Shown here one piece after another: positions 1 to 64,000 of a stretch of DNA of 64,000 bases. The DNA is from an uncultured Verrucomicrobiae bacterium (GTDB lineage: Bacteria > Verrucomicrobiota > Verrucomicrobiia > Limisphaerales > Palsa-1400). The notes beneath the pieces are model-generated. The model was not told where the DNA came from. It searched no databases and was given only the letters and a program-made list of their open reading frames with translations. Location of the stretch: positions 4,384,001-4,448,000 of the forward strand of contig OY969763.1 of the NCBI GenBank assembly GCA_963702845.1. The letters run 5' to 3'. How positions within the stretch are numbered: position 1 is the first letter of the stretch; every line of letters starts with the position of its first letter. Both the position numbers and the translations under genes were made by a program.

Positions 1-104
1 ATGGGCGGTTTCGATTGGACACTGCGCCGGGTCAATGCCGACGTGAAACCCAACATCAAAAAGGTCACGCCCAAAGCCGACGTGATGCCTCCGATGGACT
101 AGTC

Positions 105-950
105 GTGAAACAAATCGCCACTATCACCGTCATCGGTCGCGACAAAACGGGTGTTGTCGCGCGCATTACCAATTTTCTTTTTGAGCAGCACGCCAACATC
201 GAAGCGCTCGAGGAACAAGTCACTCGTGGCCAATTCAGCATGACGCTGCAGGCTTCCTGGAGCCCAAGCGCCTGCCGCCGGAGCGCGATTGTCGAGGGTT
301 TGCAGAAGTTCGCGCAAACGCTCGGCATGGAAATCAATATCCGCTTCACCGAGCCCAATCGCCGCCAGCGCATGGCCATGATGGTGACGCGCGAACCGCA
401 TTGCGCGCAGGCCATCATGTCCGCGCTCAAGCATGGAAAGCTTAAGACAGACGCCGCAGTGATGATTTCCAACCGCCGCGAACTCGCAGCGATGGGCAAG
501 GATTTCAAAATCCCGTTCGAGTATGTCCCATGGGATGATCGCGGCTCGGCGGAAAAGCAAACGCTCGCTTTGTTGCGAGACTACGAAGTTGATTACGTTG
601 TGCTCGCGCGGTTCATGAAAATTTTGTCGCCGAACTTCGTTTGGCGTTACAAAAATAAAATCATCAACATTCATCCCTCGCTCTTGCCGAGCTTTCCGGG
701 CCCGCAACCCTACCGCCAGGCCTACGAACACGGCGTGAAAATCATCGGGGTCACCGCCCATTTTGTCAGCATGCACCTGGACGAAGGTCCGATCATCGCC
801 CAAGCCAGCGCTCCCATTCAGTCCCACGCTGCACTTAAAGACATCATCGCCATCGGCCAAAAACTCGAATCGAAGGTATTGGTGAAAGGAATTCAACTTT
901 ATCTCAGCAAGAAATTGGATGTCTATTGGGGCGTGGTGAAGGAAGTGTAA
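105..950 (+). CDS. purU: Formyltetrahydrofolate deformylase
   Basis: N-terminal ACT domain (GRDKTGVVARIT) plus formyltransferase motifs LARFMKILS, INIHPSLLPSFPG, GVTAHFV, LDEGPII. Start set at GTG 105 rather than ORF start 15. Confidence 0.93.
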   Translation: MKQIATITVIGRDKTGVVARITNFLFEQHANIEALEEQVTRGQFSMTLQASWSPSACRRSAIVEGLQKFAQTLGMEINIRFTEPNRRQRMAMMVTREPHCAQAIMSALKHGKLKTDAAVMISNRRELAAMGKDFKIPFEYVPWDDRGSAEKQTLALLRDYEVDYVVLARFMKILSPNFVWRYKNKIINIHPSLLPSFPGPQPYRQAYEHGVKIIGVTAHFVSMHLDEGPIIAQASAPIQSHAALKDIIAIGQKLESKVLVKGIQLYLSKKLDVYWGVVKEV

Positions 951-1019
951 AAAGCTCCAGAGAAACTTCCCCTCTTCTCTGGAGTTTGAATTTTGAAGTT
1001 TGCAGTTTAACCTAATCCC

Positions 1020-1982
1020 GTGAGCGATTTACTGACTGGCCTTCTTGCCGCGCTGATTTCCACCAATCCAGCCGCTGGGGTAAGTAACGTCATCCACAAC
1101 ACAACCGGCATCGCACCCAAAATCGAAATCGCCAACCCAAACGATCCTGTCGAGAAGCAATACCTCCAACTCCTCGCTGACGACAATGCAGCCCAGGAAG
1201 AAGTCGATAAATGGATCCGCGACAACGAAGCATTCCGCCAAAAAGGCGCCGCGGCGCCCGAAGGCACCTTGCGCCTGCGCATCGAACAACGCTTCGAGCC
1301 TGTAACAAAAGCCTACGAAAGTTTTCTTCAGGAACATCCGAACCACACCAAGGCGCGGCTCGCGTATGGCAGTTTTCTCAACGATATCCATGACGAGGAG
1401 GGCGCAGTAAAGCAGTGGGAAAAAGCACGCGAACTCGACCCTAAAGATCCGGCGGCGTGGAACAATCTCGCAAATATTTATGCCCATCGCAGTCCGATTA
1501 AAAAAGGTTTTGAGTACTACGAAAAAGCGATCGAACTGAATCCGAAGGAACCAGTCTACATCGAAAATCTGGCTGTGTGCGTCTACATGTTCCGAACCGA
1601 CGCGAAAGAATATTACCATCTCACCGAAGATCAGGTGTTCGACAAGGCACTCGCGCTTTACCGGCAGGCGATGAAACTGGATCCGAGCAATTTTCTGCTC
1701 GCCAGTGACTACGCGCAAAGTTTCTACGGCACGAAACCGCCCCGCTATAAAGATGGGCTCGACGCGTGGAAAAACGTTTTGCCGCTCGCGCGAGATGAGA
1801 TCGAACGCGAAGGCGTTTTCATCCATCTTGCGCGGATTGAAACCAAGCTCGGTGACTTCCCCGACGCTCAAAAACATCTCAGCGTTGTGACCAACGACAT
1901 GTACGCCGGGATCAAGAAAACGCTGACCAGGAACTTAAAAGAAGCGCAGGAAAAGATGACCAATTCGACTCCAATTCGCTAA
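1020..1982 (+). CDS. Tetratricopeptide repeat protein, probably exported
   Basis: Repeated TPR-like helices (WEKARELDPKDPAAWNNLA, YEKAIELNPKEP, YRQAMKLDPSN) and a hydrophobic N-terminus. Confidence 0.85.
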   Translation: MSDLLTGLLAALISTNPAAGVSNVIHNTTGIAPKIEIANPNDPVEKQYLQLLADDNAAQEEVDKWIRDNEAFRQKGAAAPEGTLRLRIEQRFEPVTKAYESFLQEHPNHTKARLAYGSFLNDIHDEEGAVKQWEKARELDPKDPAAWNNLANIYAHRSPIKKGFEYYEKAIELNPKEPVYIENLAVCVYMFRTDAKEYYHLTEDQVFDKALALYRQAMKLDPSNFLLASDYAQSFYGTKPPRYKDGLDAWKNVLPLARDEIEREGVFIHLARIETKLGDFPDAQKHLSVVTNDMYAGIKKTLTRNLKEAQEKMTNSTPIR

Positions 1983-2015
1983 CCCAGCGCGGCACGATTT
2001 CGGTGTTATTTCGAA

Positions 2016-2055
2016 AAGCAAAAATCCGAACGACGCCCATCGTTCGGATTTTTTT
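2016..2055. terminator. Bidirectional intrinsic terminator
   Basis: AAAAATCCGAACGA-cgccca-TCGTTCGGATTTTT inverted repeat with A and T tracts on both sides, between convergent genes. Confidence 0.8.
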
Positions 2056-2355
2056 CGATAGTGAGATCGATAGTGGGTGATGAGGGCATTTCCACCGTCA
2101 CCCGCGGCGGCTTATGAAATAATGAGGTTTCCGATCCGTTCCTGTCCGCCTCATTATAAGCGATGTCCTCTCCGCTGTTTCTCTGGACAGAGCGCTATCA
2201 CAACAGAAAACCTGTTGCGCTGCAAGTACTTTTGATATCAGGTTGCTGTAGGGCAATGCCTCACACCCGCATAGAACAAGACACTACAATCATTAGAATC
2301 ACTTATTTTCAATCCAGTCGCTTTAGTTATTTCGATTCTGTATTTAATCGCTCGG

Positions 2356-3216
2356 TTACAGGTACTTGGCGATGATCGGGCTCAGTTTTTTGATGGTACC
2401 TTTTGGCCAGCAACTGCGTTCGGTCATAATCGCATTACGCAATGCGTTGTGACAAGGCCAGTTCGGCTGCTTCGGAATTTGCGGTAACACGCGCTTGATG
2501 ATCGCTTTGGCTTGCTCCGCGTTTTTGCGCAGGTTGGCCACGACCATATCGACGGTGACGTGCGCTTCGTCAACTTTCCACGCGTCGTAGTCGGTAATCA
2601 TCGCCATCGTGGAATACGCAATTTCAGCTTCGCGGGCGCACTTGGCTTCGCCCAGGTTCGTCATGCCGATGACGTCGTAACCGAGCTTGTGATTCGTAAT
2701 CGATTCCGCGCGCGTGCTGAAGGCCGGGCCTTCCATGTTCACGTAAGCGCCACCGTTATGGACGCGGGCGCGTTCGGCTTTCGCGGCTTTGTAGATCAAC
2801 GAGCGAAGTTCATTGCAAATCGGGTCGGCGAAGGCGATGTGGCCGACGATACCATTTCCGAAAAACGTATGCTCGAATGAACGCTTGGTGCGATCGACGA
2901 ATTGATCGGGCAAGACGATGTCGCACGGTTTGTATTTTGCTTGCAACGAACCGACGGCGCTCACGCTGATAATCCAGGCGACGTTCAGCATTTTCATGCC
3001 GTAGATATTGGCGCGATGGTTCAACTCGCTCGGCAGGACGCGATGACCGCGACCATGGCGTGGGAGGAAGACCACTTCGCGGCCGGCGAGTTCGCCGGTG
3101 AGGTAATCATCCGAGGGCGTGCCAAAGGGAGTTTTGACTTTCACCCATTTTTGTTTGGTGAAGCCTTCGATGTGATACAGGCCGCTGCCGCCGATTAGTC
3201 CGATACGATTGTTCAT
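2356..3216 (-). CDS. mtnP: S-methyl-5'-thioadenosine phosphorylase
   Basis: IGLIGGSGLY, FLPRHGRGH, SAVGSL, EGPAFSTRAES, IGMT and TDYD motifs. Start set at MNNRIG. Confidence 0.92.
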   Translation of the reverse strand: MNNRIGLIGGSGLYHIEGFTKQKWVKVKTPFGTPSDDYLTGELAGREVVFLPRHGRGHRVLPSELNHRANIYGMKMLNVAWIISVSAVGSLQAKYKPCDIVLPDQFVDRTKRSFEHTFFGNGIVGHIAFADPICNELRSLIYKAAKAERARVHNGGAYVNMEGPAFSTRAESITNHKLGYDVIGMTNLGEAKCAREAEIAYSTMAMITDYDAWKVDEAHVTVDMVVANLRKNAEQAKAIIKRVLPQIPKQPNWPCHNALRNAIMTERSCWPKGTIKKLSPIIAKYL

Positions 3217-3264
3217 ACAAAAAGTGTTGAGATAAGCTCTCGCTGTGCCCGGGTCAAGCAACGC

Positions 3265-3942
3265 TTACAGCATTCGCGCCACGTAATGCAGCACTTGATG
3301 ATTGCAGTGTACCCATAAACCGAGCGCGTCGACGATGTCCCGATGCGCGACCATCGGAACGCCGATGAGCAACACGAACGCGTTGCCCAAAAAAATCACG
3401 ACGCCCGAAAACAAGTAGCCCTGGCTCGTGATGTCGCTCTGGCGCGTCTTCAAAATGTGCCACGTCAACGTGAGGTGGAACGCATAGGCCGCGCCGAGCA
3501 GCAGATGGAACCACGTGATGTAACGGGTCCAGTGCCAGATAAAATTCCCGATCACAAACAGCAGCACCAACAGCACCGCGTAGAGCGGAAAAAAATACGG
3601 CGCCAGCGCGATGACGAAGTTATTCTTCGTCACGATGACGTGGCCGCCTTCGGAAGTTGCTTTGAACTTCTTTACTTTGCCGCCGAAAAACCAGGTCCAG
3701 ACGGCATGCGTTAATTCGTGACCGACGACGTAAACCCACATCGGTTTCGGCAAGAGCACAAACACCACGACCCAGCAAGCTGCGCCGGCCAGCATCGGCA
3801 ACCAGATTTCATGCGCGCCACCGGAGTGGCTGAACACGGCCCAAAGCGCCTTCGTGGTGCCGATGCAGATCGGCAGCAACAGAACGGCGACAAGGAATTT
3901 TACCCACTTTGGCACTGGCCCGAGCTTCGGAAAAAATCCCAC
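3265..3942 (-). CDS. Membrane zinc metallopeptidase-like protein (M50B-like)
   Basis: Multiple TM segments, HELTH (HExxH) motif, downstream LAPY and SD motifs. Confidence 0.7.
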   Translation of the reverse strand: MGFFPKLGPVPKWVKFLVAVLLLPICIGTTKALWAVFSHSGGAHEIWLPMLAGAACWVVVFVLLPKPMWVYVVGHELTHAVWTWFFGGKVKKFKATSEGGHVIVTKNNFVIALAPYFFPLYAVLLVLLFVIGNFIWHWTRYITWFHLLLGAAYAFHLTLTWHILKTRQSDITSQGYLFSGVVIFLGNAFVLLIGVPMVAHRDIVDALGLWVHCNHQVLHYVARML

Positions 3943-3969
3943 GTCATGCGAGAATTATCTGCATCGGGC

Positions 3970-5172
3970 TTAGTTCGCCAATTCGTAGGCGTAGCCTTTC
4001 AAGTATTCCGTTTCGGCCACCGACGGCAGAACCGGGTGGTCCGGCGACTGGGTGTAGGCGGCGACTCGGCGTAATAAGCGACGCGCGTCGTAGGCAGCGT
4101 CCAAAATCACGGCCTCAAACATCTCTGAATCGACGTGGTGCGAGCAACAGAATGTCGCGAGCGTTCCGCCGGGGCGGAGCAGCTTGAGCGCGCGCAAATG
4201 GATTTCTTTGTAGCCGCGCATGGCGTCGGGAATGGCGGAGCGTGTGCGGGTGAACGACGGCGGGTCGAGGATGATGCCGTCGAATTTCGGGACGACTTTC
4301 TCGTGCGGACGGACCGCGGTTTGGGCTTTCAGGAAATCGAAGACGTTGACGGTCTCGAAGGTGCACTTATTGGCGAGTCCGTTCTTTTGGGCGTGACGTT
4401 GGGCGGCAGCGTTGGCGTCGGCGCTTTGGTCGAGGGCGTGGACTTGGACGGCGCCGGCTCGCGCGCAATGCAGGGCGAATCCGCCCATGAAGCTAAAACA
4501 GTCGAGGACCTGGCCGCGATTGATCAGCTCGGCGACGAGTTGGTAATTGCGCTGTTGGTCGAGGTAGAGGCCGGTTTTGTGGCCACCGGCAATGTCGACG
4601 TCGAATTTGAGACCGTTCAGTTCAATTGGCACCGGGCCTTCGAGGGAACCGACGAGGACACCGTTGGCTTCGGCGAGTCCTTCGAATTTGCGGAAGCTGG
4701 CTTCGCTACGTTCCACGATGGCGCGCGGCGAGAAGACTTCAATCAAGGCGTCGAGGATAAGCGGTTTGCGCTGGTCCATCGCCAACGACGAAATCTGCAC
4801 GACGAGGACGTCGGCATATTTGTCGACGATGAGGCCGCTCAAAAAATCGCTCTCGGCGTTGACGACGCGAAAGGAGTTAGCTTTGGGCAGATGCCGTTTT
4901 CGGATGTCGAGGGCGGCGCGGATGCGACTGACAAAAAAGGCGAGGTCGATCTCGACCTTTTCCGGCGCAATCATGCGGACGCTGATCTTGGACTTGGAAT
5001 TGTAAAAGCCGACGCCAAGGAATCGTTGGCGATGGTCTTTGACCTGGACGAGCACGCCGTCTTCCGCAGGAGCGGTGAGGCGGATGATGGAACCGGAATA
5101 GATCCACGGATGACCGGCAATAACGCGATCGGCTTCGCCTGGACGTAGTAAGACAGTTGATAATGTTTGCAT
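3970..5172 (-). CDS. rlmI: RlmI/RlmK-family SAM-dependent rRNA methyltransferase
   Basis: N-terminal PUA domain (GHPWIY), ESDFLSGLIVD, GHKTGLYLDQ, LDPPSF, ETEYLKG. Confidence 0.85.
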   Translation of the reverse strand: MQTLSTVLLRPGEADRVIAGHPWIYSGSIIRLTAPAEDGVLVQVKDHRQRFLGVGFYNSKSKISVRMIAPEKVEIDLAFFVSRIRAALDIRKRHLPKANSFRVVNAESDFLSGLIVDKYADVLVVQISSLAMDQRKPLILDALIEVFSPRAIVERSEASFRKFEGLAEANGVLVGSLEGPVPIELNGLKFDVDIAGGHKTGLYLDQQRNYQLVAELINRGQVLDCFSFMGGFALHCARAGAVQVHALDQSADANAAAQRHAQKNGLANKCTFETVNVFDFLKAQTAVRPHEKVVPKFDGIILDPPSFTRTRSAIPDAMRGYKEIHLRALKLLRPGGTLATFCCSHHVDSEMFEAVILDAAYDARRLLRRVAAYTQSPDHPVLPSVAETEYLKGYAYELAN

Positions 5173-5309
5173 GGTTGTAAACAGGACGCAGACAATAGAC
5201 CATCAACACGGCAAGAGACCAAGGGTGAAAAATTTTGTCGCCCCATCCAATGTTCAACGGAATTGCTCGAAGATGTGTCTCGCGAAGGACGCAATGGGTG
5301 CGAAGGTCT

Positions 5310-5490
5310 GAATGGAACATCGTTGGTTTCAAGTTGTGGCGTTGGTTTCATAGTGGTTTGGTACAAATATTTTTTTGGGTTTAAGTGGACACAGGGGGTC
5401 GTTGTTGGACGAAATTGGATGTTAATGGGCGAAAGTGGGCACCCCCCTCTGGTCGAAAATGGACGAAAGTGGGCAGGCATTGGTAGCAAG
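5310..5490. repeat. Helically phased TGG(A/G)C short-motif array
   Basis: TGG-led units at 5376, 5386, 5406, 5416, 5426, 5436, then 5450, 5460, 5470, 5481. TGGTTT at 5324, 5343, 5354. Confidence 0.7.
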
Positions 5491-5621
5491 CAAGCCGGAG
5501 TCACCATCGACAAAGAATTGTCGTGGCTCGCCCGGTTCGGTGCGGGAATCAAAATCGCCGCGCTGTCTTTATGTTGCATGTATCGCATAACGCGACCGAT
5601 GATGCCATAAAGTCGCTACGC

Positions 5622-5718
5622 GTCAAAAAATGTAGGGAAAGCAGGGAAACCAGGGAAAGAAACAGCACTTTTTCTGCACTAAATCTCACCACCAAGACAC
5701 CAAGGCACAAAGAATGCT
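5622..5718. repeat. Direct repeat copy 1 flanking the cupin gene
   Basis: Shares an identical 25-mer AGGGAAAGAAACAGCACTTTTTCTG (5652-5676) and CAAGGCACAAAGA with 6820-6900. Confidence 0.85.
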
Positions 5719-5897
5719 AAGGGTAAAAAAGTCGAGTCAACGCAAAGGCGCAAAGATAGGAAGACGCGAAGAACGAAGGAAATTAACAGGAACTTCGAAC
5801 GTCCAGCATCGAACGACAGACGGAGCAAAGAGGATTTGGAACTCAGGAAAATAAAACCCGGATGCGGAGAAACTTGTGCAGAGGGATGCGGCGCGAC

Positions 5898-6557
5898 TCA
5901 CAGCTTCACGTTGTAACGTTGCATGATATCGTTGAGTAATTCGAAGTGGAACTCGATGTCGTGATGCGTGGCCAAAGCGCTCACGGCCTCTCGTTTGGGA
6001 TGGCCGTTTTGAAACAGGTCGGCGAGTTCGTTCATGAAGCGCTCGTGTCCTCCGGGAACATAGATTTCCACGCAGCGCGCCTGTCCCGGGCCGGCGTTCC
6101 AGAACGCGTGGATAAGGCCACGGGGGCGTAGATGCCAACCGCCGGCGGGAACAGCAGTCACCTGCTTATCTACCAGGATATGCACCGTCCCCTCTAACAC
6201 GCGGCAGATTTCATCAAACCCACGGTGAAGATGCGGAACCGCGCCGATTGTTCCCGGCTCCAAAACCAATTCTGTGCTTCCCAACAGACCGTCCGTGTCT
6301 TCACTGTTCATCTTGAAGGCGATTTGAGCGAATTTCCCGTGGCGTCGTGCGTTCGGGGCGATGTAGACAGCTTGACGCTGCAGTTTTGCCTCCGAGGCGG
6401 AAGGTTTGGGCAGCGGGGCTTCGTCGGCTGCGCGAGCCGTGCTATAACCCGCGGTCACCGCTGCTGCCGCCAGCCATTTGATCAGATCGCGCCGGTTAAC
6501 AATTTCGGCAGGCGCGCGGCGGTTCGAGGACGCAGCGGAACGATCAAACTTTTGCAT
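5898..6557 (-). CDS. Tat-exported cupin domain protein
   Basis: NRRDLIK twin-arginine signal followed by a hydrophobic stretch and ARA cleavage site. Cupin motifs PHLHRGFDE and PRGLIHAFWN. Start uncertain. Confidence 0.8.
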   Translation of the reverse strand: MQKFDRSAASSNRRAPAEIVNRRDLIKWLAAAAVTAGYSTARAADEAPLPKPSASEAKLQRQAVYIAPNARRHGKFAQIAFKMNSEDTDGLLGSTELVLEPGTIGAVPHLHRGFDEICRVLEGTVHILVDKQVTAVPAGGWHLRPRGLIHAFWNAGPGQARCVEIYVPGGHERFMNELADLFQNGHPKREAVSALATHHDIEFHFELLNDIMQRYNVKL

Positions 6558-6819
6558 GACAAGATGTTCGCTTGTTCGAAAGGCCAAACCCAGACATATG
6601 ACTGAATTTTTTGCTCCTTCGCTTCGATTGCGGGACTCAGCCGGAAGACGTCGGAACTGATGCCTTTTTCCTTTCCGACTGTACAGGTGCGAGCGCGCTG
6701 GAATGGGTGACGACATTGTATCGCATAGCTGGCCTTTCTTTGTTGCGATGAGCGTTATTGCGCATCAGTCTGAGTTATTTGTCGGAACGAGGGCGAGCCA
6801 TACGTGAAGTAACGCAACT

Positions 6820-6900
6820 GTCAAACAATGTAGGAAAAGGAGGGAAAGAAACAGCACTTTTTCTGGACAAAATTTAACGCAACAAGGCACAAAGATTGCT
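6820..6900. repeat. Direct repeat copy 2 flanking the cupin gene
   Basis: 25-mer at 6841-6865 identical to 5652-5676. Confidence 0.85.
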
Positions 6901-7042
6901 GAGCGGTTTTCCAGCCACGGGTCAAACACGGATGGGAAAAACCACAGAGCCGAGGGCAAACGACCGAATCAGAAACGCAAACCGAGATCGGCCATTACGC
7001 CCGTATTTGACATCACTCGCACAAGTGGAAACGTAGTTAATT

Positions 7043-8086
7043 ATGATCGAGAACGTAGATACAGTCGTTCCCAGATTCGTTCCGGTTTTGTCAGCCGAGG
7101 AGACGATTGAGCCAGCACTCCAACAAATTCCAGACGATGGTCCCCTGCTCGATGCATACTCATCGACAGTCACCGGTGTTGTGGAAAAAGTTGCGGCATC
7201 TGTGGTGAACATTCGCGTGCGCAGTGGCGAAGGGCAGCGCGGAAACGGCGGAACGGGTTCAGGCGTTGTCATTGCACAAGATGGATTCATTCTGACCAAC
7301 AGCCACGTTGTCCACGGCGCGAACGAAATTCAGGTGACCCTCGCCGATGGACGAAATTTCATCGGCCAGCTCGTTGGTGAAGATCCTTCCAGCGATCTGG
7401 CGGTGGTGCGCATCAATGCGCCGCGATTGTCGCATGCGGAATTTGCTGATTCCAAATCCGTCCGCGTTGGCCAAATTGCGATCGCGATTGGCAGTCCCTA
7501 TGGCTTTCATCAAACCGTGACCGCAGGAATCGTCAGCGCACTTGGTCGTTCGATGCGTTCGCAAGCGGGACGCTTGATCGACGACGTCATTCAAACCGAC
7601 GCGGCCTTGAATCCCGGCAACTCCGGTGGGCCACTTGTGAATTCTCTCGGCGAAATCATCGGCATCAACACGGCCGTGATTCTTCCCGCGCAAGGCATTT
7701 GCTTGGCCATCGCCAGCAACACCGCGGAATTTGTCGCAGCCTGGCTGATCAAAGAAGGTCGCATCCGCCGCGGATGGATTGGTGTAATCGGCCAAAATGT
7801 TCCGATTCACCGTCGCATTGTCCGGTTTTACAAATTGCCAGCCGACAGGGGAGTGCTTGTCGCTGGCATCGAACCGGGCAGCCCCGCGAGCCGCGCCGGC
7901 CTGCAGGATGGGGATGTCATCGTTGGTTTTGACGAGCGGGTCATTGGAGGTATCGATGACCTGCAACGCGCTCTGGTGAGTGACTTCATTGGCATCCCGG
8001 CGCGTCTTGGAATCATCCGGCATACGGAAAAATTGGACCTGACCGTCGTGCCCGAAGAGGCGATGGAAAATGTTTCCCGCAACTAA
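7043..8086 (+). CDS. HtrA/DegP-like serine protease (trypsin + one PDZ)
   Basis: TNSHVV, DLAV and TDAALNPGNSGGPL catalytic triad motifs, C-terminal PDZ. No obvious signal peptide. Confidence 0.92.
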   Translation: MIENVDTVVPRFVPVLSAEETIEPALQQIPDDGPLLDAYSSTVTGVVEKVAASVVNIRVRSGEGQRGNGGTGSGVVIAQDGFILTNSHVVHGANEIQVTLADGRNFIGQLVGEDPSSDLAVVRINAPRLSHAEFADSKSVRVGQIAIAIGSPYGFHQTVTAGIVSALGRSMRSQAGRLIDDVIQTDAALNPGNSGGPLVNSLGEIIGINTAVILPAQGICLAIASNTAEFVAAWLIKEGRIRRGWIGVIGQNVPIHRRIVRFYKLPADRGVLVAGIEPGSPASRAGLQDGDVIVGFDERVIGGIDDLQRALVSDFIGIPARLGIIRHTEKLDLTVVPEEAMENVSRN

Positions 8087-8154
8087 CGCCGCGGGTCGGT
8101 TGATGGTATTGACATATTTCCTTATCAGCTCGGGTTGTCGAACACTACACAATA

Positions 8155-8182
8155 TTGACACGCCGTTGCTTCACGTTATAAT
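8155..8182 (+). promoter_or_regulatory. Consensus sigma70 promoter (member of dispersed element family)
   Basis: TTGACA-cgccgttgcttcacgt(16)-TATAAT, with boxA-like GATCTTTGACAA downstream at 8234-8245. Confidence 0.8.
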
Positions 8183-8448
8183 GCCTTTGGCTGCTGGTGC
8201 TTACCAGCTTCGGTTTGCAGTGCGACCCGATATGATCTTTGACAAAAGTAGAAACATTTCCTTCTACTAATTTTCTCCACTTGGCAACTAATTGCCGGAA
8301 GTAGAAGGAAGTTGCCAGAAGTAGAAACATTCCGATGATATTTTTTCGGACGTCGCCGTTGAAGGTCTATTTAGCCACGAGGATCGCATAGAGCGCAAAG
8401 AATAGAACGCTTGCAAAATGGGATTTGGAAGAGGAAGTTTTAGGGCAA

Positions 8449-9942
8449 ATGGCTAGCGATTCTAACCTGTGCCCGGAGGTCTGCCCAAGCGGCGTTCCGG
8501 GGTTGGACATGGTGCTTTGTGGCGGGTTTCCGCGTAATCGCCTGTATCTGATTGAAGGAGATTCGGGCGTGGGTAAAACGACGCTGGCGTTGCAGTTTTT
8601 GCTGGAAGGCGTGCGGATGAACGAACGTTGCCTCTACGTTACTTTATCTGAAACCAAAGATGAACTGTTGCAGGTGGCCAAGTCGCATGGTTGGTCGTTG
8701 GATAAATTGAACCTGCTCGAGTTGTCGGCGATCGAGCAACAACTGAAGTCGGAGACCGAACATACGTTTTTTCATCCGTCGGAAGTGGAGTTGAATAAAA
8801 CGACGAGAATCCTGACGGACGAAATCGAAAGAATTAAACCGAGCCGGATAGTCTTTGATTCACTTTCGGAGATGCGGCTGATGGCGGAAACGGCGTTGCG
8901 TTATCGACGGCAAATCCTGAGCTTAAAACAGTTCCTAGCCGGCAAGAATGCCACAATTCTGTTACTGGACGATAACTCCACGAACGAAAAAGACCAACAG
9001 GTGCGGAGTCTTGCGCACGGAGTTTTGAGCCTGCAAAAAACTTCGCCTGTTTACGGTATCAACCGGCGCAATCTGATTGTGGAAAAGATTCGTGGCGTGA
9101 AATTTCGGGAAGGTTTCCACGAGTACGCGATTGAGAGAGGCGGTATCAATGTTTATCCACGACTGGTTGCGGCGGAGCATCATACTACGTTCAAACGCGA
9201 ATCGGTATCCAGCGGCATCAAGGAGTTCGATCAACTTCTCGGGGGCGGTTTCGATCGTGGCACCAGCTCGATCATTTTGGGACCACCCGGAACGGGCAAA
9301 TCGACTTTGGCAATCCGCCAGGCCTTTTGTGCGGGTAACCGGGGTGAGCAGGTAAATTTTTATTTGTTCGATGAAACATTGGGAACGTTTCTGTCGCGGG
9401 CTGCATTCCTGGGAATGGATTTGGAACCACTGATGAAGAAAGGGCTGGTGATCGTGGATCAGGTGGATCCCGCGGAAATCCTGCCAGGCGAATTAATGAA
9501 CCGGATTCGTCGCGCGGTGAGCATCGACAAGTCGCGCATGATCGTGATCGACAGCATCAATGGCTACCTCAATGCGATGCCCGACGACCGGTATCTGAGC
9601 ATGCAATTGCACGAGTTGCTGGCGTACCTTAATCAGCAGGGAGTCATTTCATTGCTGCTTCTTGCCCAACAAGGCCTGGTCGGAACCATGCAAAGCATCG
9701 TTGATCTGACCTATCTGGCGGATACGGTGGTGTTGCTGCGTTTCTTCGAGGCGATGGGCGAAGTGAAACAGGCGATTTCCGTGATGAAAAAGCGCAGCGG
9801 CGACCACGAGCGGACGATTCGCGAATTCAGGGTGGGCAAGGGTGGTATTTCGGTGGGCGCGCCGCTGAAGGATTTTCACGGTGTATTGACGGGAGTTCCG
9901 ACATTTGTGGGTGGGTCCGAGAAAATGTTAGAGAAAAAGTGA
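8449..9942 (+). CDS. KaiC-like double-domain RecA-superfamily ATPase
   Basis: Two P-loops (GDSGVGKT, GPPGTGKS), VFDS/VIDS Walker B, KIRG and KKRSG arginine-finger motifs. Confidence 0.92.
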   Translation: MASDSNLCPEVCPSGVPGLDMVLCGGFPRNRLYLIEGDSGVGKTTLALQFLLEGVRMNERCLYVTLSETKDELLQVAKSHGWSLDKLNLLELSAIEQQLKSETEHTFFHPSEVELNKTTRILTDEIERIKPSRIVFDSLSEMRLMAETALRYRRQILSLKQFLAGKNATILLLDDNSTNEKDQQVRSLAHGVLSLQKTSPVYGINRRNLIVEKIRGVKFREGFHEYAIERGGINVYPRLVAAEHHTTFKRESVSSGIKEFDQLLGGGFDRGTSSIILGPPGTGKSTLAIRQAFCAGNRGEQVNFYLFDETLGTFLSRAAFLGMDLEPLMKKGLVIVDQVDPAEILPGELMNRIRRAVSIDKSRMIVIDSINGYLNAMPDDRYLSMQLHELLAYLNQQGVISLLLLAQQGLVGTMQSIVDLTYLADTVVLLRFFEAMGEVKQAISVMKKRSGDHERTIREFRVGKGGISVGAPLKDFHGVLTGVPTFVGGSEKMLEKK

Positions 9943-10016
9943 ACGATGCTTCTCGCTCGCCAGCAAATTTCCCATAGCTTACGCGAAAAACTACCTTAGA
10001 GTGCAGCGTTAAAGTC

Positions 10017-11225
10017 GTGGCCGGCTCAATTGTTCATTCAACCGATACGCGTGTCCTGATTCTCGCTCCAACGGGGCGTGACGCAGAATTGAGTTGTGCA
10101 TTCCTCGAGGACTCAGGAATCAAGGCGCATCCCTGCCGCGATATGTCGGACCTGGCGAATGAAGCCGAACAAGGGTGTGGAGCGATTGTGCTTGCCGAGG
10201 AAACGTTGGGCACAAGTTCAGTGCTGGCGTTCAAAGACCTCCTCTCCAAGCAACCGTTTTGGTCTGACCTTCCCATCACCATTATTGCAACAGGCGGCAG
10301 CGGCAACCGGGACACGTCGCGAAGGCTCTCAATTTTCGGGTCGGTCGGAAATGTCAGCATTCTGGAGCGTCCGTTTCGACCGGAGACTTTGGTCAACGCG
10401 CTGCAAGTGGCACTGCGTTCGCGGCGACGGCAATACGAAGTGCGTGACCTGGTGAAGGCTCTGGGTGAGAGCGAGGGTCGATATCGCGACTTGGCCACCT
10501 CTCTGGAAGCGCAGGTTAAAGCACGAACAGCGGCGCTTCAGGAAACGAATAGAGAACTGGAAGCGTTCACCTACACGATTGCCCACGACCTGCGCGCGCC
10601 GCTTCGAGCGCAGCAAAGCTTTGCCGGGGCGTTGCTAAATGATTTTGGAGATGTTTTGGGTGAGACCGGGCGGGATTACGCGCAACGGATCGGCGATTCG
10701 GCGGTTCGCCTGAACGACTTGCTCCAGGACCTGCTCGCATATTCTCGCCTCAGCCGTGCGGAGATGGAGGTTGAACTGGTGGAGTTGAGACCGCTCGTTT
10801 TCCAAATTCGTGACGAGATGGATTTCCAAATCAAAGAATCCGGGGCCAAGGTCAACGTGCGCGATTTTTCGTTCACTGTGTGCGGCAATGAGGCGATGCT
10901 CAGGCTTGCGATCACGAACCTGCTTTCAAACGCGATCAAATTTTGCCGCCCGGGTGTTCCCGCCGAAATTGATATTTTTGCGGACGAACGCGACGGCTGG
11001 ATTCGGCTCTATGTTCGGGATAACGGAATTGGGATTGACCCGGAGCACCATCAGCAGGTGTTTGGGATTTTCAGTCGATTGCACAGGGCCGGAGAATATC
11101 CCGGGACCGGAGTAGGACTGGCAATTGTGCAGAAAGCAGTCGAGCGGATGGAGGGTCGGGTCGGCGTCGAATCGCAGAAGGGTGAGGGCTGCCGGTTCTG
11201 GATAGAGCTGCGCAAGAGCTGCTGA
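10017..11225 (+). CDS. Cytoplasmic sensor histidine kinase with degenerate N-terminal receiver-like domain
   Basis: H-box TIAHDLRAPLR, N-box NLLSNAIKF, G boxes DNGIG and GTGVGL. N-terminus RVLILAPTGRDA...LERP. Confidence 0.9.
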   Translation: MAGSIVHSTDTRVLILAPTGRDAELSCAFLEDSGIKAHPCRDMSDLANEAEQGCGAIVLAEETLGTSSVLAFKDLLSKQPFWSDLPITIIATGGSGNRDTSRRLSIFGSVGNVSILERPFRPETLVNALQVALRSRRRQYEVRDLVKALGESEGRYRDLATSLEAQVKARTAALQETNRELEAFTYTIAHDLRAPLRAQQSFAGALLNDFGDVLGETGRDYAQRIGDSAVRLNDLLQDLLAYSRLSRAEMEVELVELRPLVFQIRDEMDFQIKESGAKVNVRDFSFTVCGNEAMLRLAITNLLSNAIKFCRPGVPAEIDIFADERDGWIRLYVRDNGIGIDPEHHQQVFGIFSRLHRAGEYPGTGVGLAIVQKAVERMEGRVGVESQKGEGCRFWIELRKSC

Positions 11226-11630
11226 TCAAGCGGACACGCGCAAATATTGGACGAGTTCCTGAAACGAAGCTGATTTAACGAAATAGGTCGTGGCGCCAAG
11301 GTTGTAGGCGCGTTTCACATCGTTGGGCATATCTGAGGAGCTGAGGATGATAATCGGCAGCGTTTGCAACTCTGGATTGCCGCGCGCCCACTCCAAAACG
11401 TCGAACCCTGTTTTGCGCGGCATCTTCAGATCAAGGATCAAGACATCAGCCATCGGGAATTGATTGCGGTCGTGATATTTTCCTTTTCCTTGAAGCCATT
11501 CGATGGCGGCCTCACCGTCGTCGACCACATACAACTCGTGCGGCAAGGTCGCGCGGTTCAACGCCATTTTGAAGATGACAACGTCGTTGGGGTCGTCTTC
11601 TGCGTATAATATTTTTTTGCCACGGCTCAT
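11226..11630 (-). CDS. Single-domain response regulator (Rcp1-like)
   Basis: AEDD, LDLKMP, LSSS, YFVK receiver motifs. Confidence 0.9.
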   Translation of the reverse strand: MSRGKKILYAEDDPNDVVIFKMALNRATLPHELYVVDDGEAAIEWLQGKGKYHDRNQFPMADVLILDLKMPRKTGFDVLEWARGNPELQTLPIIILSSSDMPNDVKRAYNLGATTYFVKSASFQELVQYLRVSA

Positions 11631-11770
11631 GTTAAGAATGGACGGTGGAAATGATAGCAATCAGTGACGGCGTGTGAAGACCGATTTTTCCCGCAGTCAA
11701 ATATAGGTGAACGCACGAACCGAGGATGACAATGGCGAGCGGCGATGGTATGAATTGAGCCAGTGACTTC

Positions 11771-12184
11771 ATGACAGCGAATGTATTTCGATATTCAAGC
11801 CGGGTAACGTATGCGCAGTGCACCGTGGGCAATCACATTTATTATGCGCGTTATCTCGATATTCTGGAGGCGGCGCGTGGAGAATTTGCGCGGGAGCTTG
11901 GGATGCCGCTGGGGATGTTGCAAGAGCAGGATACGATTTTTCCGGTGATCGGCGTGGAGATTTCTTACAAGTCGGCCGCGCGCTACGATGAAGTGCTGAC
12001 GACGGAGGTCTGGGTGATGGAGTGTGGTGGTGTGCGGGTGAATTTCGGAGCGAGGATTTTGAAGGAGGATGGGACGGTGGTTGTCGAGGCAGTGACAAAA
12101 CACGTTTGCACGACGCGGGATGAGAAACCGAAGAGGTTGCCGAAGGAGATTTTGGAGCGGCTCGAAACGCGAAAGCAGGTTTAA
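11771..12184 (+). CDS. YbgC/FadM-like acyl-CoA thioesterase (hotdog fold)
   Basis: HIYYARYLDILEAAR and YKSAARYDE pattern. Confidence 0.8.
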   Translation: MTANVFRYSSRVTYAQCTVGNHIYYARYLDILEAARGEFARELGMPLGMLQEQDTIFPVIGVEISYKSAARYDEVLTTEVWVMECGGVRVNFGARILKEDGTVVVEAVTKHVCTTRDEKPKRLPKEILERLETRKQV

Positions 12185-12239
12185 CGATATGCCGCCCCTT
12201 GTATGTCTCCTTTTGCCATTTCTTGTAGCTTTAATCAGT

Positions 12240-12427
12240 GAATAGGAAACTGGCACTACGTTCCGGCCTGCAGGCCGGAATGTAGCGGCGCAGGCGTGAT
12301 CGTTCGCCCCTTGGTCTCCCGATTGGGAAGCCCGTCCCGTAGCAGGATCCGCCTGTGCTTTTGCTCCGAACTCGAACCGTTGTTTGAGCGGCAATCCTTG
12401 AACGCTGCCTGCTCGTATATGCAAGAA
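12240..12427 (+). ncRNA. IS110 bridge RNA (predicted; ends approximate)
   Basis: 5' hairpin 12256-12285. Target-binding loop with guides CGCCCCT (12305-12311) and CCCGTAG (12336-12342). Donor-binding loop with guides ACCGTTGTT (12376-12384) and ATGCAAG (12419-12425). Confidence 0.85.
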
Positions 12428-13386
12428 TGAGTCAGAACATTGCCATTATGAACCATATCCCTGCCGTCGTCTATTGTGGCCTGGACGTTTCCAAAGCCTC
12501 TCTCCAACTGGACTTCAACCACCGGATTCACGAGGATCCAAACACCGCGCCCGGCCACAAAACATTAGTTAAGCGGCTGGCTTCAGCGCCTGGCATTCAT
12601 GTTATCTGTGAAGCCACGGGTGGCTACGAACGCGCCATCGTCGCTGCACTGCAAGAGGCAAACATTCCAGTCTCTGTCCTCAATCCTGCACGCGTCCGCC
12701 ACTTCGCACGGGCACAAGGCAGGTTGGCCAAAACGGATCCCATTGATACCACTGTTCTGACCGCTTACGGAACAGCCTTCAAACCCGCCTCCACCCCTGC
12801 GGCCAGCGCCTCTCAAAAACGATTGGCAGAATTGAGCGCCCGTCGTGCTCAACTCATCGATTTGATCGTCATCGAGAAGAATCGAGCTCCGATGCATTTG
12901 CTTCCCGAAGTTGGAAAATTGGCCCGACAACTACTGCGTCAATTGGAGGCTCAAATCAAACACATCGATAAACTGCTGGCGCATCTTCTCAAAGAAGACG
13001 GCGTTCTAGCGGACCGTGCTCAACGTTTGGATGCTATCGCGGGAGTCGGCCTCCATACTGCGGTTATGGTGCTGGCTGAAATGCCAGAACTAGGCACCCT
13101 CAACCGCCGCCAGGCAGCGGCATTGGCTGGGCTGGCTCCAATCAATCGTGATAGCGGTACCTGGAATGGTCCCCGTTCGATTGGCGGCGGTCGCGCCAGT
13201 ACCCGCAGAACTCTTTACATGGCCGCATTAACTGCCAGTCAATATAACAGACACCTAAAGCTCTTTTATCAACGGCTCAAAGACGCCGGCAAACCATCGA
13301 AAGTGGCCCTAACGGCTGTCATGAGAAAGTTGATCATCCTGATGAACCAAATCTTAAAAAACCCAAACTTCATCCTTGCCAGTTAA
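12427..13386 (+). CDS. IS110-family DEDD recombinase/transposase
   Basis: GLDVSK, CEATGGYE and KTDPID (DEDD RuvC-like) motifs, plus C-terminal GLAPINRDSG carrying the conserved Ser. Start may be 12448. Confidence 0.96.
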   Translation: MSQNIAIMNHIPAVVYCGLDVSKASLQLDFNHRIHEDPNTAPGHKTLVKRLASAPGIHVICEATGGYERAIVAALQEANIPVSVLNPARVRHFARAQGRLAKTDPIDTTVLTAYGTAFKPASTPAASASQKRLAELSARRAQLIDLIVIEKNRAPMHLLPEVGKLARQLLRQLEAQIKHIDKLLAHLLKEDGVLADRAQRLDAIAGVGLHTAVMVLAEMPELGTLNRRQAAALAGLAPINRDSGTWNGPRSIGGGRASTRRTLYMAALTASQYNRHLKLFYQRLKDAGKPSKVALTAVMRKLIILMNQILKNPNFILAS

Positions 13387-13396
13387 CACCGTTGCT

Positions 13397-13438
13397 ACGG
13401 GGTCTGCGATGCTACAAAGATGTCGCGCCTACGGCGCT
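13397..13438. repeat. REP-like palindromic repeat pair (right part; left part at 12186-12199)
   Basis: GATGTCGCGCCTACGGCGC intact unit next to the interrupted unit TATGCCGCCCCT|ACGGGGT, between convergent genes. Confidence 0.75.
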
Positions 13439-13440
13439 GT

Positions 13441-14394
13441 CTAACCGAGAGCGGCGAATTGTTCGCGGCCTTCCATCAGATAGTCCAAATAATAGGACAG
13501 GCGCATTTTCATGTCGCCGCGTGGCACGATGGCGTCGATGACGCCGTGTTCCAAAAGAAATTCCGCGGTTTGGAAACCGGGCGGCAGTTCCGCCTGAGTG
13601 GTGTCTTTGATGACACGCGGACCGGCGAAGCCGATCATCGCGCCGGGTTCGGCGATGATTAAATCACCAACGCTGGCATAACTTGCCATAACGCCGGCAT
13701 AGGTTGGATCGGTCAACACACTGATGTAGGGCAACCGGGCCTTCGCGTGATATGCGAGTGCGCCGCAGGTTTTCGCCATTTGCATCAGACTGAACATGCC
13801 TTCATACATGCGTGCGCCGCCGCTGGTGGAAAAAATAATTACGGGCAAACCTTTATCGGTGGCCGCTTCTATCATGCGCGTCAATTTTTCGCCGACGACT
13901 GAGCCCATCGAACCGCCGAGAAATCCAAAATCCATCACGCCAAGGCCGATACGGTGTTTGCCGATGCGACCAATGCCAGTGCAGACGGCGTCCTTGAGGC
14001 TGGTGCTCTTTTTGTAGGCCTCAAGCTTAGCAGTGTAGGGCGCGACGCCGGTGAACTTGAGCATGTCCACGGCTTCCATTTCGGCGTCCATTTCTTCGAA
14101 TGAACATGTTTCGACGAGGGCGTGGATGCGTTCGCGCGCGGCGATTGTGAAATGGTAATTGCACTTGGGACAGACCTTAAGGTGCTCGTCGAGCTCCTTG
14201 TCGTAAATCATGCTGGCGCACTTTTTGCACTTCGTCCACAGGCCTTCGGGAATGTCCCGCTTTTTGGCCTTGGAAGTGGTCAGCTTCGGTTTTTTGACGA
14301 ACTGAGTCGCAGCGGCATCTGTATGCGGCGTGAGTGCTGGGTCGACCGTCTCGAGTCCGAGGGTCTTCTTGTTAGTAAACGAAGATGTGGCCAT
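13441..14394 (-). CDS. accD: Acetyl-CoA carboxylase carboxyltransferase beta subunit
   Basis: WTKCKKC...VCPKC zinc finger, GGSMGSVVGEK, SGGARMYEG, FAGPRVI. Confidence 0.96.
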   Translation of the reverse strand: MATSSFTNKKTLGLETVDPALTPHTDAAATQFVKKPKLTTSKAKKRDIPEGLWTKCKKCASMIYDKELDEHLKVCPKCNYHFTIAARERIHALVETCSFEEMDAEMEAVDMLKFTGVAPYTAKLEAYKKSTSLKDAVCTGIGRIGKHRIGLGVMDFGFLGGSMGSVVGEKLTRMIEAATDKGLPVIIFSTSGGARMYEGMFSLMQMAKTCGALAYHAKARLPYISVLTDPTYAGVMASYASVGDLIIAEPGAMIGFAGPRVIKDTTQAELPPGFQTAEFLLEHGVIDAIVPRGDMKMRLSYYLDYLMEGREQFAALG

Positions 14395-14541
14395 GTATGA
14401 TTTTAGACCTGCTGCGACTGCTACTGCAAAGTTAGGCGTTGGTAGCATAATGCATTACGGCGCAAACTCCACCTCTGCGTTTTAAACTTTTTGCAGAAGG
14501 CGTCAATAGCGGAAATTTGACGGCAGTTAAGCGCCACACGT

Positions 14542-15312
14542 TTAGAAGTGCAGATGTTTCACGGTCAGCCCTTTATTTTTCAGCTGGCGCAAGGAGTCGA
14601 TGCCGATGCGCAGGTGGTTTTCGGCATATTCAGTGGTGACTTTTTGGTCGCTGGTTGTTGTTTTGACGCCTTCGGGGACCATGGGTTGGTCGGACACAAG
14701 GAGGAGTGCGCCCGTTGGGATTTCGTTGGCGAAGCCGGTGATGAAAATCGTCGCGGTCTCCATGTCGATGCCCATGCAACGGACACGGCGCAAATAACGT
14801 TTCAAAGCGATGTCATGTTCCCAGACGCGGCGGTTTGTGGTGTAAATTGTGCCCGTCCAATAATCGCGGCCGTAGTTGCGGATGGTGGTCGAAACAGCTT
14901 TTTGCAGGCTGAACGCGGGCAATGCGGGAACTTCGGGTGGAAAGTAGTCGTTGGAAGTTCCTTCGCCTCGAATGGCCGCGATGGGAAGGATAAGGTCGCC
15001 GAGTTTATTTTTTTGTTTGAGTCCACCGCATTTGCCAAGGAAGAGGACGGCTTTGGGTTCGACCGCGCTGACGAGGTCCATGACGGTGGCGGCGCTGGCA
15101 CTGCCCATGCCGAAGTTGATAATGGTGATGCCGCCGGCAGTAGCGTTGGGCATCGGACGATCCATGCCGCGCACTTCGGTTTTGAAGCGCTTGGCGAACA
15201 TGTGGACGTAATTGCTGAAGTTAACGAGGAGAATGTATTTGCCGAACTGGTCGACGGCCGTGCCGGTGTAGCGCGGGAGCCAGTTGTTTACGATTTCCGC
15301 TTTGGTTCTCAT
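14542..15312 (-). CDS. amn: AMP nucleosidase (short Bacteroidetes/Chlamydia type)
   Basis: NWLPRYTG, NFGMGS, FLGKCGGL, IRGEGTS, TTNRRVWEH, DMETAT. Confidence 0.88.
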   Translation of the reverse strand: MRTKAEIVNNWLPRYTGTAVDQFGKYILLVNFSNYVHMFAKRFKTEVRGMDRPMPNATAGGITIINFGMGSASAATVMDLVSAVEPKAVLFLGKCGGLKQKNKLGDLILPIAAIRGEGTSNDYFPPEVPALPAFSLQKAVSTTIRNYGRDYWTGTIYTTNRRVWEHDIALKRYLRRVRCMGIDMETATIFITGFANEIPTGALLLVSDQPMVPEGVKTTTSDQKVTTEYAENHLRIGIDSLRQLKNKGLTVKHLHF

Positions 15313-15359
15313 ACTTTTCCGGAGAGTAACTCCCGGGACCGCTGATTAACAACGGCGTT

Positions 15360-16175
15360 TTAGACCGTGGTCAGCGCGATACGATGCTTCTTGCAGAGGG
15401 CTTCGACTTCTTCGCGGTCAAGCAAGAGAGTCATCCCGGGCTCGAAGGCCAGAACAGCAATGCCAGCTTCGGCGCAGACTTGAATCGTGCGCGCGCCAAG
15501 GCACGGGACGTCGAAACGAGTGTCGTGTCGGTCGCGAGCGACTTTGACAGCGACGGCACAGCGATCGTTACCGGAAAGTTCGCCGCCACGACGAAGGCAG
15601 TTGTCGGTTCCTTCAAAACCTTCGACGGCCAGGACTGCGCCGTCTTTGACAACGACGCTTTGGCCAATTTCCAGACGGCAGATTTCTTTGGCCATTTTGA
15701 GACCGAACGCCACGTCGGCGCGCTGTTCGTCGGAAAGTTTTGGACCGAAATGAAAGCCTTTGCCGGGCATGATCGGCCTGAGCCATGGAAGAGCTTCAAC
15801 GACTTCGATGCCGTCTTTGCGCAATTCGTCGATAAGCGCGCCGAAAACGGTGTGCGCGTTTTTTTCTTTGATCTTCAGCAGCGCGGCCAAGGCGCGGAGG
15901 TCCGGACGGATGTCGAACAAGTTGCGCGGCGCGATCTGACCCAGCATAACGCAGCGGTTGATCTCTCGATCTTTAAAGGCGTCGATCATTTTCGAGAGTT
16001 GGCCGACTTTGAGCCAAACGATGTCGTCGACGAGTTTGGCGAGTTGGGGGTCGGTTTCGTTTTCGAAAGCAAGCGCGACAATGCGTTTGGCGCCCATCGC
16101 ACGCGCCTGGCGCGCAAAGAGAAGAGGCAAACTGCGGTTCCCTGCAATAATCCCAATACTGTCTACAGCGGTCAC
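15360..16175 (-). CDS. lpxI: UDP-2,3-diacylglucosamine diphosphatase LpxI
   Basis: GIIAGN, IGQSVVV, AVEGFEGTD, DTRFDVPCLG. Start set at GTG 16175. Confidence 0.88.
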   Translation of the reverse strand: MTAVDSIGIIAGNRSLPLLFARQARAMGAKRIVALAFENETDPQLAKLVDDIVWLKVGQLSKMIDAFKDREINRCVMLGQIAPRNLFDIRPDLRALAALLKIKEKNAHTVFGALIDELRKDGIEVVEALPWLRPIMPGKGFHFGPKLSDEQRADVAFGLKMAKEICRLEIGQSVVVKDGAVLAVEGFEGTDNCLRRGGELSGNDRCAVAVKVARDRHDTRFDVPCLGARTIQVCAEAGIAVLAFEPGMTLLLDREEVEALCKKHRIALTTV

Positions 16176-16343
16176 TGTATAATACGCTATCGCGCAAAAC
16201 GGTGTCCGGCAACGGGAAACAATCGGTTTAGTGGCGCGGGCCAGGCGCGGCGCGACACGCCCTACCCAGTGGTCGTCCGTTTGCATATTGACGGCGGGCG
16301 CGTTGAACTTAGTATTTCGCCAGTCAATTACAGTCGAGTCCAC

Positions 16344-17822
16344 GTGTTCAAAATCTCAACAGCTCTGCTTTTCGCCAGCGTTGTCGTCGCCAGTGCCGCT
16401 GCGGGCGAGCGCGAAGTCATCAACGGTCCGGCGTATTCGCATTTTCACCTGACGCTGGAGGATGGCTGGCGCACGGAAGTGGTCGCCCCGTTTTTTTATA
16501 CGCAGAAGGTTGAAACTGAGCACTTGTGGGGCATTCCGCCGTTGTTTGCCCAGTGGAGGGATGATGCGGTAGAGGCTTCGGAAACGGATTATTTGTATCC
16601 GATGCTGACGATTCGTTGGTTTGGGAAGAATTATCGTTGGCAGTTTTTCCAATTATTCAGCTTTGCGGGCGGGCCGACCCAGGAAGATGTGCCGAAGAGA
16701 CGGTTCACGTTGTTCCCGATTTATTTCCAGCAACGGTCGCCGGATACGAACCTGAATTATACCGCCTTCGTGCCTTTTTATGGGCATTTGGTGAACCGGT
16801 TGTTTCGCGATGACATTCGGTTTGTCATGTTCCCATTCTATTCCAAAACGCGGAAGAGGGACATCGTGGTGGAAAATTATCTCTATCCATTCGGTGATGT
16901 GCGCCACGGCAATAACATGCACGGATGGCAGGTCTGGCCGTTCTATGGACACGATGTTAAAGGGCTAACTTATCAAACGAATGCACTTGATGAAGTGGAG
17001 AAAATCGGCGGCTACGATCACAAAGTTATTATGTGGCCGTTTTATTTTCGGGATGAGATGGGAATTGGGACAGATGATCCTGAGCATCGGGTCACGTTTT
17101 TTCCGTTTTACAGTAAGCTGCGCTCGCCGAAGCGCGATTCGACGTCGTGGGGTTGGCCGTTTGGTCACACGCTGACCGATGACCGGGCGGCAGGTTTTCA
17201 GGAAAGTGATTGGTTTTGGCCGCTCTATGTTCGCGCCGATGGCAGCAAAAGAATTCGTCGCGTTTGGCCCATTTACAGTCATGCCTCGAACACGAATGGG
17301 GTGGAAAGCCATTGGTATGGCTTCATCGTTTGGAAAAAAACCCGTATAAAATCTGAACCGCTCGATCGTCAGCGCATGCGTGTGCTCTATTTCCTCTATT
17401 CCGATATCACCGAGAAAAACACAAAAACGGCAGAGGAATATCATCGCGTCGATTTCTGGCCGTTCTACACCTATCGCAGAGACATGGAGGGACGCAGCTA
17501 TTTGCAAGTACTATCGATCATTGAACCGCTGTTGCCGAATAACACGAGCGTGGTGCGCGAGTATTCCCCTGTATACTCGTTGTGGCGCGCGGAGGAAAAT
17601 CCGAAGACGGGCATGAAGACGAAGTCGCTGCTGTGGAACCTATATCGGCGTGAAGTTCAGACAAAGCCGAGTTTGGAAAGTGATTCGAAGCAATTGGTTG
17701 TTTCGAGCAAGGTCTCGTTCTTTTTTGGACTGTTTCAATATCGATCGAACCTGGAGGGCCATAGCACGCGGCTGTTTTACATTCCTATGAGCAAAGAACA
17801 CAAAAACGAAGGTCGAAGATGA
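16344..17822 (+). CDS. Exported aromatic-rich repeat protein heading the MCE/Mla operon (putative outer-membrane component)
   Basis: Signal peptide (FKISTALLFASVVVASAAA) followed by many (W/F)P(F/L/I)(Y/F) repeats. The ORF portion upstream of 16344 is antisense to lpxI and is excluded. Confidence 0.75.
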   Translation: MFKISTALLFASVVVASAAAGEREVINGPAYSHFHLTLEDGWRTEVVAPFFYTQKVETEHLWGIPPLFAQWRDDAVEASETDYLYPMLTIRWFGKNYRWQFFQLFSFAGGPTQEDVPKRRFTLFPIYFQQRSPDTNLNYTAFVPFYGHLVNRLFRDDIRFVMFPFYSKTRKRDIVVENYLYPFGDVRHGNNMHGWQVWPFYGHDVKGLTYQTNALDEVEKIGGYDHKVIMWPFYFRDEMGIGTDDPEHRVTFFPFYSKLRSPKRDSTSWGWPFGHTLTDDRAAGFQESDWFWPLYVRADGSKRIRRVWPIYSHASNTNGVESHWYGFIVWKKTRIKSEPLDRQRMRVLYFLYSDITEKNTKTAEEYHRVDFWPFYTYRRDMEGRSYLQVLSIIEPLLPNNTSVVREYSPVYSLWRAEENPKTGMKTKSLLWNLYRREVQTKPSLESDSKQLVVSSKVSFFFGLFQYRSNLEGHSTRLFYIPMSKEHKNEGRR

Positions 17823-17863
17823 CATTCGAGCTGGTATCTCCTAAGTTTTAGCTTCGAGATTGT

Positions 17864-18607
17864 ATGTTTTACAACATCGGACAAATCATATTGCTTTTCT
17901 GGCGCACGATCCAGGCGCTCCCCAACGCCTGGCTTGAGCGTAAGAAGGTGTATGACCAGCTTTTCGAAATCGGCAATGCGAGCTTGCTGATGGTTTGCAT
18001 TTTGTCCTTGTTCATCGGCGGCGAACTGGCGTTGGAAACCGGGCCTACGTTGGTCGAGCGCGGATTGTCCGGGGTGCTTGGGCGCATGGTCGGTTTGTCC
18101 ATGTGTAAAGAGTTTGGACCGGTGATGATGGCGATTTTGATCGCCGGCCGAATTGGGTCGGCCATGGCGGCGGAAATCGGGTCGATGCGCGTCTACCAGG
18201 AAATCGACGCGTTGCGCACTATGAATATCAGTCCGGTTAACTATCTGGTGATGCCGCGTTTGATTGCGATGGTGATCGCGTTACCGGCACTGGTGATTTT
18301 TTCAATCCCGGTCGGCTGGCTTGGTGGCGCGTTGGTCTCGACGTTCAACTCCAGCATCTCCGTTCCTGTGGAATCGTTCTTCCACGATTTGCGCGAAGGC
18401 ATCGGAGTGTCGGATGTCGTGCACGGATTGGTGAAAGCATTCGTGTTCGCGATTGCGATTGGTCTGATTTCCTGCCATCAGGGATTGGTGACTATCGGCG
18501 GACCGCGAGGGATTGGACGTAGCGTGACCAAAGCGGTCGTAAACTCGATTGTCGTGATACTTATTCTCGACTATTTCGTGACACGATTCCTGATTTATTT
18601 TCAATAG
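17864..18607 (+). CDS. mlaE: MlaE-family ABC permease
   Basis: EFGPVMMAILIAGRIGSAMAAEIGSMRVYQEIDAL, GIGRSVTKAVV. Confidence 0.93.
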   Translation: MFYNIGQIILLFWRTIQALPNAWLERKKVYDQLFEIGNASLLMVCILSLFIGGELALETGPTLVERGLSGVLGRMVGLSMCKEFGPVMMAILIAGRIGSAMAAEIGSMRVYQEIDALRTMNISPVNYLVMPRLIAMVIALPALVIFSIPVGWLGGALVSTFNSSISVPVESFFHDLREGIGVSDVVHGLVKAFVFAIAIGLISCHQGLVTIGGPRGIGRSVTKAVVNSIVVILILDYFVTRFLIYFQ

Positions 18608-19362
18608 ATGAGCGTGCTTCAACAGAGCGAAGGAAATGTGAGCGTGGCCGTGCGCGATTTGCGCAAGAGCTTCAATGGGCAGGAAGTGCTCAAAGGGATT
18701 TCGTTCGAAGTGAAGCCCGGTGAAACATTCGTCATCATGGGCCCGAGCGGTAGTGGAAAGAGCGTGCTGCTCAAACATATTATCGGCCTGGAAGACCCAA
18801 ATTCGGGCGAGATTTTGATTGCGGGCCAGTCGGTGCATGGGTCCGAGGTTTTGAACCATTACCGGGTCGCGATGGTTTTCCAATCGGGCGCTTTGCTCAA
18901 ATCATTGACTGTCGGCGAAAACGTCGGCCTTTATCTGGCGGAACATCGGCTGAAGGAACCAGATGAAATTGCGCGGATTGTCGCGGAGAAACTCGAGGCC
19001 GTTGGATTGAAAGGGCTGGAAGATCGTTCGCCGAGTGAGCTCTCTGGCGGCATGCAAAAGCGCGTCGCAATTGCGCGCGCCTTGGTCGTCGATCCGCAAC
19101 TGGTGCTCTTTGACGAACCGACTTCTGAACTGGATCCCTTAATGTCCGTGAACGTTGGCGAACAAATCATGTTGATGCGTGAGCGTTTGCATCCGACGAT
19201 TCTGGTCGTGACGCACGACCGTGATTCGCCTTTGGCGTCGCCGACCGAATTGCGATGATTGACGAAGGGAAGATCCGATTTATCGGCACGCCAGACGAGG
19301 TGAAACACTCGCGCGATCCGATGTTGCAAAAATTTATTCACGCTGAATTGACCAATACTTAA
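18608..19362 (+). CDS. mlaF: MlaF-family ABC ATPase with a 1-nt frameshift near 19226
   Basis: GPSGSGKS, LSGGMQKR, FDEPT, VTHD. The canonical C-terminus AFGVADRIAMIDEGKIRFIGTPDEV continues in another frame to TAA at 19362. Confidence 0.88.
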
Positions 19363-19375
19363 CCAAAGCAGAACC

Positions 19376-20380
19376 ATGAAAGAATCACTCGAAACACGGA
19401 TAGGCGTATTTGTCGCCTTCGCGTTGGTCGTCATTCTGATTATCCTCGAGTCCGTCGGCGGATTCGCGTTTTTCAAGCAAGGCTACAAGCTGCACGCCCT
19501 CTTCAAAAACGTGCAGGAACTCAAGCCCGGCGCCGAAGTGCGCATGGCCGGCGTGCGCGTCGGCAATGTGCAAAGCATATTGCTTACGAACTCTGAAGTG
19601 CTCGTGACCATGAACCTGAACAAGGAATTGGAAAAGAATGGGCAGGTTAAGACAGACAGCAAAGCGGCGGTGAAATTCGCCGGCTTGCTCGGTCAAAATT
19701 TTGTATCGATCGATTTCGGAACTCCTGGCGGTGTGCCTGCGGCGAACAACGCCTATTTACAGGTGCAGGAACAAGCCGACTTGAGCCAGTTGATGAACAA
19801 GTTGGATGACGTGGCCACCGGCGTGCAGAACCTGACAAAGAGTTTCAGTGGTGAAAGTATTGAGAAACTCATTGGACCGCTAACCGATTTCGTCAAACAC
19901 AACGACGCCACGCTGACCGCGACCATCGGCAACATGAAAACTGTTTCCGATCGTATCGCGCGGGGCGAAGGCACTATCGGCAAATTGATTAATGAAGACG
20001 CGCTCTACAACACATCGTTGAACACCATCAGCAACTTCCAAAACACCGCCACCGATGTTCGCGACGGCGTTCAACAAGCGCGCTTGTTATTAACCAACGC
20101 GAACGAAGTCGTCGCCACCGTCAATAGTGGCCAGGGCACGGTCGGCAAGTTCATCAAGGACGACAAAGTTTATCGGGAAGCGGAAGGTTCACTGACGAAC
20201 CTGCACCAGATTCTTCTCAAGATTAACCATGGCCAAGGCTCGGTCGGAAAATTATTGAACGACGAAAGTTTGCTGAAGAACGTGAAGCTGTCGTTGCAGA
20301 AGCTCGACAAAGCGACCGAGTCTCTCGAAGACACTGGTCCGCTCAGCGTGATCGGGACGATGGTTAACAGCCTGTTCTAA
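19376..20380 (+). CDS. mlaD: MCE/MlaD-family protein with long helical C-terminus
   Basis: N-terminal TM, GAEVRMAGVRVGNV, GLLGQNFV, three G(E/Q)G(T/S)(I/V)GK repeats. Confidence 0.9.
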   Translation: MKESLETRIGVFVAFALVVILIILESVGGFAFFKQGYKLHALFKNVQELKPGAEVRMAGVRVGNVQSILLTNSEVLVTMNLNKELEKNGQVKTDSKAAVKFAGLLGQNFVSIDFGTPGGVPAANNAYLQVQEQADLSQLMNKLDDVATGVQNLTKSFSGESIEKLIGPLTDFVKHNDATLTATIGNMKTVSDRIARGEGTIGKLINEDALYNTSLNTISNFQNTATDVRDGVQQARLLLTNANEVVATVNSGQGTVGKFIKDDKVYREAEGSLTNLHQILLKINHGQGSVGKLLNDESLLKNVKLSLQKLDKATESLEDTGPLSVIGTMVNSLF

Positions 20381-20474
20381 GAATTTGTTTAGCCGAAGAT
20401 CGAACGCTGAGGAAACACAGACTCGTTTTTTATATCCGTGTTTGATCCGTGCAATCGATGACCCTAAAGCGGCG

Positions 20475-23297
20475 CTATACTCGTTCTGCTTTAGATTTCT
20501 CTGCCGCCATCCCCGCAGCATTCGGAGACTGATCGTTCTGGCGATTCGTTGCAATAACAAATCCGGCGATCAGAATCAAAGCCCCCCACCCTGCTAAGGT
20601 CACATATAAGCTGCCTTCCGGCGGACGGAACTTCCATTCCACGGTGTGTTGGCCTTTCTCGAGGTAAACGCCCTTCATCAGATAATTGCATTGCAGGAGT
20701 GGCATTTGTTTATTGTCGACCCATACCTGCCAATGCGGGCTCCAACGTTCGTTAAGCAGCAGGACTGACCCCACATTGGCGTTCGCCTGCATTTTGATGT
20801 ACTTGGGGTGATAATCCTCGATCTTGACCGTGCCAGCATCGATCTGAGCGGATGGCTTGGCCGCAACAGGCGTTTCTTTTGCAACGATTACCGTCTTTTG
20901 CGGGTCGAAACCTGGCGACTTCAGGGTTGCCAAAGTTGACTCAGTCGTATCGCCGCTTTGCCAATTGGAAAAGAGCTTCACGCGCGGCAAGGTGTTGGTG
21001 TATTCAACGAGCGCGAATTCACCGTCATCGGCGATTTCCATGCTCAAATCGGCTGAAGTCGTCGGAAAAGTAACACCCGGCCCCGGCACAACATTCAAGC
21101 GCGCGCGCACCTGGAATGCATTTCCTGACGGATCAAGGCCTTGAAGAGATGGGCCGCCTTGATAAAGCGATTGCTTCAAAAAACCACCCCAGCAAAAGAT
21201 GTAGCGAGTATTCGTGAGCTGCCATAAACGCGCGCAGACTTGCAACTCAGCGGACGTCCTGGGCATGAACGCCTGCGCCATGTTGTTGTCCATTTCCGCC
21301 GTGCGCGGGGCCTGGATGATATCTATCGCCTGGATGTTGTAATAAGGGAATTGGTTCTGCAGCCATTCATTGCAAACCGCGTAAAAATTGTTGTCATACG
21401 GTTTGCGCGGAGCCGGACATGACGTGATGTCGTAATGCCCAAACGGCATCAATTTCGCCGTCGATTTCTTTTCGTATGCGTCTTTGCGCAAGAAATCCAG
21501 CACCGGATTCAACGCGTATTTCTCTTTGTAATTGTAATACTTTAACCAGTAGCGGTCGGCGCGACCGACGTCACAGAGAAGTAAAACGCCCATTGCAATC
21601 CACGCCCATTTCGCCTGTTTGCCCGTCCAAATGCCCCGAATGATGAGCGCCAGGATACCGACCGACGCGCTTAGGAAGAACACAAACCAAATCACTTCGC
21701 CAACACAGAAGGACGCCAACTGCGACTCCGATCCGGAAACAACGCCACTCAACGTGAGATAATGCACCAAGTCGTCCTTTTTCGACACAAGGACGAACAA
21801 ACCGAAGATCGAAATGATCACCGTACCAACCCAGAAATAGAGCCAGCGCTTTTCAAATTGACCAAATGCACGCACCGGTCCGCGCAAATAATTGCGCCAA
21901 ATCGCTTCTGCTCCGTAAGCATTAAGAATCAGCACACAGACGAAAAATGGATGCAGAAACTTGATCGGATTACGGGTGGTTGAGAAGTAGGGCAACTCGA
22001 ACACAAAACTGTAGAGAAAAGCGTGTCGTCCGAATGCCAAAATCAGCGATAGCAAAGCAGCCCCCGTCCAGAACCAAACAAGTCGTTTCTCCACCTGAGA
22101 GAATGGCCCGCCGGATCGACGGAACGAGTTTACCGCGGCGAAGCCAGCCAGCATCATGACCAGCAATCCCGCGTAATCTCCTGAGCCGATATGCCTGCGA
22201 TAACCGCCAAAACTGCGCATCTCCTCGTCTGCTTGCCGACGGAGCCCCGGGTCCGGACTGCCGCGCAATTCGCGAATTGCCGTTAAACCGAAATCCTCGC
22301 CAATTCGTCCCCAATAAGCGCTCGACTTGTCCGGTCCATCGACATTTTCATACATGTGATAGCCCATTAAACCAGGGATAAAGAGCCGGAGCGTTTCAAG
22401 TTTCGGAAAACTCCATTGGGTGCAAAATGACCAACGACGCGCTTTCTCTTGTTTGGCTTGTTCAACTTCCTCGGGCGTTTGTGCTTTCGAACTTTGTTGT
22501 TTGGCTCCAGTGACGCCTTGAATTTGCGTGCCAATTAGAGTGCTAATCGTAAAGAACGAAAGCAGCGCTGAAAAGCCAACCACGAGTGCGGCGGTAATTC
22601 CAATCTTAACAATCCGTCGCGGTGGTGCCTCATCGCTCGAAAACCAGCCCGAGAAAACAATAAATACCCCAATGTAAATACTTAGGATAGCACCGCTGTC
22701 GAACCCTTCCATGATAACAATGCCGACGGCCCCCCCCGCCAATAAAGCTCGAGCCCAAAACTGCCGTATAGCACCCGTTGTTAATGCAGCCAATGCCAGG
22801 AAAGCGCAGCCAGCAGCGATATTCCAGACATTCAACCCCCAGGCGGCCAGTGAGAAGAAGTGCATGTTCAGGCCAACCGCAAACGCGCCGAAAATGCAAA
22901 CTGCTGGATTGAATTTCAGCTGTCGAAAATAAACCCATGCGCAGAACCCCAGGAACAAGAGTGATAAGAATGGAACATACTTCACATATAATTCGGGCCC
23001 GAGAATCGCCAGGCTCAACGTGCTGATGCGGGGCGCTTCACCAACTCCTTCCGCCCCGACCCAGTTTAAATCACTCCACTGCCCCGCCATTGTGTCCGGA
23101 ACCCTGTTCTGATCGGCCTTGTAATACCCAAGCGGAGCGTCGTTATCAAAAATCATCTGCGACGGATTGAAAAACGGCAGCGCCGCGTGATTGCCCGCAG
23201 GCATAAACGCCGGCAAATTGAAAACAATCGCCAGAGCCGCACCTATAACGAGCAGGAGTAGCAACCATTGCTTCTTAAATCCATCAGGTAGATTCAT
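20475..23297 (-). CDS. YfhO-like polytopic membrane protein (putative GT-C glycosyltransferase)
   Basis: Many TM helices and a C-terminal YfhO-like segment (LLLNERWSPHWQVWVD...CNYLMKGVYLEKGQHTVEWKF). Confidence 0.75.
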   Translation of the reverse strand: MNLPDGFKKQWLLLLLVIGAALAIVFNLPAFMPAGNHAALPFFNPSQMIFDNDAPLGYYKADQNRVPDTMAGQWSDLNWVGAEGVGEAPRISTLSLAILGPELYVKYVPFLSLLFLGFCAWVYFRQLKFNPAVCIFGAFAVGLNMHFFSLAAWGLNVWNIAAGCAFLALAALTTGAIRQFWARALLAGGAVGIVIMEGFDSGAILSIYIGVFIVFSGWFSSDEAPPRRIVKIGITAALVVGFSALLSFFTISTLIGTQIQGVTGAKQQSSKAQTPEEVEQAKQEKARRWSFCTQWSFPKLETLRLFIPGLMGYHMYENVDGPDKSSAYWGRIGEDFGLTAIRELRGSPDPGLRRQADEEMRSFGGYRRHIGSGDYAGLLVMMLAGFAAVNSFRRSGGPFSQVEKRLVWFWTGAALLSLILAFGRHAFLYSFVFELPYFSTTRNPIKFLHPFFVCVLILNAYGAEAIWRNYLRGPVRAFGQFEKRWLYFWVGTVIISIFGLFVLVSKKDDLVHYLTLSGVVSGSESQLASFCVGEVIWFVFFLSASVGILALIIRGIWTGKQAKWAWIAMGVLLLCDVGRADRYWLKYYNYKEKYALNPVLDFLRKDAYEKKSTAKLMPFGHYDITSCPAPRKPYDNNFYAVCNEWLQNQFPYYNIQAIDIIQAPRTAEMDNNMAQAFMPRTSAELQVCARLWQLTNTRYIFCWGGFLKQSLYQGGPSLQGLDPSGNAFQVRARLNVVPGPGVTFPTTSADLSMEIADDGEFALVEYTNTLPRVKLFSNWQSGDTTESTLATLKSPGFDPQKTVIVAKETPVAAKPSAQIDAGTVKIEDYHPKYIKMQANANVGSVLLLNERWSPHWQVWVDNKQMPLLQCNYLMKGVYLEKGQHTVEWKFRPPEGSLYVTLAGWGALILIAGFVIATNRQNDQSPNAAGMAAEKSKAERV

Positions 23298-23470
23298 GGG
23301 CTTTAAAGATAGGTAGGTAGACACAGAAACCAATAGAGAAGTTCAAACAAGCCGCAACTTTGGGATCGCCTGCGTAGACGACTTCGGTAGCAGCCTCGCG
23401 TTAAGCGCGCTACAATGGTGCCCCAGTCCGCCTGCCCGGAAGCGTCGCCTTTGTCTCTGCTCGGGAGCGG

Positions 23471-24259
23471 CTATTTCGGCCCGGACGCCAATGGCTGAAA
23501 GCAAAACGTGTTAACTCCGATTGGCACAAGTTGATAACCCAACCCGGCAATCTTCTCGGTCACTTCCGATCGTTCCGGTTGCGTCATCAGGCTATGCTCG
23601 AACACGATGATCTTTGGCTTAACCTTTGCCAAAAATGGCATCGCATTCTTCAGCACTTCGTAATCCATCTTCTCCACGTCGATGACGAACACGTCGAACC
23701 GATCGCCCTCTTTGAACAAACTCCAAAGCGTGTCCAGAGTGTAGCAGGGCACATCAATCGTGTTGACCTTGCCTTTAAACCCAAACCCGCTTTGCGTGAG
23801 GTTGTCTTTGTATTTGGAAGAAATTAGAGACGCATGCTCCTCTTCGTCATTGTCGAAAACTGCCAATTTCAAAGTGCCATTTTCTGTCCCCACTGCACAA
23901 TTCATAGTCTTGAAACTTTTCACGCCGGCGTCGCGGTAATTTTTTTCGAGACTCGCCATGCATTGCGGCAACGGTTCGACCAAAAACATGCGGCAATTCG
24001 CCCGCCCCATCACTGACGGTCTGACAAAGTCGTGCAAAAGCCCGTCGTTTGCTCCCAGCTGCAGGAACTTGAACTCCTCGCCGGCCTTGAACTGTGCGTC
24101 CAGCAACAATCTCATGAGCGCGGTTTCAGATGGAGTATCCATCGTCAGCGCCTGCTCCAATCGAATAACCGCAAGCCCCATTTTTTTGAAGATTGGCGAG
24201 ACCATACGAGGTATTTGGAGCGTCCTCAAAACTTTAATGGCCAAATCCTGACTGTTCAT
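23471..24259 (-). CDS. FkbM-family methyltransferase
   Basis: LQLGANDG, LVEP, NCAVG, IDVEKMDYEVL. Confidence 0.85.
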   Translation of the reverse strand: MNSQDLAIKVLRTLQIPRMVSPIFKKMGLAVIRLEQALTMDTPSETALMRLLLDAQFKAGEEFKFLQLGANDGLLHDFVRPSVMGRANCRMFLVEPLPQCMASLEKNYRDAGVKSFKTMNCAVGTENGTLKLAVFDNDEEEHASLISSKYKDNLTQSGFGFKGKVNTIDVPCYTLDTLWSLFKEGDRFDVFVIDVEKMDYEVLKNAMPFLAKVKPKIIVFEHSLMTQPERSEVTEKIAGLGYQLVPIGVNTFCFQPLASGPK

Positions 24260-24311
24260 TTTTTATTTTTTTGTGGGAAGCGTTTACGCCCGTTCTACTC
24301 GGTCACCATGC

Positions 24312-25031
24312 TCAGGCGGCTCGTTCAAAAAGGATATCGTAACAAGATCCAACCCCCGGTTTTGATGCAAAACAATCCTTCCGTCGGACCACAAAACCCC
24401 AATCGCGCATTGCCACCACAAGCGTTTCCGCAGTGCATGATCCCTTGTAAATTTCGAAGTCGGCAGCCTCGGTTTGAACGAACCGCATTCCCTTAAGCAC
24501 AGAGGCGGATCCTTTGAGAACAACCAGTTCGGCACCTTGGACATCCAAAATGAGAGCGTCAAATTCCGACGGCGAAAGCTTCAGTTCAGATAAAACCGAG
24601 ACAAGAGTCTTGCTTTTAAGCCGAATCGTTTCAGACATCTTCACTTCAGGCCAGAACTCTTTATGATCTTTGAAATCATAGATAGAACTGGAAGCACCGT
24701 TGTTTGAAACTTTGAAATCGTAAAATTCCCCATCTTTGTCGGTCAACAGGGCATTGGTCGCGATTTGATTTTTATAACCGCGGATATTTTGCTGCAACGT
24801 TTCAAAAACTCGAGGCATCGCCTCAATCCATAACACCCGGAGACCTCGTCGCGAATAGAGCATTCGCTCCTCACCAGTGTGCCCTCCAATATGAATCACC
24901 CCTTTGCAACTCTTAAGGAAATCATCGGCGGCTCCCCCAAAATACGCCTTTTTCAAGGGGAGAGCGGACTGGAGCAGCCCCAATTTTCCCAAAGTAGTTT
25001 CCCCCATTCTCCTTATTGTATTAACAATCAT
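24312..25031 (-). CDS. FkbM-family methyltransferase
   Basis: IHIGGHTGEE, WIEA, SNNGASSS, LDVQGAELVVLKG. Confidence 0.88.
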   Translation of the reverse strand: MIVNTIRRMGETTLGKLGLLQSALPLKKAYFGGAADDFLKSCKGVIHIGGHTGEERMLYSRRGLRVLWIEAMPRVFETLQQNIRGYKNQIATNALLTDKDGEFYDFKVSNNGASSSIYDFKDHKEFWPEVKMSETIRLKSKTLVSVLSELKLSPSEFDALILDVQGAELVVLKGSASVLKGMRFVQTEAADFEIYKGSCTAETLVVAMRDWGFVVRRKDCFASKPGVGSCYDILFERAA

Positions 25032-25190
25032 ATCGGTTATTTCGACCGGCCGTAAGGGGAAATCTTATACTCGGAAGAGGGTTCTTTCCAGTTTTTTGTT
25101 CGACGCTCCACCTCCTGCCACGAGTGTATGGGTGTCTCCAGCAAACTGTCTTGCCGAACAAACGAAACAAAGCCATTCTTGCCGCTCTTT

Positions 25191-26468
25191 ATGAGTATTG
25201 AAAAATTGGCGATTGACGGTGGTTCCAAAGCCGTCGTCGATAAACTTCCCCACTGGCCTTCCTTCGATGAAAAGGCCATCAAATCCGTCGAAGAAACTCT
25301 CCGATCCGGCAAAGTGAATTATTGGACGGGCAAAAAGGGTATGGAGTTCGAGAAGCGCTTCGCCGAATGGCAAGGCAGCAAATACGCCATCAGCGTGGCC
25401 ACCGGCACGGCTGCGTTACACGTCGGATTGAGCGTGCTCGGCATTGGACCCGGCGACGAAGTCATCGTCCCCAGCTACACATTCATTGCGAGTAGCTTTT
25501 CAATTGTCCAATCCGGCGCTATCCCCCGTTTCGCCGACGTCAATCTCGAAGACCATTGCATCAGCATCGAATCGGCTGAGAAGTTGGTCAACGAACGGAC
25601 CCGCGCCATCATGCCAGTGCACCTCTACGGTAACGTCGCTGACATGGATAAAGTCCGAGCCTTCGCCAAGAAGCACAATCTTTTCGTCATCGAAGACAAT
25701 GCCGAAGCCTTCGGCGGCGTCTACAAAGGCAAGAAAACCGGCTCGCTCGGTGACATCGCCGGCTGCAGCTTTTGCCAAAGCAAAACCTTCACCACTGGCG
25801 GTGAAGGCGGCATGGTCACCACCGATAATGAAGACCTCGCGTGGCAGGCCCGCAGCTTCCGCGATCACGGTTACGACGTCAAAGACCGTCTCAACCTGCT
25901 CGAGATGGAGCAGAAACTTTCCTACATCCACAACCGCATCGGCTGGAATTATCGCATGACCGAAATGCAATCCGCCATCGGCCTCGCCGAAATGGATCGC
26001 ATGGACAACTGGAACATGCCGCGCCGCCGCAAGAACGCGCACATCATCATCGATGCGATCAAAGATTTGCCGCAGGTGAAGATTAAACCAATCGACACGC
26101 CCGATCGTCAGAACGGCTGGTTCGTCATGGCCTTCTCGCTCGATATCGAGAACATGAAGTGCGATATCAATCACTTCGTCAAAGCCGCCGGTGCAGAAGG
26201 CGCGCCCTGCTGGAAAGTGTTCTGGCCCCAATGCCACACCGAACGCGCATTCAAAGAAAAGAACGCCTTCGGCCGCTCCGGTTTTCCCTTCAAATCAAAG
26301 GAATACACAAATCCAAAGAGCGTCGCCTACGATGATGTCGAAATCCCGAACGCCTTGTGGCACCAGGACCACACTTTCACGTGCTTCGCCTACCCAACTT
26401 ACGAACCCCATCACTGCGAACAAATCGGCGCAGCGTTGCGCAAAGTCATTCAAGCGTACGCAAAGTGA
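25191..26468 (+). CDS. DegT/DnrJ/EryC1/StrS sugar aminotransferase
   Basis: GTAALH, GPGDEVIVPSYTFIAS, PVHLYG, IEDNAEA, SFCQSKTFTTGGEGG, GWNYRM. Confidence 0.93.
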   Translation: MSIEKLAIDGGSKAVVDKLPHWPSFDEKAIKSVEETLRSGKVNYWTGKKGMEFEKRFAEWQGSKYAISVATGTAALHVGLSVLGIGPGDEVIVPSYTFIASSFSIVQSGAIPRFADVNLEDHCISIESAEKLVNERTRAIMPVHLYGNVADMDKVRAFAKKHNLFVIEDNAEAFGGVYKGKKTGSLGDIAGCSFCQSKTFTTGGEGGMVTTDNEDLAWQARSFRDHGYDVKDRLNLLEMEQKLSYIHNRIGWNYRMTEMQSAIGLAEMDRMDNWNMPRRRKNAHIIIDAIKDLPQVKIKPIDTPDRQNGWFVMAFSLDIENMKCDINHFVKAAGAEGAPCWKVFWPQCHTERAFKEKNAFGRSGFPFKSKEYTNPKSVAYDDVEIPNALWHQDHTFTCFAYPTYEPHHCEQIGAALRKVIQAYAK

Positions 26469-27484
26469 TGAGCGCAAAAATCAAATGGGGCGTCATCGGT
26501 TCCGCCGGCATCGCTCGTCGTCGAACGATTCCTGAAGGCATCGTGCGCGCGGAAAACGCGACGCTCACGGCGGTCTATAATCCAACCCAAAGCAAAAACG
26601 CAGAAGTCGCAACGCAATTCAATGCCCGCGCCTGCAAGTCGATCAAACAGCTTTTGAGCGGCGATGTTGATGCGGTGTATATCGCCTCGCCACCGGACGT
26701 TCACCTGAAACAAGTCATCGCCTGCGCGAAAGCCGGCAAGCATGTGCTTTGCGAAAAGCCACTCGGCATGAACGTTAAACAAGTCGAGAAGATGATTAAC
26801 GTTTGCAAAGAGGCCAACGTCCGACTCGGCACAGCGTTGATGATGCGTTTCCATTCGCAGCACCAAGCCGCGCTGCAATTGATCAAAGACGGCAAGCTGG
26901 GCAAACCGGTTCACGGTCGCGCACAACTTGCCTTCTGGTACCCACCAATCGAAAACGCCTGGCGTCAGGATCCAAAACGCGGCGGCGGTGGCGCGCTAAT
27001 GGATGTGGGCGGTCATTGCATTGATTTGTTGGAAATGTTTTTTGGCCCGGTGCGCTCGGTGAGTTGTTACATCAACAACACCGTTCACAATTACGCCAGC
27101 GAAGATGCGGCTGTCACAAACTTGATGTTCGAAAATGGCGCGATGGGAATGGTCGATACATTTTTCTGCATTCCCGACGAAGCGAGCAAGAACGCTTTGG
27201 AACTCTACGGCTCACTCGGCGCGATCCACGCCACCGGCACCCTCGGCCAGGGCGAAGCTGGCGACATGACGGCAACGCTGAAGAATGAAGCTTCCGGTTG
27301 TGAAACGCTCAAAATCGCTCCAGAACCCGTAAACACGTACCGCGCCGAGATCGAAGAGTTCAGCAATGCGATTCTGCAAAACCGCGAACCTTCGTGCAGC
27401 GCCGAAATCGGCCTGCGCAGCCAAAAGATTTTGGCCGCCTGCTACAAGTCGGCCAAAACCGGCAAGTCGATCACGATCGCGTAA
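26468..27484 (+). CDS. Gfo/Idh/MocA-family oxidoreductase
   Basis: WGVIGSAGIA, HVLCEKP, GGGALMDVGGHCID. ATG overlaps the upstream TGA. Confidence 0.92.
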   Translation: MSAKIKWGVIGSAGIARRRTIPEGIVRAENATLTAVYNPTQSKNAEVATQFNARACKSIKQLLSGDVDAVYIASPPDVHLKQVIACAKAGKHVLCEKPLGMNVKQVEKMINVCKEANVRLGTALMMRFHSQHQAALQLIKDGKLGKPVHGRAQLAFWYPPIENAWRQDPKRGGGGALMDVGGHCIDLLEMFFGPVRSVSCYINNTVHNYASEDAAVTNLMFENGAMGMVDTFFCIPDEASKNALELYGSLGAIHATGTLGQGEAGDMTATLKNEASGCETLKIAPEPVNTYRAEIEEFSNAILQNREPSCSAEIGLRSQKILAACYKSAKTGKSITIA

Positions 27485-27529
27485 AAGTCTGAATTTGCCG
27501 AGCGCCCCCCTGCCCCATACATTGTCGCC

Positions 27530-28873
27530 ATGTTCGACACATTAAGCTCCAAGCTGCAGAACGCGTTTCGCAATCTGCGCGGCCTGGGAAAAATTTCGGA
27601 AGACAACGTCGCCGATGCCTTGCGCGACGTGCGCATGGCGCTGCTTGAAGCCGACGTGAATTTCAAGGTCGCCCGCGATTTCATCGAGCGCGTCAAAGGC
27701 AAATCGCTTGGCGCTGAAGTCGTGCAGAGCGTCCAACCGGGACAACAGATCGTCAAAATCATCCACGACGAACTGGTTGACCTGCTCGGCTCGCAGAACG
27801 CCGGCGCCAATCTAGCTGGAAATCCGGCCTGTGTGATGATGGTCGGTTTGCACGGTGCCGGTAAAACAACATCGAGCGCGAAACTGGCCCGCTTGCTTCT
27901 AAAGCAAGGTCGCACTCCGTTACTCGTCGCCGCAGACGTTTATCGTCCAGCGGCTATGGACCAGCTGGAGACACTCGGCAAGCAAATCGACATCCCGGTG
28001 TTCGTTCGTCAGGGGGAGAAGGATGTTCTAAAAATTGCTCGTGAAGCTCTCGAACTCGCGCGTTCAACCAATCGCAACACACTGATTTTCGATACCGCGG
28101 GACGTTTGCAAATTGACGAACCACTCGTGCAAGAGCTCGTTCGTTTGCGCGATCTGGTCAAGCCACAGGAAATCCTGCTCGTGCTCGACGCTGCCACCGG
28201 TCAGGAAGCTGTCAACGTCGCCACCCATTTCGATCAAGCCCTCAACATCACCGGATCGATTCTGACAAAACTCGACGGCGACGCCCGTGGCGGCGCGGCG
28301 TTGAGCATGAAATCCGTTACCGGCAAGCCGATCAAATTCGCCGGTGTTGGTGAAAAGCTCGATGAGTTCGAACCGTTTCATCCTGAGCGCATGGCCTCGC
28401 GCATTCTCGGCATGGGCGACGTTGTCAGCCTGGTCGAACGCGCGGCTGAAGCCGTGGACATCGACGATGCCAAGCGCATGGAAGAAAAGATGCGCAAGGG
28501 CCAGTTCACGCTCGAAGACTTTTTGGACAACTTGCGCCAGATGAAAAAGCTTGGGCCGCTTGAATCAATCGTCGGTATGTTGCCCGGCGGATCGGAAATG
28601 ATCAAAGGCCAGGACATGGGCAAAGAAGAAAAGAAATTTCGCCGCATGGAAGGGATCATTTGCGGCATGACGTTGAAGGAGCGTCGCAATCCACAAATCC
28701 TCAATGCCAAACGCCGCATCCGCATCGCCAAAGGCAGCGGCGTGACTGTCGCCGAAGTCAACAACCTGCTTAATCAATTTGGCCAAATGCAGCAGATGAT
28801 GAAAAAGATGGGCAAGATGCAGAAGATGATGGCCAAGATGGGCGGCGGTATTCCCGGGATGTTTAAAGGCTGA
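27530..28873 (+). CDS. ffh: Signal recognition particle protein
   Basis: GLHGAGKTT, DTAGR, TKLDGDARGG and Met-rich M domain. Confidence 0.98.
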   Translation: MFDTLSSKLQNAFRNLRGLGKISEDNVADALRDVRMALLEADVNFKVARDFIERVKGKSLGAEVVQSVQPGQQIVKIIHDELVDLLGSQNAGANLAGNPACVMMVGLHGAGKTTSSAKLARLLLKQGRTPLLVAADVYRPAAMDQLETLGKQIDIPVFVRQGEKDVLKIAREALELARSTNRNTLIFDTAGRLQIDEPLVQELVRLRDLVKPQEILLVLDAATGQEAVNVATHFDQALNITGSILTKLDGDARGGAALSMKSVTGKPIKFAGVGEKLDEFEPFHPERMASRILGMGDVVSLVERAAEAVDIDDAKRMEEKMRKGQFTLEDFLDNLRQMKKLGPLESIVGMLPGGSEMIKGQDMGKEEKKFRRMEGIICGMTLKERRNPQILNAKRRIRIAKGSGVTVAEVNNLLNQFGQMQQMMKKMGKMQKMMAKMGGGIPGMFKG

Positions 28874-28921
28874 TGTACATAGTCAGCGCTTCGGCAGAAC
28901 TGCACCCTAACGCGACAAACC

Positions 28922-29761
28922 TCAAGCAGCTTTTCGGCGCTTGGAGTGTGCGTGTGCGTGTTCCTTCTTCGCGCTCGGTTTTTTGTTCGCCTGGTTCAAG
29001 CTCTGTTGCAATACAGACACGAGATCGATGACTTTAGTCGGCTTCGGACGAGCGCCTTTTTCAACCGGCAACTCTTTCCCACCCGCGGCAACCTTCTCCT
29101 CAATCAATTTCAGGAGCGCCTGTTTATATTCATCGTGATACTTCCCCGGCTCCCATTTGTCGCTCATGCCTTCGATCAAGCTGCCCGCCATTGTCATTTC
29201 CTTTTTGCCGACCTGCACCTTATCAGGAATCGGCAATTCCTTGACCTCCGCCAATTCATCTGGAAAATGCATCAACTCAAGAACCAGCGTCTGTCCATTC
29301 GGCTTCACCGCCGCCAAATGTTCACGCGTGCGGATAGAAACTTTCGCGATGCCCACCTTGCCTGACTCCTTCAAAGCATCCCGCAACAACGCATACCCTT
29401 TCTCGCCGCCTTTTTCGGGCGCGAGATAATAAGGCTCGTCGAAAAACATCGGATCAATTTCATCCAAGTCCACAAATTCCCGGATATCTACCATCTGGTT
29501 GCTCTTGATATTCACGCGTTCGAAATCTTTATCGTCGAGCACCACGTATTGGCCCTTTTCGTATTCGTAACCTTTAACGATGTGTTCCCACGGAACTTCC
29601 TTTTGATCCACCTCCGCGATGCGCTTGTAACGGATCGGACTCTGGTCGCTGTCGCGCAGCATGTGAAATTTTATTTCGTTGCGTCCGCGCGTGGCGGTGT
29701 AGAGCCCTACGGGAATGTTAACGAGCCCAAAGCTGATTGCACCCTTCCAGATTGCACGCAT
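28922..29761 (-). CDS. ku: NHEJ DNA end-binding protein Ku
   Basis: MRAIWKGAISFGLVNIPV, IVKGYEY, YHDEY, KVIDL and basic tail. Confidence 0.96.
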   Translation of the reverse strand: MRAIWKGAISFGLVNIPVGLYTATRGRNEIKFHMLRDSDQSPIRYKRIAEVDQKEVPWEHIVKGYEYEKGQYVVLDDKDFERVNIKSNQMVDIREFVDLDEIDPMFFDEPYYLAPEKGGEKGYALLRDALKESGKVGIAKVSIRTREHLAAVKPNGQTLVLELMHFPDELAEVKELPIPDKVQVGKKEMTMAGSLIEGMSDKWEPGKYHDEYKQALLKLIEEKVAAGGKELPVEKGARPKPTKVIDLVSVLQQSLNQANKKPSAKKEHAHAHSKRRKAA

Positions 29762-29869
29762 GTTACCGTAATTTCTGTCGCATCAGCGTGTGGTGCAGCC
29801 TGAAACATTTACCGGCAAATCACCTGACGCGGAATTGACACAGTTCGCAGAACCAATGAACATCGCCAA

Positions 29870-31951
29870 ATGTTCCTAGCCTCGAGCAAACTTCTCTTTC
29901 GTTCTTCCGTGTGCGCTTTGGTCACGTTGTGCGCCACCGTCGCCAGCGCCCACAATACCCTTCTGCCGCAACCACAGCAGGTGCAATTCGATGACGGCAC
30001 AATTTCCGTCAGCAAACTATCTATCCGTTACGCGATGAAACCGGATGCAGAGGATAAGTTCGCCGCGGACGAATTGGCGACGCGCTTGGGTAAAATTACA
30101 GGAACGGAATTTCCCTCGAAGAACCATGGCGCGCAAACGATCACATTACGTCGCACAGGCCAGGGCTCACCAGTTCCAATAAACAACGAATCGGTCGGCC
30201 CGAACTCACGCGAGGCCTACACGCTCAGTGTCAGCAAGAACGGCGCTGAAATTACCGCAGCAACGTCGGCCGGGCTTTATTACGGCGTTCAAACGTTAGT
30301 CCAACTCGTGGAGGACGCGGGTGGCAATGCCGTTTTACCATTTGTGCAGATTCATGATTGGCCGACTCTCGCTTACCGCGGGATGATGGGCGATTTCAGC
30401 GAAGGCGAATTGCTACGCGTTTCCGAGGTGGAGCGCCAGCTCGACACCCTCGCCCGATTCAAGGCCAACCAATATTACTTTTATTCTGAAGCCAGCATCG
30501 AGTTCGATGGCTATGAAGCGGTCAATCCTCTTGGCCGCTACTCCAAGGAAGACGTCCGCCACGTCATCGAATACGCGCGAAAACGCCACATCGACGTCAT
30601 TCCTTGCATGGAACTCTACGGGCACATGCACAACTTGTTCCGTTACGAGAAATTTGCCGATCTCGGTCTGCCGCGTTACGGCGGCGAGTTCGACCCGCGC
30701 AACCCGAAGATCTACGCCGTGATCGACAACTGGATCGAGCAGACGGCAAAACTCTTTCCGAGCGAATGGTATCACGTCGGGTTCGATGAGCCGTGGTCGC
30801 TCGGAAAAATCGGCGTCGTTCCCGGCAAAGATCCCTTCAAAACCTTTATGGACGTGCTGAACCACGTTTCTGAGAAGGCCCAGTCACACGGCAAGCGCGT
30901 CCTGTTTTGGGCCGACATCAACGAAGGCGCGAGCACTTTGTCGAAACATCCCGAGCTGATTAAAGCCATCCCGAACGGTGTCATCGCCTGCCCGTGGGTC
31001 TATGATCCGCACGACGATTATACACCTTGGGTCGAGCCACTGGCCAAAGTCAACGCGCCGACCATGGTCGCACCCGGCGTTTGGGCGTGGAACGAAATCT
31101 TTCCCGACTTCCACAAATCCTTTTTCAATATCAACGAGCTGATCGCGACGGGCCGTAAATTCCACACCCTCGGCGTCATCAATACGACGTGGACCGACAG
31201 CCGCCAGACTATTTACCGCCTGCAATTGCCGGGAATTGCTTTCGGCGCAGCAGCGTCGTGGCAAGCAGAGCGCGTAAACACCAACACGTTCTTTGCAGTC
31301 TATTGCTCCAACACCTATCCACCATCTGTTGCAGGCGAGGTTGCTCCAGCGCTCGAACAACTCTCCACCGTCGAAGAAATTTTCGAGAAAGTTTTGGCGA
31401 CCACATCGCAATCCGCTTTTTGGGCGGATCCACTCGCCCCAGGCCAACTCAAGAAGATCAAGGCGGGGGAACGAGAGTTGCGTCGTGCCCGCTTGCTCGC
31501 TGAAGCTGCCCAGAAACACCTGCAGCGCGCCATGGCGGCCTCAAACGATCCGACGCTCCACTCCTATCTCGTTTCCGCGCACATGTGTGATTACCTCGGC
31601 ATGAAATGCCTGTATGCGCTCGAATGGTCCGATTACTTCCAGCAGTTAAAGGAAAATCCGACGAAGGAACTGGTCTCGCTTTACATCGGTAACCAGATGA
31701 ATTCGACCACCTATGGGATGATCGGCGACCTGCAGGAATTCATCAGCGAGACTCGCGGCCAATATCGCGATGCCTGGCTCGATGAAGCCACGCCCTTCCG
31801 GCTGCAAAGCGCGCTCTATCGTTGGGACAACGAATGGCAATACTGGAACAGCGTGCGTCGCCTCGTTATCGAGAAGGTCCTGCATAGTTGGAAACCTGGC
31901 GAACCTTTCCCGCCACTTGAAACAATCCACCCCAAGCACGACAAGGAATAA
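29870..31951 (+). CDS. GH20-family beta-N-acetylhexosaminidase-like glycosidase, exported
   Basis: Signal peptide, GH20b domain (EAYTL, GLYYGVQTL, IHDWP..YRGMM), HVGFDE catalytic motif. Confidence 0.85.
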   Translation: MFLASSKLLFRSSVCALVTLCATVASAHNTLLPQPQQVQFDDGTISVSKLSIRYAMKPDAEDKFAADELATRLGKITGTEFPSKNHGAQTITLRRTGQGSPVPINNESVGPNSREAYTLSVSKNGAEITAATSAGLYYGVQTLVQLVEDAGGNAVLPFVQIHDWPTLAYRGMMGDFSEGELLRVSEVERQLDTLARFKANQYYFYSEASIEFDGYEAVNPLGRYSKEDVRHVIEYARKRHIDVIPCMELYGHMHNLFRYEKFADLGLPRYGGEFDPRNPKIYAVIDNWIEQTAKLFPSEWYHVGFDEPWSLGKIGVVPGKDPFKTFMDVLNHVSEKAQSHGKRVLFWADINEGASTLSKHPELIKAIPNGVIACPWVYDPHDDYTPWVEPLAKVNAPTMVAPGVWAWNEIFPDFHKSFFNINELIATGRKFHTLGVINTTWTDSRQTIYRLQLPGIAFGAAASWQAERVNTNTFFAVYCSNTYPPSVAGEVAPALEQLSTVEEIFEKVLATTSQSAFWADPLAPGQLKKIKAGERELRRARLLAEAAQKHLQRAMAASNDPTLHSYLVSAHMCDYLGMKCLYALEWSDYFQQLKENPTKELVSLYIGNQMNSTTYGMIGDLQEFISETRGQYRDAWLDEATPFRLQSALYRWDNEWQYWNSVRRLVIEKVLHSWKPGEPFPPLETIHPKHDKE

Positions 31952-31984
31952 GTGGTCGCGCAGCTTACGTCAAAAATATCACGG

Positions 31985-32100
31985 GAAAGTTGCATCTTCC
32001 TGCAACTTGTCGCTCCATCCTGCATTTTGTTGCATTTTTGGTGCAGATTAGTTGCAGTTTTTACGCATTTTCAAAGAACATCTCGGAGAAAGTTGCACTA
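31985..32100. repeat. Helically phased TGCA array
   Basis: TGCA at 31991, 32001, 32021, 32031, 32042, 32053, 32094, with CGCT/CGCA at 32011 and 32064. Confidence 0.8.
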
Positions 32101-32143
32101 TTTTGGCGATCCCCGATGCTGGCATGCACCGGCGGCTAAGGGA

Positions 32144-32172
32144 ATTATAGTTGTGAAGCAACGTTGTGTCAA
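32144..32172 (-). promoter_or_regulatory. Consensus sigma70 promoter (member of dispersed element family)
   Basis: TTGACA-caacgttgcttcacaac(17)-TATAAT on the minus strand, with boxA-like GTTCTTTGAAAA at 32079-32068. Confidence 0.82.
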
Positions 32173-32290
32173 TCGCTTGTAGTATTTGCGGTTGGTTTCG
32201 GGCTTCCGACGCACACACATCTGTCGGCTGTGGTTATTCTACGGCCATTTGTCGTGCGAAGTTACTGCGGACGTGGACGATCCGCACCCC

Positions 32291-32335
32291 AAAAAAATGC
32301 GCCCCGGTTTTCACCGGGGCGCAAATGGTTTTTTT
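32291..32335. terminator. Intrinsic terminator, probably bidirectional
   Basis: TGCGCCCCGGT-tttc-ACCGGGGCGCA with A7 on the left and a T tract on the right. Confidence 0.85.
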
Positions 32336-32349
32336 AGCCTAAGGCTAAG

Positions 32350-34405
32350 TTAGTTAATATCTCCACCTTGATTGATGCCATCAAAGATGTTGTTCAAGGC
32401 ATTCGCAACACGCCGATGACCACGGGCACTTGGCTTGCGCCGCCGCCAACAGTTGCGCGACGGTGTAGTTGGTGTTGTTGGTCAGGCCGAGCGCCGTTCC
32501 ATTGGAACCAACGTTAAAGGTCTTGGTGCCAGTGCCGCCAGGGCTGACGTTGAAACCATAAGGACCGGCCTTCGTGCCGCCAGACAGCGTCGTGCTGGTG
32601 ACATAATCAGCCAGCGCGCCAGCCATTACCTGGGCAATGGTCTTCGGGCTAGTCCCGTTGAAGTAAGTAACGAACTGCGCAGCGACTGTTTTATTGTTCT
32701 TGCCTAGGAGATTACCAAACAAGCACGGATAATTCGTCGCCAAATAGTTGCCGAGACCCGGCGAGGGCATTGCACAGATTAGCGCCTGACCGTTCTTATT
32801 CTGCCAGAAACCGATCGTCGCGGTATCACCATGGCCGAGCGGGCAGTTCGCGTTCGGGCGGACAATGACCTTGAAGTATTTAGTGGTGTGGTTGCCACAA
32901 CTGTCAGTCGCCGTTGCCGTGACAGTGTTCGTGCCAACGCAGAATTGGCTGCCGGACACTGGCGAGTAGGTGATTGTCACGCTGCCGCAATCATCCGTCG
33001 CGGACGCCGAGAACGTCACAGCCGTGCAAGTCGCGTTGCAAACATAGTTGGTGACGTCTTGCACTGTCAGACTCGGCGGTGTCGAATTGACCGTCCAGGT
33101 GATGTGTTGGACGCAGGTCGACTGATTGGTGCAACCATCAGTCGCCACATAGGTGATCGTGCGGGTGCGGCCGCAGCCACTGGAGCTGTCCACATACGAG
33201 TTGGTGACCGTCACGCTGCCGCAATCATCATACGCCGAAATCAAGCTGTTGGTGCCCGTCGGGATGCTGGTCGGATTGCAACCGAGGTATCGATCGTTTG
33301 CGCACTTCGTGATCGTCGGACCGGTCGTGTTGACGATCCAAGTGATGTGTTGGACGCAGGTCGATTTGTTGTTACATGAATCAGTGGCGGTATAGGTAAT
33401 GGTGCGCATGTGGCCGCAGCCGTCGGCAGAATCAACCGAGCCACAGGTAATCACCACACGGCCGCAATCATCGGTCGCAGATGCTTTGGTCAAGTCACAA
33501 TCAGGAATGTTCGTCGGATTGCAGCCGAGGTCCGTGTCGCCGGGGCAGAGGGTGAACAAAGGTGGGGTAGTATCCGCAGTCCAATAAATATGCTGCGTGC
33601 AGCTGGTGCTCAGGCCGCAATTGTCGGTCACAGTATAAACCAGGTCGCGTTCATGAACGCAGCCGGTCACGATATCAGGACCAGCAACGCCGCAAGTGAT
33701 GTTCGAAACACCGCACGACGCAGTGACTGCGATGGAATTCGTATCGCAGGAAGGGATGCTCTTGGGATTGCAGTCCAGATTGATGTCGCCGGCGCACTGG
33801 ATCGTGGGCGGCTGAAACTGCGGTGGTGTCAGGGTTAATTGTGAGTCGAAACTTGTCGTGCCAGCTCCATTGTGATGGATCTTGCCGGAAACGGTCATCG
33901 AATAAGGCGCCGTGATGCTGAACGTGCCGTTTGAGCTGCCGCTATAATTGTTTGATAATCCGGGGAAATCAGCAAGCATCCCGTTCGTCCCAAACGGCGT
34001 ATTGGCTGGATCCAGGAAGTATTGAAACTCCACTGTGCCCTCGCTGTTTCCACCGACCTCTGCATCCCACGTGCCGGATGTAGCAGTAAACCCGGTTTCG
34101 GTATACTCAAGCGTCAGGTCACCAGCACTTGCGGATTGACTCAAGGTGAACAAGTCCATGTATGGCTCGCCAGCAGTGGCACCTGCGGCAGGCTTGGTGA
34201 CACCGACCGTAACATCGAGAAACCAATTGGGTCCGACGGGGCCGTTGTAGACAACAGCGCCGGGATCAGTAGATTGGTCGTTGGCGTCACCGTCAGTGAC
34301 TGTGATTGTGGTGGTACCGTCCGACAACCGAAGCTGGGGAGTCGCAAACGTAGAACACGTAAGCGCCAGTAGAGTTGTCAACGCGAGGATTTGTGGATGT
34401 TTCAT
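32350..34405 (-). CDS. Secreted Cys/Thr-rich protein with tandem HYR-like Ig repeats; 1-nt frameshift near 32410
   Basis: Signal peptide, repeats of ATDDCG..ITC...RTITY.ATD.C.N.STCVQHITW, C-terminal TATIGFWQNKNGQALI domain. The tail VANALNNIFDGINQGGDIN* lies in a shifted frame. Confidence 0.82.
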
Positions 34406-34885
34406 ATAATAGTAGCGAGAGAGCGCAGGAGAACCCAATAGGGCCGATTGCGATGCTTCGTTAAACCGAGATGCTGTCTTTTTTTCGCCCTGTACCTGCT
34501 CAACGCCGCTCAGCTGATTTTGCCAAGTTGCTAAAAGTACGAATGGCCGTGCGAGCCTTAGCAGCTTCCATACCCAACTGATTTCTCGCCGCCCGATATA
34601 ATTGCAATCTATTTACAATAAACAGGTTGCCGCTTAAGCAAACAAATAGGGTGCGCTTGACAGCTCTCGAAGTGTGTTAATGTTTCCGACAAGATTCTGG
34701 ATTACCGACAATTCAGGCATTCCCTCAGTCAAATGCGGAGCTTGGTCCGAACGCTGGTGGAAAACTTACTTGATGCCCTTTCAAGAGAAGTGATGAAAAA
34801 AGTGCTGCATCGTGTGACCCGCTATTATTTTGACTGATTCAATTTCGTTGCCGGTGTCCGGTGACTCTGTTATCCATAGCGCGGT

Positions 34886-35551
34886 ATGAAATGGATGATT
34901 CCCCTCGCGCGGAACGCGGCAGTTTCCGGTTATGCAATTTTAACGTTTCTGCTGGTCACAGGCTGTCAGACAACCAACAGCAACTCGGCGGGAAGCACCG
35001 ACGGTGATAAGCTTCAAGAACTCCTCCGTGTGCAGTCAGGTGAAGTCCACACTAACACTTTTACGATTCGCGAAGGCGACGTTGTTCGTATCATCTTTCC
35101 CGGCGCTCCCAATTTAAGTACCGCCCAACTGGTTCGTCGCGATGGAAAAATTGAAATGCCTTTATTGGGGGAATTACAGGCGGCTAATTTCACCCCCTTT
35201 CAACTCGAACAAGATATCCTCAAACGTTACGGTAACCAGCTCTTGTCCAAGGAAGTCACCGTCACGGTTGATTCAGCCGCTTACGATGTGTTCGTCACTG
35301 GCGCCGTCATCAAACCCGGCAAAGTCTCCGCTGTTCGTCCGATTACCGCGCTGGAGGCAGTCATGGAATGCGGCGGCCCGGACTACGTGAGAGCCAACCT
35401 GAAGGCTGTTACCGTCGTCCGCCAGGAAAACGGTCGTTCGAAAAATTATCTGTTGAACCTGCGCGATATTTTAGACGGTAAACGCACGGAAACATTTTAC
35501 CTGAAGCCTTCCGACATCATCTACATCCGCGAGAGGTTCAACTGGTTCTAA
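34886..35551 (+). CDS. Wza-like polysaccharide export lipoprotein
   Basis: Lipobox VTGC, VRRDGKIEMPLLGE, VTGAVIKPG SLBB domain, LKPSDIIYI. Confidence 0.9.
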   Translation: MKWMIPLARNAAVSGYAILTFLLVTGCQTTNSNSAGSTDGDKLQELLRVQSGEVHTNTFTIREGDVVRIIFPGAPNLSTAQLVRRDGKIEMPLLGELQAANFTPFQLEQDILKRYGNQLLSKEVTVTVDSAAYDVFVTGAVIKPGKVSAVRPITALEAVMECGGPDYVRANLKAVTVVRQENGRSKNYLLNLRDILDGKRTETFYLKPSDIIYIRERFNWF

Positions 35552-35557
35552 GCAGCC

Positions 35558-36802
35558 TCAGGCCGCCTGCTGTCGTGCGCGCATCTGATTAGCGCGACGT
35601 TCCGCATACAGCCGGCAAACTTCATCGAACACTTGGTCCACCGAAATCTGCTGCATACAAACATTGTTGCGGCAGGTCGATTGCCGGTTGTTGTAAGCAT
35701 TGACGCACGGGCTGCACGAAAGCCCAGCCCACAACGCAACATTTCGTGGCGTTTGCGCACCGAATAAATGGGGCGTTTCCGGCCCGAATAGCGTCACCAC
35801 ATTGATGCTGGTGAGCGACGCGAAATGAGCCGGTCCACTATCGTTCGTCACCAAAATCTCGCACAAGGTATACAGCACCATCAACTGGCGCAGCGATGTT
35901 TTGCCTGCAAACACAACGCAGCGCGGCGATCCAATCTCGCGGACCAATGCCGAAATCGGCTCAGCTTCGTTCGGCGCGCCTGTGAAACCAATCTGCACTT
36001 CGGGAAATCGCTCCAACAATCGTCGCGCCAATTCCAGATAACGTTGGCGTGGCCATTGTCGCAGCGGCAATAGATCGCTCGCGTTCGGGTTCAGCAAAAT
36101 TACCGGCTTCTCAACCGTGCTCTGCGGAATCATTGCTTTAACAGACGCAATTTCCTCCGGTCGCACCGTAAAGGGCGGGAAACAATTCTCCGACGGTGGC
36201 GGTTTGAACCCGAGCGTTGGTAACTGCGTCGGATCAACTTTCAAACTCTCAACCAAGACCTGAAACATCGAGGTCGTATGCAGGTGCGGATTATAGAGCA
36301 ACCGATGCGTCATCAAATCGCCCCGATAAGGACCGGCCCCGTAGCGAGAATGAAAACCCACACGCGATTTCGCGCCGCTCAGGAGCGTGATCGCAGCCGA
36401 GCCGCGCGCGAAAAATTCCATATCAATGGCCGCATCCAGCTTGAGATTCCACATCCGCCGCATCGCTGCCAACGTGCTGCTGGTCAATGTCGCCATCGAC
36501 TTGGCCGAAATTGTAATGACGTTTTCCCGAGGAATCACTTCGAGTAAGTCGAGAATGAACCGGTTTTCATCAAAGCAGATGTAATAAACATTTTCTTTTC
36601 CAACCATCTGCACCGCGCGTTGCAACGCCGGATACGCGAGCACCGTTGAACCTTGTTCCGCAAGCTTAACGAAAAGAATGGAACGAACCGTCGCCGGCCC
36701 CGGCGCAGGGGCGCGCGTGAGCAACTTGCGAACGAACGTCAGCGCAAAGCACAGCGGCACGCCGAACCAGCGGTCGATCTTTTGCAGTGTTGGGACGTTC
36801 AT
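35558..36802 (-). CDS. GT9-family glycosyltransferase (heptosyltransferase-like)
   Basis: LNPNAS..RQWP, AGKTSL, VTNDSGPAHFA, LFGPE, CSPC. Confidence 0.9.
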   Translation of the reverse strand: MNVPTLQKIDRWFGVPLCFALTFVRKLLTRAPAPGPATVRSILFVKLAEQGSTVLAYPALQRAVQMVGKENVYYICFDENRFILDLLEVIPRENVITISAKSMATLTSSTLAAMRRMWNLKLDAAIDMEFFARGSAAITLLSGAKSRVGFHSRYGAGPYRGDLMTHRLLYNPHLHTTSMFQVLVESLKVDPTQLPTLGFKPPPSENCFPPFTVRPEEIASVKAMIPQSTVEKPVILLNPNASDLLPLRQWPRQRYLELARRLLERFPEVQIGFTGAPNEAEPISALVREIGSPRCVVFAGKTSLRQLMVLYTLCEILVTNDSGPAHFASLTSINVVTLFGPETPHLFGAQTPRNVALWAGLSCSPCVNAYNNRQSTCRNNVCMQQISVDQVFDEVCRLYAERRANQMRARQQAA

Positions 36803-36938
36803 TGTGCTTCAGGACAAATTACAAAATCAGCGGCACCGAATCCACGTTAATTCACGTGGATTCTTTCGCTGCCAGTTGCCGGTTGTCAGTTGTTGCGCGT
36901 TCTGTTACTCAACTACAAGCGTCAATCGCTGATCAGTC

Positions 36939-37553
36939 ATGCCTGCCAACGCTCCAAAAACAAACCTGCATCGCGGCGCTTTTTCGCTGATCGAGCTGAT
37001 GCTCGTTGTGCTCATCATCAGCATCCTGACCATCCTATCACTGGGAAAACTCAACGGCACGAGCCGCGATAAAATCAAAGCTCAATGCCAGAAAAACCTG
37101 CAGACGATGTATCTATCGTTGAGCATCTACGCCAACGACAACAAAGGCGCTTTTCCAGTCGTCAAAGCCGCCACGAGTTCTGAACAACCACTCAGCATTC
37201 TTGTGCCGAAGTACACCACAGTGACCGAAATGTTTATCTGCCCGGGAAGTTCTGATCGCGCCTTGCCCGAGGGCGAATCCTTTGCGCGACGCCGTGTCAG
37301 CTACGCCTATTATATGGGCATCACCACCAACGACGGTCCCGACACCGTGATCGTCTCAGACCGCCAGGTGGACACATTGCCCAAGCGCATGGGCCAGCAG
37401 CTCTTCTCGAGGGACGGCAAGAAACCCGCCGATAACCATGGCAAATATGGTGGTAATTACATTACGCTCAACGGCGAAAGCGCGAGTTCCGGGCCGACGG
37501 CGAAACGCGATTTCCTGTTCGATACCAACATCGTTTTATTAAATCCGCGATAA
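36939..37553 (+). CDS. Prepilin-type N-terminal cleavage/methylation protein (pseudopilin-like)
   Basis: GAFSLIELMLVVLII, CQKNLQ, FICPGS, NHGKYGGN (H-X9-DG-like). Confidence 0.85.
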   Translation: MPANAPKTNLHRGAFSLIELMLVVLIISILTILSLGKLNGTSRDKIKAQCQKNLQTMYLSLSIYANDNKGAFPVVKAATSSEQPLSILVPKYTTVTEMFICPGSSDRALPEGESFARRRVSYAYYMGITTNDGPDTVIVSDRQVDTLPKRMGQQLFSRDGKKPADNHGKYGGNYITLNGESASSGPTAKRDFLFDTNIVLLNPR

Positions 37554-37554
37554 A

Positions 37555-39957
37555 ATGCTGATCAAACTCAATTGCCAATGCGGCACGCGCTTCTCGTTTG
37601 ACGTGGAGCCCGTCAACGGTCGAATGCCGATCAAAGTCGCATGTCCGAGTTGCGGTGCCGATGGAACTGAAGCAGCCAATGAACTGATCGCCAAAGTCGC
37701 GCCCGCCGAGCCAACCGCTGCCCCAAAACCGCAGTTCGCCATTCTTTTGGAACCCGCCGCATCAACTGGCGCCACGGCACCGTCGTCTCTCGTTCCCGAG
37801 CCTCCCAAGGCCTCGAAGCCCAAGCTGCGCGTCAGTGGCGGCACCCATGCCGCCCCGCCAGTGGCATCTGCGGCAGCAACTGCACCGGCGCCAGCGGGTG
37901 AAATGTGCAATCGTCACTTCGACAAACCGGCATCCGCCCATTGCACCGTCTGCAAAAAGCCAATCTGTCCGGAGTGCATGTCGGTGTTTGGTTATCTCTG
38001 CTCGGTCAATTGTCGTTACCAGGCCGAGCAACAGGGCATCCGAGTGCCCGTTTACAAATTCCAGAAGCGCAGCGTTGAAGCGCGCCAGTTTCGCAAAGGC
38101 GCGCTCATCACCGTCAGTGTCATCGTCGTGATCTTCGGTTTGATTGCCGCCTGGTATTGGTACGATTTCACGGGCTCGAAGCCGAAGCTGAATTACACCT
38201 TGAAACTTGGCAGTGACCGGCAGGTGCACTCACAATTCCTCGCCGAAAACCAGCTCCTAATCGTTTCATCCGACCGCGCCTACCTGCACGACTTCAAATC
38301 GGACAAGGACGTTTGGTCAACCGACCTCAAAGATGCGCCGCGACCCAAGCCCCAAGCCAACGTCAGTCAGGACGACACGTCCGCATCGGTTAACGCTGGC
38401 CAGGCAAAAACAGCCACTCAACTCGCGCGCAATGTCAGCGGCGCGCTGGGTGGCCGATACGCGTCCGCCACTGCAACCAAAACCACAGCAGCAAAACCCG
38501 CTGCAAAAGTTACAAAAGCGGCGGCAGCAACCTCGGATGACAGCGAACCGGCCGCCAACAGTGATGAAGATTCGAGCTTCGGGTTTAATAGCTATTCCGA
38601 TTACGGTCGCCCCCACGTTTTCGTCGACACGGAGAACATCTGGGTTTGTTTCAATACCCGCCTCAAATGCCTCGACCGCAAAACCGGTGAGGTGAAAAAG
38701 ACGATCCCTATTGATGGTCGACTCGTCCAGTTTACTCCGACCGACGCAAACATACTTTTGGTCACTGCTCCCAGCGCCACACATCGATTGTTGACGCGGA
38801 TCGAAATACCTTCAGGAAATCTCACGACGAACGAAGTCATTGTCCCGCGTCCAACCACGAAACGCCTCAAGGGCGAGTTGCCGGTCAGCGTGGCCCCCAC
38901 TGCGAACGTCTTGCTCCATCAGGAATTGCAGGACCGCGAAAATTATCGACCGCAGGTGATTCAAACGAGCAGCGAGTTTTTTGCGTCCGGCGATAATCTC
39001 GTCGAATTGCGTGTCCGCCTAGTCACGCCCAAAAGCACCGCCGTCGACACAATGAAGAAGAAGGGACCGACAATTATCAACGGCCAACTCAGCGCCTCCA
39101 CCAGTACCAAAGCTGTTGCCGAAGAAATTTTCAATGACCTGAAGCGCAGCAACACCGGCGGCTTCAAGACCGTGGATGAAAGCACTTACCTCGTCACCTT
39201 GCGCCGCTACTCTGGCAAAGATCAAAGTGACTTCACGAACAACGTCATTGGCGTGCCGCTCTTTTTCGCGTTCAAAACCGTTGATGTCATCGTCGCCAAC
39301 AAACATCTCATTGGGTTCGACAAGCAAAACAAAAAGCTTTTCGAAGCGACTCTCAGCTACGGTTTGTCCGATGCGTATCTTGAGCACGACACCCACACCG
39401 CTGCGCCCGCCGTGGAAATGGACAATGTGTTGTATTTTTACGATCAAGGCTTGCTCACCGCATTCGAATTGCCGACCGGCAACGTTCGTTGGCGTTTGCC
39501 GAGCGCTGGCATCTCGTCTGTGCAAGCCGATGCCAAAGGCATGCTCTACATCAACACCAGTTCCGCCGCACCTGAAGACATCCAGTATTCAGACCAGATC
39601 AAAATGGACAAGGTCGACGCCATCCTCCTGAAGGTCGACCCGAAGAGCGGCAAAACGATTTGGAAGTCTGTGAATCACGGCCAGCAATGCTTCTTCGACG
39701 GCAAGTATCTCTTCACCACGAGTTCGTTTATCGGCGGCCTCGGGCTCGGCAATGCGTTGCGCGATGCTTTGGACATGGCCACCAGTGGTCCGTCCTATTT
39801 TCATATATACCGACTGGATCCGGATAACGGCGAGTTGATCTGGGATTACGGCAAAAACAAAGACGGCACACCCTCCGAGATCGATTTCCAAAAGAACAAA
39901 ATCGCACTCAATTACGGTGACGAAGTTCGGGTTCTAAAGTTCCTGCAACTTTTTTAA
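37555..39957 (+). CDS. Membrane-anchored protein: zinc ribbon + B-box-like Cys/His domain, TM, PQQ-like beta-propeller
   Basis: CQCG..CPSC, CNRH..HCTVCKKPICPEC..CSVNC, one TM helix, repeats LD..TG/SG..W. Confidence 0.75.
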   Translation: MLIKLNCQCGTRFSFDVEPVNGRMPIKVACPSCGADGTEAANELIAKVAPAEPTAAPKPQFAILLEPAASTGATAPSSLVPEPPKASKPKLRVSGGTHAAPPVASAAATAPAPAGEMCNRHFDKPASAHCTVCKKPICPECMSVFGYLCSVNCRYQAEQQGIRVPVYKFQKRSVEARQFRKGALITVSVIVVIFGLIAAWYWYDFTGSKPKLNYTLKLGSDRQVHSQFLAENQLLIVSSDRAYLHDFKSDKDVWSTDLKDAPRPKPQANVSQDDTSASVNAGQAKTATQLARNVSGALGGRYASATATKTTAAKPAAKVTKAAAATSDDSEPAANSDEDSSFGFNSYSDYGRPHVFVDTENIWVCFNTRLKCLDRKTGEVKKTIPIDGRLVQFTPTDANILLVTAPSATHRLLTRIEIPSGNLTTNEVIVPRPTTKRLKGELPVSVAPTANVLLHQELQDRENYRPQVIQTSSEFFASGDNLVELRVRLVTPKSTAVDTMKKKGPTIINGQLSASTSTKAVAEEIFNDLKRSNTGGFKTVDESTYLVTLRRYSGKDQSDFTNNVIGVPLFFAFKTVDVIVANKHLIGFDKQNKKLFEATLSYGLSDAYLEHDTHTAAPAVEMDNVLYFYDQGLLTAFELPTGNVRWRLPSAGISSVQADAKGMLYINTSSAAPEDIQYSDQIKMDKVDAILLKVDPKSGKTIWKSVNHGQQCFFDGKYLFTTSSFIGGLGLGNALRDALDMATSGPSYFHIYRLDPDNGELIWDYGKNKDGTPSEIDFQKNKIALNYGDEVRVLKFLQLF

Positions 39958-40236
39958 CCACCCTGAAGTCCGTCGATCCCCTCGGCGTCTTTCGCGCTCG
40001 TCAGACAGGCTCGCGTCCGCAACGAAACTATTTTCATGTTTCGAAACATTTCGCGTGACAGCTCGCCATGTGAAGGTTTAAAAACGACGAAACCCAACCT
40101 AAATGCGCGCGCACGCATTTCCACGCAGTGGGTCACAAAAGCTAAGCGCAATTCTTTTGCCCTGCTCCTTTCTCTCAGCCCCTCTGTCACAAACATCAAC
40201 CATAAAACCAAAGTCTGCGTCCCTCCAGGTAATCAT

Positions 40237-41835
40237 ATGAAACAAACCACTCGTCATCCGCTTGCCCGCATATTCACAACGATAGCTATCGCATTGTTGG
40301 CCATTGTTGGATCAGCTCGCGCCGTCATCGGCACCGCGTATCAAATGCAACTCGGTAATCCGAACGGCGCCATTGCAGATCCAAACAATCACGACCACTA
40401 CCTCGTTCAGCGAACTGTCGAGGCATTTGATTACAGCGATAACCTGGGCGAACCCACCTGGGTGAGCTGGGATTTGACCGCCGCAGACGTCGGCTCCTCG
40501 GGAAGATCCACCACATTTTATACCGACACGAATCTACCTTCCGGCTTCTACGAGGTCAAAGATGCCGACTATACACATTCGGGCTACGACCGCGGCCACA
40601 TGTGCCCGTCGGATGATCGAACCGACACCACCAACGACAACAGAATGGTGTTCTTTATGTCGAACATCTTACCCCAAACCGATGACTTGAACACCGGCCC
40701 GTGGGAAGCATTGGAATCGTTGTGCCGTTCTTTCACCACGTCGAATTATGAAGTGCTCATCATCAGCGGGCCCTCTCATTTCGGCGGATCTAAAATTAAC
40801 ACCAACGGCCCGGTCTATATTCCGGATTACACTTGGAAAATCGCCCTCCCGGTTGCTCCCGGCTCGGGCAGCGTAATCAGCCGAATCACCGCCAGCCAAC
40901 GCGTGATCGCCGTCAAGATGCCAAATATAGTCGGCATTCACGCAATCAAGTGGACCAATTACCTCACCACCATTAACCAAATCCAATCCGACACCGGTTA
41001 CACCTTCCTCACCGCTCTAAGCCCGGCGATTGCCGATGTTCTTCGTGCTAAAATCGACGGCGCCCTTGCCCCGACCTTCCCCAGCTTTTCCCCGAGCAGT
41101 GGCAGTGTCGGCATAGGCGTGACACTCACCGGAACGCATCTCACCGGCACCACAATGGTTAAGTTCAACGGAACAGCCGCGTCGTTTACCGTAAACTCCG
41201 ACACATCGATCAGCGCCACCGTTCCGAGCGGCGCGACCTCCGGAACGATTGCGGTCTACGCACCCGGTGGCTCGGTGACCAGTTCTTCGAGCTTCACCGT
41301 CACGGGTTCCGGCGGCGCGATTGTCGTGATCAGCCAGGTCTACGGCGGTGGCGGCAACAGCGGCGCGACTTATAAAAACGACTTCATCGAGCTCTACAAC
41401 CGGGGCACGGGCAGCGCGGATTTGAGCACCTACGCCGTCCAATACGCTAGCGCCGCTGGTAGCACCTGGTCAGAGACTACACTCAGCGGCACCCTGGCTG
41501 CCGGTCATTATTATTTGATTCAAGAAGCCGCCGGCACCGGTGGAACATTGAACCTGCCCACGCCCGAAGCGATAGGAACCATCTCGATGGCGGCCACCGC
41601 AGGCAAAGCCGCTCTGACAAAAACCACCACTCTCCTGACAGCCGATAATCCGACCGGCAACGGCAACGTCGTCGATTTCATTGGTTACGGCACGGCCGAT
41701 TGTTGGGAAGGTTCCGGCGCTGCACCCGCGCCATCCAACACCACGTCGGACCTGCGCGCTGGAAACGGTGCGACCGACACGGATAACAACGCCTCCGACT
41801 TCGCCACCGGTTCGCCCAATCCGCGAAACAATTAA
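40237..41835 (+). CDS. Secreted DNA/RNA non-specific endonuclease with IPT/TIG and lamin-tail domains
   Basis: Signal peptide, YDRGHMCPS and NILPQ (NucA type), FSPSSG..VTLTG (IPT), VISQVYGGGGNSGA..NDFIELYN (LTD). Confidence 0.9.
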   Translation: MKQTTRHPLARIFTTIAIALLAIVGSARAVIGTAYQMQLGNPNGAIADPNNHDHYLVQRTVEAFDYSDNLGEPTWVSWDLTAADVGSSGRSTTFYTDTNLPSGFYEVKDADYTHSGYDRGHMCPSDDRTDTTNDNRMVFFMSNILPQTDDLNTGPWEALESLCRSFTTSNYEVLIISGPSHFGGSKINTNGPVYIPDYTWKIALPVAPGSGSVISRITASQRVIAVKMPNIVGIHAIKWTNYLTTINQIQSDTGYTFLTALSPAIADVLRAKIDGALAPTFPSFSPSSGSVGIGVTLTGTHLTGTTMVKFNGTAASFTVNSDTSISATVPSGATSGTIAVYAPGGSVTSSSSFTVTGSGGAIVVISQVYGGGGNSGATYKNDFIELYNRGTGSADLSTYAVQYASAAGSTWSETTLSGTLAAGHYYLIQEAAGTGGTLNLPTPEAIGTISMAATAGKAALTKTTTLLTADNPTGNGNVVDFIGYGTADCWEGSGAAPAPSNTTSDLRAGNGATDTDNNASDFATGSPNPRNN

Positions 41836-41855
41836 ATAATTTAGTGGGGATTACA

Positions 41856-41903
41856 AAATCGCCGACCGCGATGCCTTGTTGCATTCCGCGGTCGGCGATT
41901 TAT
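41856..41903. terminator. Long hairpin, probable terminator
   Basis: AAATCGCCGACCGCG...CGCGGTCGGCGATTT, a 15-bp inverted repeat. Confidence 0.7.
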
Positions 41904-41914
41904 TCTCGGACCGC

Positions 41915-43009
41915 ATGAAAACAGCTCCCTTGGCCTTGATTATATCTCTCTTCTCTTTTGCTGCGCTAGCGAACACCGAAATCCCGCTCTGGCCGAATGG
42001 CGCTCCGGGCGCGCTTGGCACAGAACCAAAAGATATCCCGACTCTGACCGTCTATTTACCAACCATGCCGACGGCAGGCTCGACCGCAGCGATGGTCATC
42101 TGTCCCGGTGGCGGTTACGGCGGCCTCGCTCCACACGAAGGCAATGACTACGCGCTGTGGCTCAATGAACAGGGCATCGCCGCGTTCGTTTTGAAATATC
42201 GTTTGGGCAGCGCTGGCTACCGTCATCCTTCAATGTTGCAAGACGCCGCGCGCGCCATCCGCACCGTCCGCGCGCGTGCCAGCGAATGGAACATCGACAC
42301 CAATCGCGTTGGCATCATCGGCTCTTCGGCCGGCGGTCACCTCGCTTCGACGCTGCTCACCCATTTTAACTCCGCCGAAAACAAACCAGCCGATTCCAGC
42401 GATCCAATCGATGCGATCAGTTGCCGTCCCGACCTCGGCGTTGTGTGTTATCCAGTCATCACGATGGACGGCCCTTCCGTACACTCTGGTTCGCGCAAAA
42501 ATCTTTTAGGCGAAAATCCATCACCCGAACTCGTCCACGAACTTTCCAATCAATTTCAGGTTACCAAAGACACACCGCCCACATTCATTTGGCACACCGC
42601 CGAAGATAAAGGCGTTTTGGTGCAGAACAGTTTGATGTTCGCCGAAGCTCTTGCGAAAGCGGGCGTGCCGTTCGAACTCCACGTCTTTGAAAAAGGACCG
42701 CATGGACTCGGCCTGGGCACGCGAAATTACGATCCAACGCATTGGCATCGTTGGACCGGCGATTGCAATGCCTGGCTGATCGAGCACGGTTTCACTCATT
42801 TCCGAATAGAAGGAGGCATGCGTTCCATCGTGGCAAGGCCACCTGTGAGATCGATTCAAGACAAACTTCGCGAGATTCCGACCCGCGAAATTCGGTCGCT
42901 CGACGATGTAAATACTCGACCAGTGGCCCCTCGGCCCGCAGTAGCACCTCCAGCACGTCCAAGACTGCCCGCGCCGGAACCGATCGTAGTGCCACAAGGC
43001 GCACCATAA
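41915..43009 (+). CDS. Exported alpha/beta hydrolase (carbohydrate esterase-like)
   Basis: CPGGGY, GSSAGG nucleophile elbow, D and HGLG catalytic residues, Pro-rich tail. Confidence 0.88.
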   Translation: MKTAPLALIISLFSFAALANTEIPLWPNGAPGALGTEPKDIPTLTVYLPTMPTAGSTAAMVICPGGGYGGLAPHEGNDYALWLNEQGIAAFVLKYRLGSAGYRHPSMLQDAARAIRTVRARASEWNIDTNRVGIIGSSAGGHLASTLLTHFNSAENKPADSSDPIDAISCRPDLGVVCYPVITMDGPSVHSGSRKNLLGENPSPELVHELSNQFQVTKDTPPTFIWHTAEDKGVLVQNSLMFAEALAKAGVPFELHVFEKGPHGLGLGTRNYDPTHWHRWTGDCNAWLIEHGFTHFRIEGGMRSIVARPPVRSIQDKLREIPTREIRSLDDVNTRPVAPRPAVAPPARPRLPAPEPIVVPQGAP

Positions 43010-43124
43010 ACCACGCGTTGCCAGCGGCGCTAAATCAATTTGCCGGTAGGCCGTCGCTGCCGCACATCGGTTCGAAAATCAGACTTACTGTCGTCCTATT
43101 TCTCTTGCTGTCTTGGTGGTTCGA

Positions 43125-43598
43125 CTAATCCCGCACGGCAACCTCGTGCGACGCACGCGCATTGATTTCCGAAAACCTCTTCCGCGTCCACTGCAACCGT
43201 TGCAATAACACCTGCGAAATCCGCTTCATCAACTCGTAACCAAACGCCGGGCTCTCATCGCATTGCTCGCGTAGACGAGTGCCGTAATAGAACGTTGCCG
43301 TCGTCCTCTTGACTGCACGCGCGCCGAAGTGCCAGTAATAAGGCGGATAGAGCCACGACCAGCCGATCACGTCGCCCGGTCCGGCCTTCTGGATGAGGAC
43401 AAGCCGTTCGCCGTTGATGTCCGCCTCCAGATCGACTTCGCCGCAATGGATCAGGTAAAAACGATTCGCAGGTTCGCCTTCCCGAAAAATCACGTCCCCG
43501 GGCTCGAACTGTGCGTGCATCGACGCTCCTTCAAGTATCTTCAGATACTCATCCGGCATTCCTTTCAGGAATGGATGTACTTCAGGGTCAGCTTTCAT
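43125..43598 (-). CDS. Stand-alone cyclic nucleotide-binding domain protein
   Basis: IFREGEPANRFYLI..G.V, GPGDVIGWSWL. No HTH. Confidence 0.87.
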   Translation of the reverse strand: MKADPEVHPFLKGMPDEYLKILEGASMHAQFEPGDVIFREGEPANRFYLIHCGEVDLEADINGERLVLIQKAGPGDVIGWSWLYPPYYWHFGARAVKRTTATFYYGTRLREQCDESPAFGYELMKRISQVLLQRLQWTRKRFSEINARASHEVAVRD

Positions 43599-43673
43599 AC
43601 TAAGCAGGATAATTCACTTATCAGCGCTGCACTTCGCAAATTTTGCCCGAACATAAGCTGATCTTGACCAGTG

Positions 43674-45584
43674 CTAAAAATCAGAGATTTCACGCGGCGG
43701 CAACGCAGCGCGCAACGCGTTCAACACCGCAATGACATCAATGATCTCCTGGGTAATCGCACCGGCGACTGGAGGCAGAATTCCGGCTGCGCCCGCAAAC
43801 ATTCCCGCGATGCTCAACACCATCCCGCCCACTGCGGTCTGCAGGGCGATGTTGCGCATGTTCTTCCCAATGTGCAGCAATTCATCAACGCGACGCAGGT
43901 CCCCTTCCATGATCACAACCGACGCAGCCGCCGCGGTGACATCTGTATTGTGACCGATCGCTACCGGCACCGTCGACGCGAGCATCGCCGGCGCATCGTT
44001 GAGACCGTCGCCGACATAAAGCGTATTCGCACGCGCCGTTTCGCGTTTAACAATCGCAAGTTTTTGTTCCGGGGTTTGTTCCGCACGCACTTCGGTAATG
44101 CCAACCTCATCCGCCAAATAGCGCACCTCTGATTCGCAATCGCCTGAAACCAGCATCAGTTTGTCAAACGCGTGCTTGGGCCCAAGATGTTGAATGAACG
44201 AAACCCCTTCCTGACGCGGCGCATCTCGAAAATGAAACGTCGCCGCGTATTGTTCATCCAGCATCAGCACACATTCAAGACCGCCCGAGGGCTTCGGAAG
44301 TTCCCCGCGCATTTCCGCCGGCAACTTACCGCGGCTCGTCAAACGCACGCGATGTCCCTGCACCAAACCGGTTAGTCCACGCCCCGGCGTTTCGTTGATC
44401 TCTTCGGCTTCCGGTGCAGAAATATTTTTCTCCTTCGCCGCGCCGACAATCGCAAGCGCCAGCGGATGTTTCGAATACTTCTCCAAACTCGCCGCAAATG
44501 CGAGCGCTTGCGCCGGGTCAATCTTGCGAGCGGTATGTTGCGTCGTCAGTTTTGGCCGGCCGTACGTCAACGTGCCGGTTTTATCAAAAATCGCCGTCGC
44601 GCATCGGCTGATTCGTTCCAGTGCCACCGGATTTTTGATAATGATTCCGCGTCGTGCCGCCAGCGAAACCGACCCGATAATCGCCACTGGAATTCCAATC
44701 AACAACGGGCACGGTGTCGCCACCACCAGCACTGATAAAAACCGCATTGAGTCGCCGCTCCACACCCACGCTCCACCAGCAATCGCCAATGCGATGGGTG
44801 TATAGATCGCTCCCAGTTGATCGCCGATCCGCCGGAGCTTAGGCCGATTCGACTCAGACGCCCGCATCACTTCCATGATTTTCGCGTAACGCGAATCAAC
44901 CGCTTTCTTGGTCGCACGAATCGTCAACGCGGATTCCCCATTCACCGAGCCGGAGATCACTGCTACGCCCGGTGCCTTTTCCATTTGAAACGGTTCACCG
45001 GTCAAAAACGATTCGTCCATCGACCCATGCCCTTCGATGACCTGCCCATCAACCGGACACGTCTCGTGCGGATAAATGACGATGCTGTCGCCGATGTCGA
45101 TTTGATCGACGCGAATGTCATCAATCTGCGCCTGGCTTTTTCGATGCGCCACCGACGGCATGCGCCGCGCCAACGCCAGCAACACCGAGGACGCGTGCGC
45201 GACCGCATATGCCTCCAACGCTTCGCCACCAGAAAGCATCAGCACGACAATGGCACCCGCGAGGTATTCATGGAGAATTGCTGCAGTGACAATCGAGATT
45301 CCGGCAAGCAAATCGGAGCCGAATTGCCCACGAGTCGCCTTGTAAACTAGTTCGCCAACCAGTGGAAGTCCGCCGATAGCCAGCGTCGCAAGCAGCGGCC
45401 AGTTGTAAACCTGGGGTGTTGCAGAAAATCCAAATCGCAGAACCAAGTGCGCCGCGATACCGACAAGCGCGATGCTAGCGATGCCGACATCTCTGAACTC
45501 CCAAAACCTGCGCCAACCATATGGCGTGACCGCAAGTTCTTCGGGCGCCGGCGAGCACTCTGATTCAGCCGGAGAAGTCTGCAT
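43674..45584 (-). CDS. Heavy-metal P1B-type ATPase (P1B-5 signature)
   Basis: LTGEP, ATPCP, DKTGTLT, HP, GDGLNDAP and QEIID in the last TM. Confidence 0.92.
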   Translation of the reverse strand: MQTSPAESECSPAPEELAVTPYGWRRFWEFRDVGIASIALVGIAAHLVLRFGFSATPQVYNWPLLATLAIGGLPLVGELVYKATRGQFGSDLLAGISIVTAAILHEYLAGAIVVLMLSGGEALEAYAVAHASSVLLALARRMPSVAHRKSQAQIDDIRVDQIDIGDSIVIYPHETCPVDGQVIEGHGSMDESFLTGEPFQMEKAPGVAVISGSVNGESALTIRATKKAVDSRYAKIMEVMRASESNRPKLRRIGDQLGAIYTPIALAIAGGAWVWSGDSMRFLSVLVVATPCPLLIGIPVAIIGSVSLAARRGIIIKNPVALERISRCATAIFDKTGTLTYGRPKLTTQHTARKIDPAQALAFAASLEKYSKHPLALAIVGAAKEKNISAPEAEEINETPGRGLTGLVQGHRVRLTSRGKLPAEMRGELPKPSGGLECVLMLDEQYAATFHFRDAPRQEGVSFIQHLGPKHAFDKLMLVSGDCESEVRYLADEVGITEVRAEQTPEQKLAIVKRETARANTLYVGDGLNDAPAMLASTVPVAIGHNTDVTAAAASVVIMEGDLRRVDELLHIGKNMRNIALQTAVGGMVLSIAGMFAGAAGILPPVAGAITQEIIDVIAVLNALRAALPPREISDF

Positions 45585-45705
45585 CAAACTAATCTCGCAC
45601 CGAACCCAACTCAGACTCTCCGTCTTGTGCCATTGGCTAACCCACTATTGCCATCTCAGCCCGTGGTAGGGCGGGTCGCTCCGCGCCCGCCGCAGTCCTC
45701 ACCTA

Positions 45706-45745
45706 AAAAGGAATAAGCCGGGAACTTGGTTGTAGTTCCCGGCTT
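45706..45745 (-). terminator. Terminator downstream of nrdJ
   Basis: AAGCCGGGAACT-7nt-AGTTCCCGGCTT followed by a T-rich tract on the minus strand. Confidence 0.7.
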
Positions 45746-45787
45746 CGGTTCCTCCTGACGGTTCCCGACAATTCCCCACCTCACAAA

Positions 45788-48700
45788 TTATGAGCAGCCC
45801 AGGCTCTCGCCGCAGTTCAGGCACTTGTAACACGCGCCGTTGCGCACCGCGACGTGACCGCAGTTCGGACAGGTCGGCGCGTCCAATTGGAAGTGTGCCA
45901 CGCTCTCGCTCAAAGTCGTCACCTGATGCGAATGTCCATGCGTTTTACCATGTCCATTGCCGGAGGTGACGTCCGAGGCCTTCAGCACAACATCAGTGTC
46001 ATCCGCTGAAATCGGCAGATCAGGCACTGGCCGATTTATCTTTTTTTTAACCTCTTCCATCAAACCAGGCATCGCCAGCTCCGGTTGACTGCGCGACGCC
46101 GCGTTCGCATCGCGATAACCAGGAATGAACTGCAGCGCCAGCCAACGGAATACGTAATCGATGATCGACGCCGCATTGCGGATTTCCGGATTCTTCGTGA
46201 ACCCGGACGGTTCGAAACGTTGATGCGCGAACTTCTTCAATAAAGCCTCCATCGGCACGCCATACTGCAGCGCGAGGCTGGTAAGCGTGCCGATGCAGTC
46301 CATCAATCCCCCGATCGTCGACCCCTCCTTGGCCATGGTAATAAAGAGTTCGCCCGGCAGGCCGTTTTCAAACAGGCCCACCGTCAAATAACCTTCGTGA
46401 CCCGCAATATCAAATTTGTGCGTCATCGCCTCGCGCGTATCCGGCAAGCGCCGGCGCAAGGGTTGACCTGCTTCAATGCGAAGCTTCTCAACTTCCGTCT
46501 GTAAATCCTTCAGTTGATCCGCCATCGAAGTGACCTCGCCACCTTCGTTGGTCTTCTTCGTGTTCAACGGCTGCGAACGTTTCGAGCCGTCGCGATAAAT
46601 CGCCACACACTTCAAACCCATTTTCCAGGCTTGAACATACGCGTCTTGAATGTCTTCAACCGTGCAATCGTTCGGCAAATTGACCGTCTTCGAAATCGCA
46701 CCGCTGATAAACGGCTGGGTCGCACCCATCATTTTCAGGTGCGCCATGTAGCTGATGCTGCGTTTGCCGCGATACGCTTTGAACGCGCAATCAAACACCG
46801 ACAAATGCTCTGCCTTCAACCCACTTTGGATTGGCGTGCCGTTTTCATCGACGTCTTCGATCGTATCGAATTTCTCAATGTGCGCGACGATATGTTTAAC
46901 CTGCGCGTCATTGTAACCCATGCGCTTGAGCGCTCCGGGAACGGTCTGATTGACAATCTTCAACATGCCGCCGCCGGCGAGCAGTTTGTATTTCACCAAC
47001 GCGATGTCAGGCTCGACACCTGTCGTGTCGCAATCCATCAGGAACGCAATCGTTCCCGTCGGCGCGAGCACCGTGACCTGCGCATTGCGATAACCAACGA
47101 CCGTCTTGTTGACTTGGGTCTGCCCATTGGTCAACGCGCGCGTCCAACAATTGCGCGCTTCGTCTTTCAAATATGCAAACTCCGGCGCGGGATCGATGTT
47201 CTCGACCGCATCGCGATGTTGTTTGATCACGCCGAACATCGATTCAACGTTGTCCGTCTTCAGCGGTTTCGAAACATGCGAGCAACGCGCATCATGGAAC
47301 CCTTCAAATGCGCCTTTAACTTTCGCCATTTCAGCCGACTGCTCGTAAGCCGTGCCGGTCATCATCGCCGAAATCGAACCCGCCAACGCCCGACCAGCAT
47401 CCGAGTCATACGCCAAACCATAGCTCATCACGAGCGAGCCAAGGTTCGCGAAACCGAGACCGAGCGTGCGGTAAATGTGCGAGTTCTCCGCGATTTCTTT
47501 CGTCGGGTAACTCGCGTTGTCGACCACGATTTCCTGCGCGGTGATGAAAATCTTCACTGCCGCCTGGAACCGTTCGTAGTCGAAGCGTCCATCCGCACGC
47601 TTGAACTTCATCAAGTTCAGCGACGCGAGATTGCACGCGGTGTTGTTCAGGAACACATATTCCGAGCACGGATTCGTCGAATGAATCGGCTCAGTGCCTT
47701 TGCAAGTGTGCCAGCGCTGGATCGCGCCGTCGTATTGCAAACCGGGATCGCCGCAAATCCATGTGCCTTCGGCGATCTTGTGCAACAAAGTCTTCGCATC
47801 TTTTTTCTGGAGCGGCTTGCCGTCCGTCACGCGGCGCGTCCACCACTCTTTACCATCCATCGCCGCCTGCATGAACTCATCGCTCACGCGCACCGATAAA
47901 TTTTCATTCTGATACATGACGCTGCCGTAGGCCTCGCCATTGTAAGAACCGTCATAGCCCTGCTCGATCAACGACCACGCCTTCTTCTCTTCCTTCTGCT
48001 TGGCGTCGATAAATTCTTCGATGTCACCGTGCCAATCGCGCAACGTGTTCATCTTTGCCGCGCGACGCGTCTTGCCACCGGACTTCACCACATTCGCGAC
48101 CTGGTCGTAAACGCGCAAAAACGAAAGCGGACCGCTCGGACGACCGCCACCGCTCAATTTCTCACGGCTGGAACGCAACGGGCTCAAATCCGTGCCCGTG
48201 CCGGAACCAAACTTGAACAACATCGCCTCGCTCGACGCGAGTTGCATGATGCTCTCCATGTTGTCATCGACAGATTGGATGAAGCACGCGCTGCCTTGCG
48301 GATATTCGTATTGCGTGTTCGCTCGTTCGCCCTGGCCAGTCTTCGGGTTATAAAACCACATACCGCGCGCGGAATTTTTCCCGATGCCGTATTGATGATA
48401 CAAACCGACATTAAACCAAACCGGCGAGTTGAACGCGCCAAATTGATTGATGCAAAGCCAGGTCAGCTCTTCATAAAAAATCTCGCCGCGCACCGCGTCG
48501 AAATAACCGTCGCGAATACCAAAATCAGCGATCGTGCGACAAACGCGATGAATCAATTGGCGCGCCGATGTTTCGCGCTCGGGCGTATTTAGTTCGCCGT
48601 AAAAATATTTCGACACCACGACCTTCGTCGCGAGCACCGACCATGCCTTCGGCACTTCGACATTTTCCTGTTTGAAAATGACCTTGCCAGCGTCATCGGT

Positions 48701-48919
48701 GATTTCGGCCGTGCGTTTGTCCCATTCGATTTGATCGAACGGCTTGGTTTTCGCATCGCTAAAAATCCGCTTGATCTCAAGGGATTTGCCGCTGCCGGAT
48801 TTGGTTGCCTGGCTGCGGTTGGCGTTGCGTTGAATCTGCCCTCTGCTGGTGCCGCGCTGGGTTTTGCGACGGCTGCTGTGTTGTTGGGGGGATACGAGCT
48901 GATCGCGTGTATCAATCAT
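45788..48919 (-). CDS. nrdJ: Class II (adenosylcobalamin-dependent) ribonucleotide reductase
   Basis: FNSPVWFN, SACFI, TNPCSE, APTGT, GAISKTVN, YRDGSK, C-terminal TSCPD-like domain and CPNC..CLNC. Confidence 0.96.
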   Translation of the reverse strand: MIDTRDQLVSPQQHSSRRKTQRGTSRGQIQRNANRSQATKSGSGKSLEIKRIFSDAKTKPFDQIEWDKRTAEITDDAGKVIFKQENVEVPKAWSVLATKVVVSKYFYGELNTPERETSARQLIHRVCRTIADFGIRDGYFDAVRGEIFYEELTWLCINQFGAFNSPVWFNVGLYHQYGIGKNSARGMWFYNPKTGQGERANTQYEYPQGSACFIQSVDDNMESIMQLASSEAMLFKFGSGTGTDLSPLRSSREKLSGGGRPSGPLSFLRVYDQVANVVKSGGKTRRAAKMNTLRDWHGDIEEFIDAKQKEEKKAWSLIEQGYDGSYNGEAYGSVMYQNENLSVRVSDEFMQAAMDGKEWWTRRVTDGKPLQKKDAKTLLHKIAEGTWICGDPGLQYDGAIQRWHTCKGTEPIHSTNPCSEYVFLNNTACNLASLNLMKFKRADGRFDYERFQAAVKIFITAQEIVVDNASYPTKEIAENSHIYRTLGLGFANLGSLVMSYGLAYDSDAGRALAGSISAMMTGTAYEQSAEMAKVKGAFEGFHDARCSHVSKPLKTDNVESMFGVIKQHRDAVENIDPAPEFAYLKDEARNCWTRALTNGQTQVNKTVVGYRNAQVTVLAPTGTIAFLMDCDTTGVEPDIALVKYKLLAGGGMLKIVNQTVPGALKRMGYNDAQVKHIVAHIEKFDTIEDVDENGTPIQSGLKAEHLSVFDCAFKAYRGKRSISYMAHLKMMGATQPFISGAISKTVNLPNDCTVEDIQDAYVQAWKMGLKCVAIYRDGSKRSQPLNTKKTNEGGEVTSMADQLKDLQTEVEKLRIEAGQPLRRRLPDTREAMTHKFDIAGHEGYLTVGLFENGLPGELFITMAKEGSTIGGLMDCIGTLTSLALQYGVPMEALLKKFAHQRFEPSGFTKNPEIRNAASIIDYVFRWLALQFIPGYRDANAASRSQPELAMPGLMEEVKKKINRPVPDLPISADDTDVVLKASDVTSGNGHGKTHGHSHQVTTLSESVAHFQLDAPTCPNCGHVAVRNGACYKCLNCGESLGCS

Positions 48920-49065
48920 TGCCGTTCCTATCTATTTAAAATTGCCAAAAAAATGCATTCGAGACGCAAACACCGTTTGCAACCTGCCTGAACCGTTCAG
49001 GCGCCGCGAATGACGGAAAACTGCTACTCCCGAAAGCATTTCAGCGGCTTCGGAGCCGCCGGTTT

Positions 49066-49113
49066 ATACCCTCTATTGGGAGTGCCCCGCAACATACCCA
49101 CCACCTGTTGTGG
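49066..49113. promoter_or_regulatory. Tandem NrdR boxes (putative)
   Basis: Imperfect 16-bp palindromes CCACCACCTGTTGTGG (49098-49113) and ATACCCTCTATTGGGA (49066-49081), 32 bp apart, upstream of nrdJ. Confidence 0.6.
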
Positions 49114-49149
49114 TGTAAAGAAATTTTTGAAAAAAAGTTATTAGGCGAG

Positions 49150-49237
49150 TTATCCCCAAGAAAACCAGCAGTTTACCCAATAAAACATTCACTTTTTACC
49201 CTTTGTGAACAAGTGCCCCTATACAAAATGTGGATAA
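49150..49237. promoter_or_regulatory. DnaA boxes upstream of nrdJ
   Basis: TGTGGATAA perfect (49229-49237), TTATCCCCA (49150-49158), TGTGAACAA (49204-49212). Confidence 0.65.
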
Positions 49238-49337
49238 CTTTTTGAGGTGGGGACGATCGCGCGGTTCGTGGCAGCGAACATCAAAACAATTTGTTCATTT
49301 CTCCCGTCGTCCTCGTCCCCTCCTCCCCACACCAACC

Positions 49338-49810
49338 TTTTTCCTGTATTTCGCTTGGGCTGCGCAAACTTGGCTCGGTGCAAACGCTTCCGCCATCTGA
49401 GTTCTCTCAACCCTCAACCGCGTGGTTCCATTCAACAACCCCAAAGGGGTTAAATAACTCAGCCCAGGGCCACGCGAAGCGTCTTCGAATAATTTGTTCT
49501 CATGTGAGGAGGGCTGCGGGGCTCTACCCTGGGTAAAACACCCAAAACGAAGTTTCACGACAACGCGACGGAGGAGTTAACCATTCCCTCATTACCTCCC
49601 GAACGTTTTTCGTGTATTCCGCTGGGCCCGCGCAAACGTGCCGCGTGCAAACGCTCGCGCCTTGGAGTTCCATCAACCCTCAACTCTCAACCGTCTTCCG
49701 CGACATGAATGTAGCCCGGCGTTTCGCGAGCCGGAAGTTCCGGCGCCGGGATCAACCATCCAAAACGAAGTTTCACGACCGCGCGACGAAGGAGTTAACA
49801 AAAGTTCGTG
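49338..49810. repeat. Two tandem composite repeat modules, each ending in a conserved 40-mer
   Basis: TTTTTC.TGTATT.CGCT..GCGCAAAC..TGCAAACGCT..TCAACCCTCAAC at about 49338 and 49606. 40-mers at 49542-49581 and 49760-49799. Confidence 0.85.
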
Positions 49811-49875
49811 CCTCCCTCTCCTCCGTGTTTTTATCACTTTGCCGGTCGGCCCCAAGATACGTCAGTACCTGCAGG

Positions 49876-50889
49876 TCACCACCAACGGCCCGTTTTATAA
49901 AACTTCGTTTTCATCGGATGCTGCGGCACTTTGCCTTCAGCACCGATGACCCTCACCTCCTCGTTGGCATATTCAGCCCATAACTCTCCCTTGACGGATT
50001 TCGCCAATGTCCGCATTGGTGCCCCATTCGACATTCGTTCATAAGTAAGCAGGCATACCCATCGTTCGTCCTGATACACCCTCGTCTCCTTTGTCCACCC
50101 GTTCTCGTCATACGAATAACGAAAGCTTAAAGTATGGCCTCCGTTTTCTGAATACCATTGGTTCGTCATTACCCCGGAACAATAGTCGGCACCACTGAGA
50201 ATATTCCGGCCCTTGTCGTAATTTTTGCGTGAGACAAGGTTACCGTACGCATTATAAAGACATTCACTCCTGCAGCGTAGCTCTTTTCCGATAAACTCCT
50301 TTAGTGACGTTTCCATACCGCTGGCAGCGTCATACGTCGTGTCGACAATTCTGGCACCCTCCACGGGATTGCTTGTCCTCGTGCGAACAAGAATATCGTT
50401 TTGGTTGAAGATCAGAACCTCCTGCAAGCGCAAAGTATCGTGACGGTCGTATTTCAGCACCAGAACCCGATTGGTCTTGTACTCGAACGTGCTATACGCG
50501 GTCACCTGGTTATCACTCGTCAAGAACTCCAGCTTCTTTATGCAGCCATTGGTTCCATACGTGACGTTCACAACCTCGTTCGTTTTGCCGTGAGCAATGA
50601 TCATCCACCTATCCGGCACTTTTTTGTCACCAGAGTATTCGTATCGGTTCTCCATAGTTTGCACCCCATCCTGAAATGCCGTTGTCCTCACCCGCCGCCC
50701 CTGGGCATCCTCCTCCACGTCGTATCGCCTTCCGAAATTCGGCGCGCCGAGCAAATCACCGACGAATTCGGCGAAACCACATTTTTTGCGGAGCTGGTAG
50801 CGGAAGGAGTGAGTCGTCGCGTGAACGCAGGACGCGAACGCCAGCCATCCGGCCGTGAATACAAAAGCCAGAGTGGCACGTTGACCCAT
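49876..50889 (-). CDS. Exported hypothetical protein with YD/RHS-like beta repeats
   Basis: Signal-like N-terminus MGQRATLAFVFTAGWLAFASCVHA, repeated Y(D/N)xxG turns (YDAASG, YNAYG, YDKG, YDENG). Confidence 0.65.
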   Translation of the reverse strand: MGQRATLAFVFTAGWLAFASCVHATTHSFRYQLRKKCGFAEFVGDLLGAPNFGRRYDVEEDAQGRRVRTTAFQDGVQTMENRYEYSGDKKVPDRWMIIAHGKTNEVVNVTYGTNGCIKKLEFLTSDNQVTAYSTFEYKTNRVLVLKYDRHDTLRLQEVLIFNQNDILVRTRTSNPVEGARIVDTTYDAASGMETSLKEFIGKELRCRSECLYNAYGNLVSRKNYDKGRNILSGADYCSGVMTNQWYSENGGHTLSFRYSYDENGWTKETRVYQDERWVCLLTYERMSNGAPMRTLAKSVKGELWAEYANEEVRVIGAEGKVPQHPMKTKFYKTGRWW

Positions 50890-50933
50890 GCGAAGTTTGT
50901 AGAGACGAGTTCGAACCAATGCAAGTCGATTGG

Positions 50934-51123
50934 CTACGAGGCTGGCATTCGAAACGAGTACGCGTGGGTCCCCCAAGAAGTTTTCAATTCCAAACGCGCC
51001 GAAATCCTGCAGCGCTTCCTCGATCGCCAACGTATCTACGGAACCGACCATTTCGCGAACAAATACGAACTGCAGGCGCGACGGAATTTGGAACGATCAA
51101 TACGGTTGCTAAGAAATAAATAG
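50934..51123 (+). pseudogene. C-terminal fragment of a predicted HD-superfamily phosphohydrolase (COG4339-like)
   Basis: YEAGIRNEYAWVPQEVFNSKRAEILQRFLDRQRIYGTDHFANKYELQARRNL resembles that family's C-terminus. No N-terminal half or start codon. Confidence 0.75.
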
Positions 51124-51151
51124 TTTGCGCCTCATCCGCGAAGCCACTCCG

Positions 51152-51260
51152 ACATCCCGAAGGGATGACTGAAACATAGCCCGGCACTTCAGTGCCGGGA
51201 CCACCCCCCCAAAACGAAGTTTCACGACAGCGCGACGCAGGAGTTAACAAGTTCACGCCT
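51152..51260. repeat. REP-like double hairpin followed by the third copy of the 40-mer
   Basis: CATCCCgaaGGGATG, CCCGGCACTtcAGTGCCGGG, then the 40-mer at 51209-51248. Confidence 0.82.
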
Positions 51261-51339
51261 GCGGCCTTTCTTAATGGTGTATGGCAGGCAAGCAACACAT
51301 TTAATTTGTCTCTGTCTTGTTCTGTTTTAGCATTCGGGA

Positions 51340-52386
51340 ATGGGTAAAGAAGAACCGCAGCGCCCCAGATCGTGGAAGGAAACGTCAGCCTCATGTAAAG
51401 GACAGCTCTTTCGTTGCTTGTTAGCATTTGAATGGGTTTGCAGGTGGGTCGTGTATGGGTTGAGCAAAGTGACTTTGCTCAAGGTTTTGGAATATTTCGG
51501 AAAGCTGACGTTGCTAACATCGTTAATTCTTTGGATTTATCCCGGCTTTCCGCAACGGAAACAAGCATCTGACGATTCAAAAAAATCTCGTCACTACGTA
51601 GCTTGGCAAACAATTAACTCCGCTATCGGCAAACCTGGGAACGCCGGTCGCAGCGATGCGCTACAGGACCTGAACTGTGATGGTGTGCCTTTGAATGGCA
51701 TTTCGTTAACTGGCGGCGTCGTCTTAATTGGGCCTTTAAATCTTTCAAATGCTCGAATGGAAAGCGCAGATTTTTCGGGGGGACGCTACAACAGGGTAGA
51801 TTTTTCTCGCGCCGAATTGATGATGTCAAAGTGGGAAAACACATTTTGCGAAAGCTGCGATTTTCGAGGGGCGTCTTTTTGGGCTGTCACATTCAGGAAT
51901 TCAAAATTTCTTTGGTGCGATTTCAGTGTTGCTGGTGACGGCAAGAATCAGGCGCAGTCCGTATTATTGCCATATTTCGGAGACTCCCCGACTTCGTTCA
52001 CAATATGTAATTTCGTTGGGACGGCGTTACCAATCGGAGAATTGAAGAATGTCGACTTTGCTCACTGCAATTTTGCCGATGCGGAGTTATGGCAACCTTT
52101 CATTGGAACGAATGCGGCATTTGAATTCTGCAACCTCTACAACGCAAAGACTTCGTCTCCTGAGTTTATAAAATGGGCCTATGGTCAACGGCTCGTTTTT
52201 ACAAACATCACAAGCCTTGATAGGTGGCGGTATTGCGTGACAAACGGTTTGACATATCAGCAGGGAGGGCCGGAATTCATGGAATGGGCGTCAAACCAGT
52301 TCACCACTTACATCAAAACCAACGACGTTAAAGCATGGCTTGACTGGAGTCGCCAAAATCTGCCTACCAAACCAAAAGACGCGTAA
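51340..52386 (+). CDS. Pentapeptide-repeat protein with N-terminal membrane anchor
   Basis: LNLSNARMESADFS, VDFSRAEL, CDFRGASF, CNFADAEL. Confidence 0.8.
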   Translation: MGKEEPQRPRSWKETSASCKGQLFRCLLAFEWVCRWVVYGLSKVTLLKVLEYFGKLTLLTSLILWIYPGFPQRKQASDDSKKSRHYVAWQTINSAIGKPGNAGRSDALQDLNCDGVPLNGISLTGGVVLIGPLNLSNARMESADFSGGRYNRVDFSRAELMMSKWENTFCESCDFRGASFWAVTFRNSKFLWCDFSVAGDGKNQAQSVLLPYFGDSPTSFTICNFVGTALPIGELKNVDFAHCNFADAELWQPFIGTNAAFEFCNLYNAKTSSPEFIKWAYGQRLVFTNITSLDRWRYCVTNGLTYQQGGPEFMEWASNQFTTYIKTNDVKAWLDWSRQNLPTKPKDA

Positions 52387-52389
52387 GTT

Positions 52390-52767
52390 ATGAATGAAAA
52401 TCAAGTTATCGAAACACTGAAACAACACTTGTCTGCTCGCGGGTATGCGTTCGTTAGTGAATGTTGCACGACCAAGCAAGGAATAGATCTTGTTATGCGC
52501 AAGGACAACCAAGAGCTTTGGATTGAAGCAAAAGGCGCAACCGGTGCGCGTAAAGGAAGTAACCGTTTTGGAATGAATTTTAACGACCAACAGTGCAATG
52601 ACCATTACTCACGAGCTTTCTTCAAGGTGTGCCAGATGCGCGACAAATCGAAGGAGACCGGAGAACCGATACGTATCGCAATGGCATTTGCCCATACCAA
52701 GCACTATCAGAAGTATTTCGACCGCACAGACGAAACACGCAAGGAATTAGGAATCGCCGTTTATTGA
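52390..52767 (+). CDS. Small PD-(D/E)xK restriction-endonuclease-like protein
   Basis: MNENQV..L...GY, GIDL, WIEAKG motif. The frame continues 9 codons beyond the TGA. Confidence 0.72.
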   Translation: MNENQVIETLKQHLSARGYAFVSECCTTKQGIDLVMRKDNQELWIEAKGATGARKGSNRFGMNFNDQQCNDHYSRAFFKVCQMRDKSKETGEPIRIAMAFAHTKHYQKYFDRTDETRKELGIAVY

Positions 52768-52834
52768 GTGACGTCCGGAGGAGTGACCGAAGTCTAAGTT
52801 CCAAAAGAAGAGCACTTGAGCGTCCGGCGACTTC

Positions 52835-54070
52835 TTACGAAAGCAGCATTGTGTCGAACTCTTTCGCTGTTGGGATCCTGCCTGAACTCAACACGTGTTC
52901 TCTTAACCGCTGAATACTTTTTTGAACGACCGAGAAAAGCTGGCCCACCTGTTCTGGAGAAATGTCACCGTTGTTTGATGTCGCACCATGAACGATCTTG
53001 TGGCGTTTGTCGAAAAGCTTTCGAACAATGTCGTTAACCCGGAGTCGAGACTCGACACTATCCTCAATAAACTTCGCGCACCTCAGCGCAACCTTGTAGC
53101 CGATTGCGCCCGGCCCGTCGCCAAACAATGCTTCGAGCGCTATCAATAAATCTACGATTTGATCCGCGACGCTAGTCCTTTGAGCCGCTGAATTAACGCG
53201 AGTGATTGCGGTGGATAATGGCGGGCACCTGCCGGCTTTCGGAAGAAATTCGAACATTGTTTGAAGTTCTCTTATGTCGCTTTTGGCTAGCGAGTAGGTC
53301 GGAAGGTGAAGCGCATCGGTACTCATGCCCGAGCCATACTCAACGAAAGGCAATTGACCAGTGCGTTCGCCCCGAACCCACATTGATTGCCAAGTTACGC
53401 AACCAAATTTCACTAGTAGCAGTGCAGCGGTAATGTCATTGAATACCTTTTGAGCTGTGATGTGAATGTCGCACGCGACGTGCCCGGCAGGGACACTTGA
53501 ATGAATCTCCATTATGCACATGTCGAACGACATCGCGGAGATGGGTATCTGGCATCCACCGCCACCGAAATAATCTACTACGTCACCGTCGCTCAGTTTG
53601 CGGATACGCACTGTTGATGTAAGCCAGTGTTCTTCAAAACCCATCGTTAATCCCAACACAACAGCAAAACACATCGCGAGGGAACTTTTCGCCTCTAACG
53701 ATCGGAGGAAGCCGGCCGCTATGGCGTCTGCTTCAGCAGGAGCGAACCCGAGATTCGAAACACGTCTAAAATAATCGGTTGCGATTTTGACGGCAATCAA
53801 TTCAGGCTGGGTCCAGTAGCCAGCAGGCAGGGCGTTGTAGCGAGGATCGGATTGCAGCTCCGACACAAATTTCGCAACGGAGTGGAAACGGAGAGAAGGA
53901 TGATTGAGGATAACACCAAAACTGGGAGCGTTTCCTCCTATGATTTGACAGTTGCCTTCTTTTCTTTCAATTCGGCAATTAGTCCACGCTTGTTGCTCAA
54001 AAGGCATTTTCGCAAACAATTCCGAGGAGAGTTCACGCAAAAAGCTGGTCACTTTCGATTCATCAACCAT
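52835..54070 (-). CDS. HEPN-domain protein (ApeA-like architecture)
   Basis: C-terminal IALEAL...RHKIVHG (E...Rx4H) after a long N-terminal domain. Confidence 0.8.
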   Translation of the reverse strand: MVDESKVTSFLRELSSELFAKMPFEQQAWTNCRIERKEGNCQIIGGNAPSFGVILNHPSLRFHSVAKFVSELQSDPRYNALPAGYWTQPELIAVKIATDYFRRVSNLGFAPAEADAIAAGFLRSLEAKSSLAMCFAVVLGLTMGFEEHWLTSTVRIRKLSDGDVVDYFGGGGCQIPISAMSFDMCIMEIHSSVPAGHVACDIHITAQKVFNDITAALLLVKFGCVTWQSMWVRGERTGQLPFVEYGSGMSTDALHLPTYSLAKSDIRELQTMFEFLPKAGRCPPLSTAITRVNSAAQRTSVADQIVDLLIALEALFGDGPGAIGYKVALRCAKFIEDSVESRLRVNDIVRKLFDKRHKIVHGATSNNGDISPEQVGQLFSVVQKSIQRLREHVLSSGRIPTAKEFDTMLLS

Positions 54071-54121
54071 GAAGTTTAAATATCTCTATGGAGAAGGCCA
54101 GTCCAACACATAACAGAGCCC

Positions 54122-54193
54122 AACTTGACAAGTAGCTACTTCCTCTGCTAAGATTTAGCAGCCAGCCCAAGTCGGCCGGCTAAAAAACCTCGG
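54122..54193 (+). repeat. 72-bp direct repeat copy 1 containing a sigma70 promoter
   Basis: TTGACA-18-TAAGAT with TGn extension. Spacer holds the perfect palindrome AAGTAGCTACTT. Three mismatches against 54974-55045. Confidence 0.9.
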
Positions 54194-54296
54194 TTTAGCC
54201 GGGGCATGCTCTTTGAAGAATGAGCCACGCCACAAGTTTGCGACTTCTATTAGCGAATCGCCGGCAACCCTGCCAACACGCAGATTCCTGCGCCAG

Positions 54297-54854
54297 TTAC
54301 TTATTTAAGAAAATCGACTTACGGATAAGGTCCGTGCGAAGCATAATCGGCTCTTCAAAATCGAGAACGATGTGAGTGACGAGCGTGGAATCTCGGGTTG
54401 GATTAGTTTTGTCATCGATTGTAATCGGGAGAGATGTCGGGTTTAGGTCCCGATGAAAGTCCATGGGAATTCCAACGGTACACTGTAGGACTGCGCTTGC
54501 AAATGCTGGATTGAAAGGAACTCCGCCAGAAACCGACAAATGAATACCTTGGACAGGGGCACTTCCACCATTCCCCAGTGCCTGAACATCTGCTGTGGAA
54601 TTGAAGGTTCCTGCAATAGTCGGAGGAACCATGTAAACTTGGTTTCCCATTTTTACGCTATGCATCGGAGTATACCTGAGGTTGGTTTTCTGTACAATAT
54701 CTGTTTTTACATCTGAACCAGGTCCCGGATCGGTTGGATCGGTATATTCTTCGTGGTACGTGAAACGCAGAGGAACGAACACTCCGTGCAGGGGGTGAAG
54801 CTGCGCTTGAAGCGCAGCGCACTTCTGGAAAACAGATTCAATTGTAAGAGCCAT
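54297..54854 (-). CDS. Hypothetical protein between the 72-bp repeats
   Basis: 185-aa ORF with ATG start and no competing ORF. No recognisable motif. Confidence 0.65.
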   Translation of the reverse strand: MALTIESVFQKCAALQAQLHPLHGVFVPLRFTYHEEYTDPTDPGPGSDVKTDIVQKTNLRYTPMHSVKMGNQVYMVPPTIAGTFNSTADVQALGNGGSAPVQGIHLSVSGGVPFNPAFASAVLQCTVGIPMDFHRDLNPTSLPITIDDKTNPTRDSTLVTHIVLDFEEPIMLRTDLIRKSIFLNK

Positions 54855-54973
54855 AAAAGAAACTTATCTAGTAAACAGACCTAAACTCAAGCAATTTATT
54901 TGACAGTTGTGCCTTCGCTTCCCCGGTTTCTTGAAAGATCCATGATTGCAGTGCCGCCGCTCCACTACGTGCA

Positions 54974-55045
54974 AACTTGACAAGTAGCTACTTCCTTTGC
55001 TAGGATTTAGCAGCCAGCCCAAGTAGGCCGGCTAAAAAACCTCGG
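54974..55045 (+). repeat. 72-bp direct repeat copy 2 containing a sigma70 promoter
   Basis: TTGACA-18-TAGGAT, with boxA-like GCTCTTTGAAAA downstream at 55133-55144. Confidence 0.9.
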
Positions 55046-55160
55046 CGAGGATTGCTTAGCGTGCGAGGCCGACGTTCGGCTTCTGCACTCTGCACTCTGC
55101 ATTCTGACCTCTGCATTTGAGAACCGAGGCGCGCTCTTTGAAAACTTGCAACGAAAGTCA

Positions 55161-55380
55161 TGACCCTTTGCGACCAATAGCGACGACTAACGACGAGATA
55201 CGACCAATAAGAAGGGGGATAGCCCCGGGTGGGGGGGGCTACTTCGCAGAAACATGGAGAAACTTCGGAGAAACAAATAACGTTAAAGAGTTTCTCCGAA
55301 GTTTCTCCAACCCTTCTCGGATGTTTCTCCATGTTTCTCCAAAGAGAAACAATGGGAAGGAATGTGCCACAATGGGAAAC
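55161..55380. repeat. Phased CGAC and GAAAC arrays with a 20-bp perfect inverted repeat
   Basis: CGAC at 55171/81/91/201. TGGAGAAACTTCGGAGAAAC (55255-55274) pairs with 55290-55309. Confidence 0.85.
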
Positions 55381-55396
55381 ATTTTTGAATTTTGAT

Positions 55397-55486
55397 GCGA
55401 GGCCGACGTTCGGCGCGAGGCCGACGTTCGGCGCGAGGCCGACGTTCGGCGCGAGGCCGACGTTGGTTGCGAGGCCGACGTTCGGC
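55397..55486. repeat. 18-bp tandem repeat x5 (solo copy at 55063-55080)
   Basis: GCGAGGCCGACGTTCGGC units; the fourth copy ends in GGTT. Confidence 0.95.
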
Positions 55487-55487
55487 A

Positions 55488-56741
55488 TTAAGGCTTCTGG
55501 AGTCGTTTCGCAACGTTCTCAGCGTCGTGCAAGACGCGCAGAATGTTGAGGCCAGCGATTTTCTTGATGTCCTCTTCCGAATGCCCACGCGCCATCAATT
55601 CCGCCAACAACGCCGGATACGTCGAAACATCCTGCAACCCAACCGGCGGCCCGTCGAACCCTTCAAAATCCGATCCAATCCCCACATGATCCACGCCCGC
55701 CACTTTGCAAATGTGATCAATGTGATTGGCAACGTCACCGATCGTTGCGTGATTTGGTTCCGGGTTGGCTTTGCGCCATTCAGCCAGGGCGGCGTCGAGT
55801 TTGTCTTCGTCTTTAATCGTTTCCTGCAGGCGCTTTTTCTCTTGGTGTTCGGCGCGGTACCAATCGCGATTGGAATCGATCAAATACTCCGGATAAAAAT
55901 TCACCATCATGATGCCGTTATTCGCCGCCAGTAACTTCAGCACATCATCTGAAGCGTTCCGAACATGATCGCAAAGCGCGCGCGCGTTCGAATGTGAAAA
56001 CATCACCGGCGCCTTCGAAACTTTCAGCGCGGCCTTCATCGTGTCTTCGGACACATGCGAAATATCGACGAGCATCCCCAAACGATTCATCTCGTGCACG
56101 ACCTCCTCACCAAACGGAGTCAGCCCATGATGCAGCGGCTTGTCCGTCGCCGCATCCGCCCAATCGATATTCTTCGTGTGTGTCAGCGTCATATAACGCG
56201 CACCGAGCTGATACGTGAGACGCAACGTCGCCAGCGAATTATTGATCGAGTGTCCGCCTTCCATTCCAATCAGTGACGCGATTTTGCCTTTGCGATGAAT
56301 CCGCTCCACGTCATCAGCCGTGAGCGCCAACTCCAATTGCTCCGGATACTTCGCCACCAACCGATGCACCACATCGATCTGCTCCAGCACCGCCTGCACC
56401 GCCGTGGGGCCGTTCAGTTCCGGCGGAATATAAACCGACCAAAACTGTCCGCCCAACCCACCGGCGCGCAGCCTTGGAAAATCCGTCACCAACTCCGCTG
56501 CCGTCGTATCCTTCGTCAGATCGATCGTGCTGATATCCACTCGCTCGAGCGCATTGCTGTGCTTGCGAAATTGCCACGGCAAATCATTATGCCCATCGAT
56601 CAGCGGCACCTCTTTCAAAATTTCGTGGACCCTCGCGATAATTTTGGGATCACTCATGTGAGTAGAAGCAGAAGGTTGCTCCGCCTTGGCGCACGACAAC
56701 GCCAAAGCCAGCACAGGAATCAACAAAAAGCGCATCGCCAC
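55488..56741 (-). CDS. M19 membrane dipeptidase, probable lipoprotein
   Basis: IDGHND, GMEGGH, MTLTH, VDISH, FSHS, GIGSDF and lipobox ALSC. Confidence 0.93.
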   Translation of the reverse strand: MAMRFLLIPVLALALSCAKAEQPSASTHMSDPKIIARVHEILKEVPLIDGHNDLPWQFRKHSNALERVDISTIDLTKDTTAAELVTDFPRLRAGGLGGQFWSVYIPPELNGPTAVQAVLEQIDVVHRLVAKYPEQLELALTADDVERIHRKGKIASLIGMEGGHSINNSLATLRLTYQLGARYMTLTHTKNIDWADAATDKPLHHGLTPFGEEVVHEMNRLGMLVDISHVSEDTMKAALKVSKAPVMFSHSNARALCDHVRNASDDVLKLLAANNGIMMVNFYPEYLIDSNRDWYRAEHQEKKRLQETIKDEDKLDAALAEWRKANPEPNHATIGDVANHIDHICKVAGVDHVGIGSDFEGFDGPPVGLQDVSTYPALLAELMARGHSEEDIKKIAGLNILRVLHDAENVAKRLQKP

Positions 56742-56823
56742 ATAGTGCCCACGGCAGCCAAAGTGACGAGTCTCAAATTTTAAAACGACTTCGTAGCAGC
56801 CGATGTAAGGGGGCTCTAACTTA

Positions 56824-57375
56824 CTACTTCGCTGCCATCATTCCGCTCTTGCGCGCAAAATCAAACAGACCGCCCGCATCCACCACTTCGCGCACATCGC
56901 CGAGCGGTTTGAACAAATACGTCTTACCAGTCGCCTCGACCGTCACCGAATTTTTGTCGAGATCGACCGTCACCACATCACCCGTTTTCAAAACATCACA
57001 AAGCCGATCGGCACATTCGCACGGATAAAGCTCGCCCGTCGCAACACAGTTCCGAAAGAAAATGCGCGCGAAACTTTCCGCTAAAACCAGCCTGCAACCC
57101 GCCGCACCCATCGCGATCGGCGCATGTTCACGCGAACTGCCGCAGCCAAAATTCCGTCCGCCGACCACAATCGTATATTCCGTTTCCATCTGGCCTTCTT
57201 TGACATAGCGCGTGGGATAAAGCGAATCCGGCAACCCGGCCAGTGCATAACTGCCGAGCTTCTTATATTCTTCGGGCATCGTCGGCACCAGGTTGAGATA
57301 CTGCGCTGAGATGATCTGGTCCGTATCGATATTGTCGCGAACGACGTAAACAGGCCCGGTAAAAACACTTTGCAT
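56824..57375 (-). CDS. leuD: 3-isopropylmalate dehydratase small subunit
   Basis: [29 protein letters not shown]. Confidence 0.88.
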
Positions 57376-57587
57376 CCCGCCAATTTGAATCCACCGCACC
57401 CGCTTTTCAAGAATTTACGATCCGATCCGCATCGACGTTTCCGTCATAAATAAACTTTGAAATGTCAGGTTGGTTAAAGATTCCGCTATACGGTTGCCAC
57501 TTCGGCGTATTGATCCAAGCTAAGAGGTGTTTACCGTAGAAGCACGCAATTGAGGCAGAGCAGATCCGCGGGAATTGTACAAAAAAA

Positions 57588-57664
57588 TGGAGCGAGCGAA
57601 GGGATTCGAACCCTCGACATTCACCTTGGCAAGGTGACGCTCTACCAGACTGAGCTACGCTCGC
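57588..57664 (-). tRNA. tRNA-Gly (GCC)
   Basis: GCGAGCG acceptor stem, D arm AGCTCAGTCTGGTAGAGC, anticodon arm TCACC-TTGCCAA-GGTGA, GGTTCGAATCC and encoded CCA. Confidence 0.97.
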
Positions 57665-57723
57665 TTCCGTCAGGCTCAAAAATTAACTGAAACGAACTCG
57701 AATGCAAGCGCGGATTTCAACCA

Positions 57724-58254
57724 TCATTTATGATGATGGTGATGGTGGTGATGAAAGAGGCGGGCGCGGTTTTGGTAAAGATACCACACGATCAAAACGT
57801 TGCAGATCATCACGACGAACAAATACCACGAAAAGTTTTTGATGAGTTCGCGGCACTCAATCGGAATGAAAAATGCCGATTCGCCGATGGACAGCCAACC
57901 GGCCCAAGTCGCACGAAAGGCCAGGCCCGTGCCCTCGACTAACGAGAACAGGCTATAAATCAATGTGCCGACCGCAGCATGCAGCATCTGAATCTCGGTA
58001 ACATTCGATACCTTCTCGGCGAGCATTTGCCAGAAGCGGTTACCGGGATGGATTCGCAATAAATCCATCAAGTGTTGGAATTCCTGAGGAAGGTTATTGT
58101 CCGACAGGCAATAGACCACGATCGCCATCGTCGTGAACAACGCGCCTTTGAGCAGCTTGAATATAATAATCAGATAGAGAGTCGGGGCGCGCTTTAGCGG
58201 CTCTTCGACTTCCTCCTGGTCGATGGCGACCGGCTTTTTTTCTTCCAAAGGCAT
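57724..58254 (-). CDS. DUF2127-like membrane protein with C-terminal His7
   Basis: FKLLKG, YSLFSLVEGTGL..WAGWL, FIPIE, NVLIVWYL. Confidence 0.78.
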   Translation of the reverse strand: MPLEEKKPVAIDQEEVEEPLKRAPTLYLIIIFKLLKGALFTTMAIVVYCLSDNNLPQEFQHLMDLLRIHPGNRFWQMLAEKVSNVTEIQMLHAAVGTLIYSLFSLVEGTGLAFRATWAGWLSIGESAFFIPIECRELIKNFSWYLFVVMICNVLIVWYLYQNRARLFHHHHHHHHK

Positions 58255-60054
58255 TTACCGAACCTTTTCCAATAAGACACCCAACAGATCTTTTATGTTC
58301 ACGCGCGTCTGCGTCATGGTATCGCGGTCGCGTAGAGTTACTGTATCCTTCGCGTCCGGCGCATTTTCGCCGAGCGTTTCGAAATCAATCGTCACGCCGA
58401 ACGGCGTCCCAGCTTCGTCCTGGCGACGATAGCGGCGGCCGATCGCACCGGCTTCGTCGTAAAATACAGTCATGTAAGGACGGAGCAAGTCGCGGACTTC
58501 CAAGGCTTTTTTGACGAGCTCGGGACGGTTCTTGAGCAAGGGGAACACGGCGACTTTGATAGGCGCGATGCGTGGATGAAATTTCAGGACCACGCGCGTT
58601 TCCATTTTGCCTTTTTCGTCAGGCGCGAGTTCTTCGGCGTAGGCGTTGCAGATCAACGCGAGCGTCAGGCGGTCGACACCGGCTGAAGGCTCGATGACGT
58701 GCGGGATGTAATTGCCCTTGGGCAAACCGGCGGCGTCTTCTTTGGCGGTGCGTTCGGCTTGTTCGGGGTGAACGCCGGTCTTAGTTAAATATTTGTGGCG
58801 CGTTTCGTAATAGCGCTGGGTCAAATCAGCTTTTTTGGCTTCGTCGAGTTTTGCCCAGCCGGTTTTGAGGTCTTCGTCGAACACGCCCATGGATTTGCCG
58901 GAGAAACGTTGGTGTTGCGACAGATCGAAATCGCTGCGGGCGGCGACGCCTTCGAGTTCTTCGCCCATCAATTCGCCTTGCGCGTTCTTTTTGCTGAAGG
59001 GGAATTTGAACAGGATGTCCACCGTGGCGCGGGCGTAGTGAGCGAGTTCTTCGGGCTTTTGCCAATACTCGACCAAGGTCGTGCGCGGCAGGCCGATGTT
59101 TTCGTAAAAGCGAATGCGCTCTTCGACCCAATACTGATGCCACATTTGCCAGCCCCAGTTGGCCTGCGGTTCGCCGGGATGACCGGGACCGGTTGGTTTG
59201 GCGACTTCGCCGCAGATCGCTTCGACGGCTTCGTCGGGGCGAATGAAAAATTCGAGTTCCATCTGCTCGAACTCACGCGAGCGAAAGGTGAAATTACGCG
59301 GCGTGACTTCGTTACGAAAGGCTTTGCCGATTTGGCAAATGCCGAACGGAACTTTTTGGCGCGACGTCTCGAGAACGTTTTTAAACTGCGCGAAAATGGC
59401 CTGGGCAGTTTCGGGGCGCAGGTAAGCAACGTTGTCATCGCTTTCGACCGGCCCGACGAACGTTTTGAACATCAGATTGAACGGACGCGGATCGCTCAAA
59501 CGCGCACCGTTGTCAGGACAGTAGAGCGTCGAGTTTTCAACCTTCGTCGGTTCACCGGAATCGATCGGTTCAGCCCCAGGCAAACCGCGCAATTGATAAA
59601 ATTGTTTGGCGACTTTCAGCGCCGATTCCTTCGGTTTACCCGCCGGAACCATCACTTCAAACGCATCACTGCTGGTCTTGCCCGACGCATCTTTCGCACC
59701 AGAAAACTTGTAAACGATACCGCTCGACTCTTCGACCTGGTCGGCGCGGAAACGTTTTTTGGTCACGGGACATTCGACCATCAGATCGGCGAAGGTCTGG
59801 ACGTGGCCGGAGGCTTCCCAGATGCGCGGGGACATGATGATGGTGGCTTCGAGACCGGCGACGTCGTCGCGTTGCTGGGTCATGGTGCGCCACCATTGAT
59901 CTTTGACGTTGCGCTTGAGTTCGGCGCCGAGTGGGCCGTAATCCCAAAATCCATTGATGCCGCCGTAGATTTCGGATGATTGAAAGACAAAGCCGCGTCG
60001 CTTGCAAAGCGAGACGATGCGTTCCATTAAATCATTCGTTTTTGGGTCGGCCAT
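58255..60054 (-). CDS. glyQS: Glycine--tRNA ligase, homodimeric (alpha2) type
   Basis: KRRGF, DYGPLG, LRPETAQ, FRNE..FRSREFEQME, PHVIEPSAG, IGRRYRRQDEAGTP. Confidence 0.96.
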   Translation of the reverse strand: MADPKTNDLMERIVSLCKRRGFVFQSSEIYGGINGFWDYGPLGAELKRNVKDQWWRTMTQQRDDVAGLEATIIMSPRIWEASGHVQTFADLMVECPVTKKRFRADQVEESSGIVYKFSGAKDASGKTSSDAFEVMVPAGKPKESALKVAKQFYQLRGLPGAEPIDSGEPTKVENSTLYCPDNGARLSDPRPFNLMFKTFVGPVESDDNVAYLRPETAQAIFAQFKNVLETSRQKVPFGICQIGKAFRNEVTPRNFTFRSREFEQMELEFFIRPDEAVEAICGEVAKPTGPGHPGEPQANWGWQMWHQYWVEERIRFYENIGLPRTTLVEYWQKPEELAHYARATVDILFKFPFSKKNAQGELMGEELEGVAARSDFDLSQHQRFSGKSMGVFDEDLKTGWAKLDEAKKADLTQRYYETRHKYLTKTGVHPEQAERTAKEDAAGLPKGNYIPHVIEPSAGVDRLTLALICNAYAEELAPDEKGKMETRVVLKFHPRIAPIKVAVFPLLKNRPELVKKALEVRDLLRPYMTVFYDEAGAIGRRYRRQDEAGTPFGVTIDFETLGENAPDAKDTVTLRDRDTMTQTRVNIKDLLGVLLEKVR

Positions 60055-60242
60055 AGAGCTGAACAGCTTTCTGCAATAGGGTTGTTAAGTCAAGATTCGC
60101 GGCGGCAAGTCGCAGAGCCGGAAAGAATTCGCAGAAACGCTCGCACGGACTTCCACGGGTCTTCGTTCATTTTTTTGTATCACGGTAATCCTGGTTTGCG
60201 AAGAAAGTTGATTGCGCCACATTACCAGAGAGCGTCCGAACA

Positions 60243-60632
60243 ATGATTAAAACGAAGTCCATTTCCACCAAAGCTGAGGCGTCGGACGGCTTGCGCATTC
60301 TTGCCAGCCGGTTTCGCGGACATGGCGTCCCAGCAGCGGCGTACGATGTTTGGATGCCGAATCTCGGGCCGACGGAAGCGCTGCTGCGGGCTTACAAAGC
60401 GGGTGAGGTTGATTGGGCAGAATTTAGTCGGCGTTATCGCGATGAGATGTTTGCCGACGGCGCGATTGATCGTGAGAACCGCACGATTAAGAATCACGGG
60501 CAGAAGTTCACGTTGCGATTGCTCCAACGGCTCGCCAAAGAACAGACGATTACCTTTATGTGCCAGTGCGCGGAGGATGAGCTGCATTGTCATCGGCATA
60601 TGTTGGCGAAAATGCTCGCGCGGAAAATCTGA
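60243..60632 (+). CDS. DUF488 (YeaO-like) protein
   Basis: DGLRIL..R..GV, WMPNLGPT, W.EF..RY..E, HCHR. Confidence 0.8.
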   Translation: MIKTKSISTKAEASDGLRILASRFRGHGVPAAAYDVWMPNLGPTEALLRAYKAGEVDWAEFSRRYRDEMFADGAIDRENRTIKNHGQKFTLRLLQRLAKEQTITFMCQCAEDELHCHRHMLAKMLARKI

Positions 60633-60790
60633 ACGACCGTCTTGGCTGACGTCGTTTTTCGCACGTTGATGGCAAAAACGGCGTTTTCGTAAACCGCTCG
60701 TTTTGAGGCAATTACTTTAGATCGCCAACCGGGAATTTTCGCAAAACCGGCCTTGGCCCTACTCCTGCTAATCAATGAGCGAGAAATTTT

Positions 60791-62002
60791 ATGCCATCAT
60801 TCGCTTATGTAGCCCGGGATTCGACAAGCGGACGCGAGATTAACAGCGTCATCGATGCTTCGTCTGAATCGAATGCGGTCGCGACGTTGTTGAATCGCAA
60901 TCTACTGGTCGTTTCCATCCAGGAAAAGATCGGTAAAAAAGGTAAAAGTGCCGGTGGCAGCGTGCCATTGGCCGACCTTGTCATGTTCACGCGGCAGCTC
61001 GCGACTATGATCGACGCCGGTTTGGCGATGGTCCAGTCGTTGCAAGCGCTCGCCGAGCAGTCCACCAACAAAATGATGCGCGAAGTCATCAAGGACATCA
61101 CCAGCCGTGTGGAAAGCGGCGATAGTTTTTCTGATGCACTTTCAAAACATCCGAAAGTTTTCGATAAACTCTTTTATTGCATGGTCGGCGCTGGCGAAAA
61201 AGGCGGTTTGCTCGCAGAAATTTTGTCACGTCTCGCGACCTATCTTGAAAACACGGCGCGCCTGCGCAAAAAAGTGAAGTCGGCGATGATGTATCCGACG
61301 ATCGTGTCGATCATCGCGATCGGCATCACCGTCTTCCTGTTGGTGAAAGTCGTCCCGGTGTTCAGCGATATTTTCAGCAGCCTTGGCGGTAAGTTGCCGA
61401 CCCCGACGCAATACCTGATCAACGTCAGTAACGCGCTACAACACTACTTCATACTGTTCGCGCTCGGCGCCGGTGGAATTGTATTCGGTTGGCTTTATTT
61501 CATCAAAACGCCGACTGGTCGTGCGTTCTGGGATGCCAAACGGATTAAGCTGCCAATATTTGGGCAGATCGCGCACAAGATTTGTCTGGCGCGTTTTGCG
61601 CGGACCCTCGCGTCGCTGGTGCGTAGCGGTGTTCCGATTCTTGAAGTATTGCAGATCGTGCGCAACACGGTCGGAAACGTCGTCATGGAGAACGCCATTG
61701 CGACGGCCAGTGATGACATCGAACGTGGCGAAAGTATTTCTGATGCGCTCGCCAAACATCCGGTGTTCCCGACGATGATCATCCGCATGATTACGGCCGG
61801 TGAGCAAACTGGTAAGATCGATTCCATGCTCGAGCGCGTGGCGGACTTTTTGGATGAAGAAATCGAAACGACGCTTTCAGGTCTTACATCACTGATCGAG
61901 CCGTTGCTGATTGTTTTTCTCGGCGTGGTCGTCGGCGGCATCGTTGTTTGTATGTTCCTGCCGATCTTTAAGCTGAGCGATCTAGTTTCCGGAAAACACT
62001 AA
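60791..62002 (+). CDS. pilC: Type IV pilus / T2SS inner-membrane platform protein (PilC/GspF)
   Basis: FTRQLATMIDAG, GEKGG, KVKSAMMYP, GEQTG, LIEP, FLPIF. Confidence 0.92.
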   Translation: MPSFAYVARDSTSGREINSVIDASSESNAVATLLNRNLLVVSIQEKIGKKGKSAGGSVPLADLVMFTRQLATMIDAGLAMVQSLQALAEQSTNKMMREVIKDITSRVESGDSFSDALSKHPKVFDKLFYCMVGAGEKGGLLAEILSRLATYLENTARLRKKVKSAMMYPTIVSIIAIGITVFLLVKVVPVFSDIFSSLGGKLPTPTQYLINVSNALQHYFILFALGAGGIVFGWLYFIKTPTGRAFWDAKRIKLPIFGQIAHKICLARFARTLASLVRSGVPILEVLQIVRNTVGNVVMENAIATASDDIERGESISDALAKHPVFPTMIIRMITAGEQTGKIDSMLERVADFLDEEIETTLSGLTSLIEPLLIVFLGVVVGGIVVCMFLPIFKLSDLVSGKH

Positions 62003-62107
62003 CGGAATACTGAGGTAATGGGTGGGTAACTGGTGCGTCCCGGTCAAAAGCCGGGACGCATTTTGTTTGGGAAAGATGAATTATAAACCCGCTCGCAGAA
62101 TGGGCGA

Positions 62108-64000
62108 TTAATGTTTGAACCAAAGTTCCGCGATTTGTTTGCGTGTCGAATCGGTCGACGATTGATATTTGCGCAGCAGCACTTCGAGGCCGTCGAATAA
62201 ACGATTGGCGGCGTCGACGTAGGATTTGTCGGCAGCTTTCTGGGAGACTTCGGGCAACGGCTTGATTTTACCGGCGGCAACTTCGGTTTTGCGTTCGAAC
62301 ACAACGTCTATTGCGTCTCGGCAGAGAGCGGCGTGCGCGCGTTCGTAACGGTCATGAAAACCGGCCTGGTCCATGCGTTTGCAGAAATCGAGGATTCTGG
62401 TTTCGCGTCCGATCAAAGGATCCGCAGCGGTCCGAAATGGGTCCGAACCGGAACGGAGTGGCGGCAACGGACAACCTTCGTCATTCTTTCGATCGTTACC
62501 AAAAACGATTTCGACGTAGTTGACGTCGGACAACTTCGCATAGGGCAGATGAATACCATCGTGACTACGCTTGCTCCAGTTGCGGCCGTTGAGCAGCACG
62601 GCAGTCATCGGTCCGCTACCGCGCGTGCGCAGATAAAGACGTTTACTGCCGAAACGAATCGGGAAATTTTGCTGCAGTTTGGTGATGGTTGCCGGAATGT
62701 GAGGAATAAGAACCAATTCGTCGGCACGATATTCGTATTCGAATAAACCTCGGATCATGGCGGCGGCCGGGCCGAGGCTGTCGTAGCAGAGGTTGATCGG
62801 CAACGTTGGTTGATAGACGTCGGAGCCACATTTCGTCAGCGGGTTATCGAGACGGAAGTTGTCCGCGAAGGTGAGCAGTTGTTTTATGGAGCGACGTGCG
62901 TCATCGAATTTGCCGAGGCGGTAGTAGCCGAGAATCATGCGGGCTTCGCAAGTCGACCAATGGCCGCCGTTAACCCACGTTCCATACGCCCAGATGCTTT
63001 CCTGTTTTTCATACATGTCATCGTAGGTCGGGTAGTTGGGCAGGATGAATTGATGCGGGCGCAGTTCCGGGATGCTGGCGATTTTGTTGTAGATTTTCGC
63101 GCTCTGCGCATCGTCGACGACGTGGAAGGCAATCGCGTCCTGGTTCGGGGACGTTTCCAAATAACCATGCTCCTTCGCGCCAAACACGCCGTGTTTCACG
63201 CCGTCGGGATCGAGCGAGCGGATGAGGTAACCTTCGGGGGTAGTGAGTTGGCGGAGAGCTTTTTTTGCGGAGTCGCGGCGTTTCGTGTAGAGCTTGGTTT
63301 TGTCGGAATTGCCGCTGAGCTTTTCCAGTTCGACGATGCGGTCGAGCGCTGCGACGTAATTCACGGAGAGACCGGCTAAATACGCTTTGTCATAGGTGCC
63401 GTCGGGCTTTTTCCATCCTGCGTAACTGGGCGCGAGAAGGTTTCCAGCGGGGCCGGCCAGGAATAAGTCGTTGGTGCCGCGGCGCATTTCGATGAAGTTA
63501 ACGCTGCGTTCCAATTTTGGGAGATATTTGGCGATGGCATTTGTATTACGGCTGATCAGCAGCAACTCGGATTGCATGACCACGCCAGCGGCAGTGAATT
63601 CCATGGCCCAATCATGAATGTCGATTCGTCCGTCGCCTTGCCAATAAACGATCCGACCAGGCATGGCACAATCGCACAGGCAACCATCGGGTGCGATGAT
63701 GGGCCCATTGCGCTTGTCGCCGCTGCGCTTGCCATCGCCCATTTGGTCGAACCAAAGATCCTGCGCGTTTTGCAGAAATGTGAGATAAGGCTCGTGCAAA
63801 AATGGCAGCGCCGCGTAAGTCGTCCCGTAACTGTTTTGAATCCACCACGCGTCCCACGTCTTCCCCTTCCACGAAACCGTTCCAGTTCGTGGTGTAGAGC
63901 ATGGAAATGTTTTGATACTGCGGGTCGGGCGCAAACATCCGGCGGCTGATGTCGAGAAGGCGGAGGTATTCGACATCGCCGCGACCGCAGAAGTATTCGC
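62108..64000 (-). CDS. Putative (alpha/alpha)6 glycoside hydrolase-like protein; 5' end beyond window, frameshift near 63865
   Basis: Long ORF with WVNGGHW and helical pattern. The upstream frame EYFCGRGDVEYL..NWNGFVEG joins KTWDAWWIQNSYG if one G of a G4 run is removed. Confidence 0.6.
   Translation of the reverse strand, partial: ANTSAVAAMSNTSAFSTSAAGCLRPTRSIKTFPCSTPRTGTVSWKGKTWDAWWIQNSYGTTYAALPFLHEPYLTFLQNAQDLWFDQMGDGKRSGDKRNGPIIAPDGCLCDCAMPGRIVYWQGDGRIDIHDWAMEFTAAGVVMQSELLLISRNTNAIAKYLPKLERSVNFIEMRRGTNDLFLAGPAGNLLAPSYAGWKKPDGTYDKAYLAGLSVNYVAALDRIVELEKLSGNSDKTKLYTKRRDSAKKALRQLTTPEGYLIRSLDPDGVKHGVFGAKEHGYLETSPNQDAIAFHVVDDAQSAKIYNKIASIPELRPHQFILPNYPTYDDMYEKQESIWAYGTWVNGGHWSTCEARMILGYYRLGKFDDARRSIKQLLTFADNFRLDNPLTKCGSDVYQPTLPINLCYDSLGPAAAMIRGLFEYEYRADELVLIPHIPATITKLQQNFPIRFGSKRLYLRTRGSGPMTAVLLNGRNWSKRSHDGIHLPYAKLSDVNYVEIVFGNDRKNDEGCPLPPLRSGSDPFRTAADPLIGRETRILDFCKRMDQAGFHDRYERAHAALCRDAIDVVFERKTEVAAGKIKPLPEVSQKAADKSYVDAANRLFDGLEVLLRKYQSSTDSTRKQIAELWFKH

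Follow-up and report, generated by a model that had tools for sequence, protein, structure and literature searches.

A probable IS621-type insertion sequence with a two-loop bridge RNA at its left end in an uncultured Verrucomicrobiae bacterium

Introduction

The closest described relatives of the element reported here are RNA-guided insertion sequences of the IS110 family. In IS621 from E. coli, the recombinase combines a RuvC-like DEDD domain with a Tnp domain that carries the catalytic serine, and the residues D11, E60, D102, D105 and S241 form a composite active site (Hiraizumi et al. 2024, PMC11208158). The element has a long left end and a very short right end, shows a CT core at both junctions and lacks terminal inverted repeats. 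The RNA encoded by the left end consists of a 5' hairpin, followed by a target-binding internal loop and then by a donor-binding internal loop. The left guides of these loops are sense and the right guides antisense, with the core included (PMC11208160), and the donor shows greater conservation than the target. IS621 expresses the bridge RNA from a junction promoter with the -35 hexamer in the right end and the -10 hexamer in the left end, which are united in the excised circle only (PMC11208160, PMC11208158), and weak RNA expression from integrated copies has been reported (PMC13626964). Natural IS110 elements have been analysed with a nine-base left guide (LTG) and a four-base right guide (RTG) in the target loop, longer RTG occurring in some orthologues, and bridge RNAs were predicted in 85.7% of the IS110-group elements examined (Durrant et al. 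2024, PMC11208160). The corresponding guides of the donor loop are designated LDG and RDG.

Two other systems are relevant for comparison. ISCro4 / IS622 (PDB 9t56; 10.1101/2025.05.14.653916) belongs to the same family and its recombinase has the same domain order as the one described below, with a distant sequence; it was compared as a protein only. The elements of the IS1111 group (seekRNA or right-end bridge RNA) share the recombinase family and the RNA-guided logic; their RNA is described as lying in a long right end, and their subterminal inverted repeats as 7-17 bp long (PMC11208160).

The window analysed here is a stretch of 64,000 nucleotides from the genome of an uncultured Verrucomicrobiae bacterium (contig OY969763.1, positions 4,384,001 to 4,448,000). 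Positions 12200-13396 of this window are very probably an IS110-group insertion sequence of the IS621 type, the left end of which encodes a two-loop bridge RNA. The features given above for IS621 in domain composition, ends, core, RNA layout, guide strands and donor conservation are all found at this locus, and the promoter arrangement recurs in putative form. An earlier sequence-only reading of the same DNA had proposed the bispecific target-loop/donor-loop layout of IS621 bridge RNAs, with which both the covariation of the fold and the strand logic of the guides agree.

The Insertion Sequence and Its Recombinase

The element covers positions 12200..13396 on the forward strand and measures 1197 bp when a single copy of the core is counted. 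The sequence-only reading had called it intact and compact (about 1.2 kb); the first term holds at the sequence level, where the ORF, the ends, the helices and the guides are preserved, and the size is correct but ordinary for the family. The left junction reads ...ATGCCGCCC-CT-TGTATGTC, with the core at 12198-12199 (...GCCGCCC-CT-TGTAT...), and the right junction reads ...ACACCGTTG-CT-ACGGGGTC, with the core at 13395-13396 (...ACCGTTG-CT-ACGGG...). The same core dinucleotide is present at both junctions. The left target GCCGCCC and the core occupy 12191..12199 (+), and the last 5 nt of this target together with the core match the LTG. The right donor arm, TGTAT (12200..12204, +), corresponds to the first bases of the left end; it is read by the RDG and is the sequence with which the left ends of the family start. 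The left donor arm is ACCGTTG, the final 7 nt of the right end; it is placed with the core at 13388..13396 (+), as seen in this sequence and in the family. The right target ACGGG, read by the RTG, follows at 13397..13401 (+). The target GCCGCCC-CT-ACGGG and the donor ACCGTTG-CT-TGTAT that had been reconstructed earlier follow from these sequenced junctions.

The non-coding left end comprises 227 nt. The right end is reached only 8 nt after the stop codon, and subterminal inverted repeats of the IS1111 kind are absent. Terminal inverted repeats are absent as well, since none of the nine inverted-repeat pairs found in 12150-13450 connects both ends of the element.

The neighbours are the 3' ends of two convergent genes, a 4HBT thioesterase gene (11771-12184, +) and accD (13441-14448, -), and the insertion between them disrupts neither gene. 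In two genomes of the same genus the spacing between the thioesterase gene and accD is 86 and 28 nt and the element is absent. The intergenic DNA of both genomes is not alignable to the flanks of the element; consequently, relatives do not allow a reconstruction of the empty site, and the target was deduced from the two flanks of this copy. A second small hairpin, GCGCC-TAC-GGCGC, is placed at 13424-13440, 30 nt downstream of the insertion site, and shares its form with the target, CCCC-TAC-GGGG.

The recombinase ORF (12427..13386, +) encodes 319 amino acids with the Pfam domains DEDD_Tnp_IS110 (PF01548, 2.2e-19) and Transposase_20 (PF02371, 4e-16). The protein matches the NCBIfam model NF033542, "IS110 family RNA-guided transposase", with 189.6 bits (cut-off 140). 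The best PDB relatives are, by a hair, ISCro4 (9t56, E 1.5e-34, residues 16-312 aligned) and the distantly related IS621 recombinase (8wt6, E 2.1e-34), with approximately 300 residues aligned. In the alignment, D20, E62, D104, D107 and S243-G244 are placed opposite D11, E60, D102, D105 and S241-G242 of IS621, in line with the earlier claim that the ORF keeps the DEDD residues and the catalytic serine.

The recombinase protein was found (E <= 1e-20) in 11 of 61 related genomes, that of the window included, and at the same threshold it was not found in two same-genus genomes, 73% and 67% complete. A scan of genome contigs yielded 79 homologous loci with 47-63% identity, most of them labelled Verrucomicrobiota, and a scan of metagenome contigs yielded 80 loci with up to 65% identity. 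A second copy of the same element was not found in these two collections, the best matches being 63% and 65% identical. A few homologous loci are in bins labelled Klebsiella, Bifidobacteriaceae, Actinomycetota, Saccharimonadales or Aquabacterium. The contigs in question are short, which makes mis-binning likely, and horizontal transfer may also be their source. The genome of the window contains three other DEDD_Tnp_IS110 genes, each scoring 68.4 bits, at genome coordinates 97849-98292 (-), 1599929-1600372 (+) and 2835674-2836117 (-). Their equal scores point to a second IS110-family element present three times, with DNA unrelated to that of the element under study.

Structure of the Left-End RNA

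The left end contains a 5' hairpin and two loop modules. The hairpin (12256..12285, +) has 13 bp; it is also detected as a repeat with 93% complementarity, and is present in the minimum free energy (MFE) fold and in the covariation of the family. The target-binding loop module (12287..12359, +), in which guides and flanks covary, is closed by a basal stem formed by 12287-12301 and 12346-12359, where CAGGCG.GATC (12291-12301) faces GATCCGCCTG (12346-12355). An inner hairpin at about 12312-12334 (+) is placed between the LTG and the RTG. The donor-binding loop module (12370..12432, +) overlaps the ATG at 12427. It has a closing stem, ACUC (12370-12373) with GAGU (12429-12432), and an inner stem, GAGCGGCA (12386-12393) with TGCC.GCTC (12406-12414). 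A possible extra 5' stem-loop at 12218..12250 (+) is part of the MFE fold and is weakly supported in the family register (62.2% paired).

The 5' hairpin, the stem of 12291-12301 with 12346-12355, the inner hairpin of the target loop and the inner stem of the donor loop had been proposed by the sequence-only reading, and all of them were recovered; in the family alignment the first of these stems extends to 12287-12301 / 12346-12359. Folding of the left end points in the same direction, with an MFE of -94.4 kcal/mol for 12200-12440 versus -73.3 +/- 4.9 for shuffled sequences (z = -4.33), none of the 200 shuffles being as stable.

The comparison with relatives started from 56 distinct left ends, besides that of the window, that were kept after the removal of duplicates. 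Four of these (L012, L013, L074 and L089) were distant, truncated or misaligned and were excluded; the remaining 52 were aligned with the window to give 53 sequences. RNAalifold predicted 31 pairs, 27 of which show compensatory changes, and left all four guide segments unpaired. On its own, the program recovered the 5' hairpin together with the basal stem of the target loop and the inner stem of the donor loop. When the target loop's inner hairpin and the 4-bp stem that closes the donor loop are added, the structure has 40 pairs. Over the 53 left ends, 90.8% of the cells of this structure are paired, versus 71.0% with shuffled partners and 34.9-42.8% with slid partners, and 34 of the 40 pairs change on both sides; none of 500 shuffles reached any of these measures. 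The basal stem of the target loop has 13 pairs, 12 of them with compensatory changes, and is 96.2% paired, and helices 6 and 7 of the donor loop are 96.1% and 95.5% paired. The closing stem of the donor loop is 96.1% paired, with compensatory changes in two of its four pairs, and in one subgroup ACUC/GAGU is replaced by GAUC/GAUC. In a second alignment of 32 left ends, all 14 pairs of the 5' hairpin show compensatory changes and 94.9% of the cells are paired. The two-internal-loop architecture of the left-end RNA is backed by compensatory changes in the 53 sequences.

The span of 12240..12427 that had been assigned to the RNA is right in content and wrong at its end. The closing stem of the donor loop covers the start codon and therefore the RNA reaches beyond 12427, with paired bases up to 12432. 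On the other side, position 12240 is arbitrary and the RNA probably begins upstream of it.

The two loops open alike, with a stem that ends in UC, then G plus 1-2 nt, and then the left guide: GAUC-GUU-LTG (12298-12304) in the target loop and ACUC-GA-LDG (12370-12375) in the donor loop. The two modules resemble duplicates of each other, as has been described for the two loops of IS621. Rfam 15 gave no relevant match in 11900-13700 (one chance miRNA match, E 0.78) and none in seven related loci. A terminator-like site at 12342-12356 is not significant, with one such site found versus 1.5 expected.

Guides and Their Covariation with the Flanks

All four guides can be read in this copy, at the positions given by the sequence-only reading. 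The LTG, CGCCCCT (12305-12311, +), equals the left target plus core in seven of seven positions, and the RTG, CCCGTAG (12336-12342, +), is in all seven positions the reverse complement of CTACGGG. The LDG, ACCGTTG(TT) (12376-12384, +), includes the terminal 7 nt of the right end without mismatch (ACCGTTG, 12376-12382); its core positions are TT (UU) where the core is CT, with one U:G allowed. The RDG, ATGCAAG (12419-12425, +), differs from ATACAAG at one G:T position against CTTGTAT. The specified target is thus 12 bp long, CGCCC-CT-ACGGG, and split 5+2+5.

In GC-rich sequence such matches could arise by coincidence. The target pattern CGCCCCT-N15-45-CCCGTAG occurs once on both strands of the 64-kb window and in none of 100 dinucleotide-preserving shuffles. 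The donor pattern ACCGTTG-N25-55-GCAAG, which is looser, is likewise found once in the window but is matched in 32 of 100 shuffles, the one observation in favour of coincidence. For this reason the donor loop alone is not significant within the window, and its support comes from the family comparison.

For this comparison, guides and flanks were extracted by anchoring on alignment columns. The genome set comprised 62 non-redundant left ends with 38 usable left flanks and 50 usable right flanks; 24 of the 62 left flanks and 12 of the 62 right flanks were dropped before counting (end unalignable or contig stopped). The LTG matched the left flank at 3.86 of 5 positions over 35 unique pairs, versus 1.99 when shuffled, and the RTG matched the right flank at 4.31 of 5 over 45 unique pairs, versus 1.62. 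The outcome was unchanged with one pair per distinct guide (27 LTG and 34 RTG pairs). In the metagenome set, from which pairs already present in the genome set were excluded, the values were 2.85 of 5 versus 1.75 for the LTG (34 pairs) and 4.12 of 5 versus 1.83 for the RTG (32 pairs). The lower left value of this set is largely due to one guide class (CAACC-CT-GGGCT) with many unmatched left flanks. In each of the four tests, none of 10000 shuffles reached the observed match, so that the covariation of guides with flanks proposed by the sequence-only reading is found in homologues from two locus sets. The agreement falls off away from the core: on the left it is 0.77-0.89 from -4 to -1, 0.49 at -5 and at background farther out, and on the right it is 0.71-0.98 from +1 to +5 and 0.27 at +6 and +7. 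The RTG CCCGTAG is also found in two metagenome elements, L167 and L176, which adjoin CTACGGG as this copy does.

The donor guides follow the ends of the element in the same manner, as had also been expected. In 48 of 51 loci, all seven positions of the LDG agree with the terminal 7 nt of the right end, the right-end variants ACAGTTG (11), ACGGTTG (4) and ACCGCTG (1) included. The uncommon left-end variants TATAT and TTTAT are matched by corresponding changes in the RDG. The LDG varies across the family at its core positions, which are not kept as CT (CC 31, CT 13, AT 11, others). With the shuffle tests of the guides and the structure controls (0/500) both against it, coincidence is an extremely improbable explanation of the guide matches.

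Compared with IS621, the guides of this family are arranged differently. The target is split 7+2+2 in IS621 and 5+2+5 here; in the family, guides and flanks agree over the core plus 4-5 nt on the left side and over the core plus 5 nt on the right side. Contiguous pairing is possible for the RDG of this copy; in most relatives a 2-nt bulge would be required, as in the discontiguous RDG of IS621. At the handshake position described for IS621 by Hiraizumi et al. (PMC11208158), C12343-A12344 after the RTG could pair with the donor bases TG. The base that follows the AG of the RTG is C in all 27 distinct family combinations and can pair with donor G7. The handshake base of the donor loop does not pair with this target (A versus C), and across the family its agreement with target base 7 is a weak signal (0.52 versus 0.42, reached by 291 of 5000 shuffles).

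A large guide class within the family has an LTG ending in CAACC plus CT and an RTG for CT plus GGGCT, and its right flank is always CTGGGCT(G/T). It includes the metagenome loci L102-L145 and others, together with L026, L004, L024, L075 and L082. Among the metagenome copies of this class, six have a matching left flank (..CAACCCT) and about twelve have unrelated GC-rich left flanks in which the CT alone is kept. By their sequence, these twelve or so copies look like natural insertions that matched the right half and the core only, and recall the "half-match" recombination of a 2026 preprint.

The common target CTGGGCTGA is followed, 4-6 nt on, by a conserved hairpin in L004, L024, L026, L032, L037, L075, L082 and L085-L087. 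Examples are CAATCCC-GTT-GGGATTG, AACCCC/GGGGTT, AAGCCC/GGGCTT and AAGGCC/GGCCTT. The hairpin arms differ between genomes in a matched fashion and therefore change together. The hairpin resembles a REP-like or an RNA motif of Verrucomicrobiota, and no Rfam 15 family matched it. The idea that the family targets hairpin loops in general was rejected: the longest stem spanning the cut site averages 2.65 versus 2.52 for re-paired flanks, a value reached by 84 of 1000 re-pairings. Cut-site stems of at least 5 bp are found in 7 of 81 targets versus 2.9 expected, and this copy has a 4-bp stem, CCCC/GGGG.

A Putative Junction Promoter and the Overlap with the Start Codon

A putative promoter is formed by the joined ends of the element. 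The right end contains a computed -35 hexamer, TTGCCA (5/6; 13376..13381, +), which in the circle is placed 17 nt from a weak computed -10 hexamer, TATGTC (3/6; 12202..12207, +), of the left end; such a promoter would exist in the circular form only. Over 27 distinct family junctions, the two hexamers average 3.2 and 3.6 of 6. A sigma-70 scan gave no plus-strand promoter within the integrated element. A conserved CTTG...AAnnT was considered as a -35/-10 pair and discarded, as the alignment suggests that it represents the two strands of one stem (12218-12250).

The closing stem of the donor loop and the RDG lie over the start codon in this copy and over a GGAGG motif in some relatives. For comparison, the IS621 paper of Durrant et al. 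(PMC11208160) contains none of the terms 'start codon', 'ribosome' or 'RBS'. The overlap would suit a structure that is a mere 5' leader regulating the translation of the transposase, the likeness between loops and flanks being a by-product of a target preference set by the protein. Against this reading, the loop bases covary with the flanks exactly within -4 to -1 and +1 to +5, with no covariation farther out, a precision that a protein-only code does not predict and that disfavours such a code. The IS621 strand logic also holds, with the left guide in sense and the right guide in antisense orientation (PMC11208160), and a regulatory role could coexist with guiding. A leader without guide function is therefore very unlikely, and the bridge RNA is the preferred interpretation.

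The overlap leads to a tentative extension of the bridge RNA interpretation. The clade, mostly Verrucomicrobiota, could possibly represent a distinct bridge-RNA variant that combines a right-shifted reading of the target with a donor loop placed on its own translation start, with autoregulation or cis-coupling. In this hypothesis, folding of the bridge RNA or its binding by the protein would shut off the translation of the recombinase from the same transcript.

Copy Number and Mobility

The element is present in one copy in a one-contig genome of 6.03 Mb. The genome contains no further exact copy of the 12-bp target, a count with which the single-copy state fits, and 14 sites with one mismatch versus 23 for the reversed control. 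Variants such as CGCGCCTACGGG, with one mismatch, occur three times elsewhere in the genome. In four DNA metagenome runs, which come from four studies, contigs carry near-identical fragments of the element (for example 12263-12413 with one difference); none of these contigs spans either end, and no circle junction, empty site or second insertion was seen.

These observations bear on whether the copy is a fossil, that is, an element whose original insertion was guided by the bridge RNA and which is now immobile, single, fixed and silent. The single copy, the lack of another exact target, the metagenome contigs with neither a junction nor an alternative site, the missing promoter match in the integrated state and a GC content equal to that of the window (0.536 versus 0.534) are all consistent with it. 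On the other hand, the full-length ORF retains the five catalytic residues, no damage is seen in either end, in the helices or in the four guides, the match to the flanks persists, and the near-identical fragments come from metagenome runs of four studies. A fossil copy is rather unlikely, and the element may still be mobile.

Proposed Mechanism

For the IS621-type element, the bridge RNA would have roughly 180-220 nt and span at least 12256-12432, with the 5' hairpin followed by the two stem-enclosed internal loops. It would probably be made mainly from the circle, through the TTGCCA/TATGTC junction promoter. The target loop would specify CGCCC-CT-ACGGG, and the second loop, with LDG ACCGUUG and RDG AUGCAAG, would read the joined ends of the excised circle, ACCGTTG-CT-TGTAT. 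By analogy with IS621, two recombinase dimers would hold the two loops, and Ser243 would cleave after the CT core with the DEDD site provided by the partner subunit. The top strands would be exchanged first and the bottom strands next, and the circle would consequently be inserted at the core with no long duplication.

Significance

The bridge-RNA mechanism is already well known and the element adds to a known family. Its novelty is limited by the prediction of Durrant et al. for 85.7% of the examined elements and by the NCBI model NF033542, which already names the protein as RNA-guided, and the element raises no new question about its host. It represents one more natural orthologue, verified, for a family of tools that is being engineered for genome rearrangement. 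The four guides, the 12-bp target and the donor are readable, and the 100-plus relatives reveal which positions are programmable. The 5+2+5 split and the overlap between donor loop and start codon may interest those who design or compare bridge recombinases.

Follow-up and report, generated by a model that had tools for sequence, protein, structure and literature searches.

The minus-strand element at 32172-31972 raises the question of what a consensus promoter, an antitermination signal and a helically phased repeat array are doing together where there is no coding sequence to drive. It lies in a window of 64,000 nucleotides, the whole stretch of DNA that was analysed, from an uncultured Verrucomicrobiae bacterium (GCA_963702845.1, contig OY969763.1, positions 4,384,001 to 4,448,000). 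The genome of the window, termed G000 here, is a single contig of 6.03 Mb with a completeness of 89.8%, and close protein homologues carry the source label Limisphaerales or Verrucomicrobiota. A first-pass annotation, made from the letters of the window, had described the order promoter, two hairpins, boxA and phased array. This order was confirmed (Table 1). The promoter equals the consensus at 12/12 positions and is the sole promoter match in 31500-32600; a transcription start is predicted near 32137 (-). The TGC(A/G) units of the array are spaced by 11, 11, 11, 10, 20 and 10, and the phasing score of 21 (mean 2.5) was reached by 0/2000 dinucleotide shuffles. The array itself was correctly recognized, but its true end is a T tract at 31972, 8 bp beyond the limit first given. 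The element was also correctly described as antisense to the GH20 gene, whose 3' end it faces. An intrinsic terminator insulates it from the upstream HYR-domain gene. The CTAC/TTAC sequence upstream of the -35 box may represent an operator half-site or a boundary, and the family motif G(T/C)(A/T)(G/A)CTTC in the promoter spacer is a likely operator. No start-led reading frame was found in the array of the 32172 copy and its units step by 10-11, and the array was rejected as coding sequence on these grounds.

Table 1. Coordinates of the features. Positions refer to the window, except for the family-2 loci, which are given with their locus names.
Feature	Position	Strand	Remarks
Conserved CTAC/TTAC just 5' of the -35 box	32179-32182	-	Left edge of family homology
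Sigma-70 promoter TTGACA-17-TATAAT	32172-32144	-	-35 at 32172-32167, -10 at 32149-32144
Hairpin 1, boxB-like position	32133-32118	-	One C-A mismatch in the 32172 copy
Hairpin 2, variable loop	32116-32083	-	Family covariation
boxA GTTCTTTGAAAA	32079-32068 (feature 32081-32068)	-	Putative NusB/S10 site, by similarity
Phased module of seven TGC(A/G) units with conserved tail and terminal T tract	32067-31972	-	Shuffles; common 3' end
Intrinsic terminator of the upstream HYR-domain gene	32323-32298	-	11-bp stem and T tail
Second copy, complete, with promoter, both hairpins, boxA and an AAGT(A/T)G module variant	8155-8346	+	
Leader-only copy	54125-54218	+	Array not detected downstream
Copy with REP-like insert in hairpin 2	54977-55390	+	boxA 55133-55143; CGACC, GGAGAAAC/TTCTCC and CAATG modules
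Sister-class copy lacking boxA, with promoter, leader, phased module and start codon	5349-5640	-	Gene body absent
Family-2 loci	L060:1312-1683, L062:1164-1574 and five more		

The element belongs to a dispersed family. The copies previously noted at 8155(+), 54125(+) and 54977(+) are all real, although 54125 has no detectable array and the -10 boxes of 54125 and 54977 are poor. The supposed looser copy at 5626(-) has neither hairpins nor boxA; it is the copied leader of a small-terminase-like gene, and the stretch 5349-5640 aligns almost collinearly to the leader that precedes the gp27-like small-terminase gene at genome position 1810462. An iterated profile retrieved 40 copies in G000 at E<=0.01 and 0 in the reversed genome. 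A covariance model likewise found 40 copies in G000, 20 in the congener G002, 2 in G001 and none across the 38 remaining genomes of the search. When a promoter matrix was used, boxA lay downstream of 47/380 sites compared to 3/449 in the reversed control. BLAST of the 32172 copy against 40 relatives gave no match, and profile and pattern searches were needed. Neither the five window copies nor the leaders of eight further loci matched an Rfam family, and a literature search confined to main texts, mostly of papers outside subscription, returned no description of the family. As the first-pass annotation had supposed, these leaders and phased arrays thus appear, by sequence, as an undescribed multicopy non-coding family of the antitermination type. 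A MITE was rejected: twelve copies had at most 7/14 terminal matches, no flush target duplication and no terminal inverted repeats. Retrons or other repeats made by a reverse transcriptase were rejected upon 0 PF00078 matches in the 89.8% complete genome, a search that divergent reverse transcriptases may escape.

Both hairpins covary across the family. In 30 copies, 92% of the cells of hairpin 1 and 81% of those of hairpin 2 were paired, with double changes in 3/6 and 3/5 pairs, respectively. For both hairpins together 87% of cells were paired, which was reached by 0/500 shuffles, and slid controls gave 20-52%. This covariation is modest support, because the structure was drawn from the same, related sequences. 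The claim of two hairpins holds at the level of the family, but the leader of the 32172 copy folds no better than shuffles (z 0.0). The next gene lies in sense in 18 and in antisense in 20 of the 38 full leaders. Therefore, the family serves no host CDS, as had been stated for the 32172 copy.

The family boxA resembles the three boxA of the single rRNA operon of G000 (leader and spacer). It also agrees with the Bacillus boxA consensus, which was shown to bind NusB according to the accessible part of the source (PMC13753749). As in the leaders of rRNA operons and CRISPR arrays, a boxA of the same sequence as the G000 rRNA boxA is located 3' of a promoter and a 5' hairpin. Unlike there, about 40 dispersed copies precede 10-bp-phased modules, with no rRNA or CRISPR array. 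A CRISPR array was rejected for the repeats themselves, which consist of degenerate 10-bp units in modules common to several loci and not of identical 23-47-bp repeats with unique spacers. Genes of the NusB family and of Rho are present in G000 with two matches each, of which one PF01029 match may be an RsmB-type domain. The two matches to the Rho RNA-binding domain are at genome positions 2028759 and 4238664.

The genome has 259 phased triplet modules; 181 of them lie between genes, and some of these 181 are of other repeat types. The period is 10 in 133 intergenic modules and 13 in 3. A module follows 33 of the 38 leaders and precedes 3. Among 59 leader-linked modules an A/T tract is found 3' in 34, 5' in 1, on both sides in 2 and on neither side in 22; the modules are directional. 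Motif types are many and are chained in differing orders. A separate motif had been assigned to each array, a view that does not hold for the TGCA array at 32172 and the AAGT(A/T)G array at 8155, which are two versions of a single module and share its 3' end. Folding was better on the transcribed strand for 18/38 arrays and 23/38 leaders. The promoter-spacer motif resembles a module in G000; no such resemblance was seen in G006 and G020. The array clusters (117) have a mean gap of 51 kb with a CV of 0.84 and a largest gap of 280 kb. An even, headful-like spacing was rejected, since these gaps are close to random. A separate excess of period-7 intergenic repeats was noted at 96 sites of the genome.

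Comparison with the congener G002 revealed how the arrays change. From 28 loci, 17 were parsed and 16 mapped to G000, 8 of them with the G000 leader at the orthologous site. These eight sites carry mostly different modules in the two genomes: the leader stays in place and its modules are exchanged. At one locus, compared by eye, the element is present in G002 and absent in G000. With respect to the order of acquisition, the distal modules are common at one parsed locus, a common module is repositioned at another and four loci have none in common, a pattern without evident strict polarity at the leader end. Synteny breaks were found at 6/8 module-containing junctions vs 3/11 in 20 arbitrary G002 contigs, small numbers that are only suggestive of module junctions being rearrangement breakpoints.

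Besides this modular and swappable nature of the arrays, the first-pass annotation missed a link to small-terminase-like genes. From the 5626 copy, a sister class of promoters that lack boxA was recognized (27 copies); it is the leader of Mu gp27-like genes. G000 contains 14 loci of such gp27-like small terminases (PF11985), and 9/11 of the proteins scanned matched the small terminase phrog_426 (E 8e-10 to 0.035). terL follows at 7/14 loci (6 intact, 1 split). A module is located <=250 bp from an end in 11/14 gp27-like loci, two of which were reached through a back-to-back array, and in 7/7 family-2 HTH genes, compared to 307/4626 ORFs (6.6%). Modules adjoin the start codons of gp27-like and terL genes and are also found after the stops of solo gp27-like genes, with nothing downstream to regulate. 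Two gp27-like loci in G000 and one in G002 stand back-to-back with boxA leaders; no small-terminase gene is near the 32172 copy itself. The linkage of terminase units to the arrays is strong, and we hold it to be very probably genuine. Predicted models of gp27-like proteins have an N-terminal helical bundle and long helices. Foldseek and VIA-align of two models returned generic helical matches, those to the P74-26 and G20c small terminases being not significant (E 1.0-2.0). The family-2 genes encode unnamed HTH and coiled-coil proteins of 122-136 aa with 794 homologues, and chains of modules lie directly 3' of them. They have weak TerS-like matches only.

A protease-capsid pair and a run of adaptor, portal and terL genes likewise begin with the sister promoter, and the joining of boxA leaders to terminase units and a head module is new here. 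A head-only phage module (L327:4000-13252, genome 5.240-5.249 Mb) comprises protease, capsid, adaptor, portal and a split terL, with two sister-class promoters. The gene order of the head module is kept in G002, the capsid is 90% identical and dN/dS of the head genes is 0.10-0.18; one terL of the head module is split in G000. Pairwise dN/dS was 0.19-0.58 for gp27-like genes (six pairs) and 0.10-0.18 for family 2 (three pairs). Terminase, portal and capsid genes are under purifying selection. No tape-measure gene was found at the head module with PF10145, a point of comparison with the capsid-forming PICIs (cf-PICIs). One capsid query gave no match in G016 and G020.

For the function of the arrays we favour, with a probability of roughly 0.45, that the modules are DNA loading (pac-like) sites for domesticated small-terminase-like rings, by which packaging would be diverted. 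The original interpretation as antiterminated non-coding units or protein-loading platforms is partly supported, and the platform idea is compatible with the data. The unit would be transcribed, and boxA would load NusB and S10 such that Rho spares the untranslated RNA. The operator in the promoter spacer would co-regulate arrays and packaging genes, likely upon infection. Each 10-bp unit would face one HTH of a TerS ring, and the packaging of an infecting phage would be diverted onto decoys or host DNA, resulting in fewer viable phage, transduction of host DNA, or both. Binding of gp27-like or family-2 proteins to the modules has about even odds; a role in defence or gene transfer is more doubtful.

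The hexamer repeats of the P1 pac site have a 10-bp spacing. Like phage pac sites, the modules are directional short direct repeats beside a small-terminase gene and promoter. Unlike these, they comprise dozens of motif types, are chained and swapped, lie mostly far from a terminase gene and behind an antitermination-type promoter, and are rare in related phages. In TerS rings the HTHs are about one DNA turn apart and DNA is wrapped, and the direct repeats of SPP1 pac span the terS promoters, as described in the accessible part of one source (PMC4737164). There, however, binding of pac repeats by the SF6 TerS domain is described as non-specific, which is against the pac reading. In P1, seven hexamer repeats are bound by PacA/B (PMC10028697, accessible part), and chromosomal pac-like sites can direct transduction, as for P22 in the accessible text of PMC11260489. 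The PICI protein Rpp blocks and redirects the packaging of the helper phage (PMC6739421, accessible part), and by analogy stand-alone TerS-like proteins could act on packaging as Rpp does. In contrast to PICIs, the Mu gp27-family genes appear scattered singly among host genes and not on an island. No integrase or primase was found in the gp27-like neighbourhoods listed, the flanks of which read as host genes by eye. Further points argue against the pac reading: most arrays have no terminase gene nearby, a pac site does not need boxA, the spacer motif has no module counterpart in G006 and G020, one terL of the head module is split, the single capsid query had no match in G016 and G020, and the TerS-like matches of family 2 are weak. 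The loading-array reading leaves the need for an antiterminated transcript unaccounted for.

Related genomes provide further evidence on the linkage. gp27-like genes were present in 23/24 family members searched, and among the gp27-like loci returned from relatives 12/28 had a module within ~70 bp of start or stop. A loose -35/boxA pattern gave 21 matches in G012 (a shorter spacing class), 9 in G006 and 4 in G020, some of them coding-sequence noise, vs 0-1 per genome in controls. Among its matches were also the boxA leaders of CRISPR arrays in Verrucomicrobia, in G016 (L242) and G022 (L246); these serve as an internal control when the pattern is applied to non-coding arrays. Among the matches listed, the leader families of G006, G012, G020 and G022 have only the -35 box and boxA in common with G000, and the same kind of module follows. 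In G012, 6/8 gp27-like genes stand back-to-back with a boxA leader, and in the other 2 the stop is followed by a module at a distance of 15-30 bp. A hand-picked set of 21 gp27-like loci, further to the 28 above, comprised 13 with a module in or next to the gene, 6 with a boxA leader back-to-back and 2 with neither; no terL was found within 3.5-4.5 kb around these 21. Orthologous or similar gp27-like genes carry different motifs, so that no motif-protein code is demonstrated, and this counts against the pac reading. The gp27-like ORFs of G016 (L294-L297, L299) have 340-380 aa, and their long C-terminal tail reads through a phased module. In G006 and G020 (L243, L249, L252, L257, L303) a palindrome TCCCA-N7-TGGGA lies over the boxA-leader promoters, and a wider-spaced form is found 5' of a gp27-like gene.

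Phage loci were retrieved by terL alignment; single gp27-like protein queries had found no relative in viral searches or GenBank phages. In 50/80 phage loci a gp27-like gene is located directly before terL, which supports the TerS call. Direct repeats adjoin the terS gene or promoter for the module class in the bacterial genome, but the same position is not kept in the cognate phages: a module lay at the stop of 1/42 gp27-like genes (72 distinct contigs), and 17 intergenic phased modules were found elsewhere. A promoter-boxA leader was absent from the 80 viral loci, and two full prophages of the same type had no module by the same rule. Thus, related phages mostly lack the module layout, which is against a simple pac reading. 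Mu-like phage contigs (L136, L142, L143, L144, L200) have occasional phased modules where terS meets terL, 3' of terL or close to head genes, and are a possible source of the array modules.

Other explanations were weighed against these data. The modules might be RNA sites that control terS/terL translation, with the antiterminated arrays titrating proteins as CsrB does CsrA. Such a sponge would account for the promoter, the covarying hairpins and boxA. It agrees with the 3' polarity and with modules adjoining the start codons of gp27-like and terL genes, often ending in an A tract. Against it, modules follow the stops of solo genes without a downstream target, the strict 10-bp period suits double-stranded DNA, the G000 motif also occurs in the untranscribed promoter spacer and arrays fold no better on the transcribed strand (18/38). 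Because of the last three points DNA is favoured over RNA, and we regard the sponge as quite unlikely. Portable promoter-antitermination cassettes that drive or silence host neighbours, the modules being sites of a host regulator or nucleoid protein, are improbable. Some copies do lie 5' of housekeeping genes in both congeners, and in-frame fusions to host ORFs occur among the sister-class copies, but copies are oriented at random relative to the next gene (sense in 18, antisense in 20) and the terminase linkage would be left unaccounted for.

Streptococcus pneumoniae BOX elements and REPINs are intergenic repeats of modular build, dispersed in the genome and present in one relative but absent from another; 'boxA' in pneumococcus has only the name in common. 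The arrays could in the same manner be selfish or neutral repeats, scraps of a phage late operon that recombination or REP-associated Y1 transposases would have copied and shuffled and that lack a common function. The presence/absence and module turnover between the congeners, the excess of synteny breaks at module junctions, the left boundary at CTAC/TTAC and seven Y1 transposase matches are in line with this, as is a REP-like 18-mer near the arrays in 17/50 clusters (12.7% expected). REPs, which stand as inverted pairs at the ends of REPINs, adjoin only some of the copies. However, the elements differ from BOX and REPINs in their own promoter and antitermination signal, the many module types and the linkage to packaging genes. 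Copying without function is also at odds with independent leader families (boxA alone in common) preceding the same kind of module in G006, G012, G020 and G022, with purifying selection on the linked genes, with leaders kept at orthologous sites while arrays changed and with twelve copies lacking target duplications and terminal inverted repeats. We consider neutral repeats unlikely. The REP-like 18-mer stands in tandem at window positions 55398-55487 and 55063-55080; it has 53 genome copies, several of them fused to a leader -35 box or boxA.

If the modules are loading sites for small-terminase-like rings, they would represent an undescribed interference with phage packaging, or a programmed gene transfer, from non-coding cassettes and not from an island. 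A chromosome-wide domesticated packaging system, in which a tail-less head module, many TerS variants and >100 pac-like array clusters form one regulon, is rather unlikely. If it were true, the cell would jam the terminases of diverse phages and begin packaging of its own chromosome at sites built into it, and the arrays would be an updatable library of packaging signals. With this family, boxA antitermination would no longer be confined to rRNA and CRISPR leaders but would include a multicopy class that arose in several genera with leaders that differ. Even if neutral, the repeats may mark rearrangement breakpoints.

Some neighbours of the elements were recorded in the window. The region 49876-54854 contains poorly annotated genes, among them a weak HEPN RiboL-PSP match (52835-54070) and a pentapeptide protein, and may be a small defence island. 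An orphan gene lies between the leaders at 54125 and 54977. An Acido-Lenti-1 RNA was found at 51153-51199 (-) with 41.2 bits, the Rfam gathering score being 37. Furthermore, the window carries an IS110-family transposase at 12427-13386 (+) and a tRNA-Gly at 57588-57664 (-).
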